Shown: positions 1-64,000 of the stretch, one piece after another
How positions within the stretch are numbered: the first letter of the stretch is position 1
Layout: each line of letters starts with the position of its first letter
From: Malacoraja senta
Taxonomy: Eukaryota
Direction: 5' to 3'
Length of the DNA: 64,000 bases
Assembly (NCBI GenBank): GCA_038087875.1
Contig: CM075995.1
Location: 3,164,001-3,228,000 of the forward strand
Program-made: the position numbers and the translations under genes
The notes under the pieces: model-generated
What the model saw: the letters and a program-made list of their open reading frames with translations, nothing else
What the model was told of the DNA's origin: nothing
Databases searched by the model: none

Positions 1-559
1 TATTCAAAATGTGGCCTGACCAGTGCCTTATAAAGCCTTAGCATGACATCCCTGTTTTTGTATGCAAGCCCTCTTGAAACAAATGCTAGCATTGAGTTTG
101 CTTTCTTTACTACTGACCTGTCACATATTCCTTTTGTCCAGAGATGCTGCCTGACCTGCTGAGTTACTCCCTTATCATTCACCTGTATTCTGTGAATTGC
201 TCGATTATAATCGTGTATTGTCTTGAGGCTAGCTGGTTAGCACGTAAAAAAAAATCTTTTCACTGTACCTCAGTAGACGTGACAAAACTGAAACGACTCC
301 AGCTTTTTGTGACCACCTTTTCAATGCTGGGAATTTGAACTCTGCGAAGAGATAATTTGGCACCGGGAAATATGAAGGCTGGCATATTGTCATAAAATCC
401 AGCTGGTTCAACAATATGGCTTAAGGCAGAGAATTTCTATCGTACCCAGTTTGAGCATATGTTACTTCAGTCTCAATCTCTTATTACCTATAGGGCTACA
501 AAATCCTTGCCAATGTTGTTTACAGATCATTTTTTTAAACTTCATTTTTGCATCCACAG

Positions 560-845
560 TAGTTTAGTTTAGTTTAGTTTAGTTTAGAGATACAGTGCAA
601 AAATAAGCCCCCCCTGTTCCCCCAAGTCTGTGCTGGCCAGTACACCCCAGATCACCCCGTACACTAGCACTATCAAACACACTAGGGACAATTTACAATT
701 TTTACCGAAGCCAATTGATTTACAAACCTGTACTTCTTTGGAATGTGGGAGGAAACCGGAGCACCCGGGGAAAACCCACGCGGTCACGAGAATGTACAAA
801 CTGGGCTTCTGGTGCTGTAAGGCAGCTGCTCCACCGTGTCGGCCT
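560..845 (-). mobile_element. tRNA-derived SINE (HE1/V-SINE-like), partial
   Basis: (TTTAG)n tail on + strand, then the reverse complement of the SINE body seen many times in this window (GGGAGGAAACCGGAGCACCCGGGGAAAACCCACGCGGTCACG). Confidence 0.8.
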
Positions 846-877
846 TACTAATTAATTTTACTCTAATTTTTATTTTT

Positions 878-1145
878 TGGATGGCGCAGTGGTGCAGCTG
901 ATAAAGCTGCGACCAAACAACGCTGGAGGACCGGGTTCTATCCTGAACTGGGTGCTGTCTGTGTGGAGTTCGCACGTTGTCCCTGTGACCCCGGGATTCC
1001 TGCATTTGCTCCAGCTTCCGCCCACATACCAAAGCCGATCGGGTTTGTATGTTAATTGACCAGTGTAAAATTCGCCCTAAATGTGCAGGGGATGGATACA
1101 AAAGTGGGATAACTGGTGTGAGCGGGTGATCGATGGTCGGCGTTG
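878..1145 (+). mobile_element. tRNA-derived SINE (HE1/V-SINE-like), diverged
   Basis: A-box-like GGCGCAGTGGTGCAGCTG, B-box-like GGGTTCTATCC, V-domain-like GTGTGGAGTTCGCACGTTGTCCCTGTGACC. Confidence 0.75.
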
Positions 1146-1648
1146 ACTCAAGTGAGACCACACCTGGAGTATTGTGTGCAGTTTTGGTCCCATAATTTGA
1201 GGAAGGACATTCTTGCTATTGAGGGAGTGCAGTGTAGGTTTACAAGGTTAATTCCCTGGATGGCGGGTCTGTCATATGCTGAGAGAATGGAGCAGCTGGG
1301 CTTGTACACTCTGGAGTTTAGAAGGATGAGAGGGCATCTCATTGAAACATATAAGATTGTTAAGGGCTTGGACACGCTAGAGGCAGGAAACATATTCCCG
1401 ATGTTGGGGGAGTCCAGAACCAGGGGCCACAGCTTAAGAATAAGGAGTAAGCCATTTAAAACGGAGACGAGGAAACACTTTTTCTCACAGAGAGTGGTGA
1501 GTCTGTGGAATTCTCTGCCTCAGAGGGCGGTGGAGGCAGGTTCTCTGGATGCTTTCAAGAGAGAGCTAGATAGGGCTCTTAAAGATAGCGGAGTCAGGGG
1601 ATATGGGGAGAAGGCAGAAACGGGGTACTGATTGGGGATGATCAGCCA

Positions 1649-3056
1649 AGATCAAGATTCAAGATCAAGATTTCCTTTATTGTCATTCAGACCTTTCGGT
1701 CTGAACAAAATTGTGATGCCTGCAGTCATACACAGAACCAATAATAACAAAACAGACAATAAACACAAATTAAAACATCCACCACAGTGAGTTCACCAAG
1801 CACATCCTCACTGTGATGGAGGCAAAGTCTTAGTCTCCGTCTCTTCCCTCCTTGTTCTCCCTCTGCGCTGAGGCGATCGATCCAGGCCGAAGATGCCGCC
1901 CTCCAGTTCAGCGGACCTCCGTGGTGATGTCGCCGCCGCCGAAAGCCAGAACGCCGGTCTCTCGCTCCGAGACGGCCCGCCACAGCATCAGCTCCAGGTC
2001 CCGCAGTCTCCGCTCCAGACCCCGCTGCATCAGCTCCAGGCCCCGCAGTCTCCACTCCAGGCCGCTGCCCCAGCTCCAGGTCCCGCAGTCTCCGATCAAG
2101 GGCCGCTGCCCCAGCTCCAGGTCCCGCAGTCTCCGATCAAGGCCGCTGCCCCAGCTCCAGGTCCCGCAGTCTCCGATCAAGGCCGCTGCCCCAGCTCCAG
2201 GTCCCGCAGTCTCCGCTCCAGGCCGCTGCCCCAGCACCGGGTCCCGCAGTCTCCGATCAAGGCCGCTGCCCCAGCTCCAGGTCCCGCAGTCTCCGCTCCA
2301 GACCCCGCTGCATCAGCTCCAGGTCCCGCAGTCTCCACTCCAGGCCGCTGCCCCAGCTCCAGGTCCCGCAGTCTCCGCTCCGGACCCCACTGCCCCAGCT
2401 CCAGGTCCCGCAGTCTCCACTCCAGGCCACTGCCCCAGTTCCAGGTCCCCGCAGTCTCCGATCAAGGCCGCTGCCCCAGCTGCAGGTCCCGCACTCTCCG
2501 CTCCAGGCCGCTGCCCCAGCACCGGGTCCCGCAGTCTCCGATCAAGGCCGCTGCACCAGCTCCGGGTCCCGCAGTCTCCACTCCAGGCCACTGCCCCAGC
2601 TCCGGGTCCTGCAGTCTCCGATCAAGGCCGCTGCACCAGCTCCGGGTCCCGCAGTCTCCGCTCCAGACCCCGCTGTATCAACTCCAGGCCGCCGCCGAAA
2701 GCCAGAACGCCGCACCAGCAAGTCGGGCCACCGCTGCCTCAGCCCCGAAGACGGCCAGCCTCCCGTTGGTAAGTCCTGGCTGGCTCTGCCTCCGTAGCCT
2801 CAAGGTCGGTCGCAGGATGGAGGCTGCCAGCCCTGCCATTAGGCCTCACCGCAGACGGAGGCAGGGAAGGGGATACGACACAAAAAAATCACATTCCCCC
2901 GGAGGAAGAGACAGAGAACATGTTTCACCCCCCCCCTAACACAACCCAACAAACTAAAACTTAACCAAAACAAGACAAAAAAACCAACAGAAAAAAGTAA
3001 AAACAGACGGACTGCAGGCGAGCCGCAGCCGATTAACAGCACCGCCACTTCCGGCG
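1649..3056 (-). mobile_element. Non-autonomous GC-rich retroposon with Rex1/Babar-type hairpin tail; same family as 30164-31016
   Basis: Both ends match 30164-31016 in reverse complement (5' ...GCGGCTCRCCTGCAGTCCGTCTGTTTTTAC; 3' TTCAGACCGAAAGGTCTGAATGACAATAAA plus short-repeat tail). Confidence 0.8.
1990..2690. repeat. GC-rich minisatellite, ~40-bp unit (GGCCGCTGCCCCAGCTCCAGGTCCCGCAGTCTCCGATCAA)
   Basis: Identical units at 2101, 2141 and 2181; roughly 17 imperfect copies; explains the long Pro/Ala-rich ORFs. Confidence 0.95.
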
Positions 3057-3240
3057 ATGATCACATTGAAGGGCCAAAGGCCTACTCCTGCACCTATTGT
3101 CTATTGTCTATTGTCAAGGGGCTAAAGGACAAACAGTATTTGCATGTTGTATCTCGAAACTAAACTAAACTCATTCAAGTTCTGGTTGGCTGGGCATGCT
3201 CAGTGTTCCTTGCCCATGGCTAATCTGAAGGAAAGGATTG

Positions 3241-3575
3241 AAACATAGAAAGTAGGTGCCTGTGTAGGCCATTCGGCTCTTCGAGTCAGCACCGCCATTC
3301 AACATGATCATGGCTGATCATTCAAAATCAGTACCTCGTTCCTGCTTTCTCCCCATATCCCTTAATTCCTTTAGCCCTAAGAGCCAAATCTAATTCTCTC
3401 TTGAAAACATCCAGTGAATTGGCCTCCACTGCCTTCTGTGGCAGAGAATTCCACAGATTCACAACTCTCTGGGTGAAAAAGCTTTTCCTCATCTCAGTCC
3501 CAAATGGCCGACCCCTATTCTTAAACTGTGACCACTGGTTCTGGACTCTCCCAACATTTGGAACATTTTTCCTGC
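3241..3575 (-). mobile_element. CR1-like LINE 3' fragment
   Basis: ORF 3328-3597 (-) contains FFTQRVVNLWNSLP...GYGEKAG; typical 3' UTR with AAACATAG tail. Confidence 0.85.
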
Positions 3576-3974
3576 AATCCACATCAATCCAATCCATGCA
3601 CTAAAGAACTTTCCTAAGCCAGAGAGCAGTGCTGAACTACGATCTACCTATTTGGTGACCCTCAGCCTATCTTTGATCGGTCTTTGCTGGCTTTACCTTC
3701 CACTAAACCTTATTCCCTTATCATGTATCTGTACACTTGAATGGCTCAATTGTAGCCATGTGTTGTCTTTCTGTTGACTGAAAAGCATGCAACGAAAGCT
3801 TTTCACTGCACCTCTGTACACATGACAATAAACTCAACTGAACTAAATTAAATGCCTTCAAGTAAGGTGAAGTATCATTTATTGCTTATGCTGCCTCACT
3901 GCATTAAACAGACATATAGTGTGAATAGGAAGTATATAAGATTACAAGAGACAGATATGGTCATCGCTTAGAGT

Positions 3975-4408
3975 CATAGAGTCCATAGAGTGATACAGTG
4001 TGGAAACTGGCCCAACCTGCCCACACTGGCCAACATGTCCCAGCTACACTAGTCCCACCTGCCGGCGTTTGGTCCATATCGAACTCTTAAACGTTGGGAT
4101 AGTCCCAGCCTCAACTACCTCCTCTGTCAGCTCGTTCCACACACCCACCACCCTTTGTGTGAAAAATGTTACCTCTCAGATTCCCACTAAATCTTTTCCC
4201 CTTCACCTTAAACCTATGTCCTCTGGACCTCAATTCGCCTACTCTGGGCAGGAGACTGTGCATTTACCTGATGTATTCCTCTCATGATTTCATACACTTG
4301 TATAAGATCACTCCTCATCCTCCTGCGCTCCACGGAATAGAGGAGTCACAGCCTGCTCAACCTCTCTCTATAGCTCAGACCATCTAGTCCTGAAAACATC
4401 CTCGTAAA
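3975..4408 (-). mobile_element. CR1-like LINE 3' fragment (second subfamily)
   Basis: Reverse complement of the GAGGACATAGGTTTAAGGTGAAGGGGAAAAGATTT...CACACAAAGGGTGGTGGGTG motif shared with 17385-17706 and 33435-34362. Confidence 0.75.
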
Positions 4409-4564
4409 TGTGCGGCATAGTGGCGTAGCCGTGGCTGAAACCGACTGCCCCCCCCCTCAAAACCCTCCCTCCCCTCCGCTCAACAGCCAATCACAGTCGA
4501 GATATGGGGCAGTGAATGAAGCGTTGTGCTTAGCCACCGAGCGGAAGGGAGGGAGGGTGGACCC

Positions 4565-4599
4565 AGAGGGAGAGGGAGAGGGAGAGGGAGAGAGAGAGA

Positions 4600-4635
<36 letters not shown>

Positions 4636-4705
4636 CCAGCCCCAAGAGGGAGAGAGAGAGAGGGAGGGAGAGAGAGGGTCAGCCCCAAGAGGGAGGGAGA
4701 GCGAC

Positions 4706-4750
<45 letters not shown>

Positions 4751-4870
4751 CCCGAGAGGGAGGGAGAGAGAGAGAGAGAGAGAGGGAGGGAGAGAGAGGG
4801 TCGGCCCCGAGAGGGAGGGAGAGAGAGAAAGACAGAGAGAGGGGAGCCAGCCCCGAGAGGGAGGGAGAGG
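4565..4870. repeat. (GA)n-rich low-complexity repeat
   Basis: Long GAGAGA/GGGAGA runs interleaved with CAGCCCC(A/G)AGAGGG units. Confidence 0.95.
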
Positions 4871-6698
4871 GGGGTGGGGTGTGGGATATATCCCCACACT
4901 TTTTGAGTTGGGGGATGGCCTTTATTATCCCCCAGTTTTTGGAGGTCGAGCAACAACAACAAATAATAATTGTGCCCCCCTCCCACACCGTCCCCCCACT
5001 CGGTTGCTCCGATCCCTCACCGGGTACCCCCGAGGCCGGTGATCAGTGATCGTTCAGCCCCCCCACTTTCAAAAACGTTCCGCGGCCCCTGTCTTAGGGC
5101 TAATGGAATCAAGGGATATGGGGAGGAACGGGTACTGATTGGGGATGATCAGCCATGATCATATTGAATGGCGGTGCTGACTCGAAGGGCCGAATGACCT
5201 ACTCCTACACCTAGTTTCTATGTTTCTATGTTTTTATGTTAAGTCAAACTAGGCTGGCAGCAATTAATTCACAGTCTTCAGTGCCTCAGTGCCTCCATTT
5301 AATGCCCTATGCTGGAAGAACCTGTACTGGTCAGAGAGTCTTACTTCAGCCTTCTGACCTTCATGTGAATCGTACCATCACCTACAACGGGCTTGCCCCA
5401 TAAGAATGACGGGCTCGTGCAATGAAAGGTTGGTTGTGGATACGTGTGTGAGACGAGTACATCATGGCTCTACCGATCTTCACCGCCAGGCCAGCCTGCT
5501 GATACCACCCCCGCCACGCACTGCCACGTAGGCTGCTTCCATGCCCACCTGCTCACCGTCAAAGCAAGCCCGCACCGCCACCTCCGCAGCTTCCAGAGTG
5601 GACCTGCTGTTGCCACCTGCCACCCACACAGCAGCTCGGCCATTACCAGGCCACAGTTGCCACTGCAGGCCACAGCGACAGTGGAGAGGTCAGTGCGGCG
5701 GTCGATGATGGCGCCGACCGATAGACGAGGACGGAACGCGTGGAGTGAGGGCGCCGCTGCTGGGGGAAGGAATAAATGATGATCCGGAGTGGGGTGGGAC
5801 CGCCGTGAGGGAGGGGCAAGCGGGAGAACAAAGGGGGGCTGGTGCGGATACTGTGTATACTTTGTCCGTGCCCTTTGTGTGGTGACTATTTGCATACCTT
5901 GGGTATGCAAGCAAAGAATTTCACTGTGACTTTTCACATGTGACAATAAAGTATTCATTCGTTCATTCCTTACATGCACTTCAGCCGCCGGCCACGACCA
6001 GTGACCGTCGATCATCACCTCTCCACTGGCCGCCAGCAGGCCAGGGCCGGCAACTCACCTGGATTCCAGGCCCAGTTCCTGATCTGGAGTCTGAAGAATG
6101 ATCTCAACCCAAAACACCACCGACCCATGTTCTCAGTATTAACCAGCATCTGCAGTTCTTTGCTTCTACTACTCAGACAATTATACTCTTTTTCTGTGTA
6201 ATCTCTAACTGGGTTATAGTGGACAATCAGATGGCAATAACAGACAAATGGCTAAATGGCCCACCGAGTCCGCACCGACCAGCGATCCCTGCACATTAAC
6301 ACTATCCTACACACACTAGGGACAATTTACACATCCTCCGTTTTGGTCCATTATTACAAGGGTTTACTGTATCACCATTTTTAACATGTCACATTATAAT
6401 TAGATTTGTTGAATGATTTTAAAAAGTTAATCTTAATTAATTGAAGCTTAAATATAATTTTAATCACACTACCCAACAATCACAAAACTGGAATACTGTA
6501 TCAGCAAAATTCTACCTTTGGACAGATGTTAAACAAAATCCATGTCAATGATCATGGCTGATCATCCAAAATCCAGCAAAATTATATAATGACAATGATT
6601 ACACTTTGGACTTTCGAGATTCAGCACGGAAACAGGCCCTTCGGCCCACAGAGTCCGTGCCGACCAGCGATCACCCCGTTCACTAGCACTCTTCTTAT

Positions 6699-7181
6699 AT
6701 TTATTTAGCGAATGCAAAGTCCTTTAGCCAAGCAGTTGCCTCTTGATCTACTGTATGAAGGGTGACAAGTCCTCCTTTAAGTCTTTTTTGAGAGCATGCT
6801 TCAATAATGATGATGTGTTGCATTGTTTGCTGCTGCCCCATTTGTGAAGGCTGGCCAAGCAGGGGCTATGTCCAGTCCTGAATAGACAGATGACGTCAAT
6901 GAAGTGTTGGTGGGCGAGGACTTCGATGAGGCGTCGCTTGGCTGCAGAGAGGCCTTCAACATTCAGCTGTAGTTTTCGGAGAGCGGGTCCAACTGCTAGG
7001 TGCTCTTGAGGCTGGTCGTTGTCGTTGCTTTCGGCTTTGGGATAATGACTAGGATTCTTTGACTTGGCTCTCAGGCGTCGTCTTGTAGAATTTAGTCTGC
7101 TGGAAGGATCATTGGCTTCCCCAGGCGAGCCTGGGTACTGACGGGGGGGGGCGCGACGAGAACGCTGATCCATAGCCCCCC
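6699..7181 (-). mobile_element. Internally deleted Ingi/Vingi-like non-LTR retroposon
   Basis: 12-bp TSD CACTCTTCTTAT (6687-6698 / 7182-7193). APE N-terminus LQLNVEGLSAAKRRLIEVLAHQHFIDVICL is fused directly to a C-terminal segment FRTGHSPCLASLHKWG, followed in another frame by TMQHIIIIEAC...WLKDFAFAK*; TAAA tail. Confidence 0.8.
7106..7181 (-). ncRNA. HDV-like (CPEB3-type) self-cleaving ribozyme at the element 5' end
   Basis: Minus strand GGGGGGC(P1) TAT GGATCA(P2) GCG(P3) TTCTCGT(L3) CGC GCCCCCC(P1', extended C run) GT CAGTA CCCAGG-CTCG-CCTGGG(P4) GAAG CCAA TGATCC(P2'). Confidence 0.75.
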
Positions 7182-7589
7182 CACTCTTCTTATTATCTTA
7201 CACATTAAGTACAATTTTCAATTTTACCGAAGCTAAATACGCTACAAACCCACGCAGGTCTTGAGGAGAACGTACAAACTCCATACAGACAAAGCACCCG
7301 TGCTCAGGATCGAACCCGGGTCTCTGGCGATGTGAGGCAGCAACTCTACCGCTGCGCCACTGTGTGATTGAGGGCGAACAAAGGATTTTGCTGGGTCTCC
7401 AGGCCAATATCTCTCCCTCAGACATTATAACCAGCAGGTCATCCAATGAATAAGACTTCATAAGTTCTAGGAGCAGAATTTGGCCATTTGACCCATCAAG
7501 TCTACTCCACCATTCCATCATGGCTGATCTGTCTTTCCCTCTCAACCCCATTCTCCTGCCTTCTCCTCATAACTTCTGACACCCAGTTT

Positions 7590-7895
7590 ATTTTATTTTA
7601 GAGATGCAGCGTGGAAACAGGCCCTTCGGCCCACTGAGTCTGCACCAACCAGCGATCCCTGCACATTAATACTATCCTGCATACAATAGGGACAATTTAC
7701 ACATACACCAAGCCAAATGCCTGTACGTCTTTGGAGTGTGGGAGGACACCAAAGATCTTAGAGAGAACCCATGCGGTCACGCGGAGAACGCACAAGCTCC
7801 GTACAGACAACACCCGTAGTCCGGATTGAACCCGGGTCTCTGGTACTACAAGCGCTGTAAGGCAGCAACTCTCCTGCTGCGCCACCTTGCCGCCC
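7590..7895 (-). mobile_element. tRNA-derived SINE (HE1/V-SINE-like)
   Basis: Near-complete reverse complement of the SINE consensus in this window. Confidence 0.85.
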
Positions 7896-8371
7896 ACAGC
7901 AGTTGAGGGGGGCAGTCAAAGAATTGGTTCATTGAGTGAAAGACATGACCCTCAGAGTCTTTCCCTCCAGGCGGTAATCTTCAAGTGAGATCCGGCAACC
8001 TGTAACCACTGCAATCACTTTGATGAAGGAAAACCAACACAATTCTTTCACAAAAGTAATAATAAAAGAGCAGATGTTGAAAAGCCAACACAAAAATAAT
8101 GCAGATATAACAGGAAACAGATGTCAGCAGCTTTGGAGGAAAAATGGGCATTAAAACTTTGGGCCTGATCCTCATTGTCAGATACGAGAGAAAGTTTAGA
8201 GAGCCAATTTCACGGGGGCTACCCGAACTTTCTTAATCCTTCTGTGTAGTTTAATATTTTCATTCCATGAATCAGCCTGATTGATGCATCTGTTGCCCTT
8301 GTGATTGAAGGGACCAGAACAGCACATTGAATTCCTCATGGAATCTGATGGGCAGCCTATGCTCGTGACTA

Positions 8372-8373
8372 GG

Positions 8374-8414
<41 letters not shown>

Positions 8415-8415
8415 G

Positions 8416-8497
<82 letters not shown>

Positions 8498-8594
8498 GAG
8501 ATAGACAGAGAGACAGAGAGACAGAGAGACAGAGAGACAGAGAGACAGAGAGACAGAGAGACAGAGAGACAGAGAGACAGAGAGACAGAGAGAC

Positions 8595-8685
<91 letters not shown>

Positions 8686-8710
8686 TAATTAATTAATTAA
8701 TTAATTAATT
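8372..8710. repeat. Compound microsatellite (GATA)n-(GAGAGACA)n-(GACA)n-(GATA)n-(TTAA)n
   Basis: Directly visible. Confidence 0.97.
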
Positions 8711-9494
8711 ATATGTGATTTCACCACCACTCCAGACAATGTATTCCAGGCCCCCACCACTCTATGTAAAAGACATGCCCTGTATGCTTCAATTAAACTT
8801 CCCCCCTCTCACCTTGTAGCTATGCCCTCTGGTGTTGCACATTTCCATCCTGGGAAAAAGGTTTTGACTGTCTACCCTGTCTATGCCTCGCGCAGTTTTA
8901 TATACTATACAGTCTTTCTTCAGCCTCCGATCTTATATTGTTAAAGTAATCCAGTCTGAGGAATGGTGATAGACACATACGCTGGAGTAACTCAGTGGGT
9001 CAGGCAGCATCTCTGGATAGAAGGAATAGGTGATGTTTCTTCATACTGACGTTTGGGGTCGAGGCCCTTCTTCAGTGGTGAGATGTGAGAGTGGTGAGAT
9101 GGCATTTGCAGTTATATGATACTTGACTCCCTGGGACCTGCCAGAGCACTTTAAAGACATTGTGTTATGATATGTTATGTTGTGGAAGGCCAGTCGCTGT
9201 TGATAGGTGTCATAAGACCATAAGTCATAAGGCCATTCGGCCCATCAAGTCTACTCCGCCATTCAATCATGGCTGATCTACCTCTCCCTCCGAACCCCAC
9301 TCCCCTGCCTTCTCCCCATAACCCCTGACATCCGTACTAATCAAGAATCTATCTAACTCTGCCTTAAAAATATCCACTGACTTGGCCTCCACAGCCTTCT
9401 GTGGCAGAGCAGTTCCACAGATTCACCACCCTCTGACTAAGTGTGACACTTATGTTTTGTAAAACCATTTGTGTCAAATGGAATGAGAGACATT

Positions 9495-10525
9495 AGTGAG
9501 GCCACATTTCAGTATCGTGTTCAGTTTTGGTCACCCTGTAATAGGAAGGACGTTGTCAAGCTGGAAAAGGCGCAGAGATTTACGAGGATGTTGCCAGGAC
9601 TCGATAGCCTGAGCTGTAGCGAGAGGCCGAGCAGGCTGGGACATTGTTCCTTGGAGCGCAGGAGGGTGAGGGGTGATCCTATAGAGATGTATAAGATCAT
9701 GAGAGGAATAGATCGGGTATACCTCTATAGAGTCTTTATTACCCTGAGTCGAGGAATCAAGAACCAGAGGACATAGGTTCAAGGTGACGGGGGGGGGGGG
9801 GAAGATTTAATAAGAACCTGAAGAGCAACTTTTTTACACAAAGAGTGGTAGGTATACGGAACAAACTGCCGGAGGGGGTAGTTGATGCAGGTAGTATCGC
9901 AACGTTCAGGAAACATTTGGACTGGTAGATGGATAGAAACATAGAAGCATAGAATCATAGAAAAATAGGTGCCGGAGGAGGCCATTCGGCCATTCGGGCC
10001 AGCACCCCCACTCATTGTGATCATGGCTGATCATCCACAATCAGTACCCCGTGCCTGCCTTCTCCCCATATCCCTTGATTCCGCTAGCCCCTAGAGCTCT
10101 ATCTAACTCTCTTTTAAATTCATCCAGTGAATTGGCCTCCACTGCCCTCTGTGGCAGAGAATTCCACAAATTCACAACTCTCTGGGTGAAAAAGTTGTTT
10201 TCTCATCTCAGTTTTAAGTTACCTCCCCTTTATTCTTGGTCTGTGGCCCCTGGTTCTGGACAACCCCAACATTGGGAACATTCTTCCTGCATCTAGCCTG
10301 TCCAGTTCTTTTATAATTTTATACGTTCCTATAAGATCCCCTCTCATCCTTTAAAGTCCAATGAATGCAAGACCAGTCTTTCCAATCTTTTCTCACGTAA
10401 GAGTCTATCCTCATAGGATAGGTTTAGAGGGATATGGGCAAAACACAGGCAGGTGGGACTAGTGTGGATGGGTGTGGGCAAGTTGGGCAGAAGGGTCTGT
10501 TTCCACACTGTATTCCTCTATGTCA
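9495..10525 (+). mobile_element. Degenerate CR1-like fragment (+) with a nested CR1 fragment (-) at about 9936-10400
   Basis: VQFWSPCNRKDVVKLEKAQ in ORF 9471-9776; the inverted CR1 3' end starts with (AAACATAG)n at 9936; the + copy resumes near 10415. Confidence 0.75.
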
Positions 10526-11334
10526 CTTTGACTTGCTGCTTATGATGACTGAGGCGGGGAGGTTGGCCTGGATTTCATGCAAACTCCTTTGTTCTTCTTC
10601 CAACACAGTCATTAGTTCTGTCCCATGCCCATGCCCATGACCAGGAAGACAAGGGTTTGGTTTAACATCCGTCCAAAGATATAATTTTAACTCCTTCCTT
10701 TGCACTAAGCTAGAGTACTGTGTCCCCTTGTATATGACAGAGTCAAACTGAAAGCTTGAGTTTTAGTTTGAGTTTAGTTTATTGTCACGTGTACCGAGTG
10801 AAAAGGCTTTTGTTGCGTGCTCACCAGCCAGCGGAAAGACAACAATCGAAGGATAGACACAAAATGCTGGAGTAACTCAGCGGGACAGGCAGCATTTCTG
10901 GAGAGAAGGAATGGGTGACGTTTCAGGTCGAGACCCTGGGTTGCACGAAGAGTCGCCTGGGTTGGGCGCAACCTTCCAAATTTCAGAATGCAGCCAAATG
11001 GGCCATGATTACCATGTGCAACAAGATCTAGGGACATTGAATTTAAGAGTCAGGAAGTCATGATCGATCTCGATAGGAATTTGATTGAATTGAATTGAAT
11101 TGAACTGAATTGAATACTTTATTGTCACATGTGACAACTCACAGTGAAATTCTTTGCTTGCATTCCCAAGGTATGCAAACTGTCGCCCATAAAGGGCGCT
11201 TACAAAGTTACAAGGTAACCTGCGCCAGGTCCTCCTTTGTTCTCCCAACCCCCACGGTTGGGAGGTTGAGGAGAATAATCGAGTTTCACTGTTCCTTAGT
11301 TGGTACGTGACAATAAACAGACCTTTGACCTTTG

Positions 11335-11820
11335 ATAGAAAAATATAAAATTATGAGAGGCACAGATATGGTAGACAGTCAGAACCATTTTTCCCCATGG
11401 TGGAAATGATCAACATTAGAAGGCATAGCTATAAGATGAGAGGGGGAAATTTTAACAGCGATGTGTGGGGGAAGATTTTTTTTTCTCGCAGTGGCGACAT
11501 GGATCTCATTGCCAAGTAGTGGGGACATGGAACTGATTGCCAAGTAGTGGGGACATGGAACTCATTGCCAAGTAGTGGGGACATGGAACTCATTGCCAAG
11601 TAGTGGGGACATGGAACTCATTGCCAAGGATGGTGGTGGAGGCAGATACGATAGTGGCATTTAAGAGGCTTTTAGATAGGCACATGGAAGTGCAGGGAAT
11701 AGAGGGCAATGGATCACGTGCAGGCTGATGAGATCAGATTATCTTGGCATCATGTCGGCACAAATATCGTATGCCGAATGGCCTGTTCTTGTGCTGTACT
11801 GTTCTATGTTCCATGTTCTA
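11335..11820 (+). mobile_element. CR1-like 3' fragment containing a 28-bp tandem amplification (about 11490-11630)
   Basis: GTAGTGGGGACATGGAACTCATTGCCAA repeated about 5 times within a LINE 3' end; (TGTTCTA)n tail. Confidence 0.75.
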
Positions 11821-11876
11821 CCATTTCCACGTGCACTTTCTTTTGATGCATTTCTCCAGCCCTAATTAAATTTCGA

Positions 11877-12145
11877 AGTTTAGTTTAGTTTAGAGATACA
11901 GCGCGGAAACAAGCGCCGGCCAGTGATCCCCGCACATTAACACTACCCTACACACACTAGGGACAATTTACATTTATACCAAGCCAATTAACCTACAATG
12001 GGAGGAAACCAAAGATCTCTGAGAAAAACCCACGCAGGTCACCGTGAGAACGTGCAAACTCGACAGCACCCGTAGTCGGGATCGAACCCGGGTCTCCGGC
12101 GCTGTAAGCGGCGTAAGGCAGCAACTCTACCGCCACTGTGCCGCA
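11877..12145 (-). mobile_element. tRNA-derived SINE
   Basis: Reverse complement of the SINE consensus with (TTTAG)n tail. Confidence 0.85.
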
Positions 12146-12876
12146 CATCAAGTGTCGAAATGCAAAGCAGAGGTTTTGAATTGCACCTTTTCCCAAATAT
12201 GGAATGTAATCCCTTGACATCCAGCTGGGTGTGAACTGGGAACACCCTCTCTCACGTCCCTGCCATGGGAGTTGCTCTGATGCCAGAAAAATGTTTTGAA
12301 CAACATGAATTCCCACCGGACGCTACTCGTCATTTGTACGTGGGTTTATCTTTGTTGCATAATTCACCGGCAACAGTAAGCTGCTTTATTTTGGCACTTG
12401 TTCCGATAATGCTGCATATTTACTAAACAAATCATTCTGTGGTAAATACATGTCGTTCGCTAAAATAAATGTCAGCGCATCATGTGTGCCTGAATCATTC
12501 TGTACCCTCTTGCAAACAGCAACTTTTCCAAAATATTGCACAATATTGGCTATTTCTGGATTTTTCAGAACAACCAAGCAATTTCATTAAAGAACTAAAC
12601 TGAACGTAAAGAACTTGCACTTATCATTATTCCCTTATTATATATCTGTACGCCGTGGATGGCTGGATTGTTATCAGCTATTGTCTTTCTGCTAACTGGC
12701 TAGCATGTAACAAAAGCTTTACTCTGTACTTTGGTACCATAAACTAAACTGAACTGAACTTTAAATGTTTGCATTTAAACAGTGTTTAACTCCAGCCTCA
12801 GTATGTGGCATCTACGAAATGTACTGTGGCATCCAACCAGGTGAGTGGAATCTTTTGCTTTCACCTGAGCAAGGGG

Positions 12877-13170
12877 ACGGCACGGTGGAGCAGCTGTAGA
12901 GTTGCTGACTACAGGTTCTGTCTGTATGGAGTTTGTGTGTTCTCCACCTGACCTCCGTGGGTTTTCTCCAGATGCTCCAGGTCTTGCACTAGGGGAATGG
13001 GGTGGAGCGGGAAAGATAGATCAGACCCGATTTCCTCCCACACTCCAAAGACGTGCAGGTGTGTAGGTTAATTGGCTTTGGTAAAATTGTAAATTGTCCC
13101 TAGTGTATAGGATAGTGGTCGGTGCAGACTCAGTTGGCCAAAGGGCCTGTTTCTGCCCTGTTTCTCTCAA
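12877..13170 (+). mobile_element. tRNA-derived SINE, rearranged
   Basis: GGCACGGTGGAGCAGCTGTAGAGTTGCTG head, V-domain, GGGCCTGTTTC tail. Confidence 0.7.
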
Positions 13171-13339
13171 GTAGAATTTGATTTTGGTATTTAAGCACTT
13201 GCTTATGACTACACACAGTCGGCCCAGTTAAAATGTTTACGTCTCTGAAGTGGGTTTTAACCCTCTGACTCAGAGATTAAACTGCTTCCAACAGAGCCAC
13301 AGTTGTTGAGCCACCACAACAAATTACACTACACTCATT

Positions 13340-14378
13340 GGGAGGAGCCATCTTGAGGAACGGCTGCAAAACAGCAGCCGTCCGTTAATTGTACTTTTTT
13401 ACTAAGTTTTTTTAGTTTTCTTTAAGTTTTTGTTTTTATTTATTTTGCCTTTAATGTGGGGGGATCAAGGGGAAACCACTTCCTGGTCCCTACCTGGTCG
13501 GTGAGGCAGCCTTCTCTCCGGCTGCCCATTCGACCCGTCCTCGCGGCCTCGCGGCCTACCAGCGGCGTGGAGCGGCGTTTCCTGGCGGGAACCGCACAGC
13601 ACCCTCAGCTTCGGTGGCGGCACGGCGCTGGAGCGCTACTGTGCAGCGGAGCGGGCGATGCCTTGCCTGGGTCGCCGCGCTGGACCGACGCGCTGGAGCT
13701 CCGGTGAGCTGGACCGCCGAGCTCAACACCTCCGGGACTGGAGCGACCATTCGCGGGCGGCGGCGCCGACTCCAACACCGGGAGCCTTGAGCTCCAAATC
13801 GGCGCGGCCTTGTCGGCTTCAGGTACTGCGGACGCCTGCGGGAAATCGGCCGTTCCAGCCGTAGTTGCGGCCTCCGGTGAGGGATGCGGCCGTTCCAGGT
13901 GGCCCAGCTGCTGGAGGACTCTCCCGACGCCGGGGCTACATCACCCGGCGAGAACGGCCAGGATCATCGGGCCTTCGTAGAGGCAATAGCGGGGGCTTCA
14001 TTTGGCCTGACTTTTTTGGGTGAACTGGGGCTGGGGACTGGACATTGTGCCTTCCCCCACAATGGAAATCATTGTGGGGGGATGATTTTTGTATGTAATT
14101 GTTTGTAATTGTATTTGTTAGTCTGTGTTCAAGATGGCGGTCGGAGGGGAGAGTGGACGCTGGCGTTAAATTGCCGCTGCTCTCTCCTCAAATTGTGCTT
14201 CTGATTTTCTTTTTTTTGTGTTTTTGGAAGGAATTCTGTCCCTGATTTATGTATTGTTCTTTATAACCTATTTTTTTTTAAATTCTGATTATATGTTTTC
14301 TATAAATCTCTGTATGGTGTCCTTGAGACCTCGGTATAAGGCGCCCGTAAATAAAATCCATTATTATTATTATTATTA
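13340..14378 (+). mobile_element. Non-autonomous GC-rich retroposon with L2-type 3' tail
   Basis: 5' GCCATCTTG plus hairpin ACGGCTGC-AAAACA-GCAGCCGT, T-rich tract, CpG-rich body; 3' CCTTGAGACCTCGGTATAAGGCGCCCGTAAATAAA(TTA)n. Confidence 0.6.
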
Positions 14379-14446
14379 CAACATACTGACCAGAAATAGA
14401 CTCCCTGGTCCTTATTGGCATTGATGTTCCACGTAAGCAAGTTAAG

Positions 14447-14689
14447 GGCGGTCACGATGGTGCAGCGGTAGAGTTGCTGCATTACAACGAATGCAGCGCC
14501 GGAGACCCGGGTTCGTTCCCGACCACGGGTGCTTGTCTGTACGGAGTTTGTACGTTCTCCCCGTGACCTGCGTGGGTTTTGTCTGAGATCTTTGGATTCC
14601 TCCCACACTCCAAAGATGTACAGGTTTGTAGGTTAATTGGCTTGGTAAATGTACACCGAGTCCGCGCCGACCAGCGATCGTTGTTACAT

Positions 14690-14731
<42 letters not shown>

Positions 14732-14940
14732 CACTCGAAGGGCAACTTACAATATATACCAAAGTAAATTAGCCTACAAACCTGTACGTCTTTGGAGTGT
14801 GGGTGGACACCGAACACCCGGGGGAAACCCATGCGGTCACGGGGAGAACATACAAACTCCTCACAGACAGCACCCGTAGTCAGGGTCGAACAAGGGTCTC
14901 TGGCCCTGTGAGGCAGCAACTCTACCGCTGCGCCACCATG
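14447..14940. mobile_element. Two SINE copies in opposite orientation (+ 14447-14650; - about 14655-14940 with an internal (CA)n)
   Basis: tRNA-like heads at 14447 (+) and 14940 (-). Confidence 0.8.
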
Positions 14941-14963
14941 CCGCTCCTTGGTTCTTCTGGGAC

Positions 14964-15098
14964 TTCTTCTTCTTCTTCTTGCGTATGACGTGCACAGCCT
15001 AAAGTTGTAGGACCACTTGTTCTATTTGGTCTTATTTGGTTGTGCACGCCAGGTTGATTGCATTCGTCGAAACAGGGAAGGTTGCAATCTCCCACCCC
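14964..15098 (-). mobile_element. ~135-bp ribozyme-headed mini-retroposon, copy with an 11-nt deletion in the ribozyme
   Basis: 13-bp TSD GTTCTTCTGGGAC (14951-14963 / 15099-15111); (GAA)n tail; homologous to 38412-38550. Confidence 0.8.
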
Positions 15099-15194
15099 GT
15101 TCTTCTGGGACAGAGCATTTTCTTGAATTCCCCATTGGTTTCCATCGCAATTTTCACACAAATCAAACATTATCTCCACATCTATTTTACTAAC

Positions 15195-15430
15195 TCCATG
15201 AAGATTCCTGAAAAAACAGCTTTTTTTTCCATGAGCAGTAGCTCTCTACTCAACAGCCAAAAGTCTGTATCCTCCTTTTGCTCTGGCATTTTATTTCATT
15301 CTTCACATATTTAAATTATAATGTTTCATTTTTAATTCTCTACTGTATATCGTGTTGTTACTTGCGAGCAAAGCACCAAGGCATATTCCTTGTATGTATA
15401 CATACTTGGCTAATAAAAACAAAATATTCA
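15195..15430 (+). mobile_element. Rex1/Babar-like LINE 3' end fragment
   Basis: Homologous to 60915-61250 (AGTAGCTCTACTCAA...GCACCAAGGCA...TTCCTTGTATGT). Confidence 0.55.
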
Positions 15431-16504
15431 TTCACAAATTTACCTTCTCAGTTCTGGTATTATCCAGAGGACATAGGTTTAAGGTGAAGGGGCCTTTCCT
15501 ATCCATGTACCTGCCCAAGCATCCTTTAAATGCTGCAATGGTAAATACCTCCTCTGGCAGCTCATTCCATGTACCACACCACCCCCTATGTGAAAATCTA
15601 CCCCTCAGATCTTATCCCTCTTACCTTATACGTATGTCCTCTGATTCTTGATTCTCCTATCCTGGGTAAAAAGACTCTGTATATTCACCCAATGGAATCC
15701 TCTCATGACTCACTGTGGCTGTGTATAGATTAAAAGTGTAGCTGTTTATTATAAAGCTGTCAGTTACTCAACGGATCAGACAGCGTCACGGGAGGGCGTG
15801 AATATGTAATGTTTCGGGTCGGGATCCTTCTTCATACTGAGTTTATCAGCTTTAGTTTATTGACACGTGTACAATGAGAAGTTTTTTTTACGTGTCAGAG
15901 GAAAGACAATACATGATTACAATCGAGCCACTCGTAGTGTATAGATACATGATAAAGGGAATAATGTTTAGTGCAAGATAAGCCAGTAAAGTCTGGTCAA
16001 AGACAGTCTGAGGGCCACCAATGAGGTAGATAGTAGTTCAGGACTGCTCTCTAGTTGTGGTAGGATGGTTCAGTTGCCTAAACACAGCTTTGTTCTTCCT
16101 GTAGCTGTGTGCATTTTCACTGGGTTCTCCAGTTTCCTCCCACACTCCAAAGACACACAAGTTTGTAGGATAATTTGCTTGGTATAATAGTGAATTGTCC
16201 CTTGTGTGTATAGGATAGTATTAATGTGTGGGGATCGCTGGTGGGCCAAAGGGCCTCTTCCCGCATTGTATTGCTAACACTAAACTATTGGTCTTCACAA
16301 AGGAACCTATTCTGAGGCTATGACCATCGGTCCCAGACTCTCCCACTAGTGGAAACATCCTCTCCACATCTCAAAGACATGCAGACTTGTAGGTTAATTG
16401 GCCTCAGTAAATTTCCCCTAGTGTGAAGGGGGCGAATGATCGATGTTCGGCACGGACTCGGTGGGGCGAAGGGCCTGTTTCCGCGCTGCATCTCTAAAAC
16501 AAAA

Positions 16505-16670
16505 CTTCTTCATCTTATCGAGTCCCCACACAAGATTGGAGGTTGCTCAGCCAGAGCTGAACACACTTCTCGGCATCTGCATACAACGGTGCCTGCCTTG
16601 TCGCTTCTTGTGCTTCTTGTGCGTGGTGGTGGAAACAGGGCCGCGACGTGAACGCTCTTTCCTTGACCCC
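16505..16670 (-). mobile_element. Short Vingi-like retroposon with a partial HDV-like ribozyme head
   Basis: Minus strand starts GGGGTC AA GGAAAGA GCG TTCACGT CGC GGCCCT GT; ends ...GATAAGATGAAGAAG; inserted in a SINE (CTAAAA)n tail. Confidence 0.6.
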
Positions 16671-16733
16671 AAAACTAAAACTAAAACTAAAGTATTGGTC
16701 TTCTCATAGGGACCTAGACAAGGTTTAATGGTG

Positions 16734-16955
16734 CAGGAAAGAACTGCAGATGCAGGTTTAAATCGAAGGTAGACACAAAATGCTGGAGTAATTCAGCGGG
16801 ACAGGCAGCATCTCGGGAGAGAAGGAATGGGGTGACGTTTCGGGTCGAGACTCGGGTCGGAGTCTGAAGAAGGGTCTCGATCCGAAACGTCACCCATTCC
16901 TTCTCTCCAGGGATGCTGCCTCTCCCGCTGAGTTACTCCAGCATTTTGTGTCTAT
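16734..16955. mobile_element. Penelope-derived terminal-repeat element as an inverted pair
   Basis: Inverted copies of the PLE 3' repeat flanked by a 15-bp near-perfect duplication CAAGGTT(T/G)AATGGTG (16719-16733 / 16956-16970). Confidence 0.75.
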
Positions 16956-17384
16956 CAAGGTTGAATGGTGGGCTGATTTTTTAAAAATGTTAAAACGGAG
17001 TCACATTTAAAGCCTGCTCCTGATGCAAGCTGTTTGTTGCTGGGTTAAAGAAATCAAGAGGCTTTGGCAGCTTGTGTTACATTTCCTTTACATTCTACAA
17101 TCAGGCTGCTCCACTGTGGTCCTTGGAGTGGCAGGAAATGCACTCATGTTAAAAATGTAACATGCTGCAATCATCCTCCCGGTGGAGAAGGGGGAGAAAA
17201 TCATAGCCTCCTCAGGAAGAGCGGGGGGAAAAAACCTTCGGTATTCCCTGAGGAATCCTTGATTATCTGAGGAGGAAATGCTGAGCTGTGCAAAACGTGT
17301 GTGTGAGCTGTGGATTGCAAGCAGTTAATTCCTAAACCCGCATTGAGCAGCAAGGCAGAATGATCCACTCATTTCATTTATCGA

Positions 17385-17706
17385 AAAAAATGTACAAAAT
17401 CATGGGGGGAATAGATCGGGTGGACGCGCAGAGTCTCTTGCCCAGAGTAGGGCAATCAAGAACTAGAGGACATAGGTTTAAGGTGAGGGGAGGGAAAGAT
17501 TTAATAGGAACCTAAGGAGTAACTTTTCCACACAGAGGGTGGTGGGTGTATGGAACGAGCTGCCGGATGAGGTAATCGAGGCAGGGACTATCGCAACGTT
17601 TAAGAAATATTTAGGCAGGTACTTGGATAGTACCTCGAAGGGCCGAATGGCCTACTCCTGCACCTATTTTTTCTCTGTTTTCTGTGATTGGACAGATTTA
17701 GAGGGG
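17385..17706 (+). mobile_element. CR1-like 3' fragment (resumes at about 21501-21600) hosting the long CR1
   Basis: GGACAGATTTAGAGGG is continued after the insertion by TTGGCCAAAC...GGCCTGTTTCCGCACTGTATCTCTAAAG. Confidence 0.7.
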
Positions 17707-18286
17707 TAGCGACAGCGGCCGGGCCTCCGGTATAGAGACCGGTCCTGTTGCTCAGAAGGGTAAGGAAAAGAAGAGGAGGGCAATATTAATAGGGGACTCT
17801 ATAGTTAGGGGGTCAGACAGGCGATTCTGTGGACGCAGTCGGGAGACCCGGATGGTAGTTTGCCTCCCTGGTGCCAGGGTCTGTGATGTGTCCCAACGTG
17901 TCCAAGACATCCTGAAAGGGCAGGGAGAGGAGCCCGAGGTCGTGATACATATAGGTACCAATGACATAGGTAAAAAAAGAGAAGAGGTCCTGAAAGGAGA
18001 ATTTAGGGAGTTAGGAGGGGAGTTAAAGAGAAGGACAGCAAAGGTAACAATCTCGGGATTACTGCCTGTACCACGCGACAGTGAGAGTAGGAATGGAGCG
18101 AGGTGGAGGATAAATGCGTGGCTGAAGGACTGGTGCAGAAGGCAGGGATTCAAATTTCTGGATCATTGGGACTTCTTTTGTGGAAGGTTCGACCTGTACA
18201 AAAAGGATGGGTTGCACTTGAACCTGAGGGGGACCGATATCCTGGTGGGGAGATCTGCAAAGGCTACTGGGGAGACTTTAAACTAG
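17707..18286 (+). pseudogene. CR1 ORF1 SGNH/GDSL esterase domain (N-terminus missing)
   Basis: Motifs LIGDSIVRG (about 17785-17812), CLPGARV, HIGTND, DGLHLN. Confidence 0.85.
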
Positions 18287-18462
18287 AATGGTTGGGGGGA
18301 GGGACTCAAATAGAGAATGCTATTAGACAGTGTGTGAGGCAGGAGGCAGAGAAGGAAAGCACTCAGACCCAACATGTAGGGGGAAAGAAGAAAACAATAA
18401 TAAACAGAGAATAAGAGGTGGTGGGGTTCTTAAATGGGTGAGCAGAGAAACAGAGGGGTGTA

Positions 18463-21399
18463 AAATGCGGGCGGAAGCAATAGGTAGCAAGGTGAAAGGT
18501 AAAAGTGGCAGGCAGACAAATCCAGGACAAAAATCAAAAAGAGCCACTTTTCAACATAATTGTATAAGGGGTAAGAGCGTTGTAAAAACAAGTCTGAAGG
18601 CTTTGTGTCTCAATGCAAGGAGCATTCGTAATAAGGTGGATGAGTTGAACGTGCAGATAGCAATTAATGATTATGATATAGTTGGGATCACGGAGACATG
18701 GCTCCAAGGTGACCAAGGCTGGGAGCTGAACATCCAGGGATATTCAATATTCAGGAGGGATAGAGAGAAAGGAAAAGGAGGTGGGGTGGCGTTGCTGGTT
18801 AGAGAGGAGATTAACGCAGTGGAAAGGAAGGACATTAGCTTGGAGGATGTGGAATCGGTATGGGTAGAGCTGCGAAACACTAAGGGGCAGAAAACGCTGG
18901 TGGGCGTTGTGTACAGGCCACCTAGCAGTAGTAGTGAAGTTGGGGATGGCATCAAACAGGAAATTAGAAATGCATGCAACAAAGGCAAAACAGTTATAAT
19001 GGGTGACTTCAATCTACATATAGATTGGGTGAATCAAATTGGCAGGGGTGCTGAGGAAGAGGATTTCTTGGAATGTATGAGGGATAGTTATCTAAACCAA
19101 CATGTAGAGGAACCAACGAGAGAGCAGGCTATTCTAGACTGGGTATTGAGTAATGAGGAAGGGTTAGTTAGCAGACTCGTTGTGCGTGCCCCCTTGGGCA
19201 AGAGTGATCATAATATGGTTGAGTTCTTCATTAGGATGGAGAGTGACATTGTTAATTCAGAAACAACGGTTCTGAACTTAAAGAAAGGTAACTTTGAGGG
19301 TATGAGACATGAATTGGCCAAGATTGACTGGCAATTAGTTCTAAAAGGGTTGACGGTGGATATGCAATGGAAGGCATTTAAAGACTGCATGGATGAACTA
19401 CAAAAATTGTTCATCCCAGTTTGGCAAAAGAATAAATCAAGGAAGGTAGTGCATCCGTGGATAACAAGGGAAATCAGGGATAGTATCAAAGCAAAAGATG
19501 ATGCGTACAAATTAGCCAGAAAAAGCAGCATACCAGAGGACTGGGAGAAATTCAGAGACCAGCAGAGGAGGACAAAGGGCTTAATTAGGAAAGGGAAAAT
19601 AGATTATGAAAGGAAACTGGCAGGGAACATAAAAACTGACTGCAAAAGTTTTTATAGATATGTGAAGAGAAAGAGATTAGTTAAATCAAATGTAGGTCCC
19701 TTGCAGTCAGAAACAGGTGAATTGATCATGGGGAACAAGGATATGGCAGACCAATTGAATAACTACTTTGGTTCCGTCTTCACTAAGGAAGACATAAATA
19801 ATCTGCCGGAAATAGCAGGGGCCGCGGGTCAAAGGAGATGGAGGAACTGAGTGAAATCCAGGTTAGTCGGAAGTGGTGTTGGGTAAATTGAATGGATTAA
19901 AGGCCGATAAATCACCAGGGCCAGATAGGCTGCATCCCAGAGTACTTAAGGAAGTAGCTCCAGAAATAGTGGATGCATTAGTGATAATTTTTCAAAACTC
20001 TTTAGATTCTGGAGTAGTTCCTGAGGATTGGAGGGTAGCAAACGTAACCCCACTTTTTAAGAAGGGAGGGAGAGAGAAAACGGGGAATTACAGACCAGTT
20101 AGTCTAACATCGGTAGTGGGGAAACTGCTAGAGTCAGTTATTAAAGATGGGATAGCAGCACATTTGGAAAGTGGTGAAATCATTGGACAAAGTCAGCATG
20201 GATTTACGAAAGGTAAATCGTGTCTGACGAATCTTATAGAATTTTTCGAGGATGTAACTAGTAGAGTGGATAGGGGAGAACCAGTGGATGTGTTGTATCT
20301 GGACTTTCAGAAGGCTTTCGACAAGGTACCACATAAGAGATTAGGATACAAACTTAAATCACACGGTATTGGGGGTTCAGTATTGATGTGGATAGAGAAC
20401 TGGCTGGCAAACAGGAAGCAAAGAGTAGGAGTAAACGGGTCCTTTTCACAATGGCAGGCAGTGACTAGTGGGGTACCACAAGGCTCAGTGCTGGGACCCC
20501 AGCTATTTACAATTTATATTAATGATCTGGACGAGGGAATTGAAAGCAACATCTCCAAGTTTGCGGATGACACTAAGCTGGGGGGCAGTGTTAGCTGTGA
20601 GGAGGATGCTAGGAGACTGCAAGGTGACTTGGATAGGCTGGGTGAGTGGGCAAATGTTTGGCAGATGCAGTATAATGTGGATAAATGTGAGGTTATCCAC
20701 TTTGGTAGCAAAAACGGGAAGGCAGAGTATTATCTAAATGGTGGCCGATTAGGAAATGGGGAGATGCAGTGAGACCTGGGTGTCATGGTACACCAGTCAT
20801 TGAAAGTAGGCATGCAGGTGCAGCAGGCAGTGAAGAAAGCGAATGGTATGTTGGCCTTCATAGCAAGAGGATTTGAGTATAGGAGCAGTGAGGTTCTACT
20901 GCAGTTGTACAGGGTCTTGGTGAGACCACACCTGGAGTATTGCGTACAGTTTTGGTCTCCAAATCTGAGGAAGGACATTATAGCCATAGAGGGAGTGCAG
21001 AGAAGGTTCACCAGACTGATTCCTGGGATGTCAGGACTTTCATATGAAGAAAGACTGGATAGACTTGGCTTATACTCGCTAGAATTTAGGAGATTGAGAG
21101 GGGATCTTATAGAAACGTACAAGATTCTTATGGGGTTGGACAGGCTAGATGCAGGAAGATTGTTCCCGATGTTGGGGAAGTCCAGGACAAGGGGTCACAG
21201 CTTAAGGATAAGGGGAAAATCCTTTAAGACCGAGATGAGGAAAAACTTTTTCACACAGAGAGTGGTGAATCTCTGGAACTCTCTGCCACAGAGGGTAGTT
21301 GAGGCCAGTTCATTGGCTATATTTAAGAGGCAATTAGATGTGGCCCTTGTGGCTAAAGGGATCAGGGGGTATGGAGAGAAGGCAGGTACGGGATACTGA
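18463..21399 (+). pseudogene. CR1 ORF2 AP-endonuclease/reverse transcriptase, disrupted
   Basis: APE motifs LNARSI, GITETW, YRPP, MGDFN, SDH; RT motifs YLDFQKAFDKV, GVPQGSVLGP, FADDTK; frameshift near 19820-19870 and TGA at 20770-20772 (CGA in the 57-kb copy). Confidence 0.93.
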
Positions 21400-22229
21400 G
21401 TTGGATGATCAGCCATGATCGTATTGAATGGCGGTGCAGGCTCGAAGGGCCGAATGGCCTACTCCTGCACCTAATTTCTATGTATCTATGTATCTATGTA
21501 TTGGCCAAACGGGGGCAGGAAGGACTAATGTAGATGGGACATGTTGGGTCGAATGGCCTGTTTCCGCACTGTATCTCTAAAGTCTAAAGTAAAGACTAAA
21601 AGATGGAATCAAGGTTTGTGGAGACGAAGAAAGAAATAACTGCAGATGGTGGACACAAAGTGCTGGAGTAGCTCAGCAAGTCAGGCAGCATCTCTGGAGA
21701 ACATGAATAGACGACTTTTCTGGTCGCGACCTTCTTCATGTTCTAACCACGCCTAACCATGTTCTCCAGAGATGCTGCCTGACCTGCTGGGTTACTCCAA
21801 CGCCTTGTGTCCCTTTGTGGAGATGAGTTCAGTGAGGCAGGAAGAAGGGTCACCACCCGAAATATCGTTAATCCATTTTATCCAAAGATGTTGCCTGACT
21901 CGCTGGGTTACTCCAGCACTTTGTGTCCTTTTGTGGAGACGAGTTCAGTGAGGCAGGAAGAAGGGTCCCGACCCGAAACGTCACCTATCCACGTTCCCCA
22001 GAGATGCTGCCTGACCTGCTGACTTACTCCAGCATTTTGGTCTTTCCTTGGTTCTCAATGGCCACCTCCTGTACCTATTTTCTATGTTTCTATGTTTCTA
22101 TGCACATGCCCCAGAAATCCTCAACTCATCATCGTTGGTTTGATCGGATGGTAGATGAGGCTGGTAAGTAGGTTCTGGCATTGTAGGTCAGACTGCCTGT
22201 GCCCATGTTACCCTGACCTCTGAGAACCA

Positions 22230-22810
22230 AGGAAAGACCAAAATGCCTCCACTGCCCTCTTTGGCAGGGAATTCCATAAATTCATAACTCTCTGGGTGAA
22301 AAAGTTTTTTCTCACCTCAGTCTTAAATGACCTCCCCTTTATTCTAAGACTGTGGCCCCTGGTTCTGGACTCGCCCCACATTGGGAACATTTTTCCTGCA
22401 TCTAGCTTGTCCAGTCCTTTTATAATGTTATATGTTTCTATAAGATACCCCCTCATCCTTCTAAACTCCAGTGAATACAAGCCTAGTCTTTTCAATCTTT
22501 CCTCATATGACAGTCCCGCCATCCCAGGGATCAATCTCGTGAACCTACGCTGCACTGCCTCAATCACAAGGATGCCCTTCCTCAAATTAGGAGACCAAAA
22601 CTGTACACAATACCCCAGATGTAGTCTCACCAGAGCCCTATACAACTGCAGAAGAACCTCTTTACTCCTATACTGAAATCCTCTTGTTATGAAGGCCAAC
22701 ATTCCATTAGCTTTCTTCACTGCCTGCTGTACCTGCACGCCAACTTTCAGTGACCGGTGTACAAGGACGCCCAGGTCTCGCTGCACCTCCCCCTTACCCA
22801 ACCTAACCAA
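22230..22810 (-). mobile_element. CR1 LINE RT C-terminal fragment
   Basis: ORF 22208-22810 (-): QRDLGVLVHRSLK...FFTQRVMNLWNSLP. Confidence 0.9.
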
Positions 22811-23006
22811 CCATGTCTTCTGGGGTGCAGCACCGGGAGTTTAATTTCAGTTTAGTTTAGAGATACGGCATAGAAACAGGCCCTTTGGCCCACCGGGTCC
22901 ACACAGACCCTGTTCGCACTAGTTCTGTGTCATCCCACTTTCTCACCCTGCTGACTCGGGGAAACCTACAGGGGCCAATTAGCCTACAAACCTGCACGAG
23001 CTTGAG

Positions 23007-23345
23007 ATAGAGTGATGTTTCCACGAGTGGGAGAGTCTAGGACCAGAGGCCGTAGCCTCAGAATAAAAGGACGTACCTTCTGAAAAGAGATGAGGGGGAA
23101 TGTCTTTAGTCAGAGGGTGGTGTCTCTGTGAAATTTCTTGCTGTGGAGGACAAGTCAATGGATATTTTTAAGGTGGTGATTGATGGATTCTTGATTAGTA
23201 TAGGGTGTTAGGGGTTATGTGGAGAAGGCAGGAGAATGGGGTTGAGATGGGAAAGATAGATCAGCCATGATTGTATGACAAGGTGGACTTAATGGGCCGA
23301 ATGGCCTAACACTGCTCCTACATCTTGTGACCTTATGAGCTTATG
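23007..23345 (+). mobile_element. CR1-like 3' fragment (third subfamily, CTTATGA-type tail)
   Basis: GAGAGTCTAGGACCAGAGG...GGAGAAGGCAGGAGAATGGGG...CTTATGA repeats. Confidence 0.75.
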
Positions 23346-23764
23346 AAACCGGAGCACCCGGATGAAATCCATGCGGTCACAGGGAGAACGTGCAAACTCA
23401 GCAGTTCGTAGGTTCATAAGGCGATAGTTGCAGAATTAGGCCATTCGGCACAAACGGTCTACTCCGCCATTCAATTATAGCTGAACTATCTCTCCCTCCT
23501 GAACCCATACACAGTTATAGTCAGGATCGAACCCGAGTCACGGGGAGAACGTACAAACTCCGTACAGACAGCACCTGTAGTTCGGGATTGAACCCGTGTC
23601 CCTGGCCCTGCGAGGCAGCAACTCTACCGCTGCAGCACCGTGCCACGAGGTGTTGGCCGTGAGCCGCCCGCACTGCCATTCACCCACAGTCCGGTGCTGT
23701 GACCATGTCTAAACATCTACGCTCCACTCTTGTTCAATGTGCCCAGCAGGTGTGTTTAGTTTAA

Positions 23765-24305
23765 GGTAGACAAAAATGCTAGAGAAACACAGCGGGTGAG
23801 GCAGCATCTATGGAGCGAAGGAAATAGGCAACGTTTCGGTTCGAAACCCTTCTTCAGACTGATGTGAGGGTGGGGGGGGGGGGGGGAGGGGGGGAGGGGG
23901 GAGGAAGACGGGAAGAGTTGGAGCCAGAGGGCTGAGGGAGAGCTGAGAAGGGGGAGGAGAAAGTAAGGACTACCTGAAATTAGAGATGTCAGTGTTCGTA
24001 CCACTGGGGTGCAAACTGCCCAAGCGAAATATGAGGTGCTGCTCCTCCAATTTACGGTGGTCCTCATTCTGGACATGGAGAAGGCCCAGGACTGAAAGGT
24101 CGGATTCAGAATGGGAGGGGGAGTTGAAGTGCTGAGCCACCGGGAGATCAGGTTGGTTATTGCGGACCGAGCGGAGGTGTTGGGCGAAGCGATCGCCAAG
24201 CCTACGCTTGGTCTCACCGATGTAGAGCAGCTGACATCTAGAGCAGCGGATGCAATAGATAAGGTTGGAGGAGGTGCAGGTGAACCTCTGTCGCACCTGG
24301 AAAGA
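23765..24305 (-). mobile_element. Penelope-like element 3' fragment (GIY-YIG endonuclease plus terminal repeat)
   Basis: ORF 23970-24296 (-): LIYCIRCSRCQLLYIGETKRRLGDRFAQH; 3' repeat carries the hammerhead-like motif. Confidence 0.88.
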
Positions 24306-24309
24306 CCAG

Positions 24310-24658
24310 TGTTTAGTTTATTTAGTTTAGTTTAGTTTAGTTTAGTTTACTTTAGTTTAGAGATACAGCGCGGAAACTGGCCCTTCCGGCCCACCGAGTC
24401 CGCCCGGCCCAGCGATCCCCGCACATTAAAACGATCCCACACACACTCGGGATAATTAACACTTCTACCAAGCCAATTAGCGAATATACCTGCGTGACTT
24501 TGGAGTGTGGGAGGAAACCGAAGATCTCGGGGGCAAACCCCCAGGGTCACGGGGAGAACGTACAAACTCCATACAGACAGCACCCATAGTCGGGATCGGA
24601 CCCAGGTCTTCACCGCTGCAAGCACTGTTAGGCAGCAACTCTACGCTGCGCCACCATG
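24310..24658 (-). mobile_element. tRNA-derived SINE, complete
   Basis: (TTTAG)n tail through to the A-box complement. Confidence 0.88.
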
Positions 24659-24784
24659 GTGAATTTTTCAATTTGTGTGGGAAATTAAAAAAATAAAATA
24701 ACCCTGGCTTCCCCATCGAACCGTACAGAGTGAGATCAGACCCTCCGTGGTGTCTATGTACCAGTGTAGAGTGCAGACACCGGC

Positions 24785-25160
24785 ATAAGGTCACAAGTGA
24801 TAGGAGTAGAATTAGGCCATTCGGCCCATCAAGTCTACTCTGCCATTCAATCATGGCCGATCTATCTCTCCCTCCTGTCCCCATTCTCCTGCCTTCTCCC
24901 ATAACCTCTGACACCTGTACTGATCAAGAATCTATCAATCTGTGCCTTAAAAATATCAATTGACTTGGCCTTCTGTGGCAAAGAAGTCCACAGATTCACC
25001 ACCCTCTGATTAAAGACATTTCTCCTCATCTCCTTCCTAAAATAATGTCCTTTAATTCTGAGGCTGTGAACTCTGGTCCTGGACTCTCCCACTGGTGGAA
25101 ACATCCTCTCCACATCCACTCAATCCAAGCCTTTCACGATTCTGTATGTTTCAATGAGGT
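24785..25160 (-). mobile_element. CR1-like 3' fragment
   Basis: ORF 24862-25119 (-): MFPPVGESRTRVHSLRIKG...QRVVNLW. Confidence 0.8.
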
Positions 25161-25595
25161 GCGCGGCACCTTCGGAGTATTATTGCTGCCATCAAGCTTA
25201 CGCCTGAGGAACAGCATCCACTTCCATCACGGCTCAAGGATGCACTGGAGCCCCAGTGGGGAGAGATTTCTTCCAGCCACTAGAGAGAGGGAGAGAGAGA
25301 GAGAGAGAGCATTGCAGTGCAAAATCATCCATTCTGTCAGTCCGAGCGTTGAATACATCCTCCTCGCCCCTGACCCTGTCAGCTGCAGGATCGAGGAATA
25401 TTTGGCGATCGCCGGCTACAGCAGTGCTGGTCTGGACTGCAGTGGGGGAGAGGAGATGGGTGGGGGAGGGTGGGTGAAGCACCGTGGATCTAGGTGTGTG
25501 TGTCTCCTTTTTTGCTGGTAAAGGATGAGAACAGACTCTCTCCGTTTCATTTAATTCTGTGGGGACAGCTTGCTTTTCTTCGCCCAGTTACAAGG

Positions 25596-26224
25596 TGCTA
25601 TACGAGAATTTTGCCCGAACAGTCTGTGACTCATAGCGCTGTATTTAAAGCCAATAGTGCTGCAGCCGTCAGTTCTTTGTTTAAATTCCCACACGCCAAG
25701 CCGACAGTGCTCTGTTTAAACCTTTGCGCGCCAAACCGGCAGCACTGTGTGTATTACTTTAACGCGCCAAGTCTGTGTGTATTGATTTGCGTGCCGAGTC
25801 TCTAGCGCTGTGTATTGCTTTACACGCCAGTCTGCGGCTGATAGCGCTTTGTTCCCAAAGGGGAGGGGTTGCTGGGATGTAGTCTCCTGCCATTAGTTAT
25901 AGTTTGCATTTGGGAGCGGCGCTATTGGCCAGGTCATTTAAACGTCTGATGCCTTACCTGTATAAAGGCAGGCGCCAGTAAGCCCGAAGTTAGTTTATGT
26001 ACAAGAGGGGTTCACCGACGGGCTGAGTTGCGATCAGTTCCATGGACGGAGGCAGAGAGAGAGAGAGAGGGAGAGAGAGAGAGGTGTGCTGCTGTAAACC
26101 GGACCTCGCGCAGTCCAAGACAAGTATTGTTTTTGTTCTTTCTTGCCAATAAATCTGATTTGTAACTAAACAGAGCCTTTTTCTGTTCCAATAGTCAGAT
26201 CCTTGAACCTGTTCCCTTGTAACA
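25596..26224 (+). repeat. 5' long terminal repeat
   Basis: TG(C/T)TA...TAACA termini; U3-like short direct repeats (about 25630-25840), ATTGG at 25924, TATAAA at 25961, AATAAA at 26148; followed 2 nt later by a PBS. Confidence 0.8.
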
Positions 26225-26226
26225 AT

Positions 26227-26244
26227 TGGCGTAGTCGGCAGGAT
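26227..26244 (+). promoter_or_regulatory. Primer-binding site complementary to the 3' end of tRNA-Ser
   Basis: TGGCGTAGTCGGCAGGAT is the 18-nt reverse complement of ATCCTGCCGACTACGCCA (vertebrate tRNA-Ser 3' end). Confidence 0.88.
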
Positions 26245-26263
26245 CTGATGAATAGAATAGAAA

Positions 26264-27291
26264 ATGTTTGGTAAAAAGATATAGCAAACGAGATGGCGCT
26301 GTTGCAGGCCAAGCTCCACCACAACAAGCTGCTGCCCTTGGCGCGGGGGAGCCCACAGCAGACCGTGCTGCAGGCAGGACCAAGAGCCTTGAGTCTTCAA
26401 GCTTCTTTAGATTAGTTTAGTTTAGAGATACAGCACGGAAAAAGGCCCTTTGGCCCACCGTGTCCGCACCAACCAGCGATCCACACACATTAACACTATC
26501 CTACACCCACTAGAGATGATTTATTTTTTTACATTTACCAAGCCAATTAACCTACAAACCTGTACGTCTTTGGAGCGTGGGAGGAAATCGAAGATCTCGG
26601 AGGAAATCCACACAGGTCACCAGGAGAACATACAAACTCCATACAGACAGCACCCGTAATCGGGATTGAACCCGGGACTTCGGCGCTGCATTCGCTGTAA
26701 GGCAGCAACTCTACCGCTGCGCCACCGTGACCGCCCCACCGTGACTGCCCCTCCTCTAATGCTTTTAACGGGTCACGAGGGAGAAATTTATTGTTGTAAA
26801 TTGCACGTATGGATTAACACTGGCATCTGCAGGATTTGGCCGACTCGTATTGTTTCGGAGTGTAAATGGCGACTGCGATAATTATGCTATAATGGAAGGA
26901 CAAGGTGGAGCAGTGATGGAATTGCATTATAACACAGATGGCACACATCTTTTTCCAGCATCAACAGACAAAACTGTGGGATATTGAAATGGGTGAAAGA
27001 ATCAAGAGACTTAAAGGTCACACATCCTTTGTGAATTCATGTTATCCAGCCCGACGGGGTCTGTACAAGAAGCGACGACTAAACTGTGAAGCTATGGGAC
27101 ATTCGGAAGAAAGCTGCAATCCATATGTTTCAAAACAGGTACCAAGTACTGGCAGCAACGTTTAATGACACAAGCGATCAGATTATCTCTGGTGGTATTG
27201 ACGACGGCATTAAGGTTTGGGACCTCCGACAAAACAAGTTAATTTGTACCATGCGTGGTCATGCAGACTCAGTGACTGGTTTGACCCTGAG
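26264..27291 (+). pseudogene. SNRNP40: Processed (intronless) pseudogene of U5 snRNP 40-kDa WD40 protein, 3'-truncated, frameshifted, split by a SINE
   Basis: Consecutive segments LQAGPRALSLQA | LMLLTGHEGEIYCCK, GERIKRLKGHTSFVNSCYPARRG, KLWDIRKKAAIHMFQNRYQVLAATFNDTSDQIISGGIDDGIKVWDLRQNKLICTMRGHADSVTGLTLS; no introns. Confidence 0.92.
26408..26740 (-). mobile_element. tRNA-derived SINE inserted in the SNRNP40 pseudogene
   Basis: Complete SINE reverse complement between the SLQA and LMLL codons. Confidence 0.9.
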
Positions 27292-27495
27292 TGGAGTAAA
27301 AGAGAACGTCACCAACCTCGCGGACCGCATCCAGGAAGCCGTAGAGAAGAGTTGAAGGGTCGGAGAACAGAAGCACGACTACAATCCCTCGGGGTGGGGG
27401 GGGAGGTGGGCAACAGTGGCAAACTGGGGGATGGCCATAGGGACAGTCTTGTCAGCCATAATATTACGACATTGCATGTGCGGATTGGCATGATG
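27292..27495 (+). pseudogene. Retroviral env transmembrane-subunit-like remnant
   Basis: Reads GVKENVTNLADRIQEAVEKS*RVGEQKHDYNPSGWGGRWATVANWGMAIGTVLSAIILRHCMCG: heptad-like segment, Trp-rich membrane-proximal region and hydrophobic anchor, lying just before the PPT. Confidence 0.55.
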
Positions 27496-27519
27496 ACCGC
27501 GTGGACTTTACTCCAGCAT

Positions 27520-27625
27520 GTGGGCCGGATGTAAGGCGGTAACACCTGTCGGCCGGATGTAAGGCGGTAACACCTGCGGGCCGGATGTAACGAGGTGACG
27601 CCCGCGGGCCAGATGTGACGGTAAC
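27520..27625. repeat. ~28-bp tandem repeat (GGCCGGATGTAAGGCGGTAACACCTG), about 4 copies, upstream of the PPT
   Basis: Directly visible. Confidence 0.85.
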
Positions 27626-29019
27626 CAGACTGTTCAAAGGGTGGAATGTTATATGAGAACTATGGTCTCTTCACCTCAGTGCTTTTAAGACAGTTCATGA
27701 ATCTACAGGGAGGATACTTAACACAGGACAGGTATCAATATTCAGGTGGAATGCAAGGACAGAATGCAAGGTATACAGTCAATGACAAGAACATTAATAT
27801 CATTGATGCACAGAAGGATCTCGGAGTCCAAGTTCGTAGCTCACCTATTACTATCGAAATGTTTAAAGGAATTCGGCAGGTACATGGATAGTGTAGGATG
27901 GAACTGCAGATGCTGGTTTAACTGAAGATAGACACAAAGTAACTCAGTAACTCAGTGGGACAGGCAGCATCTCTGGAGAGTAGGAATGGGTGACGTTTCG
28001 GGTCGAGACTGTTTTTCAGACTCAAGAAGCACATGAATAGGACAGGTTTGGAGGGATAAGGGCCAAATGCAGGCAAGTGGGGCGAGTATAGATAGGGCAA
28101 GTTGGTCGGTGTGGGCAAGTTGGGCCGAAGGGCCGAATTCCACACTGTATCACTCTGTGACTGAAGGTGGAAAAACAAGTAGATAGGGTGGTTAAGAAGG
28201 CCCAGAGTGTGAACGATGATTTCTCTAATTTCAACTCCTGCGGTCCCTCTGCCAGCCCCCCCCCTCCCACTCTCCCCTCACTCCCCCACCCTCGTCATCC
28301 TTCTAGTTCACTGTTTACATCCTTGTATCCTTCTCATCAGCACACTTCCCCAGCCAACATTGGGCCATGGACCATTATGGACACCCTTCCAGAGGTCATC
28401 TGTTGCCGACCCTGATTTGTTCTAGCCTTTCCTCCCCCCACCCATGCCCCCGCCCCCCCCTACCCCCTCCACTCCCACCTTTTTCTTTCAGTCTGTAGAT
28501 GGGTTTCGAAGCAAAATGCCACCCATTCATTCTCTCCAGAGATGCTGACTGCCCCGCTGAGTTACTCCGGCATTTTGTGTCTATCTTTGGTGCAACCATC
28601 ATCTGCAGTTCCTTCCTACAAAAGGTGTACAGTATGCTTGCTTTCATTGGGGGTGGGGGGAAGGGGGGTGGGAGGGGAAAGGAGGGGGGGAAAGTGGAGC
28701 ACCTTCCTGCCTGCTGCGTTCCACTGTTGGAGATGCGAGGAAGTCTAAGCCACTGGGACAAACCTGAGACCACCAGTGCCACCATGTGGTCAAGAGCGGG
28801 CCTCCAGGCAGAAGGCCTCTGCAGCTAGAGCCTCGATGAGGACTGAGGAGCCCACACGCAGAGGCAAAGACTGAGCTGCCAGGATAAGCCTGAGACTGCC
28901 ATCACCCCCCTCTCACTTCTCCGTTAGAGACCAGGAACTGAGTTGATGGGATAAACCTGATATTGCCAGTACCACCATACATGCATTCTGATGATGAGGT
29001 ACAGCCCCCTCATTTGGTA

Positions 29020-29315
29020 GATTAGTTTAGCTTAGTTTAGTTTAGTTTGGTTTAGTTTAGTTTAGTTTTGAGATACAGTGTGCAAACAGGCCCTTCAGCC
29101 CATCGAGTCCACGCCTACCACGATCCCTGTACACTAGCACCATCCTACACACACTGGGACAATTTACAATTTGAACTGAGCCAATTAACCTACAAACCTG
29201 TTTGTCTTTTGGAATGTGGGAGGAAACCAGAGCTCCTGCAGAAAACCCACGTGGTCACGGGGAGAACGAACAAACTCCGTACAGACAGCATCCGTAGTCA
29301 GGATCGAACCCAGGT
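29020..29315 (-). mobile_element. tRNA-derived SINE, partial
   Basis: (TTTAG)n tail and V-domain complement. Confidence 0.8.
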
Positions 29316-30065
29316 CCAGAGACAGTTTCTTCCTAACTGTTATCAGGCAACTGAACCACCAACCAACAACTAGAGAGCAGTCCTGAGCTACTAATCATAA
29401 ACATAATCATAATCATACTTCATTAGCCAAGTACGTTTTGCAACATACGAGGAATTTGATTTGCCATACAGTCATACTAATAAAAAGCACAGAACACAAA
29501 AATACATTGACCTGATTGGAGACCCTCACACTATCTCTAACCAGACTCTACTGGACTTTATGTTGCACTAAATGTTATTCCCGTTTTCACTTCATCACTT
29601 TTTTGCACACTGTGGATGGCGTCTTTTGTAAACATGTATTGTTTTTCTGCTGACTGGTTAGGACGCAACGAAGGCTTTTCACTGAACCTCAGTGCACGTG
29701 ACAAAAAACTAAACTAAGCTAAATCTCTCCTCGACTCCAAAAGGGTCCCGACTTGAAACGTCGTCTGTCCATTTCCTTCCACAGATGCTGCATAACGTGC
29801 TGAGTTCCTTCAGCGCTTTGTTTTTTGATTTACTCAAGGTTCCAGCAGGTCTGCAGTCTCTTCTCTTCTCCCACCATCCCCTCCTTTTGTGACTTGTCAA
29901 ATGGTGTCCATTCACTGTCCTGGGAAGAAATTGGATTGCATTTGCATGTTAAATGACATTTGGCCTCGGCATGGTTTATTCCTAGTTTTGTTTAGAGATA
30001 CAGGGGGAAACAGGCCCTTCGGCCCACAGAGCCCGCACCGACCAGCGATCCCCGCACATTAATAA

Positions 30066-31215
30066 TGGCACGGTGGCGCAGCGGTAGAGTTGCTGCCTTA
30101 CAGCGCTTGCAACGTCAGAGACCCGGGTTCGATCCTGACTACGGGTGCTTGTCTGTACGGAGTGTCAGGTGATAGTTATTGGCGGCGGCTGTTGCACAGC
30201 TGCGGCTCACCTGCAGTCCGTCTGTTTTTACTTTTTTTGTTGTTTTCTTTTGTCCTGTTTTAGTTAAATTTTAGTTTATTGGGTTGTGTATGTGTGTGGG
30301 GGGGGGGTGAAACATGATTTTTGTCTCTTCCTTCGGGGGAATGCGACATTTTCTTGTCGTATCCCCTCTCTCTGCCTCCGTCTGCGCTGAGGCCAAAATG
30401 GCGGAGCTGCCGGCCTCCAACTCCAACTACGACCGACCGACCTCGAGGCTCCGGAGGCAGAGCCAGGACTTACCAGTGCGGGGCTGGCCTGCTTCGGGGC
30501 TGCGGTGGCGTTCCGGCGGTGGCGACCGAGGACACTGTGGCGACCTGAGTCCGGAGGCTCGCTGCGGGCCCGGTGGACGACATCGTCGGGAGCGCGCAGG
30601 TCACAGGTTGGTGACCTGTTTTCTGGGGCTCCCGCAACTACAGCTGCGTCCGCTGGACTGGAGGGCGGCAGCTTCAGCCACCCCGGGCCGCGGAGTTTGA
30701 ACCAGGCCCGTCGCGGAGCGGAGCTCGGATTCAGCCGCGGGACTGACTTACCATCACCCGGCGGGGTCCACAACGTCAGAAGCCTGGATCGCCTCAGCGC
30801 AGAGGGAGAACAAAGAGGGAAGAGACAGAGACTTTAAGACTTTTGCCTCCATCACAGTGAGGAGGTGCCTGGTGAACTCACTGTGGTGGATGTTAATTTG
30901 TGTTTATTGTGTGTTTTGTTATTTATTATTATATGTATGACTGCAGGCAACGAAATTTCGTTCAGACCGAAAGGTCTGAATGACAAATAAAGGAATCTAA
31001 GTCTAAGTCATAAGTCTTGTACGTTCTCCCCGTGACTGTCTGGGTTTTCTCCGGGATCTTTGGTTTCCTCCCACACTCCAAAGACGTACAGGTTTGTAGG
31101 TTAATTGGCTTGGTATAAGTGTAAATTGTCCCAAGTGTAGGATAGTGTTAATGTGCGAGGGTCACTAGTCGGTGGGCCGAAGGGCCTGTTTCCACTCTGT
31201 ATCTCTAAACTACAC
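30066..31215 (+). mobile_element. tRNA-derived SINE split by an insertion
   Basis: GGCACGGTGGCGCAGCGGTAGAG...GGGTTCGATCC...ACGGAGT | TTGTACGTTCTCCCCG...TCTCTAAAC. Confidence 0.88.
30164..31016 (+). mobile_element. Non-autonomous GC-rich retroposon (family of 1649-3056)
   Basis: Shared 5' and 3' arms with 1649-3056; 3' hairpin TTCAGACC-GAAA-GGTCTGAA, TGACAAATAAA, (CTAAGT)n tail. Confidence 0.8.
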
Positions 31216-32068
31216 TAAAAATGAACACTCTCCTACACTCACTAAGGACAATTTTCCATTTAGTCAATTAACTTATAAACCTGTACGTCTTTGGAGTGTG
31301 GGGGAAAACCAAAGATCTCGGAGAAACCCACGCAGGTCACGGGGAGAACGTACAAACTCCATACAGACAGCACCTGTAGTCAGGTTCGAAGCTGGATCCC
31401 TGGTGCTATAAGGCAGCAACTCTACCGCTGCGCCACCATGCCGCCCTTCATTTAGGGCCTGTTTCCATGGTTCAGGGCCTGTTTCCATGGTTCAGGGCCT
31501 GTTTCCCTGCTGTATGACTCTGTGACTATGACTAGCTGGGCAGAAGGGCCTGTTTTCACGCTGCATGACTATAACTTTATGGCTCTATGTGTGTGTGCTG
31601 TGATTCTGTTTGCCCAGCTGTTGTGCAGGCATTCCTGTGGAGAGATTCTAGCAAGCCGCAAAGTCAATGAGGGGAAAAAAATCTGTTTAGTGTTTAGGAG
31701 AGCGTTGAGCTCAGCAAAGAGCTATGTGCATGGAACTACAGGGAAACTCAGTAGCACTGCTCCTAGAGTTATTGGTTCAGAGTGCTGGTGACCTTGGTTC
31801 AATCTTGACCTCTGGTGCTGTCCATGTGGAGTTTGCGGTCTCCCGAAGATTGCATGTGCTTCCGTCTGTTGCTCCACTTTCCTCCCATATTCTAAAGACT
31901 TGTGTTGGCAGGGACACAAAATGCTGGAGTAACTCAGCAGGTTTCGTTCAGTTTAGGACGGAGATGAGGAGGAATTTCTTTCGTCGGAGGGTGGTGAATC
32001 TGTGGAATCCATTGCCTGCAGAAGGCTGTGGAGGCCATGTCAATGGATATTTTTAAGGCAGATAGGTT

Positions 32069-32735
32069 CATAGAAACATAGAAAAATAGGTGCAGGAGTA
32101 GGCCATACGGCCCTTCGAGCCAGCACCGCCATTCAATATGATCATGGCTGATCATCCAAAATCAGTACCCCGTCCCTGTTTTCTCCCCATAACCCTTGAT
32201 TCCATTAGCCCCAAGAGCTAAATCTAACTCTCTCTTGAAAACATCCAGTGAGTTGGCGTCCACTGTCTTCTGTGGCAGAAAATTCCGCCGATTCACAACC
32301 CTCTGGGTGAAAACGTTTTTCCTCATCTCAGTCCGAAATGGCCTACCTCTTATTCTTAAACTGTGACCCCTGGTTCTGGACTCCCCCAACATGGGGAATA
32401 TTTTTTCCTGCATCTAGCCTGTCCAATACCTTAAAGAATTTATGTTTCTATAGAAAGATAGAAACATAGAAAATAGGTGCAGGAGGAGGCCATTCGGCCC
32501 TTCGAGCCAGCACCGCCATTCATTGTGATCGTCCCCAATCAATAACCCGTGCCTGCCTTCTCCCCATATCCCTTGATTCCACTAGCCCCTGGAGTATCTA
32601 ACTCTCTCTTAAACCCATCCAGTGACTTGTCCTCCACTGCCCTCTGTGGCAGGGAATTAGACAAATTCACAACTCTCTATTTGAGAACGTTTTTTCTCAC
32701 CTCAGTCTTAAATGGGCTTCCCCTTTATTCTAAGT
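32069..32735 (-). mobile_element. Two tandem CR1 3' fragments
   Basis: Two (AAACATAG)n tails at about 32069 and 32447; ORF 32162-32413 (-) encodes the RT C-terminus. Confidence 0.82.
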
Positions 32736-33234
32736 TAAAGTTTCCGTGCAGAAACAGGCCTTCGGCCCACTGGGTCCGCGCTGAGCAGCGATCACCCCGT
32801 GCACTAGTACTATCATACACACTAGGCACATTTGATGCTTTTACCCAAGCCAATTAACCTACAAACCTGTACGTCTTTGGAGGTTGAGGCAGCATCTCTG
32901 GAGAACATGGATAGGTGACATTTTGGGCTGAGACCCTTCGTCAGACTGATTGTAGGGAGGAGAGAAGAAAACCGGGAGAGGCAGGACAAAGCATGGCAGG
33001 TTGGTAAATTACTTGGTCATTGTAAATTGCTCCTAAATGTGTAGGTGAGTAAAATCTGGGGGGGGGGGGGGGGGTGAATTGAATGGAACGAGAGTAGCAT
33101 TAAATATGATTCGTGAAGTATTAACATAAGTAGGTGCTTGATAGATGCGCAGACTAGAGGGGCCGAATGGTCTGCTTCTCTATGTAAGATGACCTCCATG
33201 TTTAACACGGGCGATGAGAGGGAGAAAGAGAGAG

Positions 33235-33434
33235 NNNNNNNNNNNNNNNNNNNNNNNNNNNNNNNNNNNNNNNNNNNNNNNNNNNNNNNNNNNNNNNNNN
33301 NNNNNNNNNNNNNNNNNNNNNNNNNNNNNNNNNNNNNNNNNNNNNNNNNNNNNNNNNNNNNNNNNNNNNNNNNNNNNNNNNNNNNNNNNNNNNNNNNNNN
33401 NNNNNNNNNNNNNNNNNNNNNNNNNNNNNNNNNN
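33235..33434. other. Assembly gap (200 N)
   Basis: Run of N. Confidence 1.
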
Positions 33435-34362
33435 GCTTGTTCCATACATCCACCATCCTTTGTGTGAAAAAGTTACCCCTCGGATTCCTATTAAATCTTT
33501 TCCCTTCACCTTGAACCTATGTCCCCCGGTCCTCTATTCCCCTACTCGGGGCAAGAGACTCTGCATCTACCCGATCTATTCCTCTCATGATTTTGTATAC
33601 CTCAATAAGATCACCCCTCATCCTCCTGCACTCCATGGAATAGAGACCCCAGCCTACTCAACCTCTCCCCTTTAGCTCACACCCTCTAGTCCTGGTAACC
33701 TCCTCGTAAATCTTTTCTGAACCCTTTCAAGTTTGACAATATCTTTCCTATAACATGGTGCCCAGAACTGAACACAATATTCTAAATGTGGTCTCACCAA
33801 CGTCTTATACAACTGCAACATGACCTCCCAACTTCTATACTCAATACTCTGACTGTCAATGCCTTCTATGTTCTGTTGTGCTGAAGCAAAGCAAGAATTT
33901 CATTGTCCTATCAGGGACACATGACAATAAACTCACTTGAAGTTGAACTTGAACTGACTGTTGAAGGCCAAAGTGCCAAAAGCCTTTTTGACCACCTTAT
34001 CTACCTGCGACTCCACCTTCAAGGAACCATGCACCTGTACTCCTAGATCCTTCTGCTCTACAACACTACCCAGAGGCCTACCATTTACTGTGTAGGTGCT
34101 GCTCTTGTTCGACATCCCAAAATGCAACACCTCATACTTCTCTGTATTAAATTCCATCAACCATTCCTCCTCCCACCTGGCCAATCGATCCAGATCCTGC
34201 TGCAATCGTTCACAACCATCTTCACTATCTGCAAAACCACTCACTTTTGTATCATCAGCAAACTTGCTAATCTTGCCAATCTTACCCTGTATGTTCTCAT
34301 CCAAATCATTGATGTAGATGACAAACAGGAACGGGCCCAGCACCGAACCCTGAGGCACACCA
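33435..34362 (-). mobile_element. CR1-like LINE RT fragment with a small Rex-type tail inserted at about 33857-33955
   Basis: ORF 33933-34403 (-): SGVPQGSVLGP...FADDTK...KDLGVQVHGSLK. Confidence 0.88.
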
Positions 34363-35227
34363 CTTGGTTTCTGTTGTACACGGACTGTCTCACTCGGTTT
34401 CACGTGGCCGTGGAGGAAATTGTTCAGGGAACTGTCAGTGTACTTAAATTAGTCATGGAGTTATACAGGCCCACACCGGCTAACTTGTCCCATCTACACC
34501 AGTCCCACCTGCCCATGTTTGTCCCCTATCCTTCCAAACCCGTCCTATCCATGTACCTGTCTAACTGTTTCTTAAACCTTCTTCAGCCTCAACTACCTCC
34601 TCTGGCAACTTGTTCCATACACACAACTTTAGTGTGAAAAAATTACCTCTCAGATTCCTATTAAATTGTTTCCCCTTCACCTTAAACCAAACCTGTCCTA
34701 ACCATGTGCCTGTCCAAAATGTGCCTTAAATGTTTCGATAGTAACTGTCTCATCTACCTCGTCCAGCAGCTCATTCTATATACCCACCGCTCTTTGCATG
34801 AAAATTTTACCCCTCGGGTTCCTATTCAATCTTTTCCCCTTCACCTTAAACCTATGTCCTCTGGTCCTCGATTCCCCTACTCTGGGCAACAGACAACCGT
34901 GCATCTACCTGATCTATTCCTCTCATGATTTTATACACCTCTATAAGATCACCCCCTCATCCTCCTGCACACCGAGGAATATTGTCCCTGCCTACTCCAC
35001 CTCTCCCCATAGCTCAGACCTTGGCGTCCTGGCAACCACTGCCCGGGCAGGCTACCCAGCACGGTTAACCTGGGGAGTTACTTTGCTTCAAGATGCTGCT
35101 GCCTCCGATGTCTGGGTTTGCAATGAATTGGAAAGGATTAGTTCTTCCACAAAGCCATCCACCGCAAGTGAAACTGCTCAATGATATCAGTCTGAGGAAG
35201 GGTCTCGACCCGAAACGTCACCCATTC

Positions 35228-35990
35228 AATAGACAATAGACAATAGACAATAGACAATAGACAATAGGTGTAGGAGTAGGACATTCAGCCCTTCGAGCCA
35301 GCACCACCATTCAATGTGATCATGGCTGATCATCCTCAATCAGTACCCCGTTCCTGCCTTCTCCCCATATCCCCTGACTCCGCTATTTTTCAGAACCCTA
35401 TCTAGCTCTCTCTTGAAAGCATCCAGAGAACCTGCCTCCACCGCCCTCTGAGGCAGAGAATTCCACAGACTCACCACTCTCTGTGAGAAAAAGTGTTTCC
35501 TCGTCTCCGTTCTAAATGGCTTACTCCTTATTCTTAAACTGTGGCCCCTGGTTCTGGACTCCCCCAACATCGGGAACATGTTTCCTGCCTCTAGCGTGTC
35601 CAAACCCTTAACCATCTTATATGTTTCAATGAGATATCCTCTCATCCTTCTAAACTCCAGAGTGTACAAGCCCATCTGCTCCATTCTCTCAGCATATGAC
35701 AATCCCGCCATCCCGGGAATTAACCTTGTAAACCTACGCTGCTCTCCCTCAATAGCAAGAATATCCTTCCTCAAATTAGGGGACCAAAACTGCACACAAT
35801 ACTCCAGGTGTGGTCTCACTAGGGCTCTGTACAACTGCAGAAGGACCTCTTTGCTTCTATATTCGATTCCTCTTGTTATAAAGGCCAACATGCCATTTGC
35901 TTTCTTCACTGCCTGCTGTACCTGCATGCTTACTTTCATAGACTGATGAACAAGGACCCCCAGATCCCGTTGTACTTCCCCTTTTCCCAA
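35228..35990 (-). mobile_element. CR1 LINE 3' fragment
   Basis: ORF 35340-36017 (-) encodes the RT C-terminus; (CAATAGA)n tail. Confidence 0.92.
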
Positions 35991-36514
35991 CTTTCCCAAT
36001 TCCTTCTCTCCAGACACAAAATAATGGGGTCACTCAATGGGACAAGCGACGAAGGAAGAAGGAATGGGTGCTTTGACCAGTTTCCTATGTGATGGATGGT
36101 CAGGACTTTGTGGAAGCATGAATCCTTTCCCATTCATTGCGAAGTCAGACATCCCTATCTATCTGAGATGATATCAAATATCTATCTAAGTGCTTATTTA
36201 TAGTGATACGTACTGAACTGTGTACCGAAATGTATTTCACTGTACCTCGGTACATGTGATAAATAAATACCATACGTCCTTGTAAATCTTCTCTGTCCCC
36301 CATTCTAGTGCTGAGGGTAGATCCTTGATCAGGCACCGGCAGAATGGCAGCCTCAGTGAATCAAGGGCAAGTCGCACCCAGGCCGCTCCCTCGTCTCCCC
36401 TCTCCCATCAGGCAAAAGGTATAGAAGTGTGAAAACGAACACCACCAGATTCAGGGACAGTTTCTTCCACGCTGCGATCAGGCAACTGAATCATCCTACC
36501 ACAACCAGAGAGCA

Positions 36515-37647
36515 TCCACTACAAACCTACCGACTCCCATGGCTATCTGGACTACACTTCTTCCCACCCTGCTTCCTGTAAGGACTCCATCCCCCACTCC
36601 CAATTCCTCCATCTACGCCGCATCTGCTCCCAAGATGAGGCGTTCCACACCAGGGCATCTGAAATGTCCTCATTCTTCAGGGAACGGGGGTTCCCCTCCT
36701 CCACCATAGATGAGGCTCGCACCAGGGTCTCTGCCATACCCCGCAACACTGCTCTCTCTCCCCATCCCCCCACTCACAACAAGGGCAGAGTCCCCCTAGT
36801 CCTCACCTTTCACCCCACCAGCCGTCACATACAACAAGTGATCCTCCGTCAGTTTCGCCACCTCCAACGTGACCCCACCACTCGCCACATCTTCCCATCT
36901 CCCCCCATGTCTGCCTTCCGCAAAGACCGCTCCCTCTGTAACTCCCTTGTCAATTCTTCCCTTCCCTCCCATACCACCCCCTCCCCTGGTACTTTCCCTT
37001 GCAACCGCAAGAGATGCAACACTTGTCCCTTCACCTCCCCCTCCACTCCATTCAAGGACCCAAGCAGTCGTTCCAGGTGCGACAGAGGTTCACCTGCATC
37101 TCCTCCAACCTCATCTATTGCATTCGCTGCTCTAGATGCCAGCTGATCTACATCGGTGAGACCAAGCGGAGGCTTGGCGATCGTTTCGCCGAACACCTCC
37201 GGTCGGTCCGCAATAACCAACCTGAACTCCCGGTGGCTCAGCACTTCAACTCCCCCTCCCATTCCGTATCTGACCTCTCTGTCCTGGGTCTCCTCCATGG
37301 CCACAGCGAGCAACACTGTAAATTGGAGGAAATGCACCTCATATTCCGCTTGGGCAGTCTACATCCTGGGGGTTTGAACATTGAATTCTCCCAATTCTGC
37401 TAGCCCTTGCTATCCCCTCCCCTTCATCAGCCATCTGGTTGTCTCCTCCCCTCCCCCAGCCCTCAGGCTCCTCCTCCGCCTTTTTCCTTTTTTCCTTTCT
37501 TCTCCCCACCCCCTATCAGTCTGAAGAAGGGTTTCGGCCCGAAACGTTACATATTTCCTTCGCTCCATAGATGCTGCTGCACCCGCTGAGTTTCTCCAGC
37601 ATTTTTGTGTACCTTCGATTTTCCAGCATCTGCAGTTCCTTCTTTAA
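36515..37647 (+). mobile_element. Penelope-like element, 5'-truncated (thumb/linker, GIY-YIG, terminal repeat)
   Basis: ORFs 36664-37146 and 36999-37403 (one frameshift); near-identical to 51670-52806. Confidence 0.92.
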
Positions 37648-37720
37648 CAGCAGTCCTGAACTAGTATCTATCTCTTTCATGACCCTCGGACTATCCTTGA
37701 AGGGACTTTGCTGGCTTTAG

Positions 37721-38368
37721 ACATAGACATAGACATAGAAAATAGGTGCAGGAGGCCATTCAGCCCTTCGAGCCAGCACCGCCATTCATTGTGATCATGG
37801 CAGATCGTCCCCTATCAATAACCCGTGCCTGCCTTCTCCCCATATCCCGTGACTCCACTAGCCCCTAGAGCTCTATCGAACTATCTCTTAAATCCATCCA
37901 GTGATTTGGCCTCCACTGCCCTCTGTGGCAGGGAATTCCATAAATTCACAACTCTCTGGGTGAATTTTTTTTTCTCACCTCAGTCTTAAATGAAACCTCC
38001 CTTTATTCTAAGACTGTGGCCCCTGGTTCTGGACTCGCCCCACATTGGGAACATTTTTCCTGCATCTAGCTTGTCCAGTCCTTTTATAATTTTATATGTT
38101 TCTATAAGAACCCCCCTCATCCTTCTAAACTCCAGTGAATACAAGCCTAGTCTTTTCAATCTTTCCTCATATGACGGTCCCGCCATCCCAGGGATCAATC
38201 TCGTGAACCTACGCTGCACTGCCTCAATCACAAAGATGTCCTTCCTCAAATTAGGAGACCAAAACTGTACACAATACTCCAGATGTGGTCTCACCAGAGT
38301 CCTATACAACTGCAGAAGAACCTCTTTCCTCCTGTACTGAAATCCTCTTGTTACGAAGGCCAACATGG
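37721..38368 (-). mobile_element. CR1 LINE 3' fragment
   Basis: ORF 37986-38366 (-) encodes the RT C-terminus; (ACATAG)n tail. Confidence 0.9.
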
Positions 38369-38411
38369 CCAGCTTTACCTTGCATTAAACATTTTCCCTT
38401 ATCTGTACACC

Positions 38412-38550
38412 TCTTCTTCTTCCTTATGGCATGCACAGCCTAAAGTTGTAGGACAACATGTTCTATTTGATCTTATTTGATTGTGCACGCCAGGTTGATT
38501 GCATTCGTTGAAACAGGGCGGACCACATGAAGGTTGCAATCTTCCACCCT
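38412..38550 (-). mobile_element. ~139-bp ribozyme-headed mini-retroposon
   Basis: TSD ATCTGT(A/G)CAC (38401-38410 / 38551-38560); (GAA)n tail; homologous to 14964-15098. Confidence 0.82.
38497..38550 (-). ncRNA. Minimal HDV-like (CPEB3-type) ribozyme lacking a P4 stem
   Basis: Minus strand AGGGTGG(P1) AA GATTGCA(P2) ACC(P3) TTCATGT(L3) GGT CCGCCCT(P1') GT TTCAA CGAA TGCAATC(P2'). Confidence 0.8.
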
Positions 38551-39045
38551 ATCTGTGCACTGTGAATGGCTCGATTGTAATTATGTATTGTGTCGGAAGG
38601 AAGTGCAGATGCTGGTTTCACCCGAAGATGGACACCAAAAGCTGGAGTAACTCAGCGGGACTGACAGCATCTCTGGAGAGAAGGAATGGGTGACGTTTCA
38701 GGTCGAGACCCTTCTTCAGACTGGTTAGGGTTAAGAGAATCAAGAGAAATAGACGATGATGTGGAGAGATAAAGAACAATGAATGAAAGATATGCAAAAA
38801 AGTAACGATGATAAAGGAAGCAGGCCTTTGTTAGCTGTTTGTAGGGTGAAAACGAGAAGCTAGTGAGACTTTGGTGGGGGAGAGGGATAGAGAGAGAGGG
38901 AATGCCGGGGCAGTATGTATTGTCTTTCTGCTGACTGGTTAGCAGGCAACAAAAAGATTTTTACAGCTCCTCAGTACATGTGACAATAAACTAAAGTGAA
39001 CTGAACTAAATCCATTTGCTTCCTGTTGTACATGGACTGACTCAC

Positions 39046-39101
39046 TCGGTTCCACGCAAACGCAGAGGAAATTGTTCAGGGAATTGTCGGTGTGCGTGTA
39101 G
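39046..39101 (-). other. Candidate 56-nt host exon
   Basis: Polypyrimidine tract and AG acceptor (TTTTTTTTTCTCTTCCCCAAAAAG), GTGAGT donor, open in two frames (YTHTDNSLNNFLCVCVEP or LHAHRQFPEQFPLRLRGT); gene not recognised. Confidence 0.35.
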
Positions 39102-39589
39102 CTTTTTGGGGAAGAGAAAAAAAAATCAATCAGAAATAGGGCAAAAGGTGATTCCTTTAATTATAGGCTAACAGGTCCAGATTGATTGGATCTGAGCTGG
39201 GGACCGCAGGTTCTATTTACAGCTGTAAATTATTTAAGGTAACTCGAGCTGTTCTCTCCCCTTAATGCCCAGAGCATTTCTCACACACAATACTATATCG
39301 GGACTGAAACCTGAAGGGGTCAGGGCTGCTAAATACACAAAATAAAATGTATATATTTCATGTACTAATGTCCTGAACATATACTGTATTGGAAATGTAA
39401 AAAGGTACTGCAGATGCTGATTTAAACCAAAGATAGACCCAAAAAGCTGGAGTAACTCAGCACCTCTGGAGTAAAGGAATGGGTGACATTTCGAGTCGAG
39501 ACCCTTCTTCACTGCGGATGCTGGGTTACTGTTGTGTCTATCTTACTGTATTGATTATGTTGCACAATACGCTGGTCTCAGCACAAAAT

Positions 39590-39895
39590 TGGCAGCACGG
39601 CGGTACAGCGGTAGAGTTGCTGCCTTACAGCGCAAGAGACCCGGGTTCGATCCCAACTACGGGTCCTGTCCGTACGGAGTTTGTCTGTTCTCCCCGTGAT
39701 CTGCGTGGGTTTTCTCTGGGTGCTCCACACTCCAAAGGCATACGGGCTTATCGGTTAATTGGCTTCGGTAAAATTGTAAATTGTCCCGAATGTGTGTAGG
39801 GTAGTGTTGGTGTGCGGGGATCGCTGGTCGGCGAAGGCTCGGTGGGCCTTAGGGACTGTTTCCATGCTGTATCTCTAAACTAAACTAAACTAAAA
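39590..39895 (+). mobile_element. tRNA-derived SINE, complete
   Basis: A/B-box-like head, V-domain, (CTAAA)n tail. Confidence 0.88.
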
Positions 39896-40689
39896 GATAG
39901 GAAGGAACTGCAGATGCTGGTTGAAACAAAACATAGAAACATAGAAAATAGGTGCAGGAGGAGGCCATTCGGCCCTTCGAGCCAGCACCGCCATTCATTG
40001 TGATCATGGCTGATCGTCCCCTATCAATAACCCATGCCTGCATTCTCCCCATATCCCTTGACTCCACTAGCCCCTAGAGCTCTATCTAATTCAGAGAGAC
40101 ACAATAAGCTGGAGTAACTCAGCGGGTCAGACAGCATCTCTGGAGAAAAGGAATAGGTGACGTTTCGGGTCGAGACCCTTCTTCACACCCAATAGACCCA
40201 AACTAATAGGCTTGTATCAGCCCTTGTGTCTCACTAGAGATTCCTCCTATGCTCTTCTATCTAAATCCTATCTGTCTGTCCTCTTTTATCCCTAAACTCC
40301 GGACCCTAAATAGCTTTCCCTGAAATGCATATGTTTGCTTAAAGTGCTCCTTGTGATAGCGAATTTCACTGCCTAAGCACACACTTGAAGCAGTTTCTCC
40401 TAAATTGCTTCGTGGACTTGAAAATAACCATCTAATATTTATGACCTTCAGCTGGTCTTCCCCCATGTGAAAGCACTTTCTTCATGAACCTTTTAAACCC
40501 TCTCTTGATGCAGAATCATTACTGCTGCTGTCTATTATACATCGTCTGTGCTTTCTGCAGTAAATACACGGCTTTCCGTGGGGATCATGCTCTTTGGTTT
40601 ATCTAGCGTTTTGCTGTAAGACAAACATCTTTATAGTTGGTACTAAAGAGCATGGCTGTTTAGGGCGTGTGACCACAGAGGGTTTGGTA

Positions 40690-42230
40690 TTTTAGTTTAG
40701 TTTAGTTTAGTTTAGATTAGTTTAGAGATACGGCCTACCAAGTCCACACCAACCAGCGCTCCCCATGCTAAAAAATTTTACATTTACACCAAGCCAATTA
40801 ACCTGCAAACCTGTACGTCTTTGGTGTGTGGGAGGAAACCAAAGTTTAGATTAGTTTAGATTAGTTTAGAGATACAGCACGGGAACAGGCTCTTCGGCCC
40901 ACCGGGTCCGCGCCGACCAGCGATCCCCACACATTAACACTTTTTCTCACAGAGAGTGGTGAGTCTGTAGAATTCTCTGGAGGCAGTTTCTCTGGATGCT
41001 TTCAAGAGAGAGCTAGATAGGGCTCTTAATAATAGCGGAGTCAGGGGATATGGGGAGAAGGCAGGAACGGGGTACTGATTGGGGATGATCAGCCATGATC
41101 ACATTGAATGGCGGTGCTGGCTCGAAGGGCCAAATGGCCTACTCCTGCACCTATTGTCTATTGTCTATTGACAATATCCTACACCTACTAGGGACAATTT
41201 TTACATTTACCAAGCCAATTAACCTACAAACCTGTACGTCTTTGGAGTGTGGGTGGAAACCGAAGATCTCTGAGAAAACCCACGCCGATCAACGGGAGAA
41301 CGTACAAACTCCGTACAGACAGCAACCGTAGTCAGGATCGAACCCGTGTCTCTGGCGCTGCATTCGCTCTAAGGCAGCAAGTCTACCGCTGCGCCACCGT
41401 GGCCGCCCAGCCCTGTGGTCGTTTTCTCGGAGAAAACCAACGCAGATCACAGGGGAGAACGTGCAAACTCCATGCGGGCAAGCACCCGCAGTCGGGATCG
41501 AACCCGGGTCTCTGGCGCTGCAAACGCTGTAAGGCAGCAACTCTGCCGCTGCGCCACTGTGTCACCCTACATTAGAGAAGTTGTTTTTTAAACTGATTAT
41601 AAACATGCACCTTCTTTCTTATCAATCATCGGTAAAAACGAGTTGGTTTAAAAAAATATGAGATTAGTAAAAAATGAATTACTGAGCTAACGGGCCGAAA
41701 GGAGCAGTGTCTGGGAGAGTGATGGAGCTTTTAACTGAATGTGGTGATTAATGAAAGTTTTGAACATATCAGAATCTCGTAAGGCCTGGGTTACACACTA
41801 ACAGCGGTGTGCTGTCAGGCAGCCTCTCCCTCCCACTCCCCCCCCCCCCTCTCCTCACTCCCCTTTCCTCTCTCCCCTCTCCCCTCCTTTTTTTAATCCC
41901 TCGCTCCTTCACACTCACCAATCATCTGTCTTGCCCACTCCAGCCTGTCTACTACCCCGCCGGTCTTGGTTCTGCCTGCACAAATGGTTTAGTTTAATTT
42001 AGATATACGGCACGGTAACAGGCCTCACCGAGTCTGCACCGACCAGCGATCCCCGCACATTAACACTATCCTACACACACTAGGGACAATTTACACTTAC
42101 ACCAAGCCAATTAACCTACATACAGTACCTGCACGTGCGTCCTTGGAGTGTGTGTGGAAATCGAAGATCTCGGAGAAAACCCACGCAGGTCACAGGGAGA
42201 ACGTGCAAACTCCGTGCAGACAGACACTGC
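40690..42230 (-). mobile_element. Cluster of SINE copies (about 40690-41560 and 41987-42230) with a short + strand CR1 tail at about 40942-41170
   Basis: Repeated SINE reverse complements; CR1 3' UTR ending in (CTATTGT)n. Confidence 0.8.
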
Positions 42231-43147
42231 ATCACACTTGGGATCGTTACTGAAGCAAGATTGGTCTTTGTGAGAGTGGATCCGTGAAAAGCCACTGGTC
42301 TGGATGGAGTCCCTGGCCACATCCTGGCCACATCCTCAGGGCATGTGTGGACCAGTTGGCAGAAGCATTCAAAGACATCTTTAACCTCTCACTGCTTCAT
42401 TCTGAGCTCCCCGCCAGCTTCAAAATGACCACTATCATAAGATCATAAGATCATAAGTGATAGGAGTAGAGTTAGGCCATTCGGACCATCAAGTCTACTC
42501 CGCCATTCAATCATCGCTGATCTACCTCTCCCTCCTAACCCAATTCTCCTGCCTCTCCCTATAATATCTGACCACCCTATCAGACGTTCCCTTAGGAAAG
42601 AGATGAGGAGAATTCTTTTTAGTCAGAGGGTTGAATCTGTGGAATTCTTTGCCACATCTTAGTGACTACGTGAAGAACCCCGTCAGGGCGCATGCGCGTC
42701 ATTACGTCGGACGCATTGGTGCGAACGGCAGCGGGAGCTCGGAGCTCCTGCTGCAACGTGAGTAAATACAGCTCCACCAAAGTCGGGGAGACTTTGGAGG
42801 AGTTAGGAAAAAGTAAAGAAAGTGTTTCTGTGTGTTTTTTCTCCCACATACAGGAACAAGGAAAAGGTGCAGGTCTGCTGCCGACAAGGAGAGAGAGAGA
42901 GCTGCGGGACGCAGTCTCTGAAAGGCAGCCTGTCACCTCGGGGGAGTCGCAAGCCGGTAGCGGTGCGGCGACAGACTTCGGAAAGTGCCCAGCCGGGTAC
43001 ACAGCCAACGCCAGTCGGGCGGTAGGCATAAGCTAAGTCTGTCAGGGCTATAGACTCCGCAGAGTCGGGCCACGAGAGTCCCGTCGGGGACAGGATACCG
43101 TTCCCCAGCGGTTATCCAAAGCTCATACAGGGGCTGCTCCACAGAGA

Positions 43148-43395
43148 CGCTCCAGGAGGAGTACTGCTGGAGGGAAGCCACAGAGAAGGCTCCGCTGGCA
43201 GTGCCTAGGAGAGGTTCTGCTTCATAAAGCCACACTCCAGGAGGAGTAGTGCAGGCGGGAAGCCTTAGGGAAGGCTCCGCTGGCAGTGACTAGGAGAGGT
43301 CTGCTTCACAAAGCCACACTCCAGGAGGAGTTGTGCAGGCGGGAGGCCGTGGGGACGGCTCCGCTGGCAGTGCCTAGTAGAGGCCTGCTTGAAAG
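43148..43395. repeat. 84-bp tandem repeat (about 3 copies) in DIRS ORF1
   Basis: CACACTCCAGGAGGAG recurs at 43231 and 43315. Confidence 0.85.
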
Positions 43396-45586
43396 CACCC
43401 TCTTTGCAAGAGGTGAGTGCAGAAGGGCAGATACGCTCTGACCCTGAGTCCGACAACTTCCAAAGGGAGGGCAGGCAGCTGTCAGAGCTGACACCGTGTG
43501 CAGCACGGTTTGCCATGTCGTCGGATGCTGGTGAGCCTCTGGGTGAGGAACTTGCCACCAGCATAAATTACTAAGTTTCACATCAGCTACAGGAGCTGAC
43601 AATGGATGAGACAGTAACGAAGTATGAAGCCCCAATCAACTGTGGACTGTTACAAGTTCCTGTTGGGAACAGGAAGAATTGGGGCAAGATGGGCATACTA
43701 ATGAAAGCCCAGGAGCATGTGAAGCTCCAGCATATTTTTAAAGTTGCTGGCATCTGGTATAACGAGCTTTGCCAGGATGGTGGATGGAGAGGCCATGACA
43801 AATTACAACAAAAGGCGCTATTGTGGAGTGCCCACTTTGAGATCAACTGCCTCCGCAAGATGCGATTAGACCAACCATCAATCCTAAATATGCTTCACTC
43901 TGCCAGCCTGGCACAGTGCAACCGGCACAGCTGTTTGGCGAGAATTTCGCACAGCAGGTGAAGGAGCTGGAGGAGGAGGCTAAGACGGCAGCCACATATT
44001 CACCAAAGCGGAAGTATCCCTATAAGGGAGCAGACTGGTCCGGGCAAGGGACGAGTCCAGCTACGATGCAGCACAGTTCGCGTTCGGCTGTAGCACCGCC
44101 ACGGAGGTGAGATATCCAGCTCAAGGCCGGGGAAGAATGCCAGGTGGTAAGAAGGTAAGAGGGTCTGGTTATCATGTAGACAGATCTAATGTGATACAAT
44201 TAAATGTTTACCTCAGATATGTTTATACTGAAGGTTTAAAATTCAGCTGGATGGGGCAATTATGCCAATACAATCCACTGCCTAATGGTTTCTCTTCAGC
44301 TTCTAGAGGGATTACAAAGTTGTTAAAACCTATTCTAGGCATGATAAGAAGTCAAGGTCATGTGCTCATGGCTTAGCTAGATAATATCTTGATTGTAGGA
44401 CAATCAAAGGAAACAGCTGAAGCATCAGTGGCAGTTGGTAAAAATCATTTTTTAATTGGGCTTTATAAGCTATCCAGAGAAATCTAAATTTATACCTGTG
44501 ACACAAATTGACTAGTTGGGTTCACAATGGACTTAATCAACATCATTGTGACCTTGCCCAGGCAAGAAAGGGTAGAGCTAATTAAGAGCTATATCAAGTT
44601 AATTGCTGACACACAGCCTTCAATTAGCCAGGTGACAAATCTGGTGTGGTAATGGCTGGCAGCATTTCCAGCAGTTCAATATGGCCACTTTATTATCTAC
44701 AATTACAAAGGTCAAAGGAACAAGCATTGAGGATACATTGGGGTCATTATAATAGACCTATGCTTCTATCAATAGAGGCTGTTGCTGATGTACAATGGTG
44801 GATTCACCATGTGTCCACTAGTAGTTCCAAAGTGTTATTGGACCAAGCTTCCATGATTTGCAGACAGATGTCAGAGCACTTGGGTAGGGTGCTACTGATA
44901 CAAGAACCAGCGGTGGAGACAGATGAACATTGCTTCTGCATACATGGGGAATTAACCAAGAGTATTTTATGGACTCAAGGCTTATGGCACTAACTAAACT
45001 AGTTTGCATGTGCAGTGCAAAATAGACAACACTGCAGCAGTTGCTGATATGAATCACATGGGTGGAATCAAATCGTTATCATGTGACAGGTTGGCAAATA
45101 CAATTGGACCTGGAGTAGGGATAGAGAGATTTGGATTGGAGCTATCTATCTGCCAGGGAAACTTAATGTAGTACCAGATTGCAGCTCACGAAAATTCCAT
45201 CATAACACAGAGTGGATGTGGAACCAAGATGTGTTCAAGAACATAGTACTTCTATATGGAAGGCCAAAATATGTTTCATAGGCACCAGATCCAGGGGCAG
45301 TGGCAATTGATGTTTTTTCACTAAATTGGGATGATATGTTTGTGTACATTTTCCCACCATTCTGCCTCATAGGTCGGTGTTTGAGAAAATCAAGCAGGAT
45401 GCCGCTTCAGGGGTTTTGGTGATACCAAATTGCCTGATTCAACCATGGTTCCCTTTGATGTTACAGATAGCGATCCAACCTCTTTTTGCTGATTCCAAAC
45501 AGTAGGAATTTCCTGGAGCATCCAGTAACGCATTAAGTTCATCCGTTATGTGATAGTATGGATCTGTTCATTTGCAGGTTTTAAGA

Positions 45587-46570
45587 ATGCCTTACATTGG
45601 TCGAGGACTTTCTAGGCCAACGGTGGATATACTCACTGCAGCCTGGAGAAACAGTACTCAAAAACAGTATATGACATGTTAAAAAAAAATTTAAAAAAAT
45701 GGGAACAATATGGTGTTCAAAAGAATATTCAATATGATACTGTAGTTATTGAAAATGTGTTAGAGTTTATCTACACTTTATTATGATGAGGGTCTTAGCT
45801 ATACTGCTATCAATACAGCTAGAAGTGCTTGGTCGGCATATCTTGTAATAGGTACACGGACACAAAGTATAGGTTCTCACTCTCTCATATCTAGGTTGAT
45901 GAAAGGAATCTTTAATTCCAAACCGCCTAAGCCTAGGTATATGGTAATCTGCGAGGTAAGTGTTGTTCGTAACATACTTCGTCATTGGGTCCTTGTCACG
46001 TCTAACTTTGTTAAAATTAACCATGAAATTGGCTATGCTAATGGCATTGGTGTCACTACAGAGAGTGCAGACTTTCCAAAAAACTTCAGTTCGAGAGAAT
46101 GGAAGTGAATACAGAGAAGGTTCTGTTTTATATTTCTGACCTGCTCAAACAAAGCAGGCCAGGTGTGACAGGTTTTAAGATTGTGTTCTCAGCATATCCT
46201 ACAGCTCCATGTTTATGTGTAAGGACACATTTGTTACATTACATTGAAGCCACAAGGGCTTTAAGACAAGAAGAAACAGGATTATTTGTCAGTTACAAGA
46301 AGCCAACATAAAAGAGTGGCAGTTCAGACTATTTCAAGGTGGTTAAAGCAAGAGTTGGTTCAGGCAGGAATTAACATTTATGTGTTTACATCTCATTCCA
46401 CTAGCGCAGTAGCAACATCCGCGGCCAGGGGGATGGACGTTCCCATCGACCATATATTAAAAGCCGCAGGTTGGAAAAATGAACTTGTGTTTCAGCAATA
46501 CTACCATCGGCCGATTGCTGATGGAGGGCTGTTTGCCAACTCAATATTGAGTGCTGTTGCTATTATTTAA
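45587..46570 (+). pseudogene. DIRS tyrosine recombinase, frameshifted
   Basis: MKGIFNSKPPKPRY, LLKQSRPG, TISRWLK, FTSHSTSAVATS...AAGWKNELVFQQYY. Confidence 0.85.
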
Positions 46571-48504
46571 AGTCTGTTTTCAATACTGTTTCATTCTGTT
46601 TCGTTTGTTGCCCTACATTAAGAGGGTTTATTGGTTGTTTTATGACCAAAAATAGAACTGTTTTGTTTTTGCATGATATGCAATGTCATGTTTACAGCAT
46701 TATTGATGATACTCAGAGTCAATCGATGCAGTGAGAAGCCGGGATTTTGATCTGCAGCATAAAAATCACAGAGCTTTAAAATCTTCACGTAGTCACTCAC
46801 GTGACTCCGAAGTAAAATAGTAAGATTAAACGAGAACTTACCAGTTTGAAGTTTGATCTTTATTTTATGAGGAGTTACGTTGGTGATTACGTGCCCGCCA
46901 CGCCCAACCCTCTCTCATAGAAAAAAGGTCATAATGGTAGTTCTCATGTTGATCATCTTAATATGTTACTTCAATTATGGTTTTGTCTGTGATTTCATAC
47001 CGCTGCTTTGAAGATTGACGCGCATGCGCCCTGACGGGGTTCTTCACGTAATCACCAACGTAACTCCTCATAAAATAAAGATCAAACTTCAAACTGGTAA
47101 GTTCTCGTTTAATCTTACTATTCTTGATTAGTAGTACAGATGTCAGGGGTTATGGGGCAAAGGCAGGAGAATGGGGTTAGGAGGGATAGATAGATCAGCC
47201 ATGATTGAATGGTGGAGTAGACTTGATGGGCCAAATGGCCTAATTCTATTCCTATCACTTATTACCTTATGACCTTGTGACCACTATCAAACCAGTGCCG
47301 AAGGAAAGTAAGGTAGGCTGCCTCAATGACTACTGTACAGCAACTCCAACACATGATATGCTTCGAGAGTTTGGGCAAGGCCCATATTAACTCCAGCCTC
47401 CCAGCCAAACTTGATCCATCTTCTCATCTCCACCCACATCCGCTTCCATCAGTGACCATCCCCCCCTGCAATTTCCTGCTTCATTCATCCCTTCCCACCC
47501 AAACCCCCCCCCCACCGCAGGAACAGAGATCCAATTTTTCTCTTGTGCAAGAGAGAACTGCAGATGCTGGTTTAAATCGAAGGTAGACACAAAATGCTGG
47601 AGTAACTCAGTGGGTGAGACAGCATCTCAGGAGAGAAGGAATGGGCGATGTTCAGGTCGAGACCCAAGGACCCCAATGATGTAGATGGTAGTTCAGGTCC
47701 GCTCTCTAGTACGATAGAACCTACTGTACTTCTTCATACACCCAGGCACCTTGTCTGGCTGAGGATATGGGACCATTTTAAATAGATTTATTATTTCCCG
47801 TGGTGCCAAAAAATACACAATGGATCACCATGGGCTGGCGATTCACAGCTTTGCGGTAACCTTGACTTGATAACCTCTGGTGATAAATTACCTTGAGCGT
47901 GGATGCCATATCTCAGAACTCACCGTAATGTAACGTTCCAAACTGTGCCGACTAATTGCAAAAAAAAAAAGCACTGGAGGCCCGCCGTGAGTAAAGTGAT
48001 TACTGCAAATATTTCAGACTGGAGACAGACTGAAAGCACGAGACCAACGTAATAAATAGACACGGGGCCAGACCGAGAGGAGAGGCTGACAAGCCTAATG
48101 GAGGCAGAGCATCCGAACCCTCAGAATAGCTTCCCTCTGCTGAGAACAGGAACAGAAATTAAAAAGGCCATTTTTTTTCTCACTTCCCTACACTTCATTT
48201 CCCAGCATTTTCACACTTCATTTCACGGACGGATTTATACAGAGGAGGCAATGGACCTGATGAGGTGAAGGTCAAGGAAAGTTGGCTGGGGATATTCTTT
48301 GTGTTAGATTCCCATGGTTGTTGTTTTTTTGCGATAGACCTTAATTTTCCACAGCGCTGGTCGGGTGGTGGCAGAGTGACAGCCACACAAGCCCAGCTAG
48401 ACAGATGATGTGTGAATGCACTGTGCTGGCAATCTCACCTAATTACTGTGCTTCAATCAAACGAGCCAGTCTGATGCGGATATTTCCTCAATGTGGCTCT
48501 TTCC

Positions 48505-49000
48505 ACACACGCAGATACACACACACACACACACGCACACACACACACACACACGCACACGCACACGGATACGCACACACACACACGCACACGCACACAC
48601 ACACACACACACGGATACGCACACAGAGACAGGCAGACACAGAGAGACATACATGCGCAGGCACGGTCACACACACACACATACAAAAACACACGTACAC
48701 ACACTCGCACAGATGCACACAAATACACATACGTACACTCACTTAGATGCACACAAAGACACATATACACGCACTCATGCGCACACATGCAGACACGTGC
48801 ACACAAAAACACACATACGCACACTCATACAGTTGCACACCAACACACATATGCACTCACAAGCAAGCATGCACACACATACACACACACACATATGCAC
48901 ACTCATACAGATGCACACAAACATACATAAACATGCACAAGCATACGTGCACAAAACACAAACATGCACACACAACACAAACACGCACAGACTTGCACAC

Positions 49001-49039
<39 letters not shown>

Positions 49040-49350
49040 TCCATGTACACATAGATGCACACAACACACATTCGCACTCACAAGCATGTGCACACACAAA
49101 TGCACACACATGCACACAATGTACACACGTACACACACTCACACAGATGCACACAAACATGCACAACGATACGCGCACAAAACACACACATGCACACACA
49201 CAAACACGCACAGACATGCACACACATGCACACATACACACAAAAATCCACGTGCACGCATTCACATAGATGCACACAAACACATTCGCACTCACAAGCA
49301 TGTATGCACACACACAACACACACAGAAAAACACACGCGCACACACATAT
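48505..49350. repeat. Degenerate (CA)n-rich low-complexity tract
   Basis: Directly visible; source of the His/Thr and Cys/Val ORFs. Confidence 0.97.
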
Positions 49351-49584
49351 TACTGGAGAACTGCACATCCAGAAGGTAGACACAAAATGCTTGAGTAACT
49401 CAGCGGGACAGGCAGCGTCTCTGGAGAGAAGCATTCTGCCTATCACGCTGAGTTACTGCAGCATTTTGTGTCTACCTTTGATTTAAACCAGCATCTGCAG
49501 TTCTTTCCTGTACATCATGAAGGGCTGTCCCAATGCACAACACCTTCCTTGAGCCAACAACATGTTTAAATCAGTTTATTAGGA

Positions 49585-51279
49585 AATTAGGAAAAAATGA
49601 GTTAAGACCAAAGTTGGACCCTTGAAAAGAGGAAAAAATCAGTTAAGACCAAAGTTGGACCCTTGAAGACTGAGAAGGGTGAATTTATTATGGGGGACAA
49701 GGAAATGGCAGATGAGTTGAACAGGTACTTTGGATCCGTCTTCACTAAGGAAGACACAAACAACCTTCCTGATGTACTAGTGGCCAGAGGATCTGGGGTG
49801 ATGGGGGAACTGAAAGAAATCCACATTAGTCAGGAAATGGTGTTGTGTAGACTGATGGGACTGAAGGCTGATAAATCCCCAGGGCCTGATGGTCTGCATC
49901 CCAGGGTACTTAAGGAAGTAGCTCGAGAAATCGTGGATGCATTGGTGATAATTTTCCAATGTTCTATAGATTCAGGATCAGTTCCTGTGGATTGGAGGGT
50001 AGCTAATGTTATCCCACTTTTTAAGAAAAGCGGGAGAGAGAAAACTGGGAATTATAGACCAGTTAGCCTGACATTGGTGGTGGGGATGATGCCCGAGTCA
50101 ATCATAAAAGATGAAATAGCAGCAAATTTGGATAGCAGTAACAGGATCGGTCCGAGTCAGCATGGATTTACGAAGGGGAAATCATGCTTGACTAATCTTC
50201 TGGAATTTTTTGAGGATGTAACTAGAAAAATGGACATGGGAGCGCCAGTGGATATAGTGTACCTGGACTTTCAGAAAGCATTCGATAAGGTCCTACATAG
50301 GAGATTAGTGGGCAAAATGAGGGCACATGGTATTGGGGGTAGAGTGCTGACATGGATTCACAATATATATTAATGATTTAGATGAAGGGTTTAAACGTAA
50401 CATTAGCAAATTTGCAGATGACACAAGGTGGCAGTGTGAATTGTGAGGAGGATGCTATGAGAATGCAGGGTGACTTGCACAGGTTGGGTGAGTGGGCAGA
50501 TGCATGGCAGATGCAGTTTAATGTGGATAAATGTGAGGTTATCCACTTTGGTGGCAAAAACAGGAAGGCAGATTATTATCTAAACGGTGTCAAGTTGGGA
50601 AAAGGGGAAGTACAACAAGATCTGGGGGTCCTTGTTCATCAGTCAATGAAAGTAAGCATGCAGGTACAGCAGGCAGTGAAGAAAGCGAATGGCATGTTGG
50701 CCTTCATAACAAGAGGAGTTGAGTATATGAGCAAAGAGGTCCTTCTGCAGTTGTACAAGGCCCTAGTGAGACCACACCTGGAGTATTGTGTGCAGTTTTG
50801 GTCTCCAAATTTGAGGAAGGACATTCTTGCAATTGAGGGAGTGCAGCGTAGGTTCACAAGGGTAATTCCCGGGATGGTGGGACTGTCATATGCTGGGAGA
50901 ATGGAGCGGCACTGGAATTTAGAAGGATGAGAGGGGATCTTATTGAAACATATAAGATTATTAAGGGTTTGGACACGCTAGAGGCAGGAAACCTGTTCCT
51001 GATGTTGGGGGAGTCCAGAACCAGGGGCCACAGTTTAAGAATAAGGGGTAAGCCATTTATAACAGAGACGAGGAAACACTTCTTCACACAGAGAGTTGTG
51101 AGTCTGTGGAATTCTCTGACTCAGAGGGCGGTGGAGGAAAGAAAGAGCTAGATAGGGCTCTTTAAGATAGGGGGATAGGGGGAGAAGGCAGGAACGGGGT
51201 ACTAATTGTGGATGATCAGCCATGATCACATTGAATGGCGGTGCTGGCTCGAAGGGCCGAATGGCCTACTCCTGCGCCT
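49585..51279 (+). mobile_element. CR1 LINE, 5'-truncated, with internal deletions
   Basis: ORFs 49663-50373, 50382-50930 and 50927-51151 encode RT pieces; tail remainder at about 52808-52830. Confidence 0.92.
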
Positions 51280-52806
51280 AAGCAACCTATACCCAGCCAC
51301 TGACACCCTCCTCCGCCTAGCAGAGCTGGTCCTTACACTTAATAACTTTTCATTTGAATCCTCCCATTTCCTCCAAATACAAGGCGTAGCTATGGGCACA
51401 CGCATGGGCCCCAGCTACGCCTGCCTCTTTGTCGGGTACGTAGAACAATCCTTGTTCAATGCGTACGAGGGCCCCATCCCCGACCTCTACCTCCGCTACA
51501 TCGATGATTGTTTTGGTGCCACATCCTGCACCCACACACAACTGACTGACTTCATCCACTTCACCACCAACCTCCATCCGGCACTCAAATACACCTGGAC
51601 CATTTCCGACATTTCCCTACCATTCCTTGACCTCACTATCTCCATCGAAGGTGATAGACTCCTTACCGACATCCACTACAAACCCACCGACTCCCATGGC
51701 TATCTGGACTACAGTTCTTCCCACCCTGCTTCCTGTAAGGACTCCATTCCCCACTCCCAATTCCTCCGTCTATGCCGCATCTGCTCCCAGGATGAGGCGT
51801 TCCACACCAGGGCATCTGAAATGTCCTCATTCTTCAGGGAACGGGGGTTCCCCTCCTCCACCATAGATGAGGCTCGCACCAGGGTCTCTGCCATACCCCG
51901 CAACACTGCTCTCTCTCCCCATCCCCCCACTCACAACAAGGGCAGAGTCCCCCTAGTCCTCACCTTTCACCCCACCAGCCGTCACATACAACAAGTGATC
52001 CTCCGTCAGTTTCGCCACCTCCAACGTGACCCCACCACTCGCCACATCTTCCCATCTCCCCCCATGTCCGCCTTCCGCAAAGACAGCTCCCTCCGTAACT
52101 CCCTTGTCAATTCTTCCCTTCCCTCCCATACCACCCCCTCCCCTGGTACTTTCCCTTGCAACCGCAAGAGATGCAACACTTGTCCCTTCACCTCCCCCCT
52201 CGACTCCATTCAAGGACCCAAGCAGTCGTTCCAGGTGCGACAGAGGTTCACTTGCATCTCCTCCATCCTCATCTATTGCATCCGCTGCTCTAGATGCCAG
52301 TTGATCTACATCGGTGCGACCAAGCGGAGGCTTGGCGATCGTTTCGCCGAACACCTCCGGTCGGTCCGCATTAACCAACTTGACCTCCCGGTGGCTCAGC
52401 ACTTCAACTCCCCCTCCCATTCCGTATCTGACCTCTCTGTCCTGGGTCTCCTCCATGGCCACAGCGAGCAACACCGTAAATTGGAGGAAATGCACCTCAT
52501 ATTCCGCTTGGGCAGTCTACATCTTGGGGGCTTGAACATTGAATTCTCCCAATTCTGCTAGCCCTTGCCGTCCCCTCCCCTTCATCAGCCCTCTGGTTGT
52601 CTCCTCCCCTCCCCCAGCCCTCAGGCTCCTCCTCCGCCTTTTTCCTTTTTTCCTTTCTTCTCCTCACCCCCTATCAGTCTGAAGAAGGGTTTCGGCCCGA
52701 AACGTTGCCTATTTCCTTCGCTCCATAGATGCTGCTGCACCCGCTGAGTTTCTCCAGCATTTTTGTGTACCTTCGATTTTCCAGCATCTGCAGTTCCTTC
52801 TTTAAC
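51280..52806 (+). mobile_element. Penelope-like element, 5'-truncated, open RT-to-GIY-YIG frame
   Basis: ORF to 52561: QGVAMGTRMGP, YLRYIDDCF, PFLDL, LIYCIRC...YIGATKR; 3' terminal repeat; inserted in the CR1 3' UTR. Confidence 0.95.
52672..52712 (+). ncRNA. Minimal type-I hammerhead-like motif in the Penelope terminal repeat
   Basis: CTGAAGA-A-GGG TTTCGG CCC-GAAA-CGTT; same motif at 16864, 35192, 37521 (+) and about 23830, 38692 (-); helix I pairing is weak. Confidence 0.55.
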
Positions 52807-53061
52807 ACCTATTGTCTCATGTCTATTTATAAATAATCATCCTGGCACTCTGGCAGATACATCAGTCATAAAGGAGAGGTAGGGGAAGCAGAAGGCCAAA
52901 CAAGCTTGAGGGGGTGAATAGCCTCACACTGCGATGTGTCTCTGGCTTATTCGAGTGGCTTATTCGAGTTGGTCAAGGGGGACATTCCTAAGCACGGCAC
53001 CCACAGCAATTATTACCTGCCTGACAATTTTCTCCTCCTCGTCCTTTGAACAGACAATGGC

Positions 53062-53390
53062 TTGGATAGAGTGGATGTGGAGATGATATTTCTCCTAGTG
53101 GGAGAGTCTAGGACCAGAGGTCATGGCCTCAGAATTAAGGGATGTTCTTTTAGGAAGGAGATGAGGAGGATTTTCTTTAGTCAGAGAGTGGTGAATCTGT
53201 GGCCACAGAAGGCTGTGGAGGCAAAGTCAGTAAGATATATTTAAGGCAGAGACATGATTCGTGATCCGTATGAGGAGAAGGCAGGAAATGGGGTTAGGAA
53301 GGAGATATAGATCAGCCATGATTGAATGGCGAACTAGACGTGATGGGCCGACTGGCCTAATTCTGCTCCTATCACTTATGATCTTATGAT
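53062..53390 (+). mobile_element. CR1-like 3' fragment
   Basis: ORF 53062-53244: VGESRTRGHGLRIKG...SQRVVNLW; (CTTATGAT)n tail. Confidence 0.8.
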
Positions 53391-54864
53391 CAATTGCCAG
53401 GATTTAGCTGCTTCATTGAGCAGGGAGAAGAAAAATTAAAATGCATCCCTTGAATTATTTTATTTTAAACGCAGATTATTTTGCTTCCCTACGTGCCCGG
53501 GATCATGAAATGTGCACACATATATGACAATTAATAATAACGATGCACTCCCAAATGCTTAAATGCAAATGATAATCTGTCTGAAATATAACAGAACACA
53601 CCATAAGCCTGAAACAAGGCAGTGGAGAAATGAGAAGTGCTGGTATAAACAGGAAGGATCAAGTTTTATAGGAAACCTCAGGAATGATGTCGTTTAAGAG
53701 AGAGGATAAATTCCAGTCACCGATGTAGTCCTTGGGTGTAAGTAGTCTATAAAAATGAAGTGTGTGTGTGAAACACCATCCATTTCAAACAAACAAAGTC
53801 ACAAAGTATTTTCTCATATGTTAAAAAAAAACTTATTTGCATAACTTTCCATTCAAGGTTAACTACATCTCAGATTTAATAACCATAGATTTTGAACTAT
53901 GACCAAAGTCACTTGGCTCATCTGGAGAGACCTTGCAATCTCTCCTCTCCCAGTATTGAACTGACCCCAAAAACAACTTGAGAGACACAAAAAGCTGGAG
54001 TAACTCAGTGGGTCAGACAGCATCTCTGGAGTAAAGAAATAGATGACGTTCCGGGTCGAGGCACCTCTTGGTTTCACTACGATGATAGCTGTTCTGTGTC
54101 TCAGTCCAGCAAAAACTCTCAGATGTGACATTTAAAGCAAGTACTTGCAAGTACTAGATTACTGCAGTACTGTTTGTAACTTTAGATGTTCCAAAGAGTA
54201 TTCAGCTGTCTCGACCCAAGACATCACCCATTCCTTCTCTCCAGAGATGCTGCCTGTCCTGCTGAGTTCCTCAAGCATTTTGTGTCTACCTTTGATGTAA
54301 ACCAGCATCCGCAGTTCCTTCCTACATTTTTAGTCAGCTACTCTTTGAAATGTAGTCACGGTTGTAGACCAAAATCAATCAGCAGGCAGTGGTGGCCACC
54401 TAGGTATCAATAACAACACTGAGATTAACAATTTTACTTCGGAGCCACGTGAGTGACTGCGTGAAGAAGCCCCCGTCCAGCCGCACACGCGTCATATCGT
54501 CAGACGCATAGCCCGTCCAACCGGTAAGTACAAAGCCTGAAGGTAAGTGGTTCACTATTTGCTTTCAGGTCACTTTCTTCAGAGAAACTTGTAGTTGTGA
54601 GGCAACACAAGTTAGAATGGAGAAAGGACGTAAGGGAGGCGTACCGCAGGTAAAACCCGAGAAGACCGCGGGTCTGCGAGTAGCGGGCGCCCACTTGAGG
54701 AGTCGGTGGCAGCGAGGCCATCGACTATAGAAACGGTTAAAAGAAGTACCGTGGCAGTGCCATTAGAGCGCAAGGCCAGGCAAAAAGTCCGTGCGGCCAG
54801 CAGACTCTGAGGAGTCAGACCGGAGGTTCCCCCGCCTCAGGCAGACATTTTGTCTACTCGGGTC

Positions 54865-55290
54865 TGCGTTGGCCTACGGGAGAGCCAGTGCAGGGAGTGC
54901 CTGGGAAAGGTCCGGCTCAGCGTTGGCCTACAGGAGAGCCAGCGCAGGGAGTGCTTGGGTAAGGTCTGGCTCAGCGTTGGCCTACAGGAGAGCCAGCGCA
55001 GGGAGTGCTTGGATAAGGTCTGGCTCAGCGTTGGCCTACAGGAGAGCCAGCGCAGGGAGTGCTTGGATAAGGTCTGGCTCAGCGTTGGCCTACAGGAGAG
55101 CCAGCGCCAACAATGTCTGAAGGAAGACAGTATAAGCGTTGGCCTACAGGAGAGCCAGTGCCAGCAGCACCTGAAAGAGGGCTGCCTATGCGTGGGCCTA
55201 CAGGAGAGCCCGCGCGGCGAGCACCTGAAAAAAGGGTTTACTATTCGTAGGCCTATGGGAGAGCCAGCGCTAGAAACACCTGAAGCAGGG
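54865..55290. repeat. 54-bp tandem repeat in DIRS ORF1
   Basis: AGCGTTGGCCTACAGGAGAGCCAGCGCAGGGAGTGCTTGGATAAGGTCTGGCTC; 18-aa periodicity in ORFs 54791 and 54850. Confidence 0.92.
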
Positions 55291-57407
55291 ATGCCAGTTC
55301 GCCCCCTCCATGAGGAGGATTATTTTATGGGCAGCAAGATTCAGATGACGAATCATATGAGGACCAGAGCCCAATAACAGAGCCTAAAGGACCAGGTCTG
55401 GCACAAAATAAAATTTGCCGTTCCCAGACTATCAGGGGAACCATTGGGAGATAAATTAACAATGACAATAAATTACTTGCTCTCCCATCAGCTCCAGGTA
55501 CTGACCATGGATAAGACTGTCAAAAAATATAAACCCGCAGAATTGCGCACTGCTAGCAGTCCCAGTGGTGAATAATGTAATATGGGGCTATCTGGGCATT
55601 GCAGTACGCGCACAATAAATGAAATTACAGGGGGTGTTGAAATTGCTGGGGTCAGGCATTACGGCTTTGGCCAGAGGCTTGGATGGAGAGCACGTGTCTG
55701 CATCACAACAAGGTTGCCTTAGCACTCATGTGTAGTGCGCACTTTGAAATAAACTGTATTTGTAAAAATGCTATAAGACCTAACATACACCCTAAGTTTG
55801 CGGGGCTCTGTAAAACATCTAATATTCAATTGCCTAATCTGCTTTTTGGAGAGAATCTAGCCAAAAGGGTAAAAGACCTGAATGAAGAAGTTAAAACCAT
55901 GGGGATGATGAAACCACCGGTGATGGCAGATCAATTCAAAGGCAGTTTCCCTACCGACGAGTGGTGACTAGGGCCAGTGAAGGATCAAATCGGTCTTTCC
56001 TATATATGCGTTAATGGCGCACTGCTCTTGGGGCACGTGGAGGTTACAGTATTCCCACTAAGAGAACAATTGCCATCGGCAAACCCCGAGGTGGGTGGGT
56101 CTGGTCCTGTAAGAGACATATTAATTTTTCACACTTACAAGATTACAATTCTTCCTAAAAGAATGGCAATCTGATGCATTTATACTGTACAGTATTGTGG
56201 GGTTTAGAATTAAATTCTACCCATATTTGGATCCGCCTACTCGACATATTTCAAACTGGACACGTATTTTCTCAAAAGAAGAGAATATGCAGATTCAGGC
56301 AGAACTTGAAATATTGTGTAAAAAAGGGTAATTGAGAAGTCAGTTCACCAACACCACCAATTTGTGTCAAGTATTTTCTTAGAGCAAAAAAGGATGTTGG
56401 GTGTAGAATTATTCTAGATCTGACAAGTCTTAACCCTTTTGTACAGTACAAAAAACATTTTTAAATGGAGACATTTGCCAATGCTATACAGCTAATTTCA
56501 AGAAAATACTATATGGCTAGCATAGATCTTCAAGATGCATATTACTGAGTGGCTGTGCATGGTAATGATCAAAGATATTTAAAATTTAGCTGGATGAGTC
56601 AATTATGGCAATATAAAGCATTGCCTAATGGTTTAACCTCAGCTCTGAGACTATTTACCAAATTGTTAAAAACCAATCTTAGCACTACTAAGAGCTCAGT
56701 GCCATTTGGTAATGGCCTATTTGGATATATTCTGATTGTGGGAGACACTCAGGCTACAACAGAAGCATCAGTGTCAAGAATCAAGCTCACTTTCGAGAGG
56801 CTGGGATTTATTATCCATTCAGATAATTCCAAATTATTACCAAACACAGTAATTGATTACTTGGGTTTTACTATTAATTCAGAACACATGGTAGTGACTC
56901 CGCCCAAGGATAAAAGCTGCAGTTAATTGAAGGTTGTATTAAGCTCATTACACAGCACCAACCCTCAATTAGGCAGGTAGCAAGCTTGTTTGGCAAACTA
57001 ATTGCTTAATTTCCGGCTGTACAGTTTGAACCGCTGCATTATCAGCATTTACAGCAAGCATAGGTACAGGCATTGAGGATACATTTAGGGCATTTGAAAT
57101 ATTTGTTATTACTGAAATACTTTGGTGGATCATGAGTGTCTCATATGCTTCCAGAGAGATTCTGGTTGAAACACCTTCCATTATTCTACAGACTGATTTA
57201 AGTGCTCTCGGTTGGGGCACTACTAATACTATTTCCAGCTGTGGAGGTAGATGGAATGTGGAGAAAGTACCTTTGATTCAAGAACTAGGGATGATTTACT
57301 TAGAGCTTTTAGGAACATTTTATGGGCCTATAGCTTATTGCTCTAATATGCAAAATTTGCATGTTCAGGTACAGATTGACAAAACTACGGAATAGTAACG
57401 TATGTTA

Positions 57408-58902
57408 CTTTAGATTCTGGAGTAGTTCCTGAGGATTGGAGGGTAGCAAACGTAACCCCACTTTTTAAGAAGGGAGGGAGAGAGAAAACGGGGATTTACA
57501 GACCAGTTAGTCTAACATCGGTAGTGGGGAAACTGCTAGAGTCAGTTATTAAAGATGGGATAGCAGCACATTTGGAAAGTGGTGAAATCATTGGACAAAG
57601 TCAGCATGGATTTACGAAAGGTAAATCGTGTCTGACGAATCTTATAGAATTTTTCGAGGATGTAACTAGTAGAGTGGATAGGGGAGAACCAGTGGATGTG
57701 TTGTATCTGGACTTTCAGAAGGCTTTCGACAAGGTACCACATAAGAGATTAGGATACAAACTTAAATCACACGGTATTGGGGGTTCAGTATTGATGTGGA
57801 TAGAGAACTGGCTGGCAAACAGGAAGCAAAGAGTAGGAGTAAACGGGTCCTTTTCACAATGGCAGGCAGTGACTAGTGGGGTACCGCAAGGCTCAGTGCT
57901 GGGACCCCAGCTATTTACAATTTATATTAATGATCTGGACGAGGGAATTGAAAGCAACATCTCCAAGTTTGCCGATGACACTAAGCTGGGGGGCAGTGTT
58001 AGCTGTGAGGAGGATGCTAGGAGACTGCAAGGTGACTTGGATAGGCTGGGTGAGTGGGCAAATGTTTGGCAGATGCAGTATAATGTGGATAAATGTGAGG
58101 TTATCCACTTTGGTGGCAAAAACGGGAAGGCAGACTATTATCTAAATGGTGGCCAATTAGGAAATGGGGAGATGCAGCGAGACCTGGGTGTAATGGTACA
58201 CCAGTCATTGAAAGTAGGCATGCAGGTGCAGCAGGCAGTGAAGAAAGCGAATGGTATGTTGGCCTTCATAGCAAGAGGATTTGAGTATAGGGGCAGGGAG
58301 GTTCTACTGCAGTTGTACAGAGTCTTGGTGAGACCAAACCTGGAGTATTGCGTACAGTTTTGGTCTCCAAATCTGAGGAAGGACATTATAGCCATAGACG
58401 GAGTGCAAAGAAGGTTCACCAGACTGATTCCTGGGATGTCAGGACTTTCATATGAAGAAAGACTGGATAGACTTGGCTTATACTCGCTAGAATTTAGGAG
58501 ATTGAGATGGGATCTTAAAGAAACGTACAAAATTCTTATGGGGTTGGACAGGCTAGATGCAGGAAGATTGTTCCCGATGTTGGGGAAGTCCAGGACAAGG
58601 GGTCACAGCTTAAGGATAAGGGGCAAATCCTTTAAGACCGAGATGAGGAAAAACTTTTTCACACAGAGAGTGGTGAATCTCTGGAACTCTCTGCCACAGA
58701 GGGTAGTTGAGGCCAGTTCATTGGCTATATTTAAGAGGGAGTTAGATGTGGCCCTTGTGGCTAAAGGGATCAGGGGGTATGGAGAGAAGGCAGGTACGGG
58801 ATACTGAGTTGGATGATCAGCCATGATCATATTGAATGGCGGTGCAGGCTCGAAGGGCCGAATGGCCTACTCCTGCACCTATTTTCTATGTATCTATGTA
58901 TC
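57408..58902 (+). mobile_element. CR1 LINE 3' half inserted in the DIRS RNase H region
   Basis: Uninterrupted RT ORF 57524-58807; nearly identical to about 20000-21500; flanked by TATGTTA (57401-57407 / 58903-58909). Confidence 0.95.
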
Positions 58903-60914
58903 TATGTTAATCATTTGGGTGGTATCAAGTCAGAATCTTGTGATAAATTGGCAAACGTGATCTGGACCTGATGTTTTACCAGAAACATTTGGTTTTCGGC
59001 AATCTACCTACCAGGTAGATTCAACATAGTTGCAGACACAAGGTCACGTAAATTCAATGACAATACAGAATGGGTGTTGATCGTGACAAATTTAATAAAA
59101 TTATTGCACGGTTGGGGATGCCAGAGATGTGTCAGGGGACCTGATCCTGGGGCAGTAGCGGTGGATGTTTCTCGCTGCATTGGGGTAGAATGTTTTGTAT
59201 GCATTTTCCTCCATTTTGCCTCATTAGTCAGTGTATACAGAAGATCAAAGAGGACTCCACTTCAGGAGTATTGGTGGTACCAGACTGGCCTACACAACCG
59301 TGGTACCCTTTGGTGTTAAAAATGATCACAAAGCCCTTATGATTATTCCCAAACAGGAAAACCTGTTTGTGCACCCTATAACTGACGATTCACATTTTAC
59401 ATGATCGTATTGGTTTGTTGGTTTGCAGATTCTAAGGAGGCCATATCTCGGAAGAGGACTATCAGATCATACTGTGGATGTTTGCGGCAGCCTGGAGGGA
59501 TAGTACCCAGAAGTAGTACATTTCTTACATAAGGAAATGGGAGGTGTTTTGCTTAAGGCAGAATATTACATATCACACTGCAGACATCTCAGACGTGTTA
59601 GAGTTTCTGTCAACTCTTTATTTTAATTTGCAGTTAAGCTATAGTGCGATCAATACTGCAAGGAGTGCCCTCTCTGCATAGCTATGGAGGGAATCAGAAC
59701 AAAATCCTGTAGGGTCACACCCTTTGGTGTGTAGATTTATGAAGGGGATTTTCAATTCTATACCTCCTAGACCGAGGTATACAGAAATCTGGAATGTAAG
59801 AGATATGCTAATGCGCCTTTGTCAATGGACTCCTATTGCAGCTCTTTTCCTTGAACAAAATTACCATGAAGATAGTCATGCTCAAGGCACTGGTTTCAGC
59901 ACAGAGAGTGCAAACATTGCAGAAACTACGAATAGACAGGATGAAAATAGCAGCAGATGCCATTACGTTCTATGTCTATGATTTGCTTAAACAGATTAGA
60001 CCTGGAGTCACAGGATATAAGTTGGGTTCAGCATATCCTACGGATCCACGTCTATGTGTAGTATCACATTTACGATGTTACATTGAAGCCACCAGAACCT
60101 TAAGAGGTGCAGAATGAGCATTCTTTATCAGCCATATAAAACCGCATAAGAAAGGGTCGGTTCAGACTAGTTCAAGATGGCTGAAGCAGGTGTTGGTTGA
60201 TGCAGGTATTGATACTGACAAATTTAAATCTCAATCCACCAGGGCGGCATCAACATCGGCAGCCAAGGATTTGAACGTTCCAATAGACCATATCCTCGCG
60301 GCCGCAGGATGGGCAAGTGAACGGATGTTTCATAAGTATTATCATAAGGAGATTATAGAACCTGAGTTATTTGGTGGTGCTGTTTTGGATTGAGTATTAG
60401 GTTCCCCCTTGTGATAAAGGGGTTAATATTGTTGTGATAAATTAACCATTAACTGATTGCATCTATGTTGTGGTTATGCATTGTTGAGTGCTTTACTCAT
60501 TTAGAGTCCATCAATGCAGTGAGACGCCTGGATTTGAATCTACGGCATGAAATCACAGAGCTTTGAAATCTTCACGCAGTCACTCACGTGACTCCGAAGT
60601 AAAATAGTAAGATTAAACGAGAACATACCAGTTTGAAGTTTGATCTTTATTTATGAGGAGTTACGATGAGGGACTACGTGCCCTCCGCTCCCAACCCTCA
60701 TAAAGCTCAAGCTGGTAGTTCTAGTCTTTACATATCTTACTATCATACTTCAGTAATTATTATCTGTGATTTCACACCGCTGCTTTAAAGATTGACGCGT
60801 GTGCGGCTGGCCGGGGTCTTCTTCACGTAGTCCCTCATCGTAACTCCTCATAAAATAAAGATCAAACTTCAAACTGGTAAGTTCTCGTTTAATCTTATTA
60901 TTATATCATGACTT

Positions 60915-61250
60915 TTTGAAACTCTTTGAATCACTTCCCTCTGGAAGGCGACTCCGGACTGTCAAGGCTGCCATAGCCAGACATAAAAGCAGCCTTTTTC
61001 CACGAGTAGTAGCTCTACTCAATAATCAAAAATCTGTAGCCTCCTTTTGCTCAGGTATTTTATTTAATTCACATGTTTGTCACATCAATAATGTTTTATT
61101 ATTAATGTTTAATGTTTAATGTTTTATGTGTCATTCCTAACTGTAACTGTATCTCATGTTGTCACTTGCGGGCGGAGCACCAAGGCAAATTCCTTGTATG
61201 TGAATAAATCTATTCATTCAGTCATCATTCATTCATTCATTCATTCATTC
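60915..61250 (+). mobile_element. Rex1/Babar-like LINE 3' end
   Basis: LFESLPSGRRLRTVKAAIARHKSSLFPRVVALLN; AATAAA and (ATTC)n tail. Confidence 0.7.
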
Positions 61251-62057
61251 AGCTGGCAAAAATTGGTAAGTGAATGCAAGAACTTGAGGGCAATTCCTCT
61301 TCTGTGAAAAGGTTTTAGTTTATTTTGGGATGGAACTGCAGATGCTGGTTGATACCGAAGATAGGCACACAGTTCTGGAGTAACTCAGCGGGTCAGGCAG
61401 CATCTCTGGAGAAAAAGGATGGGTGATGTTTTGTTTTGGAACCCTTCTTCAGGCTTAGTTTTGTTTAGTTTAGTGTCACTGTAGAGGCTACAGCCTGTAA
61501 TGCCCCATGTTTTAATAATAAATTCGATAAAACTAAACTGCCTCCATAGGTTAGGTGCTCTGTAGCCACCAGCCATAGTTAAAGTAATCAGATCAAAGTC
61601 TTTCAAGAATGAAGTTCTATGGAAAAAGGAAGGTAAATAGTTATAGAACTTTTCTGTAAATGGTAATTAATCATTGGTTAATTGCTAACTTAAATACCGA
61701 TATTAAACCAAAGATTTTAAGGGACGAGGTGAAAGTGGGTTTTGGAATTGGATTAAAAAATCTGTCAACATTTCATTTAATGGCAAACCAGGCTTAAGTG
61801 GGCAAATTATTTACTCCACCTCTTGTTTCAAAGTAAGTTCACATTTTGTGTCACACAATAATCTATTACTCCCACTGCTATATGTCAATGCCCTTTCTGT
61901 GTTCAAGACTGCATGTAGTCTGTGGTTAGATCCGATGATCTCCATCTCCATGGACAATGGATATTTATTGTCACATATGCAATTAAACATTACACAGTGA
62001 AATTCACAGTGAATTTTCCATATAATAATGCAGACGCCACCATGTGTGACGCCAATT

Positions 62058-62398
62058 AGCTTAGTTTAGAGATATAGAGGTCCACAGAGACCGTGCCGAC
62101 CGGCGATCCCCACACATTAACACTATCCCACACACACCAGGGGCAATTTTTTACATTTACCAAGCCAATTAACCTGCATACTTGTTATGTCTTTGGCGTG
62201 TGGGGGGGAAACTGAAACATAGAAACATAGAAACATAGAAATTAGGTGCAGGAGAAGATCTCGGAGAAAACCCACGCAGGCCACGGGGAGAACGTACAAA
62301 CTCCATACAGACAGCACCAGTAGTCGGGGATCGAACCCGAGTCTCCGGCGCTGCAAGCGCTGTAAGGCAGCAACTCTACCGCTGCGCCACCGTGCCGC
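62058..62398 (-). mobile_element. tRNA-derived SINE with a ~40-bp CR1 tail inserted
   Basis: SINE reverse complement interrupted by (GAAACATA)n...AGGTGCAGGAG at about 62213-62255. Confidence 0.85.
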
Positions 62399-62829
62399 AT
62401 TAAATTGAGTTCAGAGTCCGGATTCCCACGTGTTCATTCTATCGGAGCGACTCCCGATCCCCTCCGTCGCGCACGACCCTCTCGGTCCGCGAACCATCTC
62501 GACGACCATCTTGTGTCCCGGGGGCAATGTCCTACAGTCAAGGATCAAGAAGTGATAGTGTTACCATTGAATTATGAGTGACACCAACTTGTTTGCCTTT
62601 TACCAATCTGATGTAATGTCTCCTTATCCTAATTTCTCTGATCAGATAGAGTCATACAGAGCGGAAACAGGCTCTTTGGCCCAACCTTTCCACGCCGGCC
62701 AACATGTCCCATCTACACTAGTCCCACTTGCCTGTGTTTGGTCCATATCCCTCTAAACCTGTCCTATCCATGTACCTGTCCAATTGTTTTCTGAAACATC
62801 GTTTTAAACATTGGCGATGTTTAACATTG

Positions 62830-63072
62830 GCGAAGTAGAGTTGCTACTTTGCAGCGCAGAGACCCTGGGTTCAATCCTAACTACGGGTGCTGTTGGCACG
62901 GTGTTTGTACATTCTCCTCGTGACCTGCACGGGTTTTCTCTGAGAACTTTGGTTTCCCTCCCACACTCCAAAGACGTATAGGGTTGTAGGTTAATTGGTT
63001 TGGTATAAATGTAAAAATTGTCCCGAGCGGGCTAAAGGGCCTGTTTCCGCACAGTATCTCTAAACTAAACTA
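62830..63072 (+). mobile_element. tRNA-derived SINE, partial
   Basis: GTAGAGTTGCT...GGGTTCAATCC, V-domain, (CTAAA)n tail. Confidence 0.8.
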
Positions 63073-63157
63073 TACTCTTGCCTTTCCTTGTGATTCAGAC
63101 CTCTGACCATAAGCACCATCCTTACATTTCTAGATACTACCTCCAGGATGTACAGAG

Positions 63158-63553
63158 CGGAATGGTACCATTCGGCGCCGCCGTTTTGGCGCTGCCATTT
63201 GGGCGCCGCCGTTTCGGCGCCTCCGTTTCGGGGTGTTAGAGTTAGGGTCAGGGTATGGGTTTAGGGTATGGGTTAGGGTTAGGGTACCACAGCGGTGGGC
63301 CAGTGGAAACCAATTTCCAAACTTGTTAACATAAAGCTGATCTCACTTGCAATATCCTTGGCATAGGAACTTCTTGCAGAGGGTGATGAATCTCTGGAAT
63401 TCACTATCCCGGAGTATTGTGATGCATGGAACACTTTTATTTATATGGAGGTATTTACAGAGGTTAGGGTTAGGGTTATGAGTACAGATATAATAAACAG
63501 AGGCGCCGGAAACAGCGGCACCGGAACGGCAGCGCCTGAAACGTACCCGACCC
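63158..63553. mobile_element. Non-autonomous DNA transposon (MITE-like) with telomere-like internal repeats
   Basis: 8-bp TSD GTACAGAG (63150-63157 / 63554-63561); imperfect inverted ends built from ~15-bp TTCGGCGCCGCCGTT units; GGGTTA-like runs at about 63235-63285 and 63462-63478. Confidence 0.7.
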
Positions 63554-64000
63554 GTACAGAGAACTTGAACATTTCAGGTGACAAGACTAAAGCTAGTGTT
63601 GGACGAATACATCAGATCAGGCAACATCTATGGCGGAAATGGATGGACGATGTTTCAGGTCACGACCCTTCTTCAGACTGATAGTCGTAGGGGGAGAAAG
63701 CTGGAAAAGAGAGGTGGCAGCAGTACAAAGCCTGGCAGGTTTGTCTTGTCATTTGACAGGAGGAAGTGGATTCCTGCTCTCACTATTGCAGATGCTGCTT
63801 TAAACTGAAGATAGACATAAAATGCTGGAGCAACTCAGCGGGGCAGGCAGCATCTCTGGAGCGAAGGACTGGATGACATTTTGGGTTGAAAACTTTCTTC
63901 AGGCTGTGTGACTATTGTTCACTTTTGTGAGATGGTTTTAGGATTAGGTTTATTAATGTCACGTGTACCGAAGTACAGTGAAATTATTTATTTGCCTGCC

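Follow-up and report, generated by a model that had tools for sequence, protein, structure and literature searches.

In acutely transforming retroviruses a host mRNA is fused in frame to a viral gene, and the defective genome needs a helper. RSV and HZ4-FeSV are named as such viruses by Chong et al. (2014, PMC4299795), who described host-gene captures by crocodilian endogenous retroviruses (ERVs), nectin3 in CrocERV31 and KIT-ligand in CrocERV29. LTR-mediated retrocopies of animals were treated by Tan et al. (2016, PMC5131818), where HERV-K/FAM8A1 and maize Bs1 are cited and where the species list contains no cartilaginous fish. XtERV-S of Xenopus (Yedavalli et al. 2021, PMC8278194) serves below as a model for the retrovirus from which the present element derives.

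The window analysed here is a stretch of 64,000 nt from the skate Malacoraja senta (contig CM075995.1, positions 3,164,001 to 3,228,000), and all unprefixed coordinates refer to it. Its segment 25596..27659, on the plus strand, is one decayed member of a non-autonomous ERV family that carries part of a spliced SNRNP40 mRNA. No published description of this element was found in the mostly open-access main texts searched.

Layout of the window copy and its SNRNP40 segment

The window copy was found to be ordered as LTR, tRNA-Ser primer binding site (PBS), first gag codons, 22 nt of env, spliced SNRNP40, env TM remnant, polypurine tract (PPT) and LTR, with the following parts:

25596..26224, plus strand: 5' LTR of 629 nt with TG..CA ends, TATAAA at 25961 and AATAAA at 26148; paired in sister copies
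26227..26244, plus strand: PBS for tRNA-Ser(AGA/CGA)
26245..26281, plus strand: leader and first gag codons, with an ATG at 26264; matches the leader of parent proviruses L099, L100 and L101
26276..26297, plus strand: env TM fragment of 22 nt on the 5' side of the cDNA, starting in the 7-nt word shared by gag and env
26290-26297, plus strand: 8-nt word shared by env and SNRNP40, GAGATGGC, the 3' end of the 22-nt env piece
26290..26409, plus strand: SNRNP40 cDNA, first part (CDS nt 28-144; begins at codon 10 in exon 1, with the exon 1/2 junction near 26376)
26410..26750, minus strand: tRNA-SINE-like repeat of 341 nt, a later insertion private to the window copy (repeat families D13, D16 and D18)
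26751..27284, plus strand: SNRNP40 cDNA, second part (the remainder of exon 2, exons 3-5 and part of exon 6, covering CDS nt 143 to about 699; exon junctions near 26850, 26944, 27091 and 27214)
27285..27515, plus strand: env TM remnant (C-heptad and membrane-spanning part)
27516..27635, plus strand: 3' untranslated stretch with three to four direct repeats of ~28 nt, also in parent copies
27636..27646, plus strand: PPT
27647..27659, plus strand: 3' LTR stub, the first 13 nt, 11/13 identical to the start of the 5' LTR; sister copies have whole 3' LTRs

The first-pass annotation, made from the window alone, had already placed the LTR with its ends and both motifs, the exact 18-nt PBS, the PPT and the 13-nt start of the second LTR (11/13), and these coordinates were all upheld. 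The PBS complements exactly the 3' end, with CCA added, of the tRNA-Ser(AGA) and (CGA) genes found in this genome; three of the four pattern loci were run through ARAGORN and all three were called Ser. The remainder of the 3' LTR was found nowhere else in the window, and an Rfam scan of 25000-28500 gave no matches. The ATG at 26264 is probably the gag start, as judged from the reading frame downstream of it in the parents, and in the window copy this frame reaches a stop at 26282-26284, past a deletion junction.

The SNRNP40 coding sequence had been put about 20 nt past the PBS, while the ATG of the cDNA lies 48 nt past it. The description of this segment as intronless was right in that five introns have been removed, but the cDNA is split by the 341-nt SINE-like repeat, which had been missed and is absent from sister copies, where the halves join directly. 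We take this repeat to resemble the HE1 SINE of sharks and rays. The whole cDNA of the window copy carries five frameshifts and one stop. The env TM remnant has an in-frame internal deletion of 150 nt that removes the immunosuppressive domain. Its earlier naming as env-TM-like is sound solely through a DNA match to longer parent copies that in turn match TLV_coat, the remnant alone giving no Pfam match in three frames.

The cargo was identified as SNRNP40 (best PDB match E 4e-45; best protein identity 90%, to a skate SNRNP40). The host SNRNP40 gene was located at C3857:165912-188086, with ten exons and all introns GT-AG, exon 5 being located by splice-acceptor pattern. The best DNA match for exon 5, at C10:25442745, was rejected as the host gene after inspection of the surrounding 80 kb, which showed another element copy. 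The host protein is identical to SNRNP40 of the skate Amblyraja radiata at 345/348 amino acids. When the cDNA was compared with the host exons, the captured segment was seen to run from CDS nt 28 to about 699, that is from codon 10 in exon 1 to the middle of exon 6, and all five junctions were spliced, the absent introns measuring 11664, 2368, 606, 741 and 2752 nt in the host. In 31-40 of 43 copies exon junctions 2-5 show no inserted bases; the alignment test is spoiled at junction 1 by an adjoining 3-nt deletion shared by the copies, although the window copy reads across.

The cDNA is truncated at its 3' end, as had been noted, but also at its 5' end, which had been thought whole. The earlier report that there is no poly(A) was confirmed across the family: no run of 8 A occurs at the 3' cDNA junction in any of 44 readable junctions (50 loci examined), and no target duplication was found at the ends of the cDNA. 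A LINE-made processed pseudogene was rejected on these grounds, since the 3' end, the poly(A) and a target duplication at the insert ends are all missing.

Copy number, spread and age of the family

A genome search with the LTR gave 811 candidate matches, 40 of them scored, and the LTR was found elsewhere both paired and solo. The cDNA search gave 77 candidate matches; the 40 that were scored are, the self match excepted, all 81-88% identical over 398-541 of 541 nt. Matches of this number and quality exclude a chance resemblance. With several searches pooled, the family comprises at least 60 distinct loci with the same internal junctions on 20 contigs. Nearly all of the 50 loci viewed in context consist of LTR, leader, cDNA from nt 28, env remnant and LTR, often with later insertions. 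The 150-nt in-frame env deletion is present in 39 of these 50 loci and a longer env in 5, with 6 unreadable.

Both outer ends could be called in 17 chimeric elements, 16 of them non-duplicate. Target duplications of 5 bp (at least 4 of 5 bases matching, for which the chance is 0.016 per element) were detected in 12 of the 16, four of them exact and all different, while four elements had no clear duplication, two of these with miscalled ends. The proposal in the first-pass annotation that a defective ERV had captured a spliceosomal gene and spread as a non-autonomous family is supported by these loci and their different duplications. Neither observation that it had named as contradictory was made, since the LTR does recur elsewhere and the SNRNP40 segment has no duplication or poly(A) of its own. 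It could be that one capture locus was instead multiplied by segmental duplication, and four near-identical locus pairs with shared flanks or structure are indeed segmental duplicates, with two further pairs sharing long branches. When all of these are set aside, at least 54 independent insertions remain. The distinct 5-bp duplications at the LTR ends already refute segmental duplication for most copies and, with the spread over 20 contigs and the star-like tree described below, leave it with hardly any probability as the origin of the family.

A tree of the cDNA from 38 copies is star-like, with a terminal length of 2.17, an internal length of 0.16 and a median terminal branch of 0.060, so the private decay of the copies amounts to about 0.06 substitutions per site. 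The distance between paired LTRs agrees with this value (median K2P 0.113, range 0.065-0.172, from partial alignments of 145-674 columns). Tree and LTR distances together indicate that the family spread in one old burst, roughly 30-120 million years ago at assumed rates of 0.5-2e-9 substitutions per site and year. Copies with the long env branch low in the cDNA tree, without support.

A protein of Leucoraja erinacea that NCBI lists as a 'low quality' SNRNP40-like protein (P0066) starts at the same codon as the element, has the same env tail and carries 12 of the 13 residues specific to the element; that species thus contains the same single capture. Among 6 candidate proteins (148-473 aa) it was the only one with the chimeric tail, a result that says little on other species. 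In a sequencing-run comparison no RNA data set was listed as containing the element, and 21 entries from several organisms contained small shares (0.07-0.13) of its words, which is no evidence of distribution.

The parent retrovirus and the capture junctions

Loci with the same LTR that lack the cDNA carry a longer env. One of them, L101 (C8:9193001-9203000), is a full-length provirus; the intact parent that had been anticipated thus exists at full length but in broken form, with many stops, frameshifts and a LINE-like insertion. L101 matches RT (E 1e-5), RNase H, integrase and TLV_coat. The parent TM matched TLV_coat with E values of 3e-4 and 6e-3, and an ISD with a decayed CX6CC was recognized in L063, L061 and L101. 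The parent has a tRNA-Ser PBS, TGT..ACA LTR ends and a 5-bp target duplication, and an integrase finger HX4HX28CX2C was read in L102. The finger is HX3HX32 in MLV, HX3HX29 in foamy virus and HX4HX28CX2C in XtERV-S (Table 2, PMC8278194). In PDB the RT piece of the parent matched MLV (E 5e-10) better than foamy RT (1e-6), and the integrase piece gave a weak match to foamy. Among database proteins the nearest, at 50% identity, is an unnamed pol that contains a dUTPase domain; no dUTPase match was obtained in L101 or L102, both broken copies. From its PBS, LTR ends, target duplication, integrase finger and TM, matched to the description of XtERV-S, the parent probably combines a class III (ERV-S/ERV-L-like) pol with a gamma-type env; the RT scores and the missing dUTPase weigh against a firm assignment. 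The supplements of bioRxiv 10.1101/2021.11.23.469661 may list the parent lineage.

The parent env is uninterrupted across the capture site, where its heptad reads ..EEIANE(M/T)ADALSGVKE.. The 22 nt that precede the cDNA are env, not host, and end in GAGATGGC, which is exact in both env and host exon 1. After the cDNA, env resumes at CCCTGAGTGG; here host and env both encode A-L-S-G and 7-8 of 12 bases match, a modest similarity when measured against today's host sequence. The chance per random site pair is 8e-5 for the 8-nt word and 0.003 for 8 of 12 bases. Only about 5 nt of env were lost at the capture site. The cDNA is not 'in place of gag-pol', as the first-pass annotation had it, because env flanks it on both sides: it was taken up inside env TM, and gag, pol and SU were lost by a separate deletion. 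At the junction of that deletion the first gag codons are joined to env at a shared 7-nt AAGAAAT, and this junction runs on into the cDNA in 30/30 loci (29 in register and 1 slipped by a base). A genome pattern search for the cDNA in env with intact upstream env gave no matches, and none of the 30 loci with the gag/env junction has the deletion without the cDNA. No intermediates were thus found; either capture or deletion may have come first, and one round of reverse transcription could have produced both.

These data are very probably explained by capture within the retrovirus itself. A class III ERV with a gamma-type env would have packaged spliced SNRNP40 mRNA alongside its own RNA. While copying env TM, reverse transcriptase would then have switched from the viral RNA to the mRNA, transcribed about 670 nt of it, from mid exon 6 back to codon 10, and rejoined the viral RNA about 5 nt upstream of its departure point, short shared words guiding both ends of this double template switch. 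A further jump at the 7-nt shared word would have removed everything from gag codon 6 through to env TM. The 2.2-kb product, retaining LTRs, PBS, leader and PPT, may have been copied in trans by proteins of the parent family, reaching at least 54 independent sites in one old burst, with 150 nt more of env lost early, neutral decay afterwards and SNRNP40 as a passenger.

Taken alone, the junctions fit both a template switch in a particle and microhomology-guided repair of a provirus with cDNA. The cDNA might thus have been placed in an integrated provirus, by LINE reverse transcriptase or by break repair, and that locus might then have acted as master, an account that differs only in the capture step. 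The genome is rich in LINEs and SINEs, and the LINE machinery here copies other RNAs, as is seen from 3'-half tRNA retrocopies. (L119 and L120, considered as tRNA genes, are both such retrocopies; ARAGORN and Rfam give no tRNA for either.) The microhomology at both ends also suits break repair. However, the insert shows no poly(A) and no duplication, there is a small deletion instead, and its 3' end lies in mid exon 6. Both cDNA ends moreover fall on shared words, the feature by which Tan et al. excluded insertion into pre-existing elements (PMC5131818). Placement in an integrated provirus is therefore considered improbable and the template switch is preferred.

Fate of the cargo and comparison with known systems

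Selection on the cargo was assessed in 43 copies against the host gene, which remain of the 50 loci once 4 duplicates and 3 loci with a cDNA shorter than 100 nt are removed. Their median identity to the host gene is 90%. The non-shared changes comprise 1128 nonsynonymous or stop and 388 synonymous, so that the share of synonymous changes is 0.256, where neutrality with the mutation spectrum observed predicts 0.235. Near-full copies (n=33) carry a mean of 3.9 disablements, and 3 of the 33 have none in the cDNA, compared with 0.6 expected from a Poisson distribution or about 1.7 if overdispersion is allowed. A frame of more than 260 codons is open in 4 of the 38 copies with a scoreable start, with neutral ratios in these as well (for example 29N/7S and 25N/9S). 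Purifying selection on the copies, or on the open-frame copies, was rejected on the neutral ratios: the copies evolve neutrally. A captured gene of the CrocERV29/31 type, with an intact ORF under purifying selection, was likewise rejected, given the neutral ratios and the mean of 3.9 disablements.

Differences common to most copies number 15 nonsynonymous and 18 synonymous, and 13 of the 15 nonsynonymous ones are element-derived, host and another skate agreeing at those positions. On a neutral stem about 4 synonymous changes would be expected, and some 13 others would have arisen in the host during the same period, which explains the 18. None of the stops and frameshifts is common to most copies; about 2 disablements are expected on the stem, and the chance of none is near 0.15.

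It could be argued from the lack of common stops and frameshifts that the captured piece was useful: the product of a master element might have been a truncated SNRNP40 propeller joined in frame to the membrane anchor of env, or the element might have needed an open frame for RNA stability, and this would have let it succeed over the parent. The 3' junction, the 150-nt env deletion and the 3-nt deletion, which is common to 30 copies, all preserve the frame, and the few long open frames point the same way. Pattern searches also found the chimeric 3' junction 28 times and the parent junction at 4 dispersed places, at a stringency not exactly equal, a further 35 parent-junction matches being one amplified rearranged piece. 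Against this, the 13 element-derived amino-acid changes are common to most copies, the shared differences of both classes fit a neutral stem, and the lack of stem disablements is within chance. Junctions at like codons tend to fall in frame, the open-frame copies show neutral ratios, and short non-autonomous elements often outnumber their parents anyway, according to Tan et al. (PMC5131818). A useful cargo is accordingly thought unlikely. There is similarly little reason to believe that the fusion frame was kept on purpose during the spread, whether as a U5 WD40 propeller on a membrane anchor, with a possible dominant-negative effect on splicing that favoured unspliced viral RNA, or as an open frame that shielded the RNA from decay while the chimera outgrew the parent. 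If this were nevertheless true, the element would have profited from the retroviral capture of a gene of the spliceosome core. SNRNP40 as a passenger remains the preferred reading.

PBS, PPT and LTRs are kept in the element, the enzymes are absent, and its partner L101 has the same LTR; in the features tested, the element corresponds to an LTR-mediated retrocopy turned non-autonomous family. As a fossil of retroviral gene capture it is unusually complete, since one genome contains the host gene, the broken provirus of the parent, all three junctions, both an earlier and a later form, and about sixty copies that have been dated. It adds a record from the cartilaginous fishes, a group outside the surveys compared here, and it illustrates that gene capture can be almost pure insertion into env, without replacement of viral genes. 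The shared insertions can serve skate phylogeny as presence/absence markers. The copies are also a source of misannotation, one in Leucoraja erinacea being listed by NCBI as an SNRNP40-like gene.

The skate element is a clean new example of captures known from other animals and not a new kind of thing. Like the LTR-mediated retrocopies of Tan et al. (PMC5131818), it holds a partial spliced mRNA between parts of an LTR element, with shared words at both junctions, neither poly(A) nor duplication, and secondary non-autonomous spread with shared switch points. By analogy the capture would be the same double template switch, yet almost a pure insertion: those retrocopies replace part of the element ORFs, whereas only about 5 nt of env went at the skate capture site, and the large loss from gag to env has a junction of its own, 22 nt upstream. 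The copy number of at least 54 compares with 1-5 for maize Bs1 in the same source.

The skate parent is like XtERV-S, as described in PMC8278194, in its tRNA-Ser PBS, TGT..ACA LTR ends, 5-bp target duplication, HX4HX28CX2C finger and gamma-type TM with ISD, and in having many copies whose deletions spare PBS, leader, gag start and PPT. It differs in being old and broken, the likeness is drawn from these features, and no captured host gene is described for XtERV-S there. Like CrocERV29 and CrocERV31 (PMC4299795), the element belongs to an old vertebrate ERV lineage that carries host mRNA at or near env in several copies. The crocodilian captures, however, keep pol and contain complete ORFs under purifying selection (6 and 9 copies), while in the skate the cargo is truncated at either end, joined to env TM and neutral, and the element has no gag-pol.

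The likeness to acutely transforming retroviruses proposed in the first-pass annotation is apt for the mechanism, since host mRNA stands in frame with a viral gene in a defective, presumably helper-dependent element, but it does not extend to selection on the captured gene: the cargo here is not an oncogene but a spliceosomal WD40 gene that shows no sign of selection.

Deleted and rearranged forms of the parent ERV

The parent ERV, the family that shares the element's LTR and carries no SNRNP40 cDNA, was also found in cargo-free deletion forms, each occurring once.

L099 (G000:C7:54598501-54608500): leader to env junction after ~0.9 kb
L100: gag-pro, then env
L103: LTR start to env junction

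The ~28-nt repeat upstream of the polypurine tract was present in two to seven copies, the number differing among elements (window 27516-27625; loci L096, L100, and L105).

A further piece of the parent ERV, in which an env stretch is accompanied by its inverted copy ~1 kb away and by parts of the LTR, was present in multiple copies.

Rearranged piece (example, locus L104): end of G000:C18; small contigs C146, C293, C1558, C2993, C3074, C3572, C3853, C4545, C5161, C6035, and others

A single variant was common to 35 pattern matches of this piece, and the flank of L104 was also found at L102, a broken copy of the parent ERV. The piece appears to have spread as a large duplicated unit rather than by transposition.

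tRNA-derived and other repeats

Two loci (L119:1501-1560 and L120:1501-1560) contained tRNA-Ser 3′ halves that end in CCA and are surrounded by unrelated DNA; these are retrocopied tRNA fragments. Analysis of the window with ARAGORN gave one tRNA-Arg call (13831-13913), which is probably SINE-derived. Parts of the window (18327-21400, 34000-38400, 49600-51200, and 57380-58800) also hold many SINE copies, simple repeats, and several LINE-like copies with a mutual likeness of 77-100%.

Copies of the SNRNP40 chimera

NCBI lists a Leucoraja erinacea copy of the element as a SNRNP40-like gene (P0066), the protein tail of which is env.

Another copy in the genome studied carries an insertion like that of the window element in its position.

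L079 (G000:C2:106386501-106392500): insertion at cDNA nt 144

This cDNA position is also that of the SINE in the window element; the one site was hit by two independent insertions. The L079 insertion is a Harbinger-MITE-like element of 229 nt; it has terminal inverted repeats, and its target is TAA-like.
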